Shown piece after piece: positions 1 to 64,000 of a stretch of DNA of 64,000 nucleotides; position 1 is the first letter of the stretch, and every line of letters begins with the position of its first letter. Under the pieces are notes generated by a model. The model did not search any database. It saw only the letters and a list, made by a program, of their open reading frames with translations, and was not told the DNA's origin. This stretch comes from Octopus sinensis (Eukaryota): contig NC_042998.1 of the NCBI RefSeq assembly GCF_006345805.1, positions 78,058,001 through 78,122,000 of the forward strand. Reading direction: 5' to 3'. The position numbers and the translations under genes were made by a program.

Positions 1-20
1 TTTTTTTTAATTTCTGGAAA

Positions 21-22
<2 letters not shown>

Positions 23-89
<67 letters not shown>

Positions 90-92
90 AAA
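23..92. repeat. (GA)n/(GAAA)n microsatellite
   Basis: Direct inspection. Confidence 0.95.
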
Positions 93-849
93 GCAAAGCA
101 GAGGGAAATAGAGAAATTTCAGAACAATCAAGAAAGAAGAGAAAAAAATAATAATCAAGGATGAGGAAAGGAGAGATACATACAGGCATAGAGAGAGAGG
201 GGGGAGACAGAGAGAGAGACAGGCAGACAGACAGAGATAGAGGAAAGTTTTTTTCAGTTGGGTGTGGTGAATTTATTGAAATTTCATTGCAAAGTTATTA
301 TTCTTTTTGTCTTTTTCCATTGTATAAATATCTTGCAAACAACTTGCACATGCAAGTGCTACCAGTCAAAAACTCTGCATACTGGAAACCAGCAAGTGTA
401 TGGGGTCAACAGGAGAGAATGCGCGCCGTTTCGGGGCCTGCCTCTCGACGGCATCAATCCGATAGTGATATGAGGCCCCGCTTGCTAAATCAGGTGCTTA
501 TCAAATATTCTTCTAGCCATCGTTCATCGTCTCTTTTTAGCCAAACCCAGTGGGTAGCCTTTTCCACTGTAGTTTAGATATCGGTTACGGGGGTATTTAC
601 TTTACGATGAGTTGTTGAACGAATGTCGCAAATGAAGAAGGTATCAGGAGTTTCTAATATGCGTACTTATCATTGTTAACGGAAGCCTATTGCGAATACT
701 GCATAGATCTACATATTTTTCAGTGATTACACATAAGGTTTGAGTGTGTTGATCATCAGACACTATGAACACAGCTCGCGGGAAAGGGGAAATGGGTTTA
801 TAAGAGTATTTAGTTCTATATGAACTTTTATTCGGAATAAGAAGCTAAA

Positions 850-2095
850 GCAATAGCGAAAATTGAGATACCAAATAGTTTACAATAAGGGAAGGTCTTG
901 GCCAAGGTTGCACACTTTGCATTATACTTTTCAACGTGTACAGCAGGGGTTTCAGATACAAAACAGATTTTGGTGAGAATGGAGGTATCAATCTACCAGG
1001 ACAAGCAGTTAACAATCTGCGGTTGATCAAACCTTATTCGTGGAAATGAAGATAGTCTGAGAAGGATGCTAGAAAAGCTAAGATAAGGAACTGCAAAGGC
1101 TGAGTAGAAACTAATCTGACATTGGACACAGTGGATGCCAATTTTTTCTTTTTAATTTGGATGCAAGTTTGAAAGGAGAGGCAGGAAATAACTTGGAATG
1201 GCTTGTATGATAAATTACGGAAAATTGTGAAAAGCAATCGAATCTCAAAGAACTAGTGTAATATTGTAAAAATACCCGTTGCATCTCCCATAATGATGAA
1301 TGGGAGATGGGTAACCAAATAGGGTCCATGTAAAATGTAGTACTGGGAAACATTACTGAAATTATCATAGACGTGAAAGAAGCAAATAGATCACTACTAC
1401 AAATGAAATGACTTTATATTGGAAGTGTTGATTGTCAAAGATTTAAATTCTTTGGCCATTTGATGAGGGCAATGACCCCCCAAAATATTAGACTGTCCGG
1501 AAAGTTCGTGCCGATGTATAGTAGATTACCTTTCAACTTATTTTAGAACATCATTGAGTCCATGAAATAGGATTTTACTACACCTCCGTTTAGAGCAGAG
1601 CTTAAGCTATCTTTTCGTGGAAGAAGGTTTATGTTCCTATAACCTGTTAATTCCGTAACCCTTTAAAATAGAAGATAAGAAAGTTCATTTTCGGCACTTG
1701 ATGTTTTGAGAACCAAACAAAAATTGCTGAAGCTCGGCTTGTATGTTACCCCACCCTCCGTATTCACCAGATATTGCTCTTTCGAATTTCCACTTATTCA
1801 GGTCTCTGTAGAATAGTCTTAATGGTAAACATTTCAATTCCTTGGATGACATAAAAAGATACCTTGATGAATTCTTTGCCATGTCACCACCTCAATTCTG
1901 GGAAGAGCATATTTTCAAGTTAAAGGAAAGACGGAGACGCATTGTGCAACAAAATGGTTCATATTTGGTTGATTAAAAATGTAATGCGATGTATTTATTG
2001 ACCTTTTTCTTTCCTTTAAAAATCGGTACGAACTTTCTGGACAGCCCAATAGCATCATATTAAAAACAAAAGTTAAAGATTGAATATGAAGAGGA
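850..2095 (+). mobile_element. Decayed RTE-clade LINE fragment (RT to C-terminus), interrupted by a mariner
   Basis: Conceptual translation gives FTIREGLGQGCTLCIILFNVYS (GLRQGCxLSPxLFN), VNNLR, KFFGHLMR and, after the mariner, SIILKTKVKD..RG; many stops and frameshifts. Confidence 0.75.
1488..2049 (+). mobile_element. Internally deleted non-autonomous mariner
   Basis: About 28-bp TIRs (ttagactgtccggaaagttcgtgccgat / atcggtacgaactttctggacagcccaa), TA on both sides; residual EDKKVHFRHL joined to PHPPYSPDIA-SNFHLFRSL. Confidence 0.92.
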
Positions 2096-3029
2096 TGTTT
2101 GACCATTCTGGTTCAGCTACAAACATATATGAAAAATATGCACAACTGGAAATTAATTGTGAGATCATTACAACTTACAATATACACACAATATATATGT
2201 ATACATATATATATGCAACCAAGCACAAACGCGCGGGTGTATGTTGTATGAGATTTCTTGTGTGTACGTTTGCAGAAAAATAATCGTGAAGAAAGGACAT
2301 AATTTCTTTCGTATTGTAATTGAGTAAGTTAAAGCAAAGTACATTATTACAATCAAATCACGTCAGAATATATTATCTATTCAAAGTACATTATTATAGT
2401 CACGTCACATTTCTATTATTAGTTAGTATTTGTAATGTAAAACTGTAATGTCTTGCAGCTAGCCTTCAGTTAAGATACTGCATTGTATATCGCACAGATA
2501 TATAATATATCACACCTCGGTTACTCTCTAAATGAAATGCAAAGTTTTGTCCGTTTAATATTCAAAGAGAAGTAGACATATATATTTTTTCTCTGGCGTT
2601 TGGATTCAATAAAGAGACATTCTCATAATCAATCATCGATGGCTTAACATTCTAAATATAATATAAAGGTTTCTTTTCAGATATTTCATCTTGTATTTTC
2701 TTTTAATTTTTTCTTTTTTTTTCTTTTTGCATATTGGTATAGAATGTGAATAGTGCATCTTGGTTCTGAGTTCTTGTATATCGAAACGAGTATTCACTCA
2801 AAGAAAAATTTCTCATTGCGATCATCACGCATTTGTTGTTAGTGAAGCGTTATCATTTCTTTCTCCTATACAATGATGTACTTTGGATTGTATTTCGAAA
2901 CATTTTGTGCGTAGTAATATATTTTGGAATTGTTTATTTACAAAACAAAATAAATTGTGCATTTCCTCTTTCTGTCATATTTCGAAGCTAATGACTTGTC
3001 TGAGATATTTTTATCTAGTATACACAGAC

Positions 3030-3311
3030 ACACGCACGCGCTCCCGTGCACACACACACAAACATATACACATATAGGTTGATAGGTAAATAGAGAAATA
3101 TAATATGTATCTATATCTACATACACATATGTGTATATATATATATATATATCCTATATCAAAATACATACGTATGTGCGTGTGAGTGTGAGTGTGTGTG
3201 TACACATACATAGACAAATGACGTACGTATGTCTGGCTAGATGGTTGGATGTTTGACAATCGGGAAGGACGGATGGATGGATGGACGGAAGCTTGTATGT
3301 ATGCATTATAT

Positions 3312-3366
<55 letters not shown>

Positions 3367-3430
3367 GGCGGTGCATCAGCATGGCGCTGCTCTGAGCTGA
3401 AGCTTTAAAAAAGATATATATATACATACA

Positions 3431-3477
<47 letters not shown>

Positions 3478-3510
3478 TATATGCATACATATACATATAT
3501 ATATGCATAC

Positions 3511-3562
<52 letters not shown>
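3030..3562. repeat. Compound (CA)n/(TA)n/(GGAT)n microsatellite cluster containing a short CR1 3' tail at about 3365-3405
   Basis: Direct inspection; ggcggtgcatcagcatggcgctgctctgagctga resembles 29653-29690. Confidence 0.85.
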
Positions 3563-3564
<2 letters not shown>

Positions 3565-4227
3565 GCACCCAAGAGAGGACAGATATACGCTAGTGACAGA
3601 TAAATTTCAGCAAAGATATATACACACAGATAACGAAGAACATAAGAAGTATCATAGCTGAATGCACAGTCAATTAAAGTATTACGTCTCAAATGTCTTT
3701 ATCTCTTAATTGGTAAAATGTTAAAGGCTGCTAGAAGAGGCGGTGGAGATAAAAGACAAAGAAATGAAAAGGTCAGTGATACGCAATCTATCTTCCTCAC
3801 TCGGTTTTCATATCGCCGTTTATTTATCTTTATATCGCAATTCATAGATAATTGGTTGGGTGCGAGTTTTCAGTTTGCTTATATCACTGCCTCATTTTCG
3901 TTTTTGTTACGGCAAGAGTGACAAGAGACACTGTAACTCATTGTTAAACGAATGTCGCAAATGAAGAGCGTCTTTCAAAAAGAAGCGATCATCGGATTTC
4001 TCTCCATGTCCACATCTTTTTCCGATATACGTTGGCGGAAGATAGACATCACGCACGACATAAGCACGCAAACACACACGCATACATACACACACACACA
4101 ACTCTACGTAGTATATAAATCACATATACATTCACACAAACATAAAACAAAATCGATGGATAGGTGATTGTTAATAGCATGAAAGCAGATATAAACAAGA
4201 TCTTCAAATATGTCTATAAATAAAATT

Positions 4228-4580
4228 ATGATGTTCCGGGTTCAGTCCCACTGCGTGGCACCTTGGGCAAGTATCTTCTACCATAGTCTCGGGCCGACCA
4301 AAGCCTTGTGAGTGGATTTGGTGGGCGGATGCTAAAGGGGGCCCGTCGTATATATGTATATATATGTATGTGCGTGTATGTTTGTGTGTCTGTCTTTGTC
4401 CCCCTAGCATTGCTTGACAACCGATGCTGGTGTGTTTATGTCCCTGTTACTTAGCGGTTCGGCAAAAGAGATCGATAGAATAAGTACTGGGCTTACAAAA
4501 GAATAAGTCCCGGGGTCGAGTTGCTCGATTAAAGGCAGTGCTCCAGCATGGCCGCAGTCAAAATGACTTAAACAAGAAAA
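4228..4580 (+). mobile_element. tRNA-derived SINE, group 1 (CORE-like segment, CR1-type tail)
   Basis: B-box-like ggttcagtccc, accttgggcaagt segment, internal (TG)n, tail ggcagtgctccagcatggccgcag followed by an A-rich end; related copies at 25395 and 48455. Confidence 0.85.
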
Positions 4581-4924
4581 AAAAGAAGAAAGAAGAAAGA
4601 ATGTATATAAATATAATTAAGCTGAAATCTGTAAGATAGCTACCTATAGGGTTCTCCATAGATATGAAGATACATAAATTCACAGAGAAGTGAGAAAAAC
4701 GTTCAAAGTAGTCCTTCACAGCTGTCTCTGAGATTCTTTGCTCAATAGATGTAAGAGTGTGCATTGTGCTTATGTATATAGTACTAAATTAGTGTTAAGT
4801 AAATATGAAATAACACAAATTTAAGCTTTAGTTGTAATGTAATGTCACCAATCCCACCTTATGGGGAAAATCAATTCAACAACGAAGATACCCTTTATAT
4901 TAGAGGGTAATAATATATAGGCTG

Positions 4925-4969
<45 letters not shown>

Positions 4970-4971
<2 letters not shown>

Positions 4972-6478
4972 CTGGTGTTATACTTAGTATTTGTATTACT
5001 GTTTTCACTGCACTGCCGATTGCAGCTCTGTGTGCCTTGGGTATGCGCTGTGGTTTATTGTGGTGCTTCTATTTTCACTGTCTTGAAAGTGCTTTATGTA
5101 GGATGTGCTCGGTTCCTATAAGTGCTGTTTTCTGTATGTTATATACATTCATAAGTCCTGGAGTTTTGGTTGTGTATCTGTCTGAATGATTTTTAATCAT
5201 GCCTAACGCATCTATTATTACAGGGATCATTTCTGATTTTAGGTCTCACATTCGAGTTACCTCTGTTTCCAGAACTTTGTATTTTGAGAGTTTCTCGGTT
5301 TCTTTTATAGATACATTGTCATCTTTTGGTATTTATACAACACTTAGAAGGCATATTTTTCTTGATTATCTCTGAAAACTATATCCAGTCTATTAGCCTT
5401 GATTTCTCTATCTGTATGTATTAGCATACCCCAGATTATCGTTGCTTTCTCATTTTCTGAGACCTTTTCTGGGGTGTGCTTCATTTTTTTTTCTGTTTTC
5501 ATTCCATACCGTTGGCATAGCTTCTAGAGGTCTCAACACGTCGTGTGTATGTAGATATATTCCTTCTTAGCCAGAACTGTGCAGCCACAAACAGTATGGT
5601 TTATTATTTCTTCCCCATCACAAACTTTTCTCCAGTTACTTGCATACTTTTTCATTAGATGTTTGCGGTGATGTCTGGTGGGGAGGCTTTCAGGCTCTAC
5701 TTTGTGTCCTGAGTGTCTCACTCATTGTTGGCATTTTACTTTCTCTACTTATTGTCTTGTTAGTTTAGCCCAATATTTGTCACGTAAGGGCTTTTCTTGC
5801 CATTGTTTTATCATGATGCTTTGTTATTCCAGTTTTAGTTTGGATTTCACTTGTTTTACAGCGCTTGTTGTTCCTTCTTTTTCTTCATAGATGTCAGGTA
5901 TATGACCTCTTCCTTGTAATTTTCAACTTCCTTAAAGACAGAAAGCAGTTTTGTTTTGTTTTGCTCGTGTTTTGTGGCTATTTGTACCAGTTTTCCTTGC
6001 TTCTAAATTAAGTATTTCTGTATTCCTATGCTGGTTATTTCATAATAGTTTTCTAGCTGCATAAGGCCTCCACCACCTTCATTACGTTGTATATAGACCG
6101 TTTCTATGTCAGATTTTGGTTGGTGCATCCTAAATCCTGTTATTTTTATTGTTTTCCTCTCAAGTTTGATTAGTTTATTTAGACTCCAATAAAGAATATT
6201 GTAGCCGCAACTTATAACTGGGACGGCTAGAGTGTTGATACTTGTTATCTTGTTTTTCACATTGAGCACCCGTTTCCAGTATTAATTTAACTCGTCTATA
6301 ATAGTTATTTCTTATCTCCTCTGTTATCTGTGTGTCTTGTACTGTATCTATTTCATTGATCCCTGGGTATTTGTATGTCTGGCTTTGATGAAATTCTCTT
6401 TTTTCATTTGTTTTATCTAATGTGATAGTGTTACTCTTAACAAGTTTTCCTCTTTTCAAGGTTGTTTTGGCACATTTA
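4970..6478 (-). mobile_element. 5'-truncated R4/Dong-like LINE in (TAA)n
   Basis: ORFs 6175-6459 and 6003-6269 (INTLAVPVISC, RMHQPKSDIE, EGGGGLMQLE); homologous to 38818-41373; (ATT)n on both flanks. Confidence 0.88.
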
Positions 6479-6527
6479 TTATTGTTGTTGTTGTTATTAT
6501 AATCATTATCATTATTATTATTATCAC

Positions 6528-6575
<48 letters not shown>

Positions 6576-7994
6576 TTAAGGCTGCGAAACTTTAAGTCGC
6601 TATGATCTGAGTCAAGCTGTTTTAAATAATATATGTAACACCTACTAAATGTGTTGAGTGTTTTGTTTTTCTTTCGTCAGTTGACTCACTCATCTTTGAG
6701 TGTGTGTATGCACGTGCGCGCACGTGTGCATCCCAGCCACGATAGAGGAACAAAAAGTAAGGGTATACTCATGTACATACTAAACATACCTACACAGATA
6801 CATATACATAAGTATGTATATACATACATATACATGTGTGAAGCCTCTTTTCAATATATTACTGTTTCTTGTTCCGTCTTTTTTATCAAGAGTTTTACAT
6901 ATCTATAACAAATTACTTGGACCAATAAACGTCTCGCAGTTTTTAGATTCTCTTGCTCTCTTTCATCGTAGAATATTTGCTGAAGCCCATCTTTTACACC
7001 AAGACAAAACACGTAGCATTATAGCAACTAAACCGATATGATTAATGTTAACAACATCAGTGGAATTTGATTTTAACGATTATTTTAGATTTATATGTGA
7101 TGAATCAAATGATCGGCTTTCTTTGTTATTAATGTGTACGATATGATCAATTATTTTTGATTCATGTGTTATTTTATTGATCTTATTATTAGTTGTAATT
7201 TTAAGCAAGATAATGTATGATGTTTTCTTACTTAGTGTGCTTTTATGTTATGTGATATAGTGCACTGCAATTGCTCCTTGTCGAAAGTGGCAGACGATGT
7301 GATATAGTACATGCACGGAAAATATAAAGGTGAGTGGGGACGTGAAGTTCACAACTTCTAGGCTTATATTCAAAAATTGTAAATCAGATCAGCCATGAAT
7401 AGATTGTGCAAGAGTTTACAGGCTATTAATTCCAGCAGAAATATCAGCACCAATTACATTGACCGTGTCTGCTATAGTATCATTTGATCGCTTTGAAATG
7501 CTTTCAAAATCCATCTTAAATCCATGCTTGACTGACTATGGAAACTGCTGATTGTCGTTTAAAAGTCCTAAGAATTATTTTGCCGATTTCAACAAATACT
7601 AGACGACTGTATACTTCAATTTATGATCGCTTAGTACACATATATTGCCTTTCTTCAACCATCACCACCACCACCACTACTATTACTTTTCCCATTCCTT
7701 TTTTGCCGTTCTACCTTTCCTTTATCTTTTGATGTCCGACTACAAGCTATTATTCTTTTCCTTTTGTCTCTTCTACCTCTTCCTCGATTACTCCCACTTC
7801 CCCATTACCTGCTCTCCTCAGTTAACTGCCAATACTGATTTTAGATTTTGGCCATTCAAAGTATGTAAATGTTAAATTTGAAAGATTCAAAGAAACAGGA
7901 AAGATGAGGGATGAGAAATGAAAAGAAAGGAAAAGAAAAGAAAAAATGGTGAGCCGGTAAAGCACTGGAAGACGGAGAGGGAAGGGGTGATACA

Positions 7995-8400
7995 GTAATG
8001 AACGCGATGTCGTGGCCGCGGAGAATGGCCAGCAACATTCGTTGCTGCAGCCACTCCAACTCGCGAGGTGCATTTCTCCGTCAAGCCACCGTTATGCCTA
8101 TTTTCGGAGCAACTCAGTAGTACGGGGTCCTAAAGCACCTCACGTCTCAACGGCGAACGGCACAAACTGATATTGGCCGGCCAGGATCCTGTACACGTTG
8201 ATTTTTCTCTCCTCTGTATTGCGGGCGGCGAGACTAGGGTTTGCAGCACATGCTGCAAGGTTGCGGCCAGATGACATATCGCTGCACGTTGCACCCCCGA
8301 CTAGATATCTGCATCCCTTGAATGGGAAGTGGATTATCCCTGCGGATGAGCCCCGCTGGCTCAAGTTGAGACGGGAAGTCAGTCGCATTAAGGCCATTTT
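7995..8400 (-). mobile_element. CRE-like LINE C-terminal restriction-like endonuclease fragment
   Basis: ORF 8140-8397 GIIHFPFKGCRYLVGGATCSD...EERKINVY...YQFVPFAVET, followed by EWLQQRMLLAILRGH; resembles the RPDG..LVWDAT..D / K..KY / FVPFAVET.G pattern. Confidence 0.7.
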
Positions 8401-8502
8401 TTATTATGTCAGTCAGAGCAGCTTGTCAGGGGAATCGGCCCTCTCTTAAACCGCAGGATCGAAATGGTACAGTAGTAGAAATCTTTCTCTTCTCTATATC
8501 TT

Positions 8503-8574
<72 letters not shown>

Positions 8575-8739
8575 GCATACACACACACACACTCTTTTTA
8601 GTTTGTAGATGAAGCTCCGCAGCGACATTTGTACGGATCACACACACAGAGACCGAAGCGTTGAGCCATCCCGACACAGCTGCGCTCGTTTCGACACAAG
8701 TTCAGCAATTTCCTGTGAAGGGATAGTTCGATTACATAT

Positions 8740-8830
8740 GCTCAAATGCCACTTATTTTATCGACCCCGAAAGGATGAAAGGGGGGAATTTGAACTAGGC
8801 GGGTAAAGACGTACGAAATACTGCTAAGTG
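8740..8830 (-). mobile_element. Group 2 (Meta-domain-like) SINE fragment
   Basis: cttattttatcgaccccgaaaggatgaaagg matches the core of the other group 2 copies. Confidence 0.75.
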
Positions 8831-9108
8831 TTTAAGTGTTAACGAAAAAGAGTGAGAGGTGGGTTTTTTTCCCCCGTCTAGATTTTTGACAGACACTAAA
8901 ATGTGCTTTGAAATGATTTAGCCGCTACTTCAGAAAATATTGTTACACGATATTCGGTTGAAGCACGGAGGATGATGTATCATTGGATGTATTTATTTCG
9001 CAATTAAATTTTACTCATTTGTATTCGTTTCAGAAAACGACTTTCATCACATTGAATGGTATTTGCAATTAAGTTTATATATATATCTTTTTACACACAC
9101 ACACGCTT

Positions 9109-9146
<38 letters not shown>

Positions 9147-9369
9147 TGCGTGTGTGTGTGTGAGTACTCACAGATTTAAATGTTAGTGCGTGTTCATATG
9201 ATGTGTTTTTGTGAGCGCACGTATAATATATACACTGCAAGTATTATTCCAGAAAAGAAATGGACTGAGCCTTCTATTTCCAACAAAACGTTGTAATATA
9301 CACATACACTTTTACACTTACGGTAATAACCAAGGCAGAAAGAGCGAGAAAATATGAAGCAAGGTCTAG

Positions 9370-9417
9370 AAAAAGAAAGAAAGAAAGAAAGAGAGAAAGA
9401 AAGCAAAAAAGAAAGAG

Positions 9418-9472
<55 letters not shown>

Positions 9473-9480
9473 AAAGGAGG
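9370..9480. repeat. (GAAA)n microsatellite
   Basis: Direct inspection. Confidence 0.95.
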
Positions 9481-10179
9481 AACGAAAGAAAAAAGGAAGT
9501 AGAGAAAGCGGGAAGCGAGTAGGGGTATGTGGAGAAAAAAGAAAAGAAATAAAGAAATGTAATACTTTGAGTAGAAGGATGCATATTATCTTTTAGAAAC
9601 ATTTGTACAACGTGAATAATACGCAACTAATACGTTTAGTTTAAATATTTAACATTTCACGAAGTTATTCCTTATACCAATGTGAAATAGGAAACTATAA
9701 ACTCGATTACAATTTTACTGTTTTTAACGTATATTTATAATTTTCTCCTCTAATTTTTATTTCTTAAAGTTTTCTACTTAATATTTGTTGTTTCAATTAT
9801 ATTTGTGGTGGTGGTGGTGGTGATGGTGAAAATTACGCCTGTTTGCTTGTTATCTGTGTATGCCTTTGGTTTGTTTTCTTTTCGTTAGCTCACTTGTGAT
9901 TCACAGATAAAATTTGATCTTCAGATTGATAGACGAAACTTTAAATAAATTTAGCAGTTTGTTGGAAGCAATATATCAAAGGTCAACATAGTATACATAT
10001 CTGTGAATCTTTGTTAACCGAACTACGAAAAGGCCGATCTAAAAACTAAATAACCTTGCTCTCATGTCTTGTCCAAATAACTTTGTTTCTCAACTTAAAA
10101 TTAGTAGACGCTACAAGAAAAAAAAAGACAAAGCGAGAATGAAAAGTCATTTGTAACCGAAAATAATTTAAAGTTACTG

Positions 10180-11175
10180 TTTGGTGAATTGGCAGAATCG
10201 TTAGCGTATTAGCATTTCTTTACGTTCTGAGTTCAAATCCACCCGAGAACAACTTTACCTTTCGATGTCTATAAAATTAAGTCTAGTACTTGGTCAATGT
10301 AATCAACTTACGCACTTCCCCAAAATTACTAATCTAGTGCCAGAATCGAAACCACGCCGGGATGCTTAGCGGCATTTCGTCCGTCATTACAGTCTAGGTT
10401 CAAATTCTGCCGAGGGTGACTTTGCCTTTCATTTATTTTTCTTTTTGAGAAAATAAGTACCAGTTGAGCACTGGGGTCAATGCAATCGACTTAGACCCTC
10501 CTACGAAGTTGCTGGCCTTGAGCCAAAATTTAAAACTGTAATTATTACTATTACTATTGTAAGGCGGCGAGCTGGCAGAAACGTTAACCTAACAGCATTT
10601 CTTCCGCCTTTACGTTCTGAGTTCAAATTCCACCGAGGTCGGCTCTGCCTTTCATCCTTTCTTGGTCGAAAAAATAACTACCAGTTCAACAGTGAGGTCG
10701 ATGTAATTAACCAGCCCCTTCAACAAAATTTCATGCCATGTGCCTATACAAGGAAAGATTATTATTATTATTATTATTATTATCATTATTATTAAGGCGG
10801 CGAGCTGACAGAAACGTGAGCACGCCGGGTGAAATGCTTAGCGGTATTTCGTCTGTAGTTACGTTCAAATTCCGCCGAGGTCGACTTTGCCTTTCATCCT
10901 TTCGGTGTCGATTAAATAAGTACCAGTTACGCACTGGGGTCAATATAATCGACTTAATCCGTTTGTCTGTCCTTGTTTGTCGACTCAGTGTGTAGCCCCT
11001 TGTGGGTAGTAAAGAAATTGGTATCTCGTCTGCCGCTATGTTTGAGTTTAAATTCTGCCGAGGTCGACTTTGACTTCCATCCCTTCGTGTACAATAAAAT
11101 AAGTAGCACTTAAGCAACAGAGTCGATTAATCCCTCCCCCGAAATCGCTGACCTTGCGCCAAAATTTGAAACCAA
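10180..11175 (+). mobile_element. Head-to-tail cluster of about 5-6 group 2 SINE units (tRNA-like head plus Meta-like core)
   Basis: Repeated ggcgagctggcagaa...gagttcaaat...gactttgcctttcatcctttcggggtcgataaaataagtaccag units. Confidence 0.9.
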
Positions 11176-11903
11176 TAATTTCCATCTGAGGACGGCCACA
11201 GCCGCCGTGATCAAATACGGTTGCATACCATGGGTTTTCGCAGCCCTATTTTCTTGAACATAACTTCGATCACTGCAAACATAACCATATAAAGTAGTCT
11301 TCCAGTGAGTTCTGCTCACTTCGGACACGACACTGTCTGACTACTACGGGTGACATTTATTTTAACCACTATCGGAAGAAGGCAAAGCAACCACTCAGAC
11401 AAAGACTCGAAAACAATGCTTTTTAATCATTCTCTGAAGGGTCACAGTTTAGGACTTTCATATAAATCTTATGAATTTATTTTTTTTATATCATAATTAT
11501 GATTCATAATGATATTCATATTCATAATATATTTCTTATACTGTAATGAAACATGTGTAACATGAAGTTGTAATATACGAAACTTTTCTGTTTTTGTTTT
11601 AATACATACTTAATATGAAACTATGATTCACCAGGACATCAACATATATTTGATTACAGGAATGTATAGACGTGCTTCAAGAGGACACGGCTTGTATTAT
11701 AGCACCTTTTATACATACATGCATGCATGCTCATGCAGCTACCTCCATGAATATGAGAACATCCGTTAATCGTTCGAGAAAATTTGGAAATTCTGAATTA
11801 CACGTCAGTGAAATTGATATGATTATAATTACATTGAACACTTACCTCTCATGTGTTTCAAATAACATATGCGCACACGGATGTGTGTTTATGTATGAGT
11901 GTA

Positions 11904-11954
<51 letters not shown>

Positions 11955-12412
11955 GTACACACTGTGCATGTGTATATAACTGTGTGTTTGTTGAAAAGCT
12001 GCAGTTCTCATTTTCCCCGCCATACATAACGAGATTAATAACTAACAATAGATTAAATTATTAATTTCTTCTGCAGATGTCGCCCTCTAAGGTGATTGCA
12101 CAATCGTCTGTGTAATGATTAGCACTTGAAATACGCTCGTAGAAAATGTGTTAAATTCATGATGTAGTAAGTAAAATTTTGACCGAATATCCTGTTTTAA
12201 TTTGCCCTCGTATACACAGACATATTCACACACATACACGCAGATACACATAACGGAATGTTTCGAAAATCACTTCGTACAGTTAGATCAATTCCATTGC
12301 ATGAGATCCTCGTCTGTCATATTCTAGTATAGCATCAGATTGAAAAGTGCTTTGTGACCAAAATCGACTTGTCCAGCCGGACGCATGAATTGTACCTGCA
12401 ATTCAAAGATTC

Positions 12413-12648
12413 TTTTTTCTTTATTGCCTACAAGGGGCTAAACATAGAGGGGACAAACAAAGTCAGACAAACGGATTAGGTCGATTACATCGACCCCAGT
12501 GCGTAACTGGTACTTAATTTATCGACCCCGAAAGGATGAAAGACAAAGTCTACCCCGGCGGAATTTGAACTCAGAACGTAACGGCAGACGAAATAAGGCT
12601 ACGCATTTCGCCCGACGTGCAAACGTTTCAGCCAGCTCGCCACCTTCA
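12413..12648 (-). mobile_element. Full-length group 2 SINE with Tx1-type tail
   Basis: 16-bp TSD tgcaattcaaagattc at 12397-12412 and 12649-12664. Confidence 0.93.
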
Positions 12649-12744
12649 TGCAATTCAAAGATTCATCCCCAAATCGATCGGGTTTGAAAATTTTATTTAT
12701 ATAGACAGAAATATATAGAAACTACACACATATGTATTTATTTA

Positions 12745-15700
12745 TTTATTCACCACAGGGCGCTAAACAAGTAGACACAAAGGAATTAAGTCAATTACAT
12801 CGACCGCAGTGCGTACTTATTTAATCGACACCGAAAGGCAAAGTCAACCTCGGCGAAATTTTAACTACGGAGGTAAAGACAGACGAAATACCAATTTCTT
12901 TATTATCCACAGGGGGACTAACACAGAAATGGACAAAACTACTGATTGGGACCAGTAATATGATTTTACATAAAATATGTATATAAAAATTATATAAAAT
13001 ATAAAGAAATCGAATGAAATTAACAATACAGAGACAACACAAATGTAGCAATGATCAGTCCACGCTCCGACCCCAGAAGCCCCGATCTATCGCTGGTACC
13101 TTTATTTTGTTCTTCTTTTATAGCCTATTCACACGGTTCCTTGCACGCACAACACTTGTACAACATGCTTCCATCTCTTTTTGAACATACCCTCCGACAG
13201 ACACCTCTTCTCCAGCCACACCTTCCTTTTCAAATGAAAGGTAAAATATAATAGTAAATCGTGTCCGGATATAAAGTTGCCTCTCTTAATCCCTTTTATT
13301 CTAGTCTTCCATACTGCCTCTTTCGCTATTGCTACAACCGTGAGAAAACAATTCTTATTTTCGTTTATTAAAACTTCCGGTGAGTCAATTTTTATAATTG
13401 ACTCAGTTGACAGCGTACTCATCTTTCGTCGGACAACAGGTGTTCAGCACAAACCCACATTTCAAATATCTCCGGACACTGGACAATAGCGTGAGGGACG
13501 GTTTCCCTGTCAACTCACGCATCTTGGACAGGTCGGAGACTGAGGCTTACCATGACTTATCCCAATCGAGCAAGGCACCTCTGTAACATTACCAGGTCAA
13601 GGACTTTTGGAAAGTGTCCAACGCTCTCAACACGAATGTACGATGCAACAGGCTGTCCAGTTGAATTTACCCGAGACCTAGATTCGCCCCCAGGCCATCG
13701 TCACATTCAGACTCTACCAACCCACTATACAAAATTCGTGTAGAACCACAGCTGGCGTTGACCGAGCGCCGGAATAGCAGGAGGACCTTTCGTCACTCTT
13801 TATGCCATTCACTCGACCTCGGTCTACGAAAACACCAGGCTTCCTGTTCGCAAAAACTTTTGAACTCGGGGAACATTTGCCTGGGCAGCAGAGACTACAA
13901 CCGTTCACCATCCAGGAGAATCAAGAGTTGCCTCAACCTCAACACGAGCGTGTGCCTCATTAACCAAGGCATCCCTAAACCTCCCTTTAACGGTTTTTGA
14001 CAACAGACAGAGCGTTACACAAATGGCGACTTGCCAAACCAGTTGCCGAGCTGAAGGCCGACCGACTTTTCCCGGTTAATCTTTGCTCCTGCCACCGTCT
14101 CGTAAACCTCAATAGCCTTACCCAATTCACGTAGGCGTGCTACTGTGGTTACGCTGATAGTGATATCGTCCGCGAAAGCTGTAACGAACTCCTCTAAAAC
14201 TGGTTCTCTCTGGATGCTACTCATCCTTCGCAGTAGGGGCTCAAGAGCCACCGCATACAAAAGTGGTGAGAGCGGACATCCTTGACGAACCGAGCGCCAC
14301 TCCAGAACGGCTTCGAAAGGAAACCGTTCACCCGAACTATCGAGTCAATTTTGTAATACAAAGCAATAAACCACCTGAGGAAGCCAGCACAGTCGCCAGT
14401 TATCGATGGTCAACCGTATGAAAAGCTTTAGACTGGTCCAAATGTACCAATGCTCCACTTTTGACAGATTTATAAACAACCCTGTCAATGGTATAGCGAA
14501 TAAGGTGGAGATAATCCTGAATGGTTCTGCTTGGGATAGCGCATGTCTGTACCTCCCTGACTATAACATTCGCGACACGCGCCAACCTTTTTGCTAAGAC
14601 CTTGACCAAAATCTTCACTTCTGCGTTTAACAGAGTGATGGGCCTGAAGTTATCTAAAACGTCCCCCTTGTCCGGATCCTTTCTGACCAACGTCACTACT
14701 CCCCGGCTCACAGATCTGGATATAAACCCATCTGTTGCCAGTTCGCGTACAGGTCAGCCGGTAGGTGCCCGAACAAGTCTAACATACATTTATATAGCTC
14801 GTACGGAAGACGTACCCACTTTACAGTCGACCATACCCTCCATCACCTCTACAGGCGTGATCGTCCCTTCGCAAGACTCCACATCCGGCCCCGAGAGGTA
14901 CGGTAGCTCGGCAAGAAAGTCCTCGAGGACTCCCCTACAATCAGGGCAGCCATAACCCCCGAACAGCTGGGCGAAGTACTCATGAAAGGCCTCACACATT
15001 TCCTCGGGTTCGTTTACCAAGACACCATTTTGATTCGTCAAAGACCGAATAGTAGAACTATTTCCTTGTCGAGCTTCCACCACTCCGGCCCATCCAGTGA
15101 TCTTGATTCCTTCACTTCTCATCGCATGTAACTTAGCTCTGGCAATACTTCTCAGTCAACTCCAGTCTCTTTACCTTCACTTGGCCCGCATTACCAGTCT
15201 TCCCGGCTTCTATTTCCTTAGCTAGATCATCTCTTATTTTACGTCCCGTCTCAGCTAAACGTATGCTAAACCTAATAGACTCATAATTTTACGGCTCTTT
15301 TTAGGGAGTACCACCATTTATTATTGATGATGGTACCTGTCAATGCCCTCTGAATTAACATCTCGATCCGCTTTCTGTACTCCTCAATCGCCAAAAGGGA
15401 CGTATTGAGTTTCCAGTAGCCAGATCCCTGTCTATGCAACTTATCTACTGTCATCTTACAGGTAACCATCATGTGATCACTGTGGCTGACTAGATAAATC
15501 TGTGGACACTTAGCCACGCACTTATTGGTTTTTCTAATTAAAACCCTATCTATATATATTCTGGAAAACCCGTCACTATTTGACCACGTCCACTGTGGAG
15601 TATTCGGGTGTTACAAACTATTTGGATCTGCCAGCTGAATGTGACTTAGCAGATCCTGTAAGCCTGGGTTATATTGTCTATTCATGTTCGAACCAACACC

Positions 15701-17720
15701 ATCTGTTTGTGCATCACAGATTGTGTAATGTATCCTATCAGTACTAGGGAATGCGACGTGGCCACGAACTTGCCCAGGTCACGAAAATATTCAGTTTGCG
15801 GGCCCATAATGTTGGGTGCATAAATTGCAACCAGCCTGATTATCTTGCCATAAATGAATGTGAGGTCGAGAACGACCAAACTGCCTTCTGGATCAGAAAA
15901 TATCAACTTTTTCTTGGCTACCCGGTTTCTTTTTAGTAGGACCAACACTCCACCCCACCTCCCGCCCGACTTGAAGAAACGTATTTCTAATAGCCGTTCA
16001 GGAGAAGGAGCAGATCTCTTGGCCCCTTCACCCGGGTTTCCGTTGCAACAATCACATCCAATTTTCTTGACCTGATGTCATTTAGGAAGCACCGTTGCTT
16101 CCAGCTAGACATCAGTCCACGAACATTTACACAACCAATGCGAATAGACATTGCTTACATATTTAATCCGGGGTTTCGTGTGGAGAGGGACTCTCCACCT
16201 TTTCTTGACATAGGGTCGGAGGTGCCAAGTCTTGAAAAATGGATTGATAAAAATCCAGTCTCATCATCGACACCGACTTTCTATATGTGTTAAGTAATAA
16301 ATTATGAGTCTTTTTATCCATTTCGTAGAACTCGTAGTTCTTATATTTATCAGAAAGTTCTGCAATCCAAGTGGCTGATTTTATCGCTTTTATTTCTCTT
16401 ATTAAATCTTCACTTTTGCTGTATAACGTGACTATCACTCTATCTTCTACTTCTTTACTTACTATATTTGTTTTCTCTCTTTTCACAATATTTTTTGGTC
16501 TTAGTTCGACCTATTTTTGTTGAATTGAGCTTTCCATTTTTCTCTTGTTGTTAGTTGCTTTCTTTTCTTCTGTTTTTCTCTCTTTCCTCCTTCCTCCTCA
16601 CCATCCTAATCTTCCTCGCTGTCTCAACAGTGTTTTTTTTATATGGCCAAGCTGGCCACACTGGACACATCGGGGTTTACGCCCCTCAACGAATACGTTA
16701 AGGAATTCATCCCCCATTTCTATTTTCTCCTGTAAGTGTTCTAAAATTGACTGTTCTGCTTGTATTAGGAGGTGAACCGTTTGTCCGGTCCAATAAGCCT
16801 TTTCTGTGATTGTAGCCTGAAGGAGAGTTATATTATCTTCCTTTTTTGCCAGGACTGCCACCATGAACCACATAGAGTCGACTTGAGTTGGGACCCTTGG
16901 TATACGTATCTTTGACGTCCTCATTCCCACATATATGGCAATTAAAACAACGTCCTCCGTTTCTAAAGATTTAACTGAGTGCATTTGTGCAGTTTCTATA
17001 TCTTTTAGTCGTACTTCGATAGTACCAAACATCTTCCCTCTGACTCGGTATGTGATATCGTGCCAGATGGGTTTCAAGCACTTCTCAGCTTTCTCTTCGC
17101 TCAATTTTTTCCCGTTTAGACAGTAAGATTTTTAAATAATTGGTTTTTTTTCTTTCTTCTAACATTAATAGTTCTTCCGGGGGTTGAACTTTCACAACAC
17201 CGTCTTCAATTGTTATCATATTTTTGTACTTTATCAGGTCATTTTTGTTTGTCGACAGCTGGCGGGTTCCACCTCCAACCGCCGACGCAAAACTTTTTTG
17301 TTTTATTTTCTTCTTTTTGAAGGCCTTTCGCGTCAATATTCCTCTTTACAACAGTACACATTGATGGTTCGGGAAATTCACTTTCAGAAGAATCCGAAAT
17401 ATCGCCAAATATTAAACTTTCAATCCTTTTTGCCTCCCTGTCGGTTGACGATTCTTCGCCTGACGAAGTTGCACTTTTCGGCATCTTGCCAGCAATTAAT
17501 GATTCCCCCACAGGGGAAAACACACGATAGTTTTCGAATGAAGACTATCACACAAATAATTATAACAGGAACAATAATTATAACAAGAAATAGCAAAAAA
17601 ACAGTCAATAGAAACTTGCACTTACTATACAGATGCACTCCAATAATAATTACCAATAAATCCAAACTCACACAGACGAAATACCACTATGCTAACGTTT
17701 GTGCCAGCTAGTCGCCTTAC
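12745..17720 (-). mobile_element. Group 2 SINE split by a LINE insertion (halves 12745-12892 and 17672-17720)
   Basis: The SINE sequence resumes after the LINE with duplicated acagacgaaatacc. Confidence 0.88.
12893..17671 (-). mobile_element. Full-length decayed Tx1/L1-clade LINE (ORF1 zinc knuckle; ORF2 APE endonuclease plus RT)
   Basis: ORF1 fragment with CVQCGQLGH; ORF2 start IGCVNVRGL, SHSDH..GYWKLNTSLL, NFRPITLLNAEVKI, LDQSKAF, AFADDIT; 14-bp TSD at 12879-12892 and 17672-17685. Confidence 0.93.
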
Positions 17721-18857
17721 GCTCATATATATTATTAGGGTGGCTATTTGCAATTTACAGCCGAAAGTCAAGAAGTATAGTCGTCACTAAAGTGACGGTG
17801 TGTGCTAGTGAACACCACCATCACTCTTATTTCAAGCAATGCTTGTGACGACCATACTTATATATATACACGCATACATATATTTCTCAGCAATGACTGA
17901 GTGCTAAAAAGTTTCTAGTTCTAAGGATATCGCGAAAGGCTTGGCTGGAGGCCTTCCGATATTGTTTTTGTTTTTTTTTAACAGGGTTTAGATTAACTGA
18001 AGGCCCACTGCAAGTGTGAGAATTTGAGAAGGAAATATCTCGAATAAAATTATAATTAACTGATCCTCCTGTATTTTCTTTTACCCAATGCCAGGAATCT
18101 TTCAGCACACCCTCCTATATACTGCTTCAATGAACCTGGAAATGCATCTCCCTTAATTTTCTTATTTCAAAATGTTCTCTTTCACTCATGAGTAAATTAA
18201 AAGTGTTGTTTCATTAAAATTACCGTATTGGTTATTATCAACATTAGAACCATTTTCTTTCACATCACTAATAAAATAGGTAAAGCTTATAAATATCAAG
18301 AATTCCGATTCTTCATTTCATTTTGAAGAAATCTCTTTCAAATGCTTTTAGAAGCTTTTAGGAATAACTTAAAGGGGTTACAATTGTTCGCCCAATGAAT
18401 ACGAGGAATTATATGTTAACGTTTCTTCGAGGCTACCTTCCTAAACAATAGAATCAAAGCAATTATGAGTGTCTGATTCAATTAGTGTCACTTGAGTTTG
18501 TCCAATATCTTTCACTTCATAATTTACAATATTCGTTATCTTCGTTTTTTTCCTTTTCTTTTTCTTTGTTCCTATTTGAACTGTTCTCATTTTTCCCTTT
18601 AGAATATTTCATATCCAATTAATAGTGTTGCAATAGTAACTGCAGTGGCGCTGGTGGTGGTATGAAGAGTAATAGAAGCAGTAACTAACATCAAATTACA
18701 CCATGATACATTGACTGCAGCTTTTCCCTGTGTATCTGGTGTCAATAAAAATTTGCACCAATCAAGAATAATGGTCAACAAAAATCTAGCGCCAATATTA
18801 ATTGAAAGATTTTGAGGAAATGTAAGGAAATATTTTTCATATCGTTTTCGTTGTTGC

Positions 18858-18907
<50 letters not shown>

Positions 18908-19790
18908 CAATGGCTAATGGCCTCTGGCTTAAAATCTGAAACAGAAGGGTTTATCATAGCAGCTCAAGATCAATGCCTACCAACAAGAAACTACTAGGCC
19001 AAAATATTAAAGAACAGCAGTAGCCCAACATGTCGTGTATGCCGACAACAAAATGAAACCATTGATCATGTTGTCTCCAAATGCAGTCTTCTAGCGCCTA
19101 CAGAGTACCTCAACAGGCATGATAGAGCTGCACAATATATTCACTGGGTAATTTGCAAAAACCTGGATTTGCCCCATGAAAAAAACTGGTGGGAACACAA
19201 TCCACCTCCAGTGCTTGAAAATGACCACATCTCACTCCTCTGGAACTTCACCATTCAAACTGACAGAAAGATAGATGAAAATAGGCCAGACATCATATTG
19301 AAAGACTTCAGACAAAGAACATGCCTCCTCATTGATATGACTGTCCCAATCGATATAAACGTATCTGTCAAGACCTACCAAAAACTGAGCAAATATAAAG
19401 ATCTTGAAATAGAAATCAGCAAAATGTGGAACCTGAAGACTAAAACAATACCTGTTGTCATAGGTGCCCTGGGAATGATAGCGAAAGGGACTGATTGCTA
19501 CCTAACTCAGATACCAGGAAACCCCAAAATGGCAGAAATTCAAAAGATAGTGCTCATGGGAACTGCTCATATCCTACGCAAAATACTCTCTATGTAATCC
19601 CAAGGTTTAAAACAAACTTTTTTTTTTAATTTATGTATTAGATATTCACTAGTACAACACCAAAAAAAACAAACAAATATATGGCACACTAGGCATAACA
19701 ACAACGTGAACTTCCAACCTGTTGTCTCTTGAGGTCTCTGAGTGAGACTTGGAGCCAACTTGTACAGACATAAAGCAAAAGTCAAACATA
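18908..19790 (+). mobile_element. 5'-truncated R4/Dong-like LINE (family B) in (TAA)n
   Basis: GLKSETEGFIIAAQDQ, zinc-finger-like CRVC..ETIDH, REL endonuclease NRPDI...KLSKYKDL (ORF 19169-19597); (AAT)n flanks. Confidence 0.92.
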
Positions 19791-20000
19791 GAATAATAAT
19801 AATAATGATAATAATAATGATTATTATTAAGTAACAGTCATGTACACAACTTGGACGGACACATACCAGTACAGGGACATACGTTCACATACACATACAC
19901 ATGTATACATTCCCACAGACGCGTCTGCCCATTCTCCTAGACACTCACATACATATGTAGCACACGAGTACAAACATACATATATACCTACGTTTGAGCA

Positions 20001-20054
<54 letters not shown>

Positions 20055-20056
20055 GT

Positions 20057-20515
20057 AAGGCAGCGAGCTGGCAGAATCGTTGGCACGCTGGATGAGATGC
20101 TTAGCAGTATTTCGCCCGTCCTTACATTCTGAGTTCAAATTCTGCCGAAAATGACTTTGCCTTTCATCCTTTCGGGGTCGATAAATTAGGTACCAATCAA
20201 GTACTGGGCTCAATGCGATCGATTCTGATTTCAAATTCCACCGAGGTTGACTTGGCCTTTCATCCTTTCGAGATCGATAAATTAAGTACCAGTTGAGTAC
20301 TAGGGTCGTTCTAATCGACTGCCCCTTCCCCCAAAATTTCGGACCTTGTGCCTCGAGCAGAAAAAATTATTATTAATTTTCAATTGCCGCCGAGGTCGAC
20401 TTTGCCTCACTTGCTGTCGGAGTCGGTAAAATAAGTACCAGTTGAGCACTGGGGTCGATTTAATCGATTGATATCTTCCTCCGAAATTGCTTGCCATGTA
20501 TCAAAATTTGAAACT
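20057..20515 (+). mobile_element. Cluster of about three group 2 SINE units
   Basis: Repeated Meta-like core gactttgcctttcatcctttcggggtcgataaa. Confidence 0.85.
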
Positions 20516-20560
20516 ATTATTATTATTAATATTATAATTATTATTATTATTATTATTATT

Positions 20561-21115
20561 GAGTGAGAGAGCAGTGCATGCCATCAAAGTGACACTGGGG
20601 TAAAATATACGAAGCCCAGTATAACAATCATGACTTCCCGTCTGGTAAGGGTACACCAGACACATGCATCACAACCATATGTGCGTGACATGGAGATCTC
20701 ATATCAAGATAAACAGCACATGACCTTGCAGGTGGGGCCCAGTTAGAATTTTCTCCTGGTCGAGTAACCCATCCTGCTCAAAAGATCTCTGAATAAGGAT
20801 TGTTTAAGGATGTTAACGAAACACCCGTTTCCTGAGGGGAATTATTCAAACCCCAAAGAATCCCTCTCAACACATGGCTATGATGTTCCCCCACTACTTC
20901 TGCTCGTGATCAGAGATGCACATATCGTCAGTCACTAAGGGACCAGCTCAACTGGTTAAGGTCAAACAACTGACAAGCAAATATGTGGTATTGAGCAGAA
21001 TATTTGCTGTAGCCCATCTTTTATGCCAAGACGAAACAATGTACATGATAACATTTCCAATTAGTTAAGATCAGAAGCTACGAGTGCCACTGCCTGGTAC
21101 TGTACCATGGCATTT
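20561..21115 (-). mobile_element. About 558-bp non-coding element adjoining (TAA)n (copy 1, diverged); strand inferred
   Basis: Same ends and colinear sequence as 41546-42103 and 43696-44253. Confidence 0.85.
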
Positions 21116-21212
21116 TGTTAGTGTATACACGGAGTTGTTCAACACCCCACTTGTCCCTTGTATTGTATCGTCCCTATTTGTTTTTGCGCTCGACCCTTGT
21201 GGCCAATAAAGA

Positions 21213-21215
<3 letters not shown>
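21116..21215 (+). mobile_element. Short Tx1-type 3' tail fragment
   Basis: ttgtccc...cccttgtggccaataaagaaa resembles the LINE 3' end at 12893-12945. Confidence 0.55.
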
Positions 21216-21249
<34 letters not shown>

Positions 21250-21439
21250 GTCATTATCATTATTATTATTATCATTATTATCATCATCATCATTATTATT
21301 ATTTACTGCAAAGTTAGACTGACGTGTTTCTGAAGGCTCGAAGTAAATTCTCATTAATTTCGTTGCATACATCCATTTGGTGATGTTTGTTTGAAATTTT
21401 AAACCCAAATTATTACTGAAACCCCAAGGAACCCGTTGC

Positions 21440-22020
21440 CAATCAATTAGATCGACCCCTGTACGCAACAGGTACTTAATTTATCGACTCCGAAAGGATG
21501 AAAGGCAAAGTCGTCCTTGGCGGAATTTGAACTCATAACGTAACACAATTGTTTGTCAAGCGATATATGATTGTTATTCTGACTCACGCTGCAATCTGCT
21601 CTAAGGACAGCGGATAGTCAAAATCATTAGGGTATTGGGACAAAATTCCTTGCAATATTTGTTCCGGTTCAAAGACGGTGAACTGGCAGAAATATTAGAA
21701 CGCTGGGCAAAATGCTTAGCGGTATTTCTTTACGTTCTGAGTTCAAATGCCGCTGAGGTTGACTTTACCTTTCATCATATCGGGGTCGATAAATTAAGTA
21801 CCAATTGCGTATTGGGATCGATCTAATCGACTGGCCCCCTCCCCCAAAATTTCGGGCCTTGTGCCTAGAATAGAAAAGAATATTTTCTTCGGCTCTTTAC
21901 GATCCACAATCAAATCCTGCCGATGTCAACCTATTTTCCTCCAGTAGGATCGTTAAAATAAGTACATCCCACATAACGAGATCAATATAATTGACTACTC
22001 CTTCCCCACTCAAATTTTCT
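21440..22020. mobile_element. Group 2 SINE copies (21440-21545 minus; 21670-21880 plus; decayed 21880-22020 plus)
   Basis: Matches to the group 2 core. Confidence 0.8.
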
Positions 22021-24077
22021 ACTATTATAAAGGTGACTAATATTGTACAGAAGTGGCTGGCAGAATTGTTTTACCAAAGGAAATAAATTATGCGATTTAT
22101 TTAGGACTGTTAAAATTTTGACCTAAGTACCGTGAACTTCCGAGGCAATTTTAATCAATTGGGGTCTTTTGCAAATTGGCATAAAAAGCATACAACTTAC
22201 ATCTACTTATGAAACATGGTTTTTCTATTGCTTTGGTTTTGTTTTATTAGTTTGTTATTTCTGTATATATGAACCATTATTTTAATTCTCATTTTCATCT
22301 TAATTTTTTTTTAAATCCTGTTATATATTTTCATTCACTACATTATGTATACAAGCCTCTTCAACTATCAACATGTTTTGATTTTCATTTAATTTCTTGA
22401 AACAAAAGCTCGCTTTTCATTTTTATTTCTTTAGTGATTCTGGTTTATTTATTTATTTGTATTTGTTTAACTCAACGGCCTGGAAGGAATGATGTAAATT
22501 AGCTCTAATACAAAATGACAGCTTTTCATCAAGCATTATATGCAATAGCTTTGTCAGACCAACTATAGAACAAAAAAAGCATGCAAATACAGACGCATCT
22601 ATCCATCCAGGTAGCCATTCAAACACACAGATATATCTACACTACTCATAGGCACACATGACGACATTAATAAACACTTAAATCCACAGACATACTAGAT
22701 CCAATTTCCTCTCCCTGTATTTCTGTAGAACGTCGAGGTGGACTAAAACAGTGGAACGTCTTATTAAATAAATGCTTTTCAGTATTAAGTTTCTTCGCTC
22801 CTCGTTATTCATCGTCGCACTTTGTCACACTTCGTTCGCAATTCAAATGCCAATTACGCAACATCGCCTTCCATTCCTTCTAGATCTATGAAATAAATAC
22901 CAAGTATATACTAAGAATCAATTTGATCTGCTATACCCACACTGCCATTGAAAAGTTTTGTCTTTGGACCATGTAAACCAGAATTAGTATTTTGCAGCAA
23001 CCTGTTCCTCATCTATAACTGTTTTCATTATTTGAAATGTCTTTTAAACCCTATAACCTACTTTTAGCCATGTTCCTCCAATTTTTACAGTTTTATAAGA
23101 TCAGTACAGGATTTGATGTTTAAATGCAGTGGAAGAAAGATAAATCAATCCCTTTAACGAATGCAAACCTATCTAGCATTTGTAACCCTTTTGATATGTG
23201 TTTATACGGATAATAGATTTTTCGGAAAACTTTCCTCATCGTGAGTACGTTTGTCAATACAATGTTTCGATCAGTAGGCCTTTAATCGTCTCCAGGTGTT
23301 ATTCATTTATTTTGTCAACTAAATCTGTTTTACCAGCAGCTTTACTGTCGCTAAATATAAGTTTTGTTATTTTAATGCACTTCTTCATTACATTGAAATT
23401 TTCTTCGTATTTCTAGAGCTGGGTTCCGATTAAATGGAGAAGATATTGAAGTCATATTTCAAAAACACAGTACACCGAAGATTAGGAAATGTTTACTCTT
23501 ATTTACTGGAAAATTAGCTGTCTGTGTATGACAGAAGATGGTCTCTCTCTTTACAATATGGTACCGGATAGAATTTCAAAGGTCAATTAAGTTGTTATAT
23601 GATTGATTGCACTGCTTTCTCTTACCTCTTGAGAAGAGTATCATTCACGAATACAGTGTCCGTTTCCTGAAGTTGTATCAAGATTCCCAGTGAAGTATGT
23701 GAACAATATTTTAACCCTGCGAACTGTCTATGATTGGATTGAAAATAAATCAATGACTAACCCCCACCAAACCCACACAAACACACAAGTGGGTGAACAA
23801 CCGAACGGAAGAAGCACTCAACAAATAGTTGAGTAACATGCTGACTTAGTTTTACATGTTACGTAAAATTTAGTAGAAAATGAAAACATGACCACCTCCT
23901 CGGATAGATGAAGCCTAGGTGAAGAAAAAACATGATAACTTCTTTCTTAATACGTGAATGTGTAGTGATAACTTAGCGACAATAGATTTAACGTTCCAAA
24001 TAGAACGTGGAGCATCTGTTGTCGCTAAGATATCACTATACCTATCGGACGTAAACATCCCCTATAACATAGGTGCC

Positions 24078-24310
24078 TATTTCATTACTACCCACAAGGG
24101 GCTAAACACAGAGAGGACAAACAAGGACAGACAAACGGATTAAGTCGATTATATCGACCCCAGTGCGTAACTGGTACTTATTTAATCGACCCCGAAAGGA
24201 TGAAAGGCAAAGTCGACCTCGGCGGAATTTGAACTCAGAACGCTACGGCAGACGAAATACCACTAAGCATTTCGCCCGGCGTGCTAACGATTCTGCCAGC
24301 TCGCCGCCTT
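24078..24310 (-). mobile_element. Full-length group 2 SINE with Tx1-type tail
   Basis: 16-bp TSD ctataacataggtgcc at 24062-24077 and 24311-24326. Confidence 0.95.
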
Positions 24311-24441
24311 CTATAACATAGGTGCCATTCCGTACTTCTCAGTGACTTACAGTATATACAGTATTTTGTTTTGGTTCTGTATTTTCTGATATACTGAAGA
24401 TACTTCCCGCATTGTGTGCAGTGCAGTGTAATGTCCTCTCT

Positions 24442-24481
<40 letters not shown>

Positions 24482-24526
24482 CTTCTCTCTCCCTCTCTCT
24501 CACCCTCTCTCCCTCCCTCTCCTTCC

Positions 24527-24557
<31 letters not shown>

Positions 24558-24679
24558 GTATGTTGTACTTTGTTGTTTGTCGGTTATGTAACTCTCTTCT
24601 TTTTAAAAATAAATATTTCTAACACACCTAATATCAAACATCATCCAACTGAATTTCTTGATTGATTAAAATTATCTCA

Positions 24680-25200
24680 GCCTCTTGGGAATGTGTCACA
24701 ATTACCAAATGGCAAGTGAGACCAGCTCCACGTGAGAAGGAGAGATAACCACAAGAATCAAGTACTCTTCATAGTTAACATGCCATATAGGAAAAAGACA
24801 GCCTTATTATCTACAAATAAGAGGGTAGTCGTGGGCAAGTATTTCTGCCTCGAATGTCTTCATGGGCATCACAATTGCCCAACCTTATTTTCAGTAGCCG
24901 AAATACTTAAGCATATCAAAAAGAACTGAACAAATTTATGGCCTGAGTAATTTGCATAAAAGAGATGAGCAAAAAATTCAGAGTGGCCAGTGGAAAGTAT
25001 CTGCTTCTGTTTTTGACGCTCTTTTATGAGTTACTTCCATTTCTCCAATTTTAAATCATCAGGTGGGGCTGACAATTCAATTAGGAAAAACTTTATTTCA
25101 TTGATAACCTTGGAAATAACATTTGTCAACTATCCTTAATCCCTCTATGTACAACAGCAAATCTAACTATATGGTCGGTCTGTCCTTCTCGAAGACCATT
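24680..25200 (-). mobile_element. Highly decayed L1-clade RT fragment
   Basis: Remnants NGLREG..LLLYIEGL, AHLFYAN (cf. SHLFYADD), LPTT, SRGAGLT (cf. LSRGGRLTL). Confidence 0.55.
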
Positions 25201-25394
25201 TCTGGTTCATTCATAAGCAATCTTTCTGTTGAGAGATTTGCCAGCTATTTCTAGGAGTGGTGCAACGATGTAGTAACCCCTTCCTATGCTCTTGCTCTCT
25301 GGTTCATATTAGTGCACAATTGGTGTTTTATAGGATTCTTTTGGTAGTCATGTCTTCGGTGTTATCATTTTGTTATTTTGAGATTTGTTTTATA

Positions 25395-25795
25395 GGAATG
25401 GCTGTGTGGTAAGAAGCTTACTTCCCAACCATATGGTTCCAGGTTCATTTACAGTGCGTTGCACCTTGAACCGACGCAAGCGTTGTGAGTGGATTTGGTA
25501 GACGGAAACTGAAGGAAGCTCGCCTTATGTATATGTGTGTGTGTTTGTGTATGTGTGTGTGTGTGTTTGTGTGTGCTTGTGTGTATGTGTGTGTGCTTGT
25601 GTATGCTTGTGTCTGACCCCACCACTGCTTGGCAACCGCTGTCAGTGTATTTCAATCCCCATAACTTAGTGGTTCGGCGAACGAAACCGATAAAATAAGG
25701 GCCGGGCTTTAAAAATTTGTTAAAAGTATTGATCGATTCATCCCACTAAAATTCTCAAAGTGGTGCCCCAGCATGGCCCCAGTCTAGGTTATTGT
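25395..25795 (+). mobile_element. Group 1 SINE
   Basis: tggctgtgtggtaagaag head, gtgagtggatttggtagacgg, (TG)n, tail gtgccccagcatggcc. Confidence 0.85.
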
Positions 25796-26742
25796 CTAGT
25801 TACTGATCACCTGAAATTCGGCAAACCTAGGTCTACAAGAATTATACGTTATACGTTTTGTCCTGTTTACATGTATTTAATGTTTACATGTATTAATTTA
25901 CATGTAATACATTTTAAACCGAAGTCGTATGATTTCAATGAAACTTTGCTGTTATTTCTAGCAGACCATGCGGTTTTGTATTTCCTTGGAACTTTCTTTG
26001 ATTTCAGCCTCTAAATATCGCTTTATATAAGTGTTTTGATTCATGTATCTCTTCGTAATGTGGCTTTCATAACTTTGCTGAACTTTCATTCATTTTAACA
26101 TAATCCAAGAGAATTTGTAGACGTCAATATGTTTAGATTTTGATAAGGTGAGAAGTCTGAGTTGTTGAATTAAGAATCATCGAAGGTCCTTTATCCGAAT
26201 TTTCTGATCGCTCAACTTTTTTGGATAACAAAAATTACTCACGCTCACACTCATTCTTACCTCTAGGATTCTGAATCCAAAGTCTATGAAATATGACTCG
26301 GTCAAATTGTGATGTTGATATAATTGGCTATAGGCTGTAACATGATTTGTAGCGGTGTGCTCGTGTTACAAATTATTTTTAAGTCAATTATTAAGACACG
26401 TATGTCAATCAGTAAAACACTCATGGCTTTGTCTTGCAAAATTACGTCCTTCAATCTTTTTTATATATATTGATGCTCAGCCTACGCTGTCAACTTAAAG
26501 TCAACACTTAATATACGCAATGTGTATTAAGAAAATATTGTGATACAAATTGGCCTACTGTTCTGCTATTCAACGTCTCACGACATACATTCATTTTGAC
26601 AGATCTGAAACAATACGCTTTCTTCTTCATTGCTGCCAGGAACAATTTAACATCAGATAGTTGTCAAGGTCAAGATGAAAATGGAAAATAGCCACCAGGA
26701 AATTAAGAAGAAAAAAAAAAGTGTGATGAGGACGACGACATC

Positions 26743-26795
26743 GAAGAAGAAGAAGAAGAAGAAGAAGAAGAAGAAGAAGAAGAAGAAGAAGAAGA
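26743..26795. repeat. (GAA)n microsatellite
   Basis: Direct inspection. Confidence 0.95.
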
Positions 26796-28216
26796 GGATG
26801 AGGATTATGCTAAAATGACAACAACGATTATAACTTGTATCGAGAAAAAGTAAAGCAACGAGGCAGAAAAAGAAAACAGGAAGAATTCTAACTAAAAGAA
26901 ATCTATTAATCAGACGTCTAGGAAAATAAAAGAATATATTTCTCTTTAAAAGATAAAGCGTTAATCGCCAAAATGAAAGTTGTCAACAACAAACGTCATT
27001 TTTATATGGCAAGACGAAACAAACGTTGTTGTTGTGTCAAAATATAGTCACAACGGACATGTATATAAGCTAACAACAAAAGTTTACAAATCGCCGGAAA
27101 CACAAAATTCCAATACGAAACAAATATGAAATCACAACGGAAAAACAATGAAATCGTACAGACAGCATAAAATCTTTACGGAAACAACATACAATTACAA
27201 CGATAATTTATAAAACACTTAGAAAATGAAAAAAAAAATTTTTTTTCAACGTAAACATAAATTCATTACAAAAACTTGACATCGTAACGAAAATAAAATC
27301 AAATCAGACACGTAGAAAACCAATAACTAAAACATAAAATTGCAACGAATAAAATCAATTAAAATGAAGCAAAATACATAATCAAAATTCTTTTGTTGTA
27401 ATTTTGCTGAGAATATGGAATAAAGACTAACAAGAATTAAACGATATTTTTATACGCTTGATCATCAATGTTAACTGTTGTTATGGTTTCTTAGCCGTTG
27501 TTTTTGTTGTCCCAGTAAACATTGCTAATAGCGTCATTTAATTTTGTTTTTGTTGCGTCTATTGCTGCTCTTGAAATTTTTTCAATTGCTACAACTGATG
27601 TGTATATCATTAACAGGTCTTAGTTGTTGGCATTCTAATAAATTAGTCTATACGTTTTACATTTTTGTCTAGATGACAGCGGTGGCGTTAGTATTGGCAG
27701 TGCAGGGATGACGACTTCAGTGGCTGCATATAGTAAAAAGGACAAATGTTTCTTTCATTGACTCCCAGAAGATTTCAGATTAAGAGACGTAATATTAAGA
27801 TGAAGACAAAAGAGAGGCGTGGTCTATATTAAAAAAAACTGAAGCAGTTATTCAAAAGTAAAAGTTTCTTTTGAGCGAATATGCTCATCCACTTATATGC
27901 ACATGTATATGAAATGATAATGTGGGGCTGTGATTAAGAGGTTTGTTGCATTTGCGGGTTTGTTGGGGTATACATGAATACTCTTCAAGTTGTGTGCTTC
28001 TCTGTTCCAGATTTTAAGCTTAAATGCACTCGATAGCTATAGCTGAATTCATTGACAAGAGAAGAAAATGGAAACAAATACGAAATATACTTTTAGTTCA
28101 TTTTCTTGTGAAATGCTGTTGTTATGAATAATTCTTAAAAGTGGAAAGATAAAATTGGAATTTATTTCTAAAATATTAATCTTACACGCACACACACAAA
28201 TACACAATTATATATA

Positions 28217-28286
<70 letters not shown>

Positions 28287-28334
28287 CACAAATAAATGTA
28301 TATAAGTTTATATATATATATATATATATATATA

Positions 28335-29410
28335 CTGGCTGGCTGGATCCTGAGAACGTTCAGAACCAGAAGGAAGGAAACCATGAAGGTCCTCTGGAGG
28401 ACATTCGTCCACAAACGCTCGGATTATTGCTGCTTCCAGCTATGATCATCCAACAGTGTAAAATTAACAGAGGACCTTGAAGCAATCCAGCGAAGCTTCA
28501 TAAAGAAGATCGTCTCTTTAAAACAGCTCATCTACTGGAAAGACTCTACTCCCTGGAGAGAAGGCGGGAGTGATAATATCCCAGCAATGCCAAATATCCC
28601 ACCAATGCCATCGCGCTACAGGACCAGTTACTGCAACAGCCTGGTTTTCAGGTGCCTAGAGCTTTTAATATTCTCCCAAAGAGCCTGAGGGACCTCTGCA
28701 AAATGGAATAATGGAGTTTGATGTATCTACCTTCATTTGCACCTCTTGCCAAGAGGTAGGTTCGTCTGGGACTCTCGACAGAAAGAGGTCCACCCCCTCT
28801 CCCAACATCTTCCAAATAAATATCAGCGCTTATCTCTCTCGTCTTCTCTCCGGAGGAATAGAGACTCTGCTCCTTTAGCCTCTTCCAGTAGCACATCTTT
28901 TGCATCGAAACGATCTTCTTCCTGTATTGGTGCTGGATTGCTTCGAGTTCCACAGTTTGTTTCACACTCTCTGGAGACCATGATTGTGAGAAGTCCAAGC
29001 GACTGAGAATGAATGTATTCCATCGGGGCAGCAAGACTCCCTTTTCCTGGTTCTGAATCTCCTTAGAATCCAACCAGCCACTCGCTTGCACAGTGCAGCC
29101 ATCTTGGTAATATGCATTGGAATGTTGCATCATTGCACATATGAACCCCCAGACCATGCACCGACTCTGACTGTAGGACTATTTTACTTTCTGGTTTAGT
29201 GTATTCGGATTTTAGCCTGGAGTTGTGCTGATAGTGGAGTGCCTGAAAGTCCATAGCCTTGAACAGCATTATATTTTTGTTAGCCTATTTGTAGATTTCA
29301 TTCATGTCTTTCTGCAGTGCTCTGGGTTCCTAACTACCTGCGATAACTTTGGGTCATCAGCATAACTAGTCCGATTGGCTGACTGTACCTCGGAAGGCAA
29401 ATATGTGTGC

Positions 29411-29443
<33 letters not shown>

Positions 29444-29691
29444 TGTATGTATATATGTACTTCTCCCCAAAGTGTTTTAGTATTGTCCCAAAGAACCTGA
29501 GGGACCTACACAAAGTCGATGTACGTGCTTTCAAATCAAAACTAGACCTCTTTCTGTCGAGAGTCCCAGATGAACCTACCTAGCGACATCAAACTCCTTT
29601 GTTCACCAAATGCTACACAGAGGAGGCTTTCAATAATAACAGCATAACAAAACGGCAGTGCCCCAGCATGGCCGCAGCTCTGAGCTGATAC

Positions 29692-29695
<4 letters not shown>
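28335..29695. mobile_element. Three CR1-type LINE 3' fragments (28335-28730 plus; 28735-29340 minus; 29455-29695 plus with 3' UTR)
   Basis: [48 protein letters not shown] motifs. Confidence 0.85.
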
Positions 29696-29744
<49 letters not shown>

Positions 29745-29804
29745 CATAGATTTTTTTAAAAATTTCATTTCATTTTTCAAAAATTTAATTGTTTTCTATA
29801 ATTA

Positions 29805-29840
29805 CAATTGAAAAAGTCTCAATGACCGAAACCGGCACTT
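29805..29840 (+). ncRNA. Decayed minimal hammerhead motif (U3-A8 core) in a roughly 145-bp PLE terminal remnant between (TA)n tracts
   Basis: TTGAAAA-agtc..gacc-GAAAC-cg-GCA; homologous to 34094-34129. Confidence 0.55.
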
Positions 29841-29886
29841 AATGCTTTCTATAAAATTATTTTAACATTTTCTACCTTGAATGTTT

Positions 29887-29954
<68 letters not shown>

Positions 29955-29957
<3 letters not shown>

Positions 29958-31025
29958 ACTCGTGTGTTCATTTTCAACTTTCTACATATGATTACCCCAC
30001 ACGAGATACAGAAAATGCCGACGAAAACAGACAAAATCACTACCATAAATGAAGCCCCTGCAAAACCCACAGCCTTAGTAACATTTTAGATAGCCTCTTA
30101 AAACCATTCCTCAAGCATGTAAAAAGCTACATAAGGGACGACCTGAATATGCTCAATCACCTTCCTGAAATTATACACAAAAACACCCTACTAGTATTCT
30201 TCGATGTAGCCAACCTCTATTCCAATATCTCCCACAACCTAGGACTAGAGGCAATTCAATTCTGTCTAGAGAATTACACCAACGAACTCCCACATAGCAT
30301 CAAAAAAGATTTCGTGATAGAAGGGATAAAATTTATCTTGGAGAACAACTACTTCGTCTTCAAAGACAACTTCTATCGATAATTATCGGGGACTGCGATG
30401 GGTACGAGAATAGCCCCCTCCTTTGCTAACCTAGTCATAGAATATCTAGAAAGTAGTCTTTATCGTAAGGTTCTAGAAAAATACGGCACCCATTCTCCCT
30501 CTACATAGAAATTGGCTGGAAGAGATACCTCTTCTGTTTCAATCTTTGGCAAGAAAGTATAGAGAGACTTAAAGAATTCCAAGCACTTATAAATGGACTT
30601 GACGTAAACATTCAATTCACGATGGAATATAACCATCAACAACTTTCTTTCCTCGACATTCTCATTAAGAAATCTAACAACGTAATAGAAGCAGATATAT
30701 ACTATAAGCCTACGCACTCCAATCAATATCTAGCATTCAACTCATGCCACTCCAAACACATCAGAATGAATATCCCTTTCAACCAACCCCAAAAGTATTA
30801 TAGTTTCTAATGCAAGGACCAGGGACACACGACTACATGAACTAAAGGATACACTCATCACCAGTTACTACCCACCTTCACTAATTGACATATGCTCTCA
30901 ACATGACCTACAACTCAACATCCACGAACTCAGAATCCCAAATTTAAGGATTCACAACCAAAAACCCTACCATACATCTCCACACACAACCCTATTAACC
31001 ATCCTTCAAAATATTCCCCTGCTAC
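29955..31025 (+). mobile_element. Decayed Penelope-like element RT fragment
   Basis: FDVANLYSNI, GTAMGT, LSFLDILI, YYKPTHSNQYL; homologous to ORF 35713-37368; (TA)n flanks. Confidence 0.9.
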
Positions 31026-31046
31026 ATATACATACATACATACATA

Positions 31047-31093
<47 letters not shown>

Positions 31094-32039
31094 TATATTA
31101 TATATATATATACATATATGTATATGTACATAATATGTATATATATATATATATGTAAATATTACTATTACATATATATATATATTATATATACACATAA
31201 ATGTATAATAAAGAAACGCTCCAATAGTTCAAAACAACTTTGTCGCTTCCCCATATCATAATTCGAATATAAATACATATTGAAAAATATATTAAAACAT
31301 CCAATGGTAAAACCCAGTGGTATTAAATATATCCATATATACTAAATTCTGCTGAATAAGGATCTCATTTTGTCGAAATCCCTGGTTCAGATATTGATAT
31401 TGTACTTGCAGCAAGGAAGACTCTCATTTCTTTCAATGAGCAATACTGGATGAGAAGTAACACTCTCAGCTATTTTGATATTATGATGGGGTCTTCGGAT
31501 TCTGTACCGGTGACTGACCTGCTGGGCCTATATCTCCTTTCCGAAATTACAGCTAATTTTCTCCTTTTAGACGGTGGTCTCTACAGGGATGATGCGCTAT
31601 TTACCGCGCGTGACATTTCTAAAACAGCGCTTGAGATGATGAGGAAATTTTTGATGCGACTTATGAAAAACCAGTTTGGGCTTAGCATTGTATTCGATCC
31701 TAATTCTAGGGTAGTAAACTTCTTAGATGTAACCCTTGATTTGAACACAGTTCTATTTTACCCTTATCGTAAACTTAATATAGATATTGTCACTGCTATA
31801 TCAATTAGGGTGTTGAATTTATCGGCAAATGAGCAAATTTTTGATAAGCATACAACGAAATGCAATAATGCCCTGGCCTTAAGTGGGTTTAGTAGGAAAA
31901 TATTTTATATAGAAGAAATGCTGAAAAGGAATGGGAACGACGTAAATGTGTCCCCTCCTAGCGCGACTACGAAGAGGTCGCAAGAATAACTATACTGTAC
32001 AGAACTTACAGTGTAAAACACCAACGAATAGAGGTCGCG

Positions 32040-33220
32040 CCTAAATCAGAAGTTGGAAGGGCTTTGAGGCCCATATGGAATGAAATAAAATGCCTCACTA
32101 GAGGAAGGAAATTTGCAATAATGGAGGTGTGGTTTGCGTCAGAGTTTGTGGCTAGGTAGCATCTCGTAATTCCCCTCAAGACGGAAGGGGTGATCCTTCT
32201 ACCTGGGAAGACCTGCTTCTAGGGTAAGGGTAGAAGAGATCTCTCTTGAGGTAGATGTCGCCTGGCTGCTAGCTGCCATCCTTTTGGGATTGGAGGACAA
32301 AATTGTGGTCCTCCTGGCCAAGAGAGTGTCTACAAATAATTGGCAAGGGCAGGGCCTGATAATGGCAACCCAGGCCGCCTCAAAGATTTAGAAAGGATGG
32401 TAGAAATCATCACAGTCGGTGAAGACGTAATGTTGAGAGTCATTGTGGAGGGCAGGACGCCCCGTTGCTTTAAATGTTGCGAATAAGGACACATTAAAGC
32501 AGAATTCCCTCCACCCAACGCAAGGGCTCCAAATGAGAAAACCGTACCTCCACCACAAGCGACGTGATGTGTGCGCGGGGAAGTACCAGAGAAGGGAGAA
32601 CAAAGGCAAGAAGAATAGAGTACACAAGCCCAAAAGAGGAAAAAATTAAAAAGAACTGAGGGAAAAAATGTGAACCACCACCCTAGTCCCAACCGACTCC
32701 TATCGGACCCCATGCTTTCCCACCCTCCCACTGTAGTCACCAACCCTCACCCTGCCCCCTCGTGACACAGACAATTGCACACACATCCAGGTACCCTAAA
32801 TCCCCTAAGCCTCCCTAAAAATTGGATTACGCGACAGCGTACAATAAAACGAGCAAAAATCTGAGAACAACTAAAACAGGAAATAAACTCACATGTGAAC
32901 CCCGGGTGCATCCTGGTGAGTGATAAGCAGAACTGCCTAATCAAAAAATACGGAACTGAAATTTTGGATCTAAGAATGGAAACAGAGATAATCCAATTAA
33001 GTAAGTTTCCACCAAAGGTGGACTTTAAAGATTTATATATGAATTGTTTAAAAGGGCCTTAATGAAGTCGTTCAAATGTAGAGTCGAGTGGCTTTCATTC
33101 CATTTCATTGTTCTTTTTCATCTTGTCCATTCGTTTACCTTTTTTTGTCCCCACTTTTGTTTGTCTGTCTTTATATTATCCACTCTATGTTTAGCCTCTT
33201 GTTGGCATTAAGAGAAATCA
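32040..33220 (+). mobile_element. Tx1-related ORF1-only element nested in the PLE
   Basis: MEVWFASE..LKTEGVILLP..VEGRTPRCFKC..GHIK is colinear with ORF 16598-17104; followed by a Tx1-type tail tgtttagcctcttgttggcattaagagaaat. Confidence 0.75.
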
Positions 33221-33259
33221 TAGTTTCACAACCAGAAATGTGAGACCTTTTGTAACTTT

Positions 33260-33350
33260 TCTCCTGATGAAGAGGTCCTTGCCTTTGAATTTTCTTAATG
33301 AATTTTACATTGACAAAGTGAGGCAGTATCTTTTGAAACGATTGTAGAGA
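33260..33350 (+). ncRNA. Type I hammerhead ribozyme motif with extended stem II
   Basis: tctc-CTGATGA-(agaggt..tgcct / aggca..atcttt)-GAAAC-gatt-GTA-gaga. Confidence 0.8.
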
Positions 33351-33887
33351 TGGATTTGAATGGACTTTCTTCTGGTTACCACTTAGCCCTTTATTTTTAT
33401 ATTTATAATTTATATTAATATTTTAGTATCATTGTTTTAAATGTTTATCGCTTTTATTATGTATTAATTTAATCCATATAATTTTCTTTATTCGGCTTCA
33501 CTCGTATTACCTTTTTAAGTTTTATCACCTTTCATTCGTATATATGTGTACATTTTATGCTATTGGGTTTTACCCTTGGATGCCCTGATGTTTCAGTATA
33601 TATTTATATTCGATTTATGATAATATGGGAATGTTATACGTTGTTGTGACCAATAGGAGCGTTTATTCATTACACCTTTCAATTTATTTCCCATTTCGCC
33701 TCGGTGTTGCCTAGGCACTTCCATCTGCAGTCTTATTTGTATTCTTCGGTTTAACGAAATTGCTTTTCGGTTTAATAAAATTTTAAAATTAGCCTCATAT
33801 ATATTTCAACATGTGATCTCTTGAGCACCACCAGCAAAAAAATTTTTTTCGTCTGTCTTCCCTTCTCGGGATCTTTCCTTCTCCTTT

Positions 33888-33922
33888 GTTTCCGACGAAG
33901 AGCTCCGCTCGAAACGTTAAGC
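33888..33922 (+). ncRNA. Minimal hammerhead-like motif, U4C variant
   Basis: gttt-CCGACGA-a-gagc-tcc-gctc-GAAAC-GTT-aagc; lies in a small element ending at (TA)n near 34020. Confidence 0.62.
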
Positions 33923-34093
33923 CCTCCTTCCCATCTTTCTTGAGCGTCAAATAATACTTTAATTGTTCCACGTCCTCGCGTTGCTGTGTTTTTTTCTGTG
34001 TTTTCTTGTTTGGATTAACTATATATATATATATATATATATATGGAAAAATGTCAAGATAGTAAATGCTAAAATTTTTTTATAAAAACATTT

Positions 34094-34129
34094 CAGTACC
34101 GGTTTCAGTCATTGTGACTTTTTCAACTG
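34094..34129 (-). ncRNA. Minimal hammerhead motif, U3-A8 variant
   Basis: Minus strand cag-TTGAAAA-agtca-caa-tgact-GAAAC-cg-GTA-ctg; stems I and II pair perfectly. Confidence 0.75.
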
Positions 34130-34257
34130 TAACAATTAAATAATTAAATTTAGAAAAATTAAAAGAAATTTTTTTTTTAAAAGAATATTTGTATAATGCT
34201 CAAATACAAGTGACATCTTCCTTGTTTCTGCCTGTCTCTGTCTCTCTTGTTTACTCT

Positions 34258-34313
<56 letters not shown>

Positions 34314-34327
34314 CATACATACATACA

Positions 34328-34379
<52 letters not shown>

Positions 34380-34518
34380 GATCAATAAATGGTGGGGTTG
34401 TGTTGACCGCACGTGGAGAAATGATAAGTACGGAAAAATTTTTTTTAAAATGCAGAATGCTCAAATGAAAGAAAATTTTAATAAAATGAGAAATTGATAA
34501 AATATATAAATATATATT

Positions 34519-34559
34519 TATTCAACCGGTTTTCGTCATTGTATGACTTGTCAAGAATA
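34519..34559 (-). ncRNA. Hammerhead-like motif (U3-A8, one extra A) in the PLE 3' UTR
   Basis: Minus strand tattc-TTGACAA-gtcat-aca-atgac-GAAAAC-cg-GTT-gaata. Confidence 0.68.
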
Positions 34560-35192
34560 TTTATGTTTTAAGAAGTTTTTTTAAAAATTAGAAAGGGGAA
34601 AAAAAGAAAATTGCATTGTTTTTTGTAAAAGAATAATGATAAAAATGTACAAAAATTAAAAAATAAGTTCTCCGATACATTGTGAGTTCGTTGTGTATCT
34701 TGAGTTTTATGGTTGTTTACGAAAAAATTACCTTGAGGTGTTAAGATCCAAAGGGATTAAGAGCATGTGTTGTGTTGTGTTGTTAAATTCAGCATGTTTG
34801 CAGGACAGGAAGTAGTAGTAATTGTGGTCCTGGTTCTTCAGTTCCTGTGTTGTGAGTAAGGGGAGACAACTCTTTTGAGTTCTTCAATAAAACCCAAATT
34901 ATAAAACTATCATTTTAGCTTCATTTGCATTATCTTTTTTATATAATTGCTTGTTAACTTAACTTTCAGATTTTAACACTTTATTTATATTATTTTCTAA
35001 TAATATAAATCTGCATAGACAATTGCATTTCAAATTGTCATATCATTTATAATAAAAATGATAGTAATAACACCAATAGTAAAAATGATATTTAAAGAAT
35101 ATAAGTTTTAGCTTGAAGTGATGAATGCATGGTATCTTTATATATTTGTGTTAGTCCATCCATGAAGAGTGAGGTAGAGAAAGGAAGTTTGA

Positions 35193-35681
35193 TCAACGAG
35201 GAGTTTGCATATTAAGTTGTGTTTGGAATTTTTCAATAAAGAGATTCTCCTTGTTAATTCTCTCCTGTGTGGTGATCCCGTCTTTACATTGGTAGAAGGG
35301 GAATATATAGAATTTGGGGTTTAAGTCTTTAGCACATGAGTCTAAGTGGTCACTCAGTGGAATTTGTCGGTATTCCGGGAGATTTATTTGTTCTTTATGC
35401 ACCGTTACTCGTTTACGTAACGGGAGACTCGTTTGTCCAACATAATTATGTTGGCAACCAGCGCATGTGAGAACGTAGATAAGGTTCTCGGAGGAACAGG
35501 AGAAGTTAGTCTTGATTTTAAACTTCGTACCTTGTTTGAAGGTAAATTCAGAGCCTTCAAGTAGAAAGGGGCAGGTACCACAGTTTGAGCGTGCACATTT
35601 TTTTACTGTTGGGGGTGGATGTGGTGTGTGAAGTTTGGCATTTGTCAAGAGGTTTTTAAAGATTTGTGTTGCCTTTTGCAT
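35193..35681 (-). CDS. PLE GIY-YIG endonuclease domain (frameshifted from the RT)
   Basis: KKCARSNCGTCP, NLIYVLTCAGC..YVGQT..LRKRVTVH, KENLFI, LN motifs. Confidence 0.9.
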   Translation of the reverse strand: MQKATQIFKNLLTNAKLHTPHPPPTVKKCARSNCGTCPFLLEGSEFTFKQGTKFKIKTNFSCSSENLIYVLTCAGCQHNYVGQTSLPLRKRVTVHKEQINLPEYRQIPLSDHLDSCAKDLNPKFYIFPFYQCKDGITTQERINKENLFIEKFQTQLNMQTPR

Positions 35682-35712
35682 TTGAGGATTTTGTGTGTAT
35701 TTATAATGTTTT

Positions 35713-37368
35713 TCATTTTGGGTCTGTTGACAGTAGACTGAGGTTTTGTATGATTGTGGTGTATGCTTCGATATTTTTGGGGTTGTGGGTGGAAATGTAT
35801 GGAAGTATTTTGAGGTTGTGTGTGGTGTTAGGTTGGGTGGTTTTCAGTGTAGTGTTGTCTAGTTCTTTGGCGCGTTTTATTCCATACTCTATAAGGGTGG
35901 AGGGATATTGACGTTGTAATAGTATTTTTTTGAGGTCTTGAAGGCGTATTTCTCGTGTTTTTGGATCCGAGACAATGGTGCATACCCTTTTAGCTAAATT
36001 GAAAGGGATATTTGTCTTGGTGTGTTTTGGGTGGCATGAACTAAAGAGGAGGTATTGTTGTGAGTCTGTAGGTTTGTGGTAGATGTCTGTTATGATTTGG
36101 TTCTTAGGTGTTTTTATAATTATGAGATCAAGGAATGGGAGATGATGTTTGCTTAATTCCATAGTGAATTGGATGTTGGGATGTATGTTGTTTAGTATGG
36201 TTTTGAATTCCAGGAGTTTTTCATAAGGTTCTTTCCATATGATGAAACAATCATCTAAATACCTTTTCCAGTTTTCCATTAGGTAGGTGTGGAAAACATG
36301 TCCAAATTTCTGGCTTGATATTTCATAGAGTGACAGTTCGAAGTAACCCATTATGAGGTTCGCAAGGACTGGTGCAGCCTTGGTACCCATCGCAATGCCA
36401 CATTTTTGACGGTAGTGTGTGTCGTCGAAGAGAAAAAAATTGTTTGTCAGAATGAACTTAAGAGATTCTGTAATAAAAGACTTGTTAATGCGGTTAGGGA
36501 ATGTCTCTGGGTGTTTTTCTAGCCAGAAGTCAATTGCCTCTATACCATACTCATGTGGAATGTTGGTGTAGAGGTTGATGACATCAAAGGATACCAGGAG
36601 TGCCTCCTCGTTAACTGTTTTCGGGAGGTGTTTGAGCATGTCCAGATCATCCCTAATGAAACTTTTGATGTGGGTAAGGAAAGGTTTCAAAAGGATGTCT
36701 AGGAAGTTACTCAGGCGGTGTGTTTCACAGGAGGTACCAGCCACGATGGGCCTTAGTTTTAGGTCCTCCGGTGCTTTGATGTTGATGTGGATGTCAGTGG
36801 AGAGTTTGCAGGCTTCGGTGATGTATTTGTTTTTATGGATTTTAGGAAGGCCATAAAAAAGGCTGGGCTTGCATTTGAAAATGGTGATATAATCCCTTTC
36901 TTTTTCTCTGAGTCCCTGACCGTGTTGGCGTATGAGTGTGGTGAGGTTTCTGATTGTTTTTTGCTGTTTGTAGTTGTTAATAACCTCATAGAAAATGTTA
37001 TTGTTAAGCATGGAGAACACTAGGTGTTTATAAAATTCCGTGTCCATAAGGACCACAGCACTCCCTTTGTCCGCTTCTTTGATGGTGAGGTTTTTATCCA
37101 GTTGTATGTCACGTAGGTTTTCCCATTCTTCCTTACTGAAATTGGATTTTACCTTGGTTTTGCTTGGGGTAAAGGGGAGACTCTGGATGTGTTTACAGAA
37201 ATCGTCCAGTGTTTTATTTCTCCCTTTTGGTGGTAGGAAGTTGCTTTTATTTCTGATCAATGAGTCGTCCCCATTGTTGATATCTGTCAAAGCTTCTGTT
37301 AGGCGAAGTTTTCTGCAGAATTCAGAAACGTCATCCTTGGGTGTTCTTGGGGTGGGTGTGAATTTCAA
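35713..37368 (-). CDS. PLE reverse transcriptase (the frame stays open upstream to about 37524)
   Basis: ADKG, FYGLPKIHK, LRPIV, FDVINLYTNIP, GIAMGT, RYLDD, LPFLDL. Confidence 0.95.
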   Translation of the reverse strand: MKFTPTPRTPKDDVSEFCRKLRLTEALTDINNGDDSLIRNKSNFLPPKGRNKTLDDFCKHIQSLPFTPSKTKVKSNFSKEEWENLRDIQLDKNLTIKEADKGSAVVLMDTEFYKHLVFSMLNNNIFYEVINNYKQQKTIRNLTTLIRQHGQGLREKERDYITIFKCKPSLFYGLPKIHKNKYITEACKLSTDIHINIKAPEDLKLRPIVAGTSCETHRLSNFLDILLKPFLTHIKSFIRDDLDMLKHLPKTVNEEALLVSFDVINLYTNIPHEYGIEAIDFWLEKHPETFPNRINKSFITESLKFILTNNFFLFDDTHYRQKCGIAMGTKAAPVLANLIMGYFELSLYEISSQKFGHVFHTYLMENWKRYLDDCFIIWKEPYEKLLEFKTILNNIHPNIQFTMELSKHHLPFLDLIIIKTPKNQIITDIYHKPTDSQQYLLFSSCHPKHTKTNIPFNLAKRVCTIVSDPKTREIRLQDLKKILLQRQYPSTLIEYGIKRAKELDNTTLKTTQPNTTHNLKILPYISTHNPKNIEAYTTIIQNLSLLSTDPK

Positions 37369-37783
37369 ACCTCTTGCTAGGATGTTGATTTGGGTTGGTG
37401 TCAGTGTTTTGCTGGAGAGGTTTATAATTTTTGTTTTATTATTTTGGGTCTGTGTTAGCGGTGGTGTTTGTATTTTTCCCCTCTGTCTAAAAAATGGTTG
37501 TTGAGGTAAGGGGTGTATTCTTTGTTAAAGTTCTGGTTGTATGTGTGGGAGTGTTTTTGGGTGGGGAGGTTGGAGGGGGGTAGGTAGTTGTCGTATTTGT
37601 GTTGGTATGGGATGCGATGGTGTAAGGATTTGTGAGAAATGCGATGGGTTTGTGGGTGTGTGTCTGGTAGATTGTATGGGGGGATGTAGGGGGGTATGTA
37701 GTTGTGGTGATTGGGTTCGTGTGGGATGTGAGGGTTTGGAGATCTGTAGGAGATGTGGTAGGAATGTGGTTGTTGGATGGGTG

Positions 37784-37815
<32 letters not shown>

Positions 37816-37821
<6 letters not shown>

Positions 37822-38237
37822 AATATAAGAGAGTGGTCACTATATGGCTCACTCTAGCACCAGTTAATCCAAAAGGTTTCAACCACAAAAATACATGTTT
37901 CCCATGAAAGTCAGTACGATTGTTAGCTCACACGGACAGGGCAAATAAAAAATAACAAAAATACAGATTATTTTGGGACAATTGTTTCGCTATTAATGAA
38001 TTAAATGTAATTTTACTTACAAAAAAATTCATGGGAAACATGTATTTTTGTGGTTGAAACCTTTTGGATTAACTGGTGCTAGAGTGAGCCATATAGTGAC
38101 CACTCTCTTATATTTATTTTGTAAAAATATTATAATATATTATAAAATATTATAATAATCCAGGTTTCTCGGAGCACTAGGCCACTTGGTGTTGAATAGA
38201 TATACTATTAAATTAGTATCTAATTCTCTCACCCTTA

Positions 38238-38243
<6 letters not shown>
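37816..38243. repeat. Fold-back element with 93-bp inverted arms (37816-37908 / 38028-38120) between (TA)n tracts
   Basis: Arms are reverse complements; the right arm continues about 120 bp before (TA)n; a hammerhead 3' half GAAAC-aatt-GTC lies on the minus strand of the spacer. Confidence 0.9.
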
Positions 38244-38274
<31 letters not shown>

Positions 38275-38771
38275 GTATTATAAATATATGTAACTGGAGT
38301 TGTCAATGCCAGTTGTCAATGTTCCACAATTGACAACTGTGGCGAAGTAGTTGGATTTATCCTTTTAATACTGAGGGGCTCCAGCAGGCCGAATCTTACG
38401 AACTGTAATTCGACCGATCAGGATGTGGCTTCGATGTTACGGTTTGGTGTGCGCGCCAACTTAGTTCTAATTGTATTTCGGCTAATCAGCTTGTGACTAA
38501 GACGTCATGATTTGGAGGACACGGGAAGTATTCTTTTCTTTCATCGCACCTAAAGGAATAGTTGTTTGGTTATACTTTGGAATGTTCCAAACATACCTGC
38601 TTTCATTGAATTCTATTGTTACTCCAGAAACTTTTACATTTGAGTCGAGTCCATGTTTATCTGCTCAACATTACTGCCATCCGCCCATCGCTTTATTATT
38701 TTGTTCTTTTTTGTTAGTGTTGGCGGTAGTAGCAGTAGTAATAGCAGTAGTATTTATTATTATTATTATTA

Positions 38772-38817
<46 letters not shown>

Positions 38818-38820
<3 letters not shown>

Positions 38821-41373
38821 TAGTTTTATTTTTATAGCGTGCTTTCACTTCAGTACCGAGCGCAGCTCTGTGTTCCTTAGGTATGTGCTGTGATTTGTTG
38901 TGATGCTCTGATGGTTATTGTATGGAAAGTGTTCTGCGTAGGATGTGTGCAGCGCCTAGTAGTGCAATTTTATGTATGTTATATGTGTTTGCAAGTCCTG
39001 GTGTTTTTGTCTGAATATTTTTTTATCATGCCTAATGCGCCTACTATGATAGGAATTGCTTCTGTTTTTAGATTCCACATTCTGGTTACCTCTATTTCCA
39101 GGTCTTTGTATTTTGAGAGTTTCTCCATTTCTTTTAGAGACACGTAGTCATCTGCCGGTATTGATACATCAATTAGAAAGCATTTTTTTCTTCATGATCT
39201 CTGACAACTATATCTGGCCTGTAGAACTTAATTTCTCTATTTGTGTGTATCGGCACATCCCAGAGTATGGTTGCTTTCTCGTTTTCTGTGACCTTTTCTG
39301 GTGTGTGCCTATACCATCTTTTTTCTGTTGTTATTCCATAATGTTGGCATAGCTTCCAATGTATGTAGGTTCCAACTATGTCATGTCTGTGAATATATTC
39401 CTTCTTAGCCAGGACTGGGCACCTAGAGATAATATGATTTATTGTTTCTTGTCCATCTCCACATATTCTGCAGTTACTTGTTATATTTTTTTTCATTACA
39501 TGTTTTTGGTAATTTCTGGTGGGGAGGCTTTGGTCTTGTGCTGCAATTAAAAATCCCACTGTCTCTGCTTTGAGTCCTGAGCTTCTCAACCATTCCTGGG
39601 ATTTTTTTTGTCTATTTCTTTTGCGTTTAGTTTAGTCCAGTATTTACCATGAAAGGGCTTTTCTTGCCATCGTTTTATCATGGTTCGTTGCTGTTCTATT
39701 TTTAGTTTGGATTTCATTTGTTTTATAGCTTTTGTTGTTTCTTCAACTTCTTCTTCTTCTTTATATTTATTAGGTGGTATGATTTCTTGTTTGCATTTGT
39801 CAGCTTCCTTAAATACTGAGAACAGTTTTTTGTTTTGCTCGTGTTTTGCCGCTATTTGTATCAGTTTTCCTTCCTTCTGAAGTAGATATTTTTGAAGTCT
39901 TATGGTGGTTATTTTATAGTAGTTTTCCATCTGTATAAGGCCTCTACCACCTTCTATACGTTGTATATATAGTCTTTCTATGTCAGATTTTGGGTGATGC
40001 ATCCTAGATCCTGTCATTATTTTTCTTGTTTTCCTATCTATTTTGGTCTGTTCATTTATTGTCCAGTTAAGGATATTGTAGCTGTAACTTATAACTGGGA
40101 CAGCTAAAGTGTTAATACCTATTATCTTGTTTTAGCATTGAGCTCTGTTTTTAGTATTGATCTAACTCGTCTATAATATTCTTTTTTTATTTTCTCTTTC
40201 ATTTGTGTGTGTTGTGTCTTATCTAGTTCATGGATTCCTAAGTATTTGTAAGTTTGGCTTTGGTTTAATTCTTTTATTTCATTGGTTTTATCTAGTGTGA
40301 TGTTGCTACTCTTAACTAGTTTTCCTCTTTTCATGGTTACTTTGGCGCACTTTTCTAATCCAAATTTCATATCTGTCTTTAATAGTGTTTCCAGCTGTTT
40401 GTCATTTGCAGCGTATAGTTTTAGGTCATCCATATATAAAAGTTGGCTGATCGTTTTGTCGTAACATTTATATCCGCATCCAGTTCTATTTAGCATATCA
40501 GATAGAGGTGACAGTGCCAAACAGAAAAGGAGTGGAGAGAGCGTGTCTCCCTGGAATATTCCTCTTCTAATGGGGATGTCTTTGGTTTTCATGAGTCCCT
40601 CTTTTGTTTGGAGCTGTAGCACTGTTTGCCATTTATTCATAGAGTGCCCTATGAATTTTATAATTGTTGGTGCTACTTTGTTAATGGCTAGTGTTTCGAG
40701 GATCCATGTGTGGGGGATGCTATCAAACGCCTTTTTGTAGTCGATCCAGGCCATACTGAGGCCTTTCTTCTTTCTGTGGCTGTCTTCAGTTATGGCTTTA
40801 TTAATCATTAGTTGATCTTTACAGCCATATGAGCCTTTGCGGCATCCTTTCTGCTCTTCTGGGAACAGGTTGTTTTCGTCCAGGTGCTTGTTCAACCATT
40901 GCGATATCACTGCAATAAATGCCTTGTACATTGTAGGGAGACAGGTTATTGGTCTGTAGTTTCTAGTTTTACTGTCTCATTTGATTTGGGAATTAAGATG
41001 GTTTTCCCCTTCGTGAGCCATTCAGGCATTGTCTCTGGCTCTGCTAGTATGTTGTTAAAGTTTTCAGCTAGCTTTTTGTGCATTCCTATTAGATATTTTA
41101 ACCAGAAGTTGGGGATCTTGTCATGCCCAGGTGCCTTCCAGTTGCTTAGTCTTTGCAGTGCCTGGGTGACCTCTTCAGTTGTAATGGGGGTCCAAAGTTG
41201 CTCAGATGCTGAGTTTGTTGTTTTAATACTCCGTTTTTGGTTGCTCGTTCGCCGACCATATTTCTCTCCAGAATTCTTCCACTTCTTCTGCCGTTGGTTC
41301 TGCAGTGATTTCTATTTTATATTTGCCAAGTTCTTGGTAGAACTTTTGGGGGTTGGAGTTGAACTTTTTGTTT
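38818..41373 (-). mobile_element. 5'-truncated R4/Dong-like LINE (family A), RT plus REL endonuclease
   Basis: ORF 40122-40931 WIDYKKAFDSIPH, GIFQGDTLSPLLF, LLYMDD; CRIC..ETINHIISRC; RPDI; (ATT)n flanks. Confidence 0.95.
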
Positions 41374-41438
41374 TGTTGTTGTTGTTGTTGTTGTTGTTCT
41401 TCTTCTTCTTCTTCTTCTTCTTATTATTATTATTATTC

Positions 41439-41508
<70 letters not shown>

Positions 41509-41545
41509 CATTATTATTATTATTATTATTATAATTATTATTATT

Positions 41546-42099
41546 GAGTGAGAGAGCAGTTCATGCCATCAAAGTGACACTGGGGTAAAATATACGAAGT
41601 CCAATATACCCATCATGACTACCCGTCTGATAAGGGTACACCAGGCACATGCATCACAACCATATGTGCGCGACATGGTGATCTCATATCAAGATAAACA
41701 GCACATGACCTTGCAGGTGGGGCCCAGTTAGAATTTTCTTCAGGTTGAGCAGCCCATCCCGCTCAAAAGGTCCCTGAATAAGGGTTGTTTAAGGATGTTG
41801 AAAGAACCACCCATGTTTCCAGAGGTGAATTATTCAAACCCCAAAGAATCCCTCTCAACACATGGCTATGATGCTCCCCCACTACTTCTGCTCGTGATCA
41901 GAGATGCACATATCGTCAGCCACTAAGGGACATGCTCAACTGGTTAAGGTCAAACAACTGACAAGCAAATCTGTGGTATTGAGCAGAATATTTGCTGTAG
42001 CCCCTCCTTTGTACCAAAACAAAACAATGTACATGATAACACTTCCAATCAGTTAAGATCAGAAGCCATGAGAGCCACTGCCTGGTACTGCATCAGGGC

Positions 42100-42103
<4 letters not shown>
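41546..42103 (-). mobile_element. 558-bp non-coding (TAA)n-associated element, copy 2
   Basis: Fixed ends gagtgagagagcagt...catcagggcattt within (ATT)n. Confidence 0.88.
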
Positions 42104-42136
<33 letters not shown>

Positions 42137-42146
42137 ATTATTTTTA

Positions 42147-42209
<63 letters not shown>

Positions 42210-42210
<1 letters not shown>

Positions 42211-43369
42211 TTTTTTTTTCTTCTTTCAAATTTGCTTCCATTTCTTGCCGAGTGTCTTCCCGACTCCTAGGGCAAAGAAACTCATAGCATACATTGGTAG
42301 GCCATTAAACCAAACTCAGTAGTTCGTTCATTATTTTTTTTTTTTTTAAGTTAAATTAAAATACATGAGCAGCAACAGTTCTCACATCGACAATGCTCTT
42401 CTCAATACGTGTGATGTACCAGTTAAGACAATCTTTTGCACTTCTTGCAGGGATGGTAAGCCAGGGATCATTCTCATATAATTTTCGGTTCCCTTCTTGA
42501 TCATTCCTAGTGCTCCTACGATCACTGGTATTGTAACCGCCTTGAGATGCCACATTTTCTCAATTTCAATGAGTAGGTCTTTATATTTTCTGAGCTTGTC
42601 AAACTCTTTCGCTGAGATATTATGATCACAGGGGATGCTCATGTCGATCAATAAGCAAACTTTATTGTTTTGGTCTTTCACAACAATATCTGGTTATTGG
42701 CCTTGATGGTTCGGTCAGTATGTACTGGAAAGTCCCACAGAATGGTTACATTTTCTCCTTCAGTTACAGCCTCAGGGTGGTGATTATACCACTTGTCGGC
42801 AGTTTTGATATTGTAATGCCGACTTATTAGCCAGTGGAGATATTGGTCAACTCTGTCATGTCTTAATTTATACTCCACTGGTGCTAAGACTTTACATCCA
42901 TGTTTCAATCATGTCGTTGCAGAATCGGCATTTTGGGTCTGCTCCATTTTTCATCACATTGGCCTGGTAGTTCCGGGTTAATAGGCTTTGATCTTGAGCA
43001 GCCAGGATGAAACCTTCGCTCTCTGCTTTTAGCCCTGAGCTCCGTAGCCACTGATGGGTTTGCTACTGGTCAACATCAGCTTGTTTGCTGCGGGTCACAT
43101 ATTTGCCGTGCAGAGGTTTCTCCTCCCACCTATCAGCCAATTGCTCGTGTGCTTTCTTCATTGCCATCATTTTCACCTTCTTTGCAACAATAGTTGCCGT
43201 ACTTCCCTCGGGTTGTTCAGTTTGGGTATCCTGCACGAGATCAATAGCAAATTTTTTGCTTTCCTTTATGATAGAATGAAGCTTCTTTCGTCTCTCGTGA
43301 TTTTCCACGAGCTTTAGCATCCAGTCATTCGATATTTCGAGATATTTGGCCAGTCCAATTGTGGTTGTT
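42210..43369 (-). mobile_element. 5'-truncated R4/Dong-like LINE (family C)
   Basis: KPLHGKY, AQDQ, RHD, ILWDFPVHTDR, KLRKYKDL; 3' UTR distinct from families A and B. Confidence 0.92.
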
Positions 43370-43380
43370 TATTATTATTA

Positions 43381-43460
<80 letters not shown>

Positions 43461-43518
43461 TAGTTTTATTTTTATAGCGTGGTTTCACTTCACTACCGAG
43501 CGCAGCTCTGTGTGCCTA

Positions 43519-43658
<140 letters not shown>

Positions 43659-43695
43659 CATTATTATTATTATTATTATTATAATTATTATTATT

Positions 43696-44249
43696 GAGTG
43701 AGAGAGCAGTTCATGCCATCAAAGTGACACTGGGGTAAAATATACGAAGTCCAATATACCCATCATGACTACCCGTCTGATAAGGGTACACCAGGCACAT
43801 GCATCACAACCATATGTGCGCGACATGGTGATCTCATATCAAGATAAACAGCACATGACCTTGCAGGTGGGGCCCAGTTAGAATTTTCTTCAGGTTGAGC
43901 AGCCCATCCCGCTCAAAAGGTCCCTGAATAAGGGTTGTTTAAGGATGTTGAAAGAACCACCCATGTTTCCAGAGGTGAATTATTCAAACCCCAAAGAATC
44001 CCTCTCAACACATGGCTATGATGCTCCCCCACTACTTCTGCTCGTGATCAGAGATGCACATATCGTCAGCCACTAAGGGACATGCTCAACTGGTTAAGGT
44101 CAAACAACTGACAAGCAAATCTGTGGTATTGAGCAGAATATTTGCTGTAGCCCCTCCTTTGTACCAAAACAAAACAATGTACATGATAACACTTCCAATC
44201 AGTTAAGATCAGAAGCCATGAGAGCCACTGCCTGGTACTGCATCAGGGC

Positions 44250-44253
<4 letters not shown>
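43696..44253 (-). mobile_element. 558-bp element, copy 3 (within the duplication)
   Basis: Essentially identical to 41546-42103. Confidence 0.88.
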
Positions 44254-44286
<33 letters not shown>

Positions 44287-44296
44287 ATTATTTTTA

Positions 44297-44359
<63 letters not shown>

Positions 44360-44360
<1 letters not shown>

Positions 44361-45519
44361 TTTTTTTTTCTTCTTTCAAATTTGCTTCCATTTCTTGCCG
44401 AGTGTCTTCCCGACTCCTAGGGCAAAGAAACTCATAGCATACATTGGTAGGCCATTAAACCAAACTCAGTAGTTCGTTCATTATTTTTTTTTTTTTTAAG
44501 TTAAATTAAAATACATGAGCAGCAACAGTTCTCACATCGACAATGCTCTTCTCAATACGTGTGATGTACCAGTTAAGACAATCTTTTGCACTTCTTGCAG
44601 GGATGGTAAGCCAGGGATCATTCTCATATAATTTTCGGTTCCCTTCTTGATCATTCCTAGTGCTCCTACGATCACTGGTATTGTAACCGCCTTGAGATGC
44701 CACATTTTCTCAATTTCAATGAGTAGGTCTTTATATTTTCTGAGCTTGTCAAACTCTTTCGCTGAGATATTATGATCACAGGGGATGCTCATGTCGATCA
44801 ATAAGCAAACTTTATTGTTTTGGTCTTTCACAACAATATCTGGTTTATTGGCCTTGATGGTTCGGTCAGTATGTACTGGAAAGTCCCACAGAATGGTTAC
44901 ATTTTCTCCTTCAGTTACAGCCTCAGGGTGGTGATTATACCACTTGTCGGCAGTTTTGATATTGTAATGCCGACTTATTAGCCAGTGGAGATATTGGTCA
45001 ACTCTGTCATGTCTTAATTTATACTCCACTGGTGCTAAGACTTTACATCCATGTTTCAATCATGTCGTTGCAGAATCGGCATTTTGGGTCTGCTCCATTT
45101 TTCATCACATTGGCCTGGTAGTTCCGGGTTAATAGGCTTTGATCTTGAGCAGCCAGGATGAAACCTTCGCTCTCTGCTTTTAGCCCTGAGCTCCGTAGCC
45201 ACTGATGGGTTTGCTACTGGTCAACATCAGCTTGTTTGCTGCGGGTCACATATTTGCCGTGCAGAGGTTTCTCCTCCCACCTATCAGCCAATTGCTCGTG
45301 TGCTTTCTTCATTGCCATCATTTTCACCTTCTTTGCAACAATAGTTGCCGTACTTCCCTCGGTTGTTCAGTTTGGGTATCCTGCACGAGATCAATAGCAA
45401 TTTTTTGCTTTCCTTTATGATAGAATGAAGCTTCTTTCGTCTCTCGTGATTTTCCACGAGCTTTAGCATCCAGTCATTCGATATTTCGAGATATTTGGCC
45501 AGTCCAATTGTGGTTGTTT
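44360..45519 (-). mobile_element. Duplicate of the family C Dong-like LINE
   Basis: ORF 44532-45059 with NKPDIVV intact. Confidence 0.92.
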
Positions 45520-45529
45520 ATTATTATTA

Positions 45530-45603
<74 letters not shown>

Positions 45604-45661
45604 TAGTTTTATTTTTATAGCGTGGTTTCACTTCACTACCGAGCGCAGCTCTGTGTGCCTA

Positions 45662-45729
<68 letters not shown>

Positions 45730-45751
45730 CATTATTATTATTATTATTATT

Positions 45752-46340
45752 CAGTAGTTTTATTTTTATAGCGTGCTTTCACTTCACTACCGAGCGCAGC
45801 TCTGTGTGCCTTGGGTATGTGCTGTGATTTGTTGTGATGCTCTGATGGTTATTGTATGGAAATTGTTCTGCGTAGGATGTGTGCAGCGCCTAGTAGTGCA
45901 ATTTTCTGTATGTTATATGTGTTTGTAAGTCCTGGTGTTTTTGTTATGTATTTGTCTGAATATTTTTTTATCATGCCTAATGCACCTATTATGATAGGAA
46001 TTGTTTCTGTTTTCAGATTCCACATTCTAGTTACCTCTATTTCCAGGTCTTTGTATTTTGAGAGTTTCTCCATTTATTTTAGAGACACGTTGCCATCAGC
46101 CGGTATTGATACATCAATTAGAAAGCATTTTTTTTTCTTCATGGTCTCTGACAACTATATCTGGTCTGTTGGCCTTAATTTCTCTGTCTGCGTGTATCGG
46201 CATATCCCAGAGTATGGTTGCTTTCTCGTTTTCTGTGACCTTTTCTGGTGTGTGCCTATACCATCTTTTTTCTGTTGTTATTCCATAATGTTGGCATAGC
46301 TTCCAATGTATGTAGGTTCCAACTCTGTCATGTCTGTGAA
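45752..46340 (-). mobile_element. Short family A Dong-like LINE 3' copy (60-bp tails of the same family at 43458 and 45601)
   Basis: EKLSKYKDLEIE; 3' end matches 38818-38880. Confidence 0.92.
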
Positions 46341-46361
46341 TTATTATTATTATTATTATTA

Positions 46362-46425
<64 letters not shown>

Positions 46426-46430
<5 letters not shown>

Positions 46431-46740
46431 AGAAACAATAAGAAGAGTGCGACTGTTATCGAATGAACAATATTTCGACGTCTCGTGTGTCTTCCACAAG
46501 TTCAATATAGATATCTCTGATGCAATTCTTCCAGAAAGTAAAGAAACAATTGATATGTATATTTCTTTACTTTCATGAATAACATCAATCATTTAAATAT
46601 CACCAAAATGTAGTAGATTAAGATGCTTATTTTGAACTTCTGGAAGACACACGTGATGTCGAAATATTGTTCATTCGATAACAGTCGCACTCTTCTTATT
46701 GTTTCATTAATTTCTGGAGGCGTAATCTCAATCCTTCAAA
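46426..46740. repeat. Fold-back element with about 85-bp inverted arms carrying a degenerate hammerhead-like motif
   Basis: Arms 46426-46509 / 46626-46711; left arm on minus reads tgaac-TTGTGGA-a-gac..gtc-GAAA-ta-TT-gttca. Confidence 0.85.
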
Positions 46741-46760
46741 TGCTGTTGTTGTTGTTGTTG

Positions 46761-47020
<260 letters not shown>

Positions 47021-47604
47021 GAATTATTATTATTATTATTATTATTATTGTTGTTGTTGTTGTTGTTGCTGTTGTTATTATCTCCATCATCATTTTAATT
47101 ATCATAGTTGCTATGATAATAACTGTCCATAGGTTAAATTCATCAATAAAATTCTATTCCCTGATTTTTCTGTCAATTTCACTTGACTTTTGTAGTTTAT
47201 AGAATGGGAATAAAATGAAATTTTGTGACCACATGTTGCCAGATGGATGCTTAAAGGCATTTAACGGACACCATTGTCCCTAATTTGTTTTCGGTGCATT
47301 CGTGAACGTTCCGGTAATACATTCCAAGTCTAACCAACGTATATCTCTTCATAATTCGGGCATTTCACACAGTAAATTAAATTTCTGCAGCAATATGGCT
47401 GTTGAATGTTATTATTGTTTTAACCCCGGGCAGATCTTCCACCAGAATGAGCAAAGCTAGCTCGAAACCGAGTCGATCTTTTAATCCCCTTGTCTGCTGG
47501 GGAGTAGTTGGGTTCATTCCCCTGCTTGCAATATATACAAGGTGCATGCTGCACGTATAACCAGTTGATGGAAGATTTGCCTTGGGTTAAAACAGTTGAA
47601 ACGT

Positions 47605-47760
47605 TCTTTTCTATTCTAGGCATAAGGCCCGAAATTTTGGGGGAGGGGGCGAGTCCATTAGATCGACCCCAATACGCAACTAGTACTTAAAATATCGACC
47701 CCGAAAGGATGAAAGACAAAGTCGACCTCGGCGGAATTTGAACTCAGAACGTAAAAACAG
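47605..47760 (-). mobile_element. Group 2 SINE
   Basis: Core plus a tail like that at 21830-21880. Confidence 0.88.
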
Positions 47761-48454
47761 TTAAATATATATGAATTTAGAGAGGAAGAAAGAGAGCGAA
47801 GAGAAAGATGGCATACATTTGTGAATTAGTAACCTAATTTATATAACAGTAAACAATAATTATATGTTTCTCGTGAAATCTTTAAGCATTATATTTATCG
47901 GCGTGGCTACTATAAATATTCATACAACACACGCTACAAGTTTTTTAACGCAAATGTTTATTGCCTGTAGTTTTGCTATAATAAATTTTCGGTTAAATAC
48001 ACCAAAAGAGTAATATAATTGGTGATAGAATATTTACAATATACATCAACAGGTAATCAAAATTGTAGTCATACTCGAGCCTGTTTTTAACGTAGGTTTT
48101 ATGTTTTATTACATATGATGCTTCTTTCATTGTATATTTAATTTCCATGCTTAACAGAAACACGCCTTATGCTAAAAGTCGAAGCCTTTCTCCTGGTACT
48201 ACGTCGGCATATTGCTAATGATGAAAGTGTTGATTTAATTATAAAGGGAAAATGACAGAGTACACGATGCACAGGACTACTAGCTCATGAATGTTTAATT
48301 CAAATATTTTTGCTGGGACTTTCTTGCATTTTCGTCCAGATAACTTTCTTCTCTATCATATTCGGAATATTACCAGTTATTTATATGCGATAAACTTTCG
48401 TCTCAAGCAGAGTAGCAGCTTCATATATTCCTGTCCTGAAAACAAAGTTAGGTG

Positions 48455-48662
48455 TGTGCCTTTGTCTTCGTGTTCATTTCCCACCATCACTCAGCAACAG
48501 GTTTTGATATGTTTACGTCTCTGTAACTTGGTTCGGCAAAACAGACAAATGGAATATGTATCAGGCTTTAGAGAATAATAGTAATTTTGATTCGTTCGAT
48601 TAAAACCATTCAAGGTGGTTCACTAGCATAATCGCAGTCCAATGATCGAAACAAATAAAAGA
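48455..48662 (+). mobile_element. Group 1 SINE 3' fragment
   Basis: gtaacttggttcggcaaaa...gcagtccaatgatcgaaacaaataaaa. Confidence 0.7.
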
Positions 48663-48669
48663 TGAAGCA

Positions 48670-49735
48670 TCTGATCTCATTTTCTTCGCCCATTTATTCC
48701 TAGGAGCGTGGTGGGAACAGAGTCTTCAAGCACACCATCAACCGGGACCTCTCGGAAACAACTGTCTCTAAATGATCCAACTGAAACCAACCGAGCTGAT
48801 GGATATCATCCAACCACCTTGTTCGCGATTTACTCCTGGGTCTCCTGTTGGTTGGTTTTGCTCATAAAATCTGTCCAGTGATTCCTTTTTGTGACATCCT
48901 TACCACACGTCCATGGTACCGGTGCTGTGATCTCTCAATTCGGAGAAGTATAAGCTAAACTTGGAGTACTTCTCTGATCTCCAAGCTACGAACTCTATCA
49001 AGAAACGTTTCTCAAAATAGCCTTCAGGGGAACCTCATCTCTGCCGCTTGTATTCACGACCGTATTCTTTCTGTCATTCTCCAATATTCATGACTATAGG
49101 TAAGAGTAGGCACGAACACCGAATTGAAGATAACGAGTTTAGCATTTACACCTACTTCCTTTCTTTTGATGACACAATGCCTAAACTGGTGCACTGTTGC
49201 GCTAATTCATGTAATCCCTACGCTTAATTTAGCCTCGTGCCTTCCTTCACTTGTGAAAACAGTCTCTGTGAAATTGAGCGAGGCTGTTTTGTAGACTTCG
49301 CAAAGGCATACGACCGTGTCCCACCAAACTTGTGGTTGGAATTTCTGCTGTATTAATGGATCGATGGATAGCTTCTTGTTGTCCTGGAATTCCTAGAAGA
49401 ATGTCCTAGGATTTGTGTTTAAATAAATGGTGGTAAGTCGAAATCATTCAGTGCTGTTGTCAGACTCCATCAAAAGTGCATACTGTCATCTCTCCTGCTC
49501 ATGGTGTTCATGGACAGGATTGACATGCGCAGCTGGGTTGGAAGTGGTATCGAGAGCGCCGGATGTAAGATTAGTCGCCTGGAATTTTCAGTGACATATG
49601 ACTGCTCGACTTGCCTGAGTGCTGTTCGGTATCAATTAAAATTAATGCTGCGAAAACTGAGACATTCGTTCTCTCAAAGAAGCCGGTAAAATGTGCTCTA
49701 TATGTCAGTGGCATTCGACTGAAGCAGGAAGTGTG
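48670..49735. mobile_element. RTE-clade LINE fragment with a 5' inversion
   Basis: Plus 49270-49735: CFVDFAKAYDRVP..CILSSLL..KINAAKTE; minus 48670-49265: VFTSEGRHE onward. Confidence 0.8.
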
Positions 49736-49770
49736 ATGGAATTCAGGAGGCTCAACAAAGATAAAAGCTT

Positions 49771-49835
<65 letters not shown>

Positions 49836-50039
49836 ATAATTTTATAATAATTTTCAGGGAAATGTTTATTCATTGCTATTATTAAACATCCCATGTGCCC
49901 CTCAATTGGAAACGTGAATGACAAACCTTCATCTTTTCTTTGCATGTCTTCAAATAGGCTTCAGTGGACTGAATTTTATGGACACTATTTTAACCCATCA
50001 GCATACGGCCTAAATGTCACGCTTTGATGAACCATTCTG

Positions 50040-50830
50040 ACGCAGCTGCGGCAGATATTTGTTAAAAAGCTGTCAAACAAGTCTGGCAATTAAAAGTACC
50101 TCTCCTAACCAGGTGATTTGCCCCCAACCTAACATGTGTAAGACAGCTTCGTATCCCTTATTTCCGCGGTTTTTATCGGCATTTCGCAACACTGTTGCAG
50201 TGAGTTGTGACATGTCGTCGAGGTAGGCACTAAAGTTCATCCTGCGTTTCGGCCTGCTATTCGTTTCAAACACTTGGAAGAAGTGCTGAAATGCCACACA
50301 CATCTACACGGGTTCGAGTACTATGCGTTCAGTTTCGTCCACCACAAACCGAATTGTGGCTTCGTTACCAAGTTGCGTCTCTAGCAGTAAGGCCTATCAT
50401 GCAGCTTTTGTTCCCTTGATTTCTAGAGCATGCGCCTTAGCTCTGACAATGCATCCTTTGTGATGAATCAGTCCAGGGCGAATCTCCTCATGACCATGAC
50501 ATTGCGATGCGTTACCTGAATGCCACTTCTAAGTTTCTATCTATTCTATTCCTTTCTGTTGCTAATGCCTTACTAAACCTAATCGATTCTTCTCTGCCTT
50601 TTTCAGGACAAATCACCATTTGTTGTTGACGACTGAACCCGTCAACGCTCACTTAACTAATCCACTAATCAAGTATCTATAACCTTGGCACGTCGGGAGT
50701 GACACGTTCAGCTGACAGTAACCGGGTTCATGCCTACGAATTACATCTGAGTGGACGGTGCAGATCCCAAGTAGTGTGGCCTGCGTACCTGACGATTTTA
50801 AAAAGTGGGCAACTTATACTATCCTTATCT
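50040..50830 (-). mobile_element. Decayed Tx1-type ORF2 fragment
   Basis: RALTGSVVNNKW and MCVAFQHFF are homologous to RALTGTIINNKW and MCEAFHEYF at 14800-15500. Confidence 0.8.
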
Positions 50831-50929
50831 ACGTGCCTACAGAAAATTCTGTCTAGATACGACCTAATTTGATGTAGTGAACTGAAGGTTTTTGGTGGAG
50901 TGGTAGGAGGATCCGGAAGTTGATGGCTA

Positions 50930-51400
50930 GATTATGGAGACAGAACACAGGGCGAAAATAGGAGTATAAGCAACGATAAAACAAGCATAGAAAAAACAAA
51001 GGAAAACAACGTGAAGTCTGACAAAACAAAACAAATTTCTGTACAAAAATTTGTACAGCGGACGAATAGTACCACGTGTGAAAAGGTGGACAACAATTTA
51101 TACAGAGAGACGAATCTCGAAGAAAGAAGGATCGCAAGAAGCCTTAACGTCAGCAATAGTATAGAGTACCTTCCTGCACGTAAGGCCTTTATCACCTTTA
51201 AAGAACACAAAGCCAATTTTAGTAGATACCCTAAATGTAGACTAATTAACCCAGCTAAAAAACAGACAGGGATAATTAGCGAGAATATTTGAGATCCTAT
51301 TCTACATATGATTAGTAGAATTATAGAATTATCCTTATGGGGTAATAGTAAAAGTCTGTTATAGACTGGTTTATGGGCATTAAAGATAAACAACTGTAAA
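50930..51400 (+). mobile_element. PLE fragment, probably the same clade as 31450-31989
   Basis: AFITFKEHKANFSRYPKCRLINPAK motif. Confidence 0.75.
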
Positions 51401-51401
51401 T

Positions 51402-51507
<106 letters not shown>

Positions 51508-52086
51508 TCGGAATAAAGTTGAGATCGAATTTTTCTTTTGTTCTGGTCTATCAACAAATTTAGGTGGATATAGTGACTACAGTAGCTTGTCTTCATGGTA
51601 TGTTCTTTTTTTTCAATTTAGTATCATTTATATTGTAAAATGTTCCTTTCGGTGAAATTAACTGTAATTGAGAGTTTCGGTTAAGGAAACGATGGAAGTG
51701 ATATATTTACTTGTACTGATATTAAATATGATAGTGGCTAAGCTAATGTTGCTTAAGGTGACGATAGTAATCGTTTCGTTAATGTTCTTAGCGATAATGA
51801 CGTAAGAAATTTAAATGGTAAAACACTTGACAAGAAAAAACAAACAAATTCGTGAACTTTTTTTCATTTTATTTTCTTTGAAAAGTTTGATCAAAGTTTC
51901 GTATTGCTGATAATTTGATAAAGAAGAAGAAACATAAGAAAAACTCAAGAACAAACGACAACACTTTGTATTGAAGCCGAGGATTCCCATATGATGATGA
52001 AATCAGCAGTCAGAGTGAGGCATCGAACATACCAATTCTAACTTTAAAAATCGTTATTCTACAAACATACTGAATTCTCTCTATTC

Positions 52087-52162
<76 letters not shown>

Positions 52163-52619
52163 TTCTATCTATCTGTCTATCTATCTCTCTCCCTCTCTCT
52201 CTCTCTCTCACACACATACTATCTCCCCCTCCCTCTATTCCATAGCAGATCAAACTTATGCTTGTGTATATATATACATACATACATGCATGTATAGGTG
52301 CGTGCGTATGTGTTTGTGTGTGTGATTTTGAGTGTGTGTGTGGTTATTGTTCCGTTGAGTATTCCATCGGGTGAGTGATAAATGTCATTTACTGTACACA
52401 GTATAAAGATACGAGCTACTAATAGCTTCTTGCTGTGAAAACACGTGAAGACACGTGTCCATGCATATTCTTATAACATGCATTGTGTTTCCAAGCAATC
52501 CTGAGGCTCTGAGCACACGGTTTATCCTGTTTGAATATCAGGACGCTGGTACATGAGAAAAAATTAAAGAATGTTTGTGCAAGAAATGGAAGAGTGAATA
52601 AATACGGGAAATGAAAAGA

Positions 52620-54300
52620 AAATATAATAAAACTAGTTGTAGAGTTATTGAAGTTTTCAAGATAGTTGCTTAATCAGGAAAGAGTGGTGTCCTCCAGTTC
52701 GGCAAAAGAAACTTAACTGTAATTCTCCAACCAGCCAGGACAAACAATATACTTGATCTCTGCTTCACAAACAATATATGAATATAGTGTAAAACTGACG
52801 CCGACAATAATCTGGGATCACAATTTAATAGAGCTGACTATACATTAGTCAAAGGAATCCGTCGATTTGCAGCGTATAAGAAGCGCTCAAAAGCTATCCA
52901 ATCTGAACTTCCATAAAGCAGACTAGAAATCAATTGAGAAAGAGATCATCAAACAGAATTGGTCTAATATCTCTCTACACTCGACACTGACAAGAAAATC
53001 AATAAATTCATGTCTGTAATGCAAGTATATGCTACAAGACTGACCCATAAAGAAAGGCCACTACACATAAGAGCAAGATTCCCAGTGAGAAAAAGTTCTT
53101 TTGAGACGGCCTACAAAGGTCGCAAACTGCATCAATAAAGAACTCAATATCTGTAAAGAAATCCCGATTAGAAACAACACTGCTGGAGATCGAGAAATAT
53201 CTGAAATGATGCCATGAGAAAGAAAGAGCAAAGAAGCCTGGGTTATAAAAAATATAAAATCAAACTCTAAAGCCTTCTTTAAGTATACCAAAGAAACTGC
53301 CACCGTGTGTTGCAAAGTAGGGCCACTTCCCTCAAAAAGATGGTGCCGAGTGAAACACTGAATGAACAATTCAAAAATGTTTTCACTCCACTCTTACGTC
53401 ACATGCAAGTCTTACTCCACTCTTAGTCACATGCAAGTCTTACTCCACTCTTACGTCACATGCAAGAAATCTATAGATTTCTTTATCACTACCGATGTAA
53501 AAAGGATGACAGTAACAATTCATTACATCAGCATCAAAGAATATGTAATGCTGGTTGGTGCAAACTCATCTGCTCACCATGGATTCCCAACAATTCTCAA
53601 ATCATGCAAACGGGCCCTTGCAAAACTATTGCAGCTTCTTTTCCAGAGCTCCCTTGCAAGTTGTAAGCTCCCAGGAAAACTGAAAAAGGGAATATTCCCT
53701 ATTCATAAAGGAAAATACAGCACAGATGCTAAAAGTTATAGTCCTATCTGTCTGACTTTATACATCAGCAAAGTCATAGAACAAATAGTCCGAAGGAAAA
53801 CTAATTACATTCCTTGAAGAAAATGACTTGCTGGCTGACACCCAGCCCAGTTTTAACTAGATAAAAGCTGCCTGGTACTGCTCTTATATCACTACGACCG
53901 AGGGTTAAAGCAGCTGCTCAACAACTCAAATGTGGGCGTGATATATCTGGACTTTGCAAAAGCATTTGATAAGGTCGAGCCTGGTGTGATATGGTATAAG
54001 CTGCGAAGCAAAATTTAAGTTAGTTAAAACATGTTTCTGACATATTTCAATTGCTAAAAGGCAAATACACTGCAGTTACCGTGGAGAAAATACCTCTCTT
54101 ATGGTAAAAAGGTGTGAAAACAACCAAGTTGTTCAGTGTCGCCATCTATCAGGAATCACAGGCATCGATGACTCGAGTTTATTGTCTCTAGTCAATGGGA
54201 TGTACCTAAGAGAGGCAACACTGAACAAACTTATAAAGCAATGACATTGTGTGAAATTTCCACAGAGTATTCGAAAATTAATAACAATGATAATAATAAC

Positions 54301-54374
<74 letters not shown>

Positions 54375-54609
54375 CAATAATAATAATAGAAAGAAATCCA
54401 AAAGATTGTGCTAACAAGTACTGCCCACATCCTTAGAAAAACCCTATCAATGTAAATGTTTGTGTTTGTATTACATGGAGATATTTCTCTACTTCCCCTC
54501 CCCAAGCTTTCGGCTATATTTCAACAATTCTTAACCTTCACTTGCCCTGGGGCGCTGGGTGTGCCCCGGCAAGTGATTGCATCAAACATGCAGATTAAAA
54601 GTAAATGAC

Positions 54610-54669
<60 letters not shown>

Positions 54670-55165
54670 GATAATAATAATAATAATAGCTTTCCACCTT
54701 TGTTACTGGTTGGCATCACCTGTGCTGGTGCCTTGTAAAAAGCTCTGAGTTCACTCTGTGGAGCTGATGGTGTTAGGAAGGGCATCCAGCTATAAAGATC
54801 ATGCCAAAACTGACACAATAGCTTGGGGTAGGCTCCTACCTGGCTGGCCCCTGTCAAACAATCCAACTCAATTTACAGATGGGCTGAAGATAATAATATG
54901 CAGTTTATTGCAGGAAATTTCCAAGCTCCACGCTACCAGGTCCCAAAACTGAACGTAAAACTTACAGGTTAAACCAACTCAGAGAGGGATTACATTCCCA
55001 GAACCTATATCAGTGCGGGACTAGGGTATCGACATGACTGATGATACCTCTTTCCAAGTGCACATTACCAAGATGGTGACCAAGTGCAGACGGCTGGTTG
55101 GTTGAATCCTGAGAACGTTAAGAACTAGAGAGAAAGAAACCATGATGGTCCCCTAGAAGACATGT
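52620..55165 (+). mobile_element. Decayed CR1-type LINE ORF2 (52620-54010 and 54900-55165) with an internal 29-bp triple tandem at 53385-53468
   Basis: NILDLCFTN, IKSNSKAFFKY, PIHKG..YSPICLT..SKVIEQIV, IYLDFAKAFDKV; later segment GW-ILRT..KETM-like. Confidence 0.82.
54700..54885 (+). mobile_element. Group 3 (RTE-related) SINE fragment
   Basis: ggtgttaggaagggcatccagctataaa is shared with 60417-60592. Confidence 0.65.
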
Positions 55166-55198
55166 ATATATGTCAGTATATATATATATATATATATA

Positions 55199-55426
55199 TT
55201 TCTTTACTACCCACAAGGGGCTAAACACAGAGGACAAACAAGGACAGACAAATGGATTAAGTCGATTATATCGACCCCAGTGTGTAACTGGTACTTATTT
55301 AATCGACCCAGAAAGGATGAAAGGCAAAGTCGACCTCGGCGGAATTTGAACTCAGAGCGTAACGGCGGACGAAATACGGCTACGCATTTCGCCCGGCATG
55401 CTAACGATTCTGCCAGCTCGCCGCCA
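55199..55426 (-). mobile_element. Full-length group 2 SINE with Tx1-type tail in (TA)n
   Basis: Highly similar to 24078-24310. Confidence 0.93.
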
Positions 55427-55502
55427 TATATATATATGTGTGTGTATATATGTATGTATTGCATAAATTAGCCCTCTGAACTTCTTAGACTATCTTCTAA
55501 AC

Positions 55503-55630
55503 TTTCTGACGAAGCCTAGAGGCACACCCAAGTACCCATTATTTTTTTCTACAGATAACTACAGCGCACTGAAAAGATGGAAATAGCATGTGAGGTACTG
55601 TGGTCTCTTGGGAGAAACAGTTGTAAGAAA
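55503..55630 (+). ncRNA. Hammerhead-like motif with about 100-nt stem II region, weak stem I
   Basis: CTGACGA 55506-55512 ... GAAAC-agtt-GTA 55614-55625; stem II base cctagaggcac / gtggtctcttgg. Confidence 0.5.
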
Positions 55631-56006
55631 CTGCTCTTCTTTCTCTATTCTAGAAATTACTGGTACTTTACACATGTATATGTTATCAGAACTGTTTTAA
55701 ATAAATAAATGGACATAATATAATGTCTAACAGGTGATGAATACTACCTCTGGATTCCCTCCATTTTCTTCTTGCCATATATATATATATATATATACGA
55801 GCAAAACGCTCTCCCGTCCAATGGACGGTGCTGAGTTGTTAAACATTTAAACCAAATTTTATCAAAACAACTTGTCGAAAGGGGAGACATGCCTTTCCAG
55901 ACTGGTTGCGATTGTTAGTCGTTTATCAAATTATGTTAAATGAACTTCGTTTCCTCTCTCCACACACATACACACATATATTCATAGATGAATACACACA
56001 TACATG

Positions 56007-56088
<82 letters not shown>

Positions 56089-59075
56089 TGATCGCATATT
56101 GCAACTTTGAATTTTTTTCTACTTATTTCTGAATGTTCGTATGAAGTATTTAGCGCAACTTTCATTGAATTTAAGTGAATATTTTGAACAGACTTATATC
56201 AGATAATGTAATGATAGAGATGATACGTTTAGTCGTGATCACAGTGGCGATGAGAGTGGCTCTGCTCGTGTTGCTAAAGGTAGTGGTGATGGTAATGGTT
56301 TTGGTTTGTTCTTCGTTATAATGATGGAAGAAAGTTAGAAAGGTAAAAGACCTGTGAAAAAAAAATAACTACAAAAATGACAAACTTCTTGTTTTTTTTA
56401 TATATATTTACTTTGAAAAGTTTAATCAAAGTTTTGTATTGGTGATAATTTGGTAAAGAAAGAAAAAATATAAAAACAACCAAACATAGAAGAGAAAAAT
56501 GTTTACTTGAAGTTAGGGTACAAACAACAAAAATAAGTTACTTTTTCTTAGTTGGTTCAGGTCATTTTGAAGCTCTACGCCATTTTGACTGCATTATCGC
56601 GTGCTTTAATCTCTCCGCCATCTTCTTTCAGAACTAATGTTTTAAAGAAGGCACAAGGAACTGTTTTGAAGAATTTAAATATTATCTCGGAACTAGCATT
56701 TACTACGCACTCAAGTTGCCTTATCTAATGGAAAAAAATGAAACTATTACCTGCTATATTTCCGACGTTTTATTTTTATTTCTTCATCTAGAAATAAGTC
56801 TTTCTCCTTTCTTTGTTTTGATATATGTTTTTGTTTTAATATATTTTTTTTAACTCTCGAATTAAGTCTATATTTATTCACGTTTATTTTTCTATGCTTT
56901 CATTGAAATTTGCCCACATCTAAAATTATTCACAAAATGAATTCTTATTAACTCAATTAAACTCAATTATTGCGGTCTTATTTAAATAATAATACACGTA
57001 AACAAGGCATACGTTTTTCCCCTGTTTTACCTTCCTGATGGATTCACGTAAAAGAAATCCGTCTTCAGTTAGCATGTTGTTATGATGAAAATCTGTAACG
57101 GAGCAATTTTACCGAGTCTAAGTAAGCTTGGCTTATTTTGAATATACTACGTGGACAATAGGGCAAGGTATTTGAAAAACGGTAGTCCATTGCCATGTTA
57201 AATGCTGATTACCTTCCATGTCAAAATTTTCCTTGGCTCATGAAAATGCATTTTTTTTGTTTGTTCATATGGAGAACAGGGAGTTCTCGTGTGGTTATTT
57301 ATTAGGAGTAAACGCTTAATTATAAATCACATGTTCATATCCGACAAAGGCACTGTAGATCCAATATACTTGAAGTTTAACGACAGGGTCCACATAACTT
57401 CAATCAAATATATACAACTGTTGAGGGTACAGATTTGTATGACAGAATAAGACTGGACTGTGATACGATAACTTACAGTATGGTTGTTCGGAAATGATGA
57501 TAGTACTCAACGTTAGATAATGATGAATACCGGGATGGGAAATTCAGAACAATTGATATTTATAGCTGCAAAATTATCTATATTACATTCGACGACGACA
57601 CCTTTTCTCTGAACTGATGCATCGTTCCATATCCTGTGGTATTTAGTAGCTGAGTAAGATACCTTCGCCTGGATGGGACGGCAGTCTATCGGAAGTAAAT
57701 CATTACTGTAATTTAACAAATAACAATATCGATTGTTCAGCACACAATGAATCATATAACCCTGCAATGTTTACGTATGATACGTTACCGAGCCATTTAA
57801 GAATTAGAAACCTTAGCAAAGGACACATCGCAGTTTCATTTTCATTTTAATGCATAAATATTTAAACGATAGAGTGAAATAATTGAAACGTTTTACTTAT
57901 CTTATAAAGGTGTAAGATAAATAATCTTAATCAAGTGTGAGTTATAATAACGATGGTTATTATAAAACTATTGACTATGAGACTATAGTTTATTTTCACG
58001 TATCCACAATAAAGTTCTAAATTATCAATATCATAAATATCACTGATCAGTTTTCCATTTCTAAAACTGAATATAATGAACCTGTAAATGCAGTTATTTC
58101 AGAATGTTTCTTTGTGATGCAAACGTTATGGAACAAATTTAATTAATAAAACTTTATGTAATAGCTCCATCACTTCATATTATGGAAACACACACATAAC
58201 AAGAAAGCATAAACATTTGAAATTGCATTATAAGTATATAAATAAATGGGTTGAAAGAATAAATGAAATGATATACAGGAGCTAGGTACCTAATTAAATA
58301 CAAATTATCTACGAAGCACATGAAATGTATTTAGATCTTGATGTGTTTATATGAGTAAAATATTTATAGTTTTTAATTTGAGAGAAGCAAATGGAAAGCG
58401 TTCTGGTGTGTAATTAGTAAAGAGGTGACCTGGCAATTAATAGGTGCGTACTTTGAATGAAATTGATTATATATGAATGTTCATATTCTTGGGATTAAAA
58501 TCTCTTATTCTTAGGATTAAGCATTTAATTTAAATAAGATGTGTTGCTGTGTTATCCCATACTTAAATGCCTATCTAATGAAGCTGAGTGCCTGAGGAAT
58601 TATCAGCAAAACACGTAAGATCAATTTGTGGTAAGGTTTTAGTTAACTGAAGCAAGACATTTATAATGATTAACCCTTTGTTTATTGTTTGTAACACTTG
58701 TGATAGACGGGTCTTATTTCTCTGGCGTTCATTTATCATATATGATATACATTCCCAATTTTTATTTCAACAGAATGAATTGGAAGTTATAGGATTAATT
58801 TACTTAGAACGTACGAAATACGAGCTAGAATTCTGAGCACAAACATGGACATTTAGGACAAATATATGAAGATGCTTTGGACAAACAAAATATTAATTTG
58901 TGAGTGAATGGTGGTCAAATTTCCATACGTATAATCAGTAACGCCGTCACTCGGCAAACAAAAGGCCACAATGGCACAGGATCCAAGTCATGTCAGATAG
59001 ATTATCTTTTCTACTTTGCTCTAAATTAGTATTTATGATTTACTTCTTATCGTATGTGTGTGTAGCTTCATTTTA

Positions 59076-60353
59076 TATGGGGCGTTCAATAAGTAATGCC
59101 TCTGACCCACTTGCAATTGTTTGATCTAGCTGAAAATTTACATGTGCAATTATTTATATCTGTATAGATTAAGTGGCAAATTACAGCTCTGAACTAATTG
59201 TGGTTTCTGATATACAGGTGTTGGAACTGAGTCAAGTGTGAAATGGAGCCTGTTGAGTGTCGAGCAGTGATCTGGTTTTTTATTTGAAAGGACGCACACC
59301 ACGGGAGACTTTTGATGAAATGAAAGTAACTTATGGTGATGATGCCCCATCATATGACCTTGCAAAACGCTGGCATCATGAATTCAAACATGGTTGGAAC
59401 TCTGTGGAAACAGCTCTCAGATCTGGTCGCCCCCCTTCTGCCATTGATGAGGCATCTGTCCGTCATGTTGAGGCTGCCATTTTGGAAGAACGACGCATAA
59501 CTATTCGCCAAATAGCCAATGAGGTCAAGTTTAGTACCGGGTCTGTGGAAACTATCATTCATGACCATTTGCATATGCAAAAGGTGTCTGCCAGATGGAT
59601 TCCCAGGTTGCTCACACCTTTCCAGAAGCAAGAACGCGTCGAGTGCTCGAGGATGAATTTGGAGATGTGCCAAGAAGATGAGTCAAAATTTTTCAAAAGA
59701 CTGATTACACAGGATGAAACATGGGTCCATCACTATGATCCAGAGACCAAAGCCCAGTCAATGCAGTGGAAGCACCGTGACTCACCTCCTCCAAAGAAGG
59801 CATGGGTGCAGCCCTCCGCTGGCAAGGTCATGCTCACAGTCTTCTGGGACCAGGACGGACTAGTGATGACAGATTTCCTGGCAAAGGGTACCACAATTAC
59901 AGGAGCCTATTATGCTTCACTTTTGAGGAAATTAAGAGAAGCTATCAAAATCAAGAGGCGGAGCAAGATCAGCAAATGCATCCTCCTCCTGCAGGACAAC
60001 GCTCCGGTCTACAACTCGCGTGTCGCCAGATCAGAAGCACAGGCGTGCGGCTATTAACTCCTCCCCCATCCCCCTAACCTCCTGACCTTGCACCCTCTGA
60101 TTTTCACCTCTTCCCAGCCTTGAAGTTGTTTTTGAAAGGAAAGCATTTCCAAGATGATGCAGCCTTGATTTCTGAAGTCACATCGTGGTTGGAGGACCAA
60201 GCTGGGGTCTTCTACAAAAACGGTCTCCAGATTTGCATCAAACGATGGGAGAAATGTGTAACTCTGATTGGTTCCTTTGTAGAAAAAGACCAAGTTTCGT
60301 TGCTCTACTGCAATGGGAAGTGGGTCAGGGGCATTACTTATTGAACGCCCCTC

Positions 60354-60354
<1 letters not shown>
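59076..60354 (+). mobile_element. Full-length mariner (DD34D type)
   Basis: About 35-bp TIRs ggggcgttcaataagtaatgcc(t/c)ctgacccactt, TA flanks, 1.28 kb. Confidence 0.96.
59243..60290 (+). pseudogene. Mariner transposase with a few lesions
   Basis: MEPVECRAVI, frameshift near 59280, WIPRLL, TQDETWVHHY, QDNAP, stop at 60055, PDLAPSDFHLF, RWEKCV. Confidence 0.93.
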
Positions 60355-60410
<56 letters not shown>

Positions 60411-60416
60411 ATATTC

Positions 60417-60588
60417 ATCTCATCATCGTTTAACGTCCGCTTTCCATGCTAGCATGGGTTGGACGGTTCGACCGGGGTCTGGGAAGTCAGGAGGCTGCAC
60501 CAGGCCTAGTCTGATCTGGCAGTGTTTCTACAGCTGGATGCCCTTCATAACGCCAACCACTCCGTGAGTGTAGTGGGTGCTTTTTACG

Positions 60589-60592
<4 letters not shown>
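60417..60592 (-). mobile_element. Group 3 (RTE-related) SINE fragment with (GAT)n tail
   Basis: catcatcgtttaacgtccgc...ctggatgcccttc. Confidence 0.8.
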
Positions 60593-60624
<32 letters not shown>

Positions 60625-60653
60625 TTTTACTCTTTTATATATATATATATATA

Positions 60654-61428
60654 TCTTCTATATATAAAACTGAAATGCGTTTTTACCGCTTGGATCGCTT
60701 TCAATGCCACTACATCCCGTCAGATTCGCTCCAAAATTTACAGAGACATGTAGAATGAGGTGACGATGCTCGTGGGCTACCTTAGAAATCCCTATCTTAA
60801 AAGGTGTGGTTGCTAGGGGCCATCTTCCTCACTCACGCTATTTCTTACAATACCCTCTCACTCCTCTTCATATATAACTGTGACAAGACCACTACCGTTA
60901 TTTAAAGTATCTGTCACTCTCGCTATTTCCTCTCTTTTTCCCTGACTATGTTTCCTACCTTCCCATCACTTCGGCGGCGTTCTTTTAAGTATCTGTCTGT
61001 CACCAACAACACACGAGCATGAGAACAAATATTATGAATCAGATATTCTTGCGTTCATTTATATGTGTGTGTGTGTTCTATATATAAATATGTATATATA
61101 ATGTATGTGTGTGTGTGTGTGTTCTATATATAAATATGTATATATACAAAGTGTATATATCTGTATTTATGTATATTAAACTTTTTCATACTTGTTCATA
61201 GTTATATATATTTTTAAACAAATTATAAATATAATTTAATAATTTTTATTTTCAATTTAAATAATTTAAATTTTTCAATTTTATATTTTATATATTTTCT
61301 ATATTATATTTTTTTTTATGATTTTGTTTTTGGTTTTTCACTTTTTGATTTGCCTATTAGTGGTTTTATCTCTAATTTAATTTATACAGATATACATCTC
61401 ATTTGTATACATTTGTATATATAATGCG

Positions 61429-61511
<83 letters not shown>

Positions 61512-62453
61512 GTGTGCATTACGTAGTCGGTCGATTCAGCTGAAAATATGCACACCTATGTTAAAAGTGCTGGCAAGTTTGCATAACAACTATCTTTTTC
61601 CTCAAATGAAAGACGTCACCTCAAGGACAAAATTCCTCATCTTATAAAATGTGGCCCCAGTAGATCCGAATGAAATCGTGTTATATTAAACAAAATGTGA
61701 AAAGGGGTCTAAATGGGGCTGGAAGGGGATTAAAATTTCAAGGAGTGGGTGTTTAGGAATTCTCCGTTACATCAAGCTAAACTGTCAATATGTTGTTGTC
61801 CGTCGTTAAGAAATGCCAGCCATGGTGACTCTACTATCCTCAGATTCTATACCTTCAAACTTTGGTTTCCAATATTTTATTATTTTTATTCAGCTCGCAA
61901 GTTCGTCTGTCCCTTTTAAATGTTAGCGTTTTGCTGTCTGCTTTGAAGCAGACCTTTCCGTTGCCACTGCCTGATATTTATGATTGATCTTTCTAAATGT
62001 TTTATTTCTCAACTTACTCAAGATCTTCTGTTGTTTATAAATGGGAGAGAGATAGATAAAGATAGAGAGCAAGAGAAAGCGAGGGAGAGTCCGAGAGAAA
62101 AGAAAAGTAAGAGAGTGGGAAAGTGAGAGAGAAAGGAGAGAGAAACAAAAACGGAGAATCATCATCATCATCATCGTTTAACGTAGCGTTTTCCGTGCTA
62201 GCACGGGTTGGGCAGTGTGACCGGGGTCTGGGAAGCCAGGAGGCAGTGTTTCTACAGGTGGATGACCTTCCTAACGACAACCACTCTGTGAGAGTAGTGG
62301 GTCCTTTTTTCGTGCCGCCGGCTCATGTGCCAGTGGGGCTCGCAGCGGCAACGATCGGTTGGTGCTTTTTACGTGCCACCGGCACAGAAGCAAGTCAAGG
62401 CGGCGCTATAACCACACTCTTACCCGCGCGTAGAGCGGGTCACCTTCAGCTAG
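60654..62453 (+). mobile_element. Non-autonomous Helitron
   Basis: A|TC 5' end with ctatatataaaa; 3' hairpin acccgc-gcgtaga-gcgggt, then CTAG|T at 62450-62454; no TSD. Confidence 0.8.
62159..62410 (-). mobile_element. Group 3 SINE inside the Helitron
   Basis: (CAT)n-cgtttaacgt start, colinear with 60417-60592. Confidence 0.78.
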
Positions 62454-62703
62454 TATATATACACACACACACATATAGAACACACACACATATAAATGAA
62501 CGCAAGAATATCTGATTCATAATATTTGTTCTCATGTTCGTGTGTTGTTGGTGACAGACAGATACTTAAAAGAACGCCGCCGAAGTGATGGGAAGTGATG
62601 CCGGTGGCACGTAAAAAGCACCAACCGATCGTTGCCGCTGCGAGCCCCACTGGCACCTGCGCCGGCGGCACGAAAAAGGGTTCCACTACACTCATATATA
62701 TAT

Positions 62704-62731
<28 letters not shown>

Positions 62732-62737
<6 letters not shown>

Positions 62738-63105
62738 ATATTAATTCGAGACAAAACCACTATTTTGCAAAACAAACAAGGAAAGACTTAATCAATACAT
62801 AAAAATTTTTAATATAAAGAAATAAACCGCCACTACAATCGTTTCATGTCTTCAATGACATTCGTCAGGTGGATTTTCGATCTCCTAATCTATTTTAATT
62901 TATGAAACGATTGTAGTGGCGGTTTATTTCTTTATATTAAAAATTTCTATGTATTGATTAAGTCTTTCCTTGTTTGTTTTGCAAAATAGTGGTTTTGTCT
63001 CGAATTAATATTATATAATATTTTACTATAAAATTGGATTTAATCCTAAATCTGATTTTTTCCCTGTAAATTTGGATTTATTCCCTAATATTTATTATTA
63101 TTATT
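62732..63105. repeat. Fold-back element with about 116-bp inverted arms (62732-62847 / 62902-63017) in (TA)n
   Basis: Near-perfect reverse complement; right arm extended by about 90 bp. Confidence 0.92.
62830..62872 (-). ncRNA. Canonical minimal type I hammerhead ribozyme
   Basis: Minus strand ccac-CTGACGA-atgtc-attgaa-gacat-GAAAC-gatt-GTA-gtgg. Confidence 0.88.
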
Positions 63106-63128
63106 ATATATATATATATATTATATAT

Positions 63129-63163
<35 letters not shown>

Positions 63164-63168
63164 GCTTT

Positions 63169-63490
63169 TATGGTTTTATTAAAGCTGGAAAATAATAGCA
63201 AGACTGTTATTCAGAATTTCATGTTGCTCATGAACACCTGAGTGTTGGGATACGAGGTCAGCCAACTCAGAAAAATAAAGACCATTGTCACAGTGACAGA
63301 AAAATAGAGAAGAGATACAGCATGTCTATCGGGCGACAGCTGTGATAAATACTTTTTGCAGCACAACTGTCCGACGAAGGGGAACGTGAAACTGAGTATC
63401 AGTCTTGTTATAATTTTGCAGCTTTGATAAAAGCATATTACTCTACTTTTGTTATTCCATTACTATTTTTTCCATCTTGTTTTACACATA
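63169..63490. repeat. Older fold-back element (arms about 63169-63230 / 63380-63437) with a decayed U4C hammerhead at 63366-63403
   Basis: actgt-CCGACGA-aggggaacgt-GAAAC-tga-GTA-tcagt; diverged inverted copy on the left. Confidence 0.7.
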
Positions 63491-64000
63491 TGTGCCCATG
63501 TATGTGTTTATATATAATGAAGCAGTAAGTCATGTTACCACCACCTCCAACGATTATTGGTTAGAGATCTAAAGTTTATTATATTCCGGATAAAATTACT
63601 GCAAATTTCTTATCAGCTCGAGGTAGATGTTTTCTTTCTCACTAATTTTTAACATTATATTGACATCTGGTATGAAACTAATTTCAACTACTGAACATAG
63701 ATTCATGTGATTCCCCATTCTCTTTTACTACTTTAAGCCAGCAGGTCATATTACTAATGTCTACAAGTTAAAGTCATAAGCTTTATGGAGCTCAATATCA
63801 GTCAAAAATTCCCAGCAAAATTTACCACTGATTGTGTAATACTGATAGGGGATAAGTTTTCAAATCCTAAAAGTTTGAACAATATGACATTTAGATATGA
63901 AATAGATACATTCAAGCAGATTCATATTCGTACATATTTATTTATTTATTATTTATTTATTTATGTGAGGGATTAAAGACATAGACCTGGCTGAATGTTG

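Follow-up and report, generated by a model that had tools for sequence, protein, structure and literature searches.

Target-specific LINEs normally rely on targets that they do not make themselves, namely rRNA, snRNA, microsatellites, and DNA transposons. As described by Kojima in 2015, the Tx1-Mar LINEs and SINEU of crocodilians have a common preferred site in an interspersed repeat, the DNA transposon Mariner-N4_AMi (PMC4494074). Different Tx1-Mar LINE families use two sites in this one target, tandem SINEU insertions sandwich a duplication, SINEU specificity ranges from 13% to 90%, and trans-mobilization was inferred from the common target. The same paper describes Tx1L of Xenopus laevis, which is inserted in the non-autonomous piggyBac DNA transposon Tx1D, as well as Keno, which targets U2 snRNA, and Kibi and Koshi, which target microsatellites (PMC4494074). 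Octopus genomes are SINE-rich and their L1-Tx1 families have been recently active (PMC13282606), and the accessible parts of two octopus repeat papers, of which this is one, make no mention of targeting or nesting. We found no description of a LINE that targets its own partner SINE, or of arrays of the type reported below, in a search that covered sources other than subscription journals and Repbase Reports, where a prior description is possible.

Results and discussion

A decayed LINE inside a SINE

The window analyzed here is a stretch of 64,000 nt from Octopus sinensis. Translations revealed a 4.8-kb LINE on its minus strand (12893..17672, running from 17672 to 12893), with remnants of ORF1 (about 17400-16200) and of an APE-RT-zf ORF2 (about 16160-13145), numerous stops and frameshifts, and one deletion of about 290 bp. 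Its identity to the old copy L069 was 86-87%; across ORF2 and the 3' UTR, it was 85% identical to the young subfamily. In the intact natural copy L280, ORF2 contained Exo_endo_phos (23-230), RVT_1 (514-755), and zf-RVT (974-1026) domains, corresponding to the N-terminal APE endonuclease, RT, and C-terminal zinc-binding region of the L1 group. A separate ORF1 with a zinc knuckle, also typical of that group, was found as a 520-aa frame with zf-CCHC at 319-335. The top solved-structure match of the LINE was human LINE-1 ORF2 (E 2e-64), with R2 far weaker, and its nearest named protein relative came from an argonaut octopod (53%). Named matches also included 'transposon TX1 uncharacterized 149 kDa protein' of alligator and coral, names that were assigned automatically. 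The lineage formed a single clade (support 100/99) in an RT tree that was built without curated Tx1 or L1 references, had weak deep forks, and did not separate Tx1 from L1.

A short conserved 3' tail without poly(A), common to a partner SINE, is a mark of the Tx1 clade. The LINE tail is not poly(A) but ends AATAAAGAAATT, with about 44 nt in common with the SINE at 80-86%, and a hairpin of the GCCC-N5-GGGY type folded in 11/11 tails tested. We assign the window element, in decayed form, to a Tx1/L1-type APE-RT LINE lineage.

The tail of the window LINE terminates directly on its target, and the element is bracketed by ACAGACGAAATACC, which occurs without mismatch on either side, at 12879-12892 and at 17672-17685. 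The LINE start TGTGAG, which is present in other old copies regardless of the next base of the host, already takes up base 17672 with its first T, and the real target duplication is therefore probably 13 bp. It reads GGTATTTCGTCTG (SINE bases 50-62) on the minus strand, with the 3' copy at 12880..12892 and the 5' copy at 17673..17685. This length falls within the duplications of about 10-20 bp of the L1 group, and in young LINE copies the host-derived core of the duplication was 7 to about 13 bases. Both flanks are SINE on the minus strand: an internally deleted head with an A-box-like motif lies upstream of the LINE (17686..17718), and the body with a decayed Tx1-type tail lies downstream (12744..12892), with a B-box-like motif at 12855-12868. 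The nesting of the LINE in a SINE with a target duplication, as proposed in the initial annotation, was therefore confirmed. The remaining ORFs of the window (Penelope-like, R4/Dong-like, and mariner) showed no relation to the LINE/SINE system.

SINE copies in the window

Base numbers of the SINE follow the solo minus-strand copy at 24078..24310, our natural reference, whose 16-bp outer duplication starts GGCAC (degenerate GGTA class). By eye, the SINE head has an A-box-like TGGCAGAA at base 13 and a B-box-like GAGTTCAAATTCC at base 75; it gave no matches in Rfam, and ARAGORN found no genes in the window. Ohshima and Okada reportedly described the tRNA-derived octopus SINEs OK, OR1, and OR2 in 1994, and the present SINE presumably resembles them in its A- and B-box-like head motifs and exchangeable tails. 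Two other solo Tx1-tailed SINEs lie on the minus strand, one with a C-variant-like head and an outer duplication starting GAATC (AGAA class; 12415..12645) and one with a C-variant head within (TA)n (55197..55425). On the plus strand, an older family of this radiation, now decayed, has left a tail (33159..33219) that is the best match of the SINE tail (59 nt, 85%) and a candidate donor of it.

A dimer occupies the plus strand further upstream. Its left unit is a full-length Tx1-tailed SINE (10794..11019), and its right unit consists of a SINE body from base 50 with a tail of the TTTGAAACC type (11020..11179). The right unit is more diverged (79% identity to the 24079 copy vs 90% for the left unit) and is likely the older host. 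The LINE-like junction at 11019|11020 is indeed present, with one mismatch. However, 10843-10855, previously taken as an independent duplication of the site, is the left SINE's own base-50 site, and such a 'duplication' is expected in any SINE monomer.

Site fidelity of the LINE

The LINE occupies a fixed site in a multicopy sequence, as target-specific Tx1 elements do: each of the 99 distinct copies whose 3' end was intact and readable (38 old and 61 young) adjoined base 50 of the SINE head. The old copies were collected using LINE-only 3' DNA; all 38 intact tails were at base 50 and 2/40 copies had no tail. Among the 37 old copies outside the window, 17 matched the site exactly and none had more than four mismatches. 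Young copies were at base 50 in 29/29, 30/30, and 40/40 cases in three overlapping sets, which hold the 61 distinct copies once coordinate overlaps are removed. A search with the exact old-tail pattern gave six matches and zero additional LINE copies. In 464,000 bases of random DNA we counted 76 base-50 sites, or 8.2e-5 for each strand position, so that an insertion would land on one by chance with a probability of about 8e-5, compared with 38/38 old LINE ends; chance was rejected as the cause of the shared junction. The suggested preference of the LINE for a site in the SINE head thus holds, and its specificity is essentially absolute. The copies near 12413, 24078, and 55199, earlier cited for their other targets, are all SINEs, and only the SINE is relaxed. 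The SINE that receives the LINE is the dominant short repeat of the O. sinensis genome.

Many families in the genome carry the tail of this radiation, with its hairpin common to all. A second LINE lineage preferred base 17 of the same SINE head, and control families with related tails inserted at (TTA)n (17/17) and (TATC)n (11/13, ends being in view for these 11). None of 74 sister-family ends (0/20, 0/14, and 0/40) was at base 50, nor was any base-50 insertion seen among 28 microsatellite-family ends. Families that are close relatives and have open reading frames thus differ in target, which is (TTA)n, (TATC)n, or base 17 or base 50 of the SINE.

Independence of the insertions

The LINE insertions at base 50 are independent of one another, as indicated by the divergence gap between LINE and host, the agreement of the first target base, and the hosts' own outer duplications. 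Pairwise distances in 35 copies were 0.0095 for the LINE vs 0.103 for the flanking SINE, which corresponds to differences of 1% between young LINEs and of 10% between the SINEs that host them. At the first target base, either G or C, the two sides of the LINE were concordant in 37/37 copies, with at most one disagreement between sides at each of target positions 1-7, and a clade of near-identical young LINEs occupied both host variants (15 C, 12 G). Outer duplications of the host SINEs (13-22 bp) were retained in 19/31 testable cases, and the hosts had at least five tail types. Young copies were mostly full-length with ORF1 and ORF2 open.

These data bear on the alternative that the LINE is a composite with SINE pieces at both ends that inserts anywhere. 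It would account for target positions 14-17 at the 5' junction, which track the LINE and disagree between sides in 7-28 of 37 copies, for distances that are weakly correlated between LINE and host (rho 0.13), and for the old 5'-incomplete copies, which retained the downstream SINE but in 27/28 cases lacked a sense SINE head at the break. However, a composite would not be expected to have flanks with ten times the divergence of the LINE, full G/C agreement with both variants in one near-identical clade, or tails that differ among hosts. Since nearly every young copy has its full length, the breaks in the old copies are best read as later deletions. Among the truncated old copies listed, no duplication flanked the LINE plus downstream SINE, and 3' transduction of LINE and SINE body to random sites was rejected as well. 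The composite is already contradicted and must be regarded as extremely improbable. The LINE is also covered by contigs whose runs carry the labels of three other organisms. One contig extends into the SINE head by 31 bases and others by 29, 16, and, on the 3' side, 13 bases, an extension that is a weak hint.

SINE-SINE junctions and 184-bp arrays

Genome-wide, the exact base-50 junction followed 21,278 of 108,753 exact SINE tails, and the units so joined make up dimers and 184-bp arrays. In a random sample of 464 kb, 12/39 SINE ends were at this junction (vs 8.2e-5 per position; binomial p about 4e-40) and 24/39 were outside SINEs, so that the enrichment proposed as a check in the initial annotation is evident. 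Readable duplications of solo SINEs started with GGTA, GGAA, or GGCA in 7/23 cases (p about 4e-10). With at least a fifth of exact SINE tails at base-50 junctions, this is a large structural feature of a SINE-rich genome, and repeat annotators would divide the dimers and arrays into hundreds of 'families'.

We consider it probable that endonuclease targeting of base 50, together with SINE copying via the tail hairpin, built the arrays. The LINE endonuclease likely nicks the bottom strand of the SINE head between bases 49 and 50, with reverse transcription primed at this nick; the top strand would break 7-17 bases downstream. The 5' end of the LINE may be joined by annealing of its short target-like sequence, a step suggested by target positions 14-17, which match the LINE and not the host. 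The LINE proteins likely copy SINE RNA too, through the common tail hairpin, which at base 50 would place SINEs in register within SINEs. A LINE insertion parts the A- and B-box-like motifs by 5.3 kb; an in-register SINE insertion would leave a whole head-body unit and regenerate the site.

Amplification of a single composite dimer subfamily was rejected as the sole cause of the junctions. The right-hand partners had at least five tail types, and in 17 dimers whose right unit had a different type of tail, this unit was the more diverged (0.083 vs 0.052, p = 0.019), these partners being mutually 16% apart and not a clade. A composite subfamily may nevertheless contribute in part. Recent local tandem duplication was rejected as the main source of the arrays, since only 8/92 adjacent pairs were within 2.4%; adjacent units differed by 7.9%. 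Same-type pairs showed no significant difference between left and right divergence (p = 0.12-0.17), and their units were closer than random pairs (0.079 vs 0.101; diagnostic differences 2.9 vs 4.2); local duplication or multimer copying therefore does contribute. The tail variant at junctions was GGGTAG/GGGTAA in 113/119 cases, and the LINE's own variant, GGGCAA, occurred in 1/119 junctions vs 36/115 solo SINEs, so that the sequence after a SINE tail depends on the tail variant.

The latter two observations would also fit a site-specific LINE with most SINE-SINE junctions copied from RNA rather than newly targeted. Array transcripts would read through the tail into GGUAUUU, which would pair with a nicked SINE or with a GGTA site produced by any sister-family endonuclease and give a G junction, or whole multimers would be retrotransposed. 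This route is also favored by the reference SINE, in which four consecutive T that would stop polymerase III are absent. However, the age and diversity of the right partners with other tails speak against RNA copying, as does the presence of a LINE with exactly this putative cut site.

Head variants and LINE subfamilies

C heads made up 44% of exact SINE heads, whereas only 227 of 21,505 exact SINE-SINE junctions started with C (G = 99%). The old LINE subfamily, window copy included, likewise used C hosts in 0/38 cases, whereas the young subfamily favored them (28/40); a complete block of the LINE by the C variant is thus ruled out for young copies. As the junctions are nearly all G, the young subfamily is not the maker of most arrays. 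SINEs with C junctions gave no signal of being young (nearest-neighbor distances 0.048-0.054, the same as others).

Copying from RNA would account for the near-absence of C junctions and for the C heads that often precede G junctions (7/34; 3/7 in the random sample), for which simple duplication of the host site is an inadequate explanation. On the other hand, C junctions mostly followed C heads (12 C, 5 G), matching host duplication, and a LINE sub-lineage with a common 5' variant (L278, L289, and L292) occupied both C and G hosts, which makes the LINE independent of first-base RNA pairing. On balance, we regard RNA copying as the source of most junctions as rather unlikely.

Array-internal sites held 1/37 young LINEs and 5/12 5'-complete old copies. 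The initial annotation had the SINE multiplying landing sites for its LINE; this stands for dispersed new heads, from which new sites mainly derive, and not for arrays, given the single array-internal young copy. Together with the related families at (TTA)n, (TATC)n, and SINE base 17, the old G-only and young C-favoring subfamilies at one site offer a clean natural series for changes in APE endonuclease specificity.

Mobilization of the SINE

Since LINEs and SINE copies occupy the same SINE base, the SINE likely both borrows the LINE machinery and supplies landing sites. Because the SINE tail fits an older sister family best, mobilization in trans by the base-50 LINE is something we infer, from the common hairpin, the common site, and the G-only pattern that the SINE has in common with the old subfamily. 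The tail affinity and the junction tail variant, which is unlike that of the LINE, point the other way. They raise the alternative that another family, unsampled or extinct and with a looser GGTA preference, mobilized the SINE, the base-50 LINE being a later parasite. The SINE tail aligns better to the older decayed family than to the base-50 LINE, SINEs accept short GGTA-like targets outside SINEs (LINE copies 0/99), and numerous families with this tail exist in the genome. However, none of the sister- and microsatellite-family ends seen was at base 50, and it is the old base-50 subfamily that matches the G-only pattern and in part lies inside arrays. A mobilizer of this kind is unlikely, slightly more so than RNA copying.

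Beyond targeting of base 50 with hairpin-mediated SINE copying, we tentatively speculate that LINE and SINE form a closed loop in which an arms race takes place, a scenario about as doubtful as RNA copying. LINE lineages would split the SINE promoter region, with base 17 in the A box and base 50 between the boxes, and the SINE mobilized by them would make their landing pads and build its own arrays. The head variant GCGTAGC|C would have evaded the old base-50 endonuclease and risen to its present frequency, and the youngest LINE subfamily would then have evolved cutting of the C head.

Comparison with known systems

Tx1 elements that target other mobile elements are already published, and the octopus twist is that the target is a SINE with the tail of the LINE radiation. 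As far as the source describes them (PMC4494074), Tx1-Mar and SINEU are similar in that LINE and SINE prefer one site, LINE families use two sites per target, and the SINE is relaxed. In contrast to their third-element target, the octopus target is the Tx1-tailed SINE itself, so that passenger and landing pad are one family, with >21,000 junctions and single-base LINE fidelity. Tx1L in Tx1D is, from the same account, also an APE-type LINE whose insertion site in another mobile element is fixed, but Tx1D is a DNA transposon and does not depend on the LINE. Keno, Kibi, and Koshi, as described there, share the specificity for multicopy targets, and the octopus sister families at (TTA)n and (TATC)n resemble them; however, their targets are host genes or simple repeats, whereas the octopus target is a retroposon that the LINE can presumably amplify. 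With such a target, which carries the tail of the LINE radiation, a LINE lineage would be able to produce safe harbors for itself.

Copies of the LINE and SINE in the window

Two copies of GGTATTTCGTCTG flank a 4.78-kb LINE on the minus strand of the window (17672 to 12893), which has a SINE head on its upstream side and a SINE body downstream. The window also holds a SINE dimer at 10794-11179: the tail of a full-length SINE is joined directly to base 50 of another SINE, which is more diverged and has a different tail. SINE bases were numbered on the natural copy at 24079-24310, and the shared insertion site falls between bases 49 and 50 of the SINE head. Both insertions were present as the initial annotation had described them. 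The site copy at 10843-10855, which it had taken as a duplication, has no evidential value, being the left SINE's own internal site. Translation showed that the reading frames of the window LINE are interrupted by many stops and frameshifts.

Several other repeats were seen in the window. SINE bodies with differing tails cluster beside (TAT)n at 20058-20520 and 21150-21215, together with one more Tx1-type tail running into (TAT)n. A Penelope-like element with RT and GIY-YIG domains and long open frames lies at 35193-37524 (minus strand), fragments of RT and zf-RVT, which end in (TAA)n and look R4/Dong-like on visual inspection, lie at 38800-40976 (minus strand) and 18900-19800 (plus strand), and a fragment of a Mariner-type transposase lies at 59257-60057 (plus strand).

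Identity and site fidelity of the LINE

A protein search of the octopus's own genome recovered a young subfamily with open frames, whose copies are ~99% identical. One natural young copy of 5,354 bp encodes an ORF1 of 520 aa with a zinc knuckle and an ORF2 of 1,134 aa with APE endonuclease, RT, and zf-RVT domains; among solved structures, human LINE-1 ORF2 is the best match. Named protein relatives include an argonaut protein (53%) and proteins that carry the automatic name 'TX1 149 kDa'. The LINE belongs to the L1 group and likely to the Tx1 clade; a tree did not settle the latter.

Targeting by this LINE is real, strong, and genome-wide. Old copies were searched with the last 357 LINE bases only, and 40 of the 448 candidates were scored. 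All 38 with an intact tail adjoined the site, one (L079) next to a SINE remnant of only ~20 bases; the other two had lost the tail. Each of the 12 old copies that retain a 5' end also had the site upstream, following a head in seven and an earlier SINE tail in five. The exact young tail occurs 115 times in the genome, and the young copies read in three sets (29/29, 30/30, and 40/40; 61 distinct by coordinate) all adjoined the site. Old and young copies combined, 99/99 LINE 3' ends were at the site, whereas a 464-kb sample of random DNA gave a background of 8.2e-5 sites per strand position; this bears out the preference first proposed from the window. Control families with a similar tail had (TTA)n ends (17/17) or (TATC)n ends (at least 11/13), and ends of sister families fell at base 50 in 0/20, 0/14, and 0/40 cases.

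Among related elements, young families that share the tail hairpin and have an open ORF2 (loci L176-L205) end in (TTA)n or (TATC)n, and some (TTA)n copies are directly followed by the 5' end of another LINE. In sister families at 72% protein identity (L336-L355), what comes behind the copy is often one of several recurring LINE-like 5' sequences (GGCATGG..., ACATGGAGG..., GAAATTCGG...), which suggests LINE-into-LINE trains.

Independence of the insertions and their junctions

A composite element in which the LINE carries the SINE was considered and ruled out. In 35 near-full young copies, divergence was 0.95% in the LINE versus 10.3% in the flanking SINE. The SINE has two linked head variants, GCTTAGC/G and GCGTAGC/C (slash, insertion site), and the first target base was identical on both LINE sides in 37/37 copies, with both variants (15 C, 12 G) found within one near-identical LINE clade. 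The host SINE or array retained its own outer duplication in 19/31 testable cases, and host SINEs carried at least five tail types. Together these observations indicate that the SINE was present before the LINE.

When the two sides of the duplication were compared (n = 37), positions 1-7 were nearly always equal, positions 8-13 differed in 3-5 copies, and positions 14-17 in 7-28; the distal bases partly track LINE sub-lineages. We infer that the LINE 5' end carries a short stretch resembling the target, by which it anneals there when the 5' side is joined; this agrees with the near absence of truncation in young copies (38/40 reach the 5' end). The 5' end was missing in 28/39 old copies, 27 of which had no sense head at the break. 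These losses are best read as later deletions: young copies are complete, and deletions inside the element occur often.

SINE insertions at base 50 and elsewhere

The junction of SINE tail and site was enriched as anticipated: 21,278 of 108,753 exact SINE-type tails were followed by the exact G site, often within arrays of 184-bp period. Among 39 randomly sampled SINE ends, 12 were at base 50, two at base 17, one antisense, and 24 outside SINEs. Right-hand partners at the junctions belonged to many types, and partners carrying the TAGAGTAG tail were 16% apart mutually and more diverged than their left neighbours (17 pairs, p = 0.019). Adjacent units of the same type differed by 7.9% versus 10.1% in random pairs, left and right not being significantly different. 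For solo SINEs outside SINEs, duplications started in three classes, GGTA-like (7/23 readable), AGAA, and (A)TATA. These mixed targets, together with the use of bases 50 and 17, show that the SINE is a relaxed user of several specificities. Behind a few SINE tails (L126, L162) stood a SINE in antisense, entered at a single recurrent position (opposite strand, GGTAC..), possibly a third hotspot of the GGTA class.

The second hotspot is accounted for by a sister lineage in head-to-tail ~1.75-kb units (L370-L409, L300, L305, L347; G000 C5:48428170-48438722 and others), whose preferred target is AGAAACGTTAGC at SINE base 17. With one end chosen per locus or array, base 17 followed in 7/14 copies of one tail subtype, and an AGA- or AAA-starting sequence followed the others. 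Young base-50 LINEs contain these arrays or have them immediately upstream.

Variant use and mobilisation of the SINE

Exact G and C heads number 21,461 and 16,784, and only 227/21,505 SINE junctions start with C. The LINE used the C site in 0/38 old and 28/40 young copies. Two readings fit: the old endonuclease may have rejected C, which the young one accepts, or read-through of the SINE RNA may template G at the junction. Heads before C junctions were mostly C (12 C, 5 G), and C heads preceded G junctions in 7/34 cases. The endonuclease hairpin loop affects specificity in L1-type endonucleases; in this region (ORF2 ~residue 200) the young subfamily (intact copy L280) has GST and old copies (L069, L077, L085) have GSS.

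A small hairpin was common to all 11 tails folded. The SINE tail aligned best with an older decayed family, also in the window at 33159, and junction SINE tails read GGGTAG/GGGTAA in 113/119 cases, the LINE tail reading GGGCAA. No lineage other than the base-50 one was found to have this cut site, and the G-only pattern of the SINE recurs in the old subfamily of that lineage, so the base-50 lineage likely mobilises the SINE in trans. Thus, of the proposal that the LINE targets a site in the SINE that it mobilises, the targeting stands, and the mobilisation is a likely reading of these sequence patterns. The further idea that the SINE supplies landing sites for the LINE is weakened for arrays, because the young LINE avoids array-internal sites (1/37 overall; 1/12 G insertions versus about half expected, p = 0.003).

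Proposed mechanism

The LINE endonuclease would initiate sequence-specific target-primed reverse transcription at base 49/50, a specificity that is very probably intrinsic to the element. The base-50 lineage would also bring SINE RNA to the same site, where homology to the host head would align it in register for joining; we consider this second step reasonably probable, with less confidence than the first. Some arrays may have been lengthened by multimer copying or local duplication. As the site lies between A- and B-box-like motifs of the SINE, a LINE at base 50 would presumably disable the host's internal promoter, and an in-register SINE would not. Polymerase III transcription of the LINE is presumably unlikely, given a T4 run at base 98 and 25 such runs in the LINE.

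Comparison with known systems

Our literature search, which covered open-access papers, found no LINE targeting its own tailed SINE family. Kojima 2015 (PMC4494074) describes Tx1-Mar LINEs and SINEU with common sites in a Mariner element, along with tandem SINEs, and also names Tx1L in Tx1D, Keno, Kibi, and Koshi; a safe-harbour rationale is given in PMC4640811. The octopus phenomenon is a variant of this already known Tx1-type targeting. Whereas the target of Tx1-Mar and SINEU, as described there, is a Mariner element, the target in octopus is the tailed SINE family itself.
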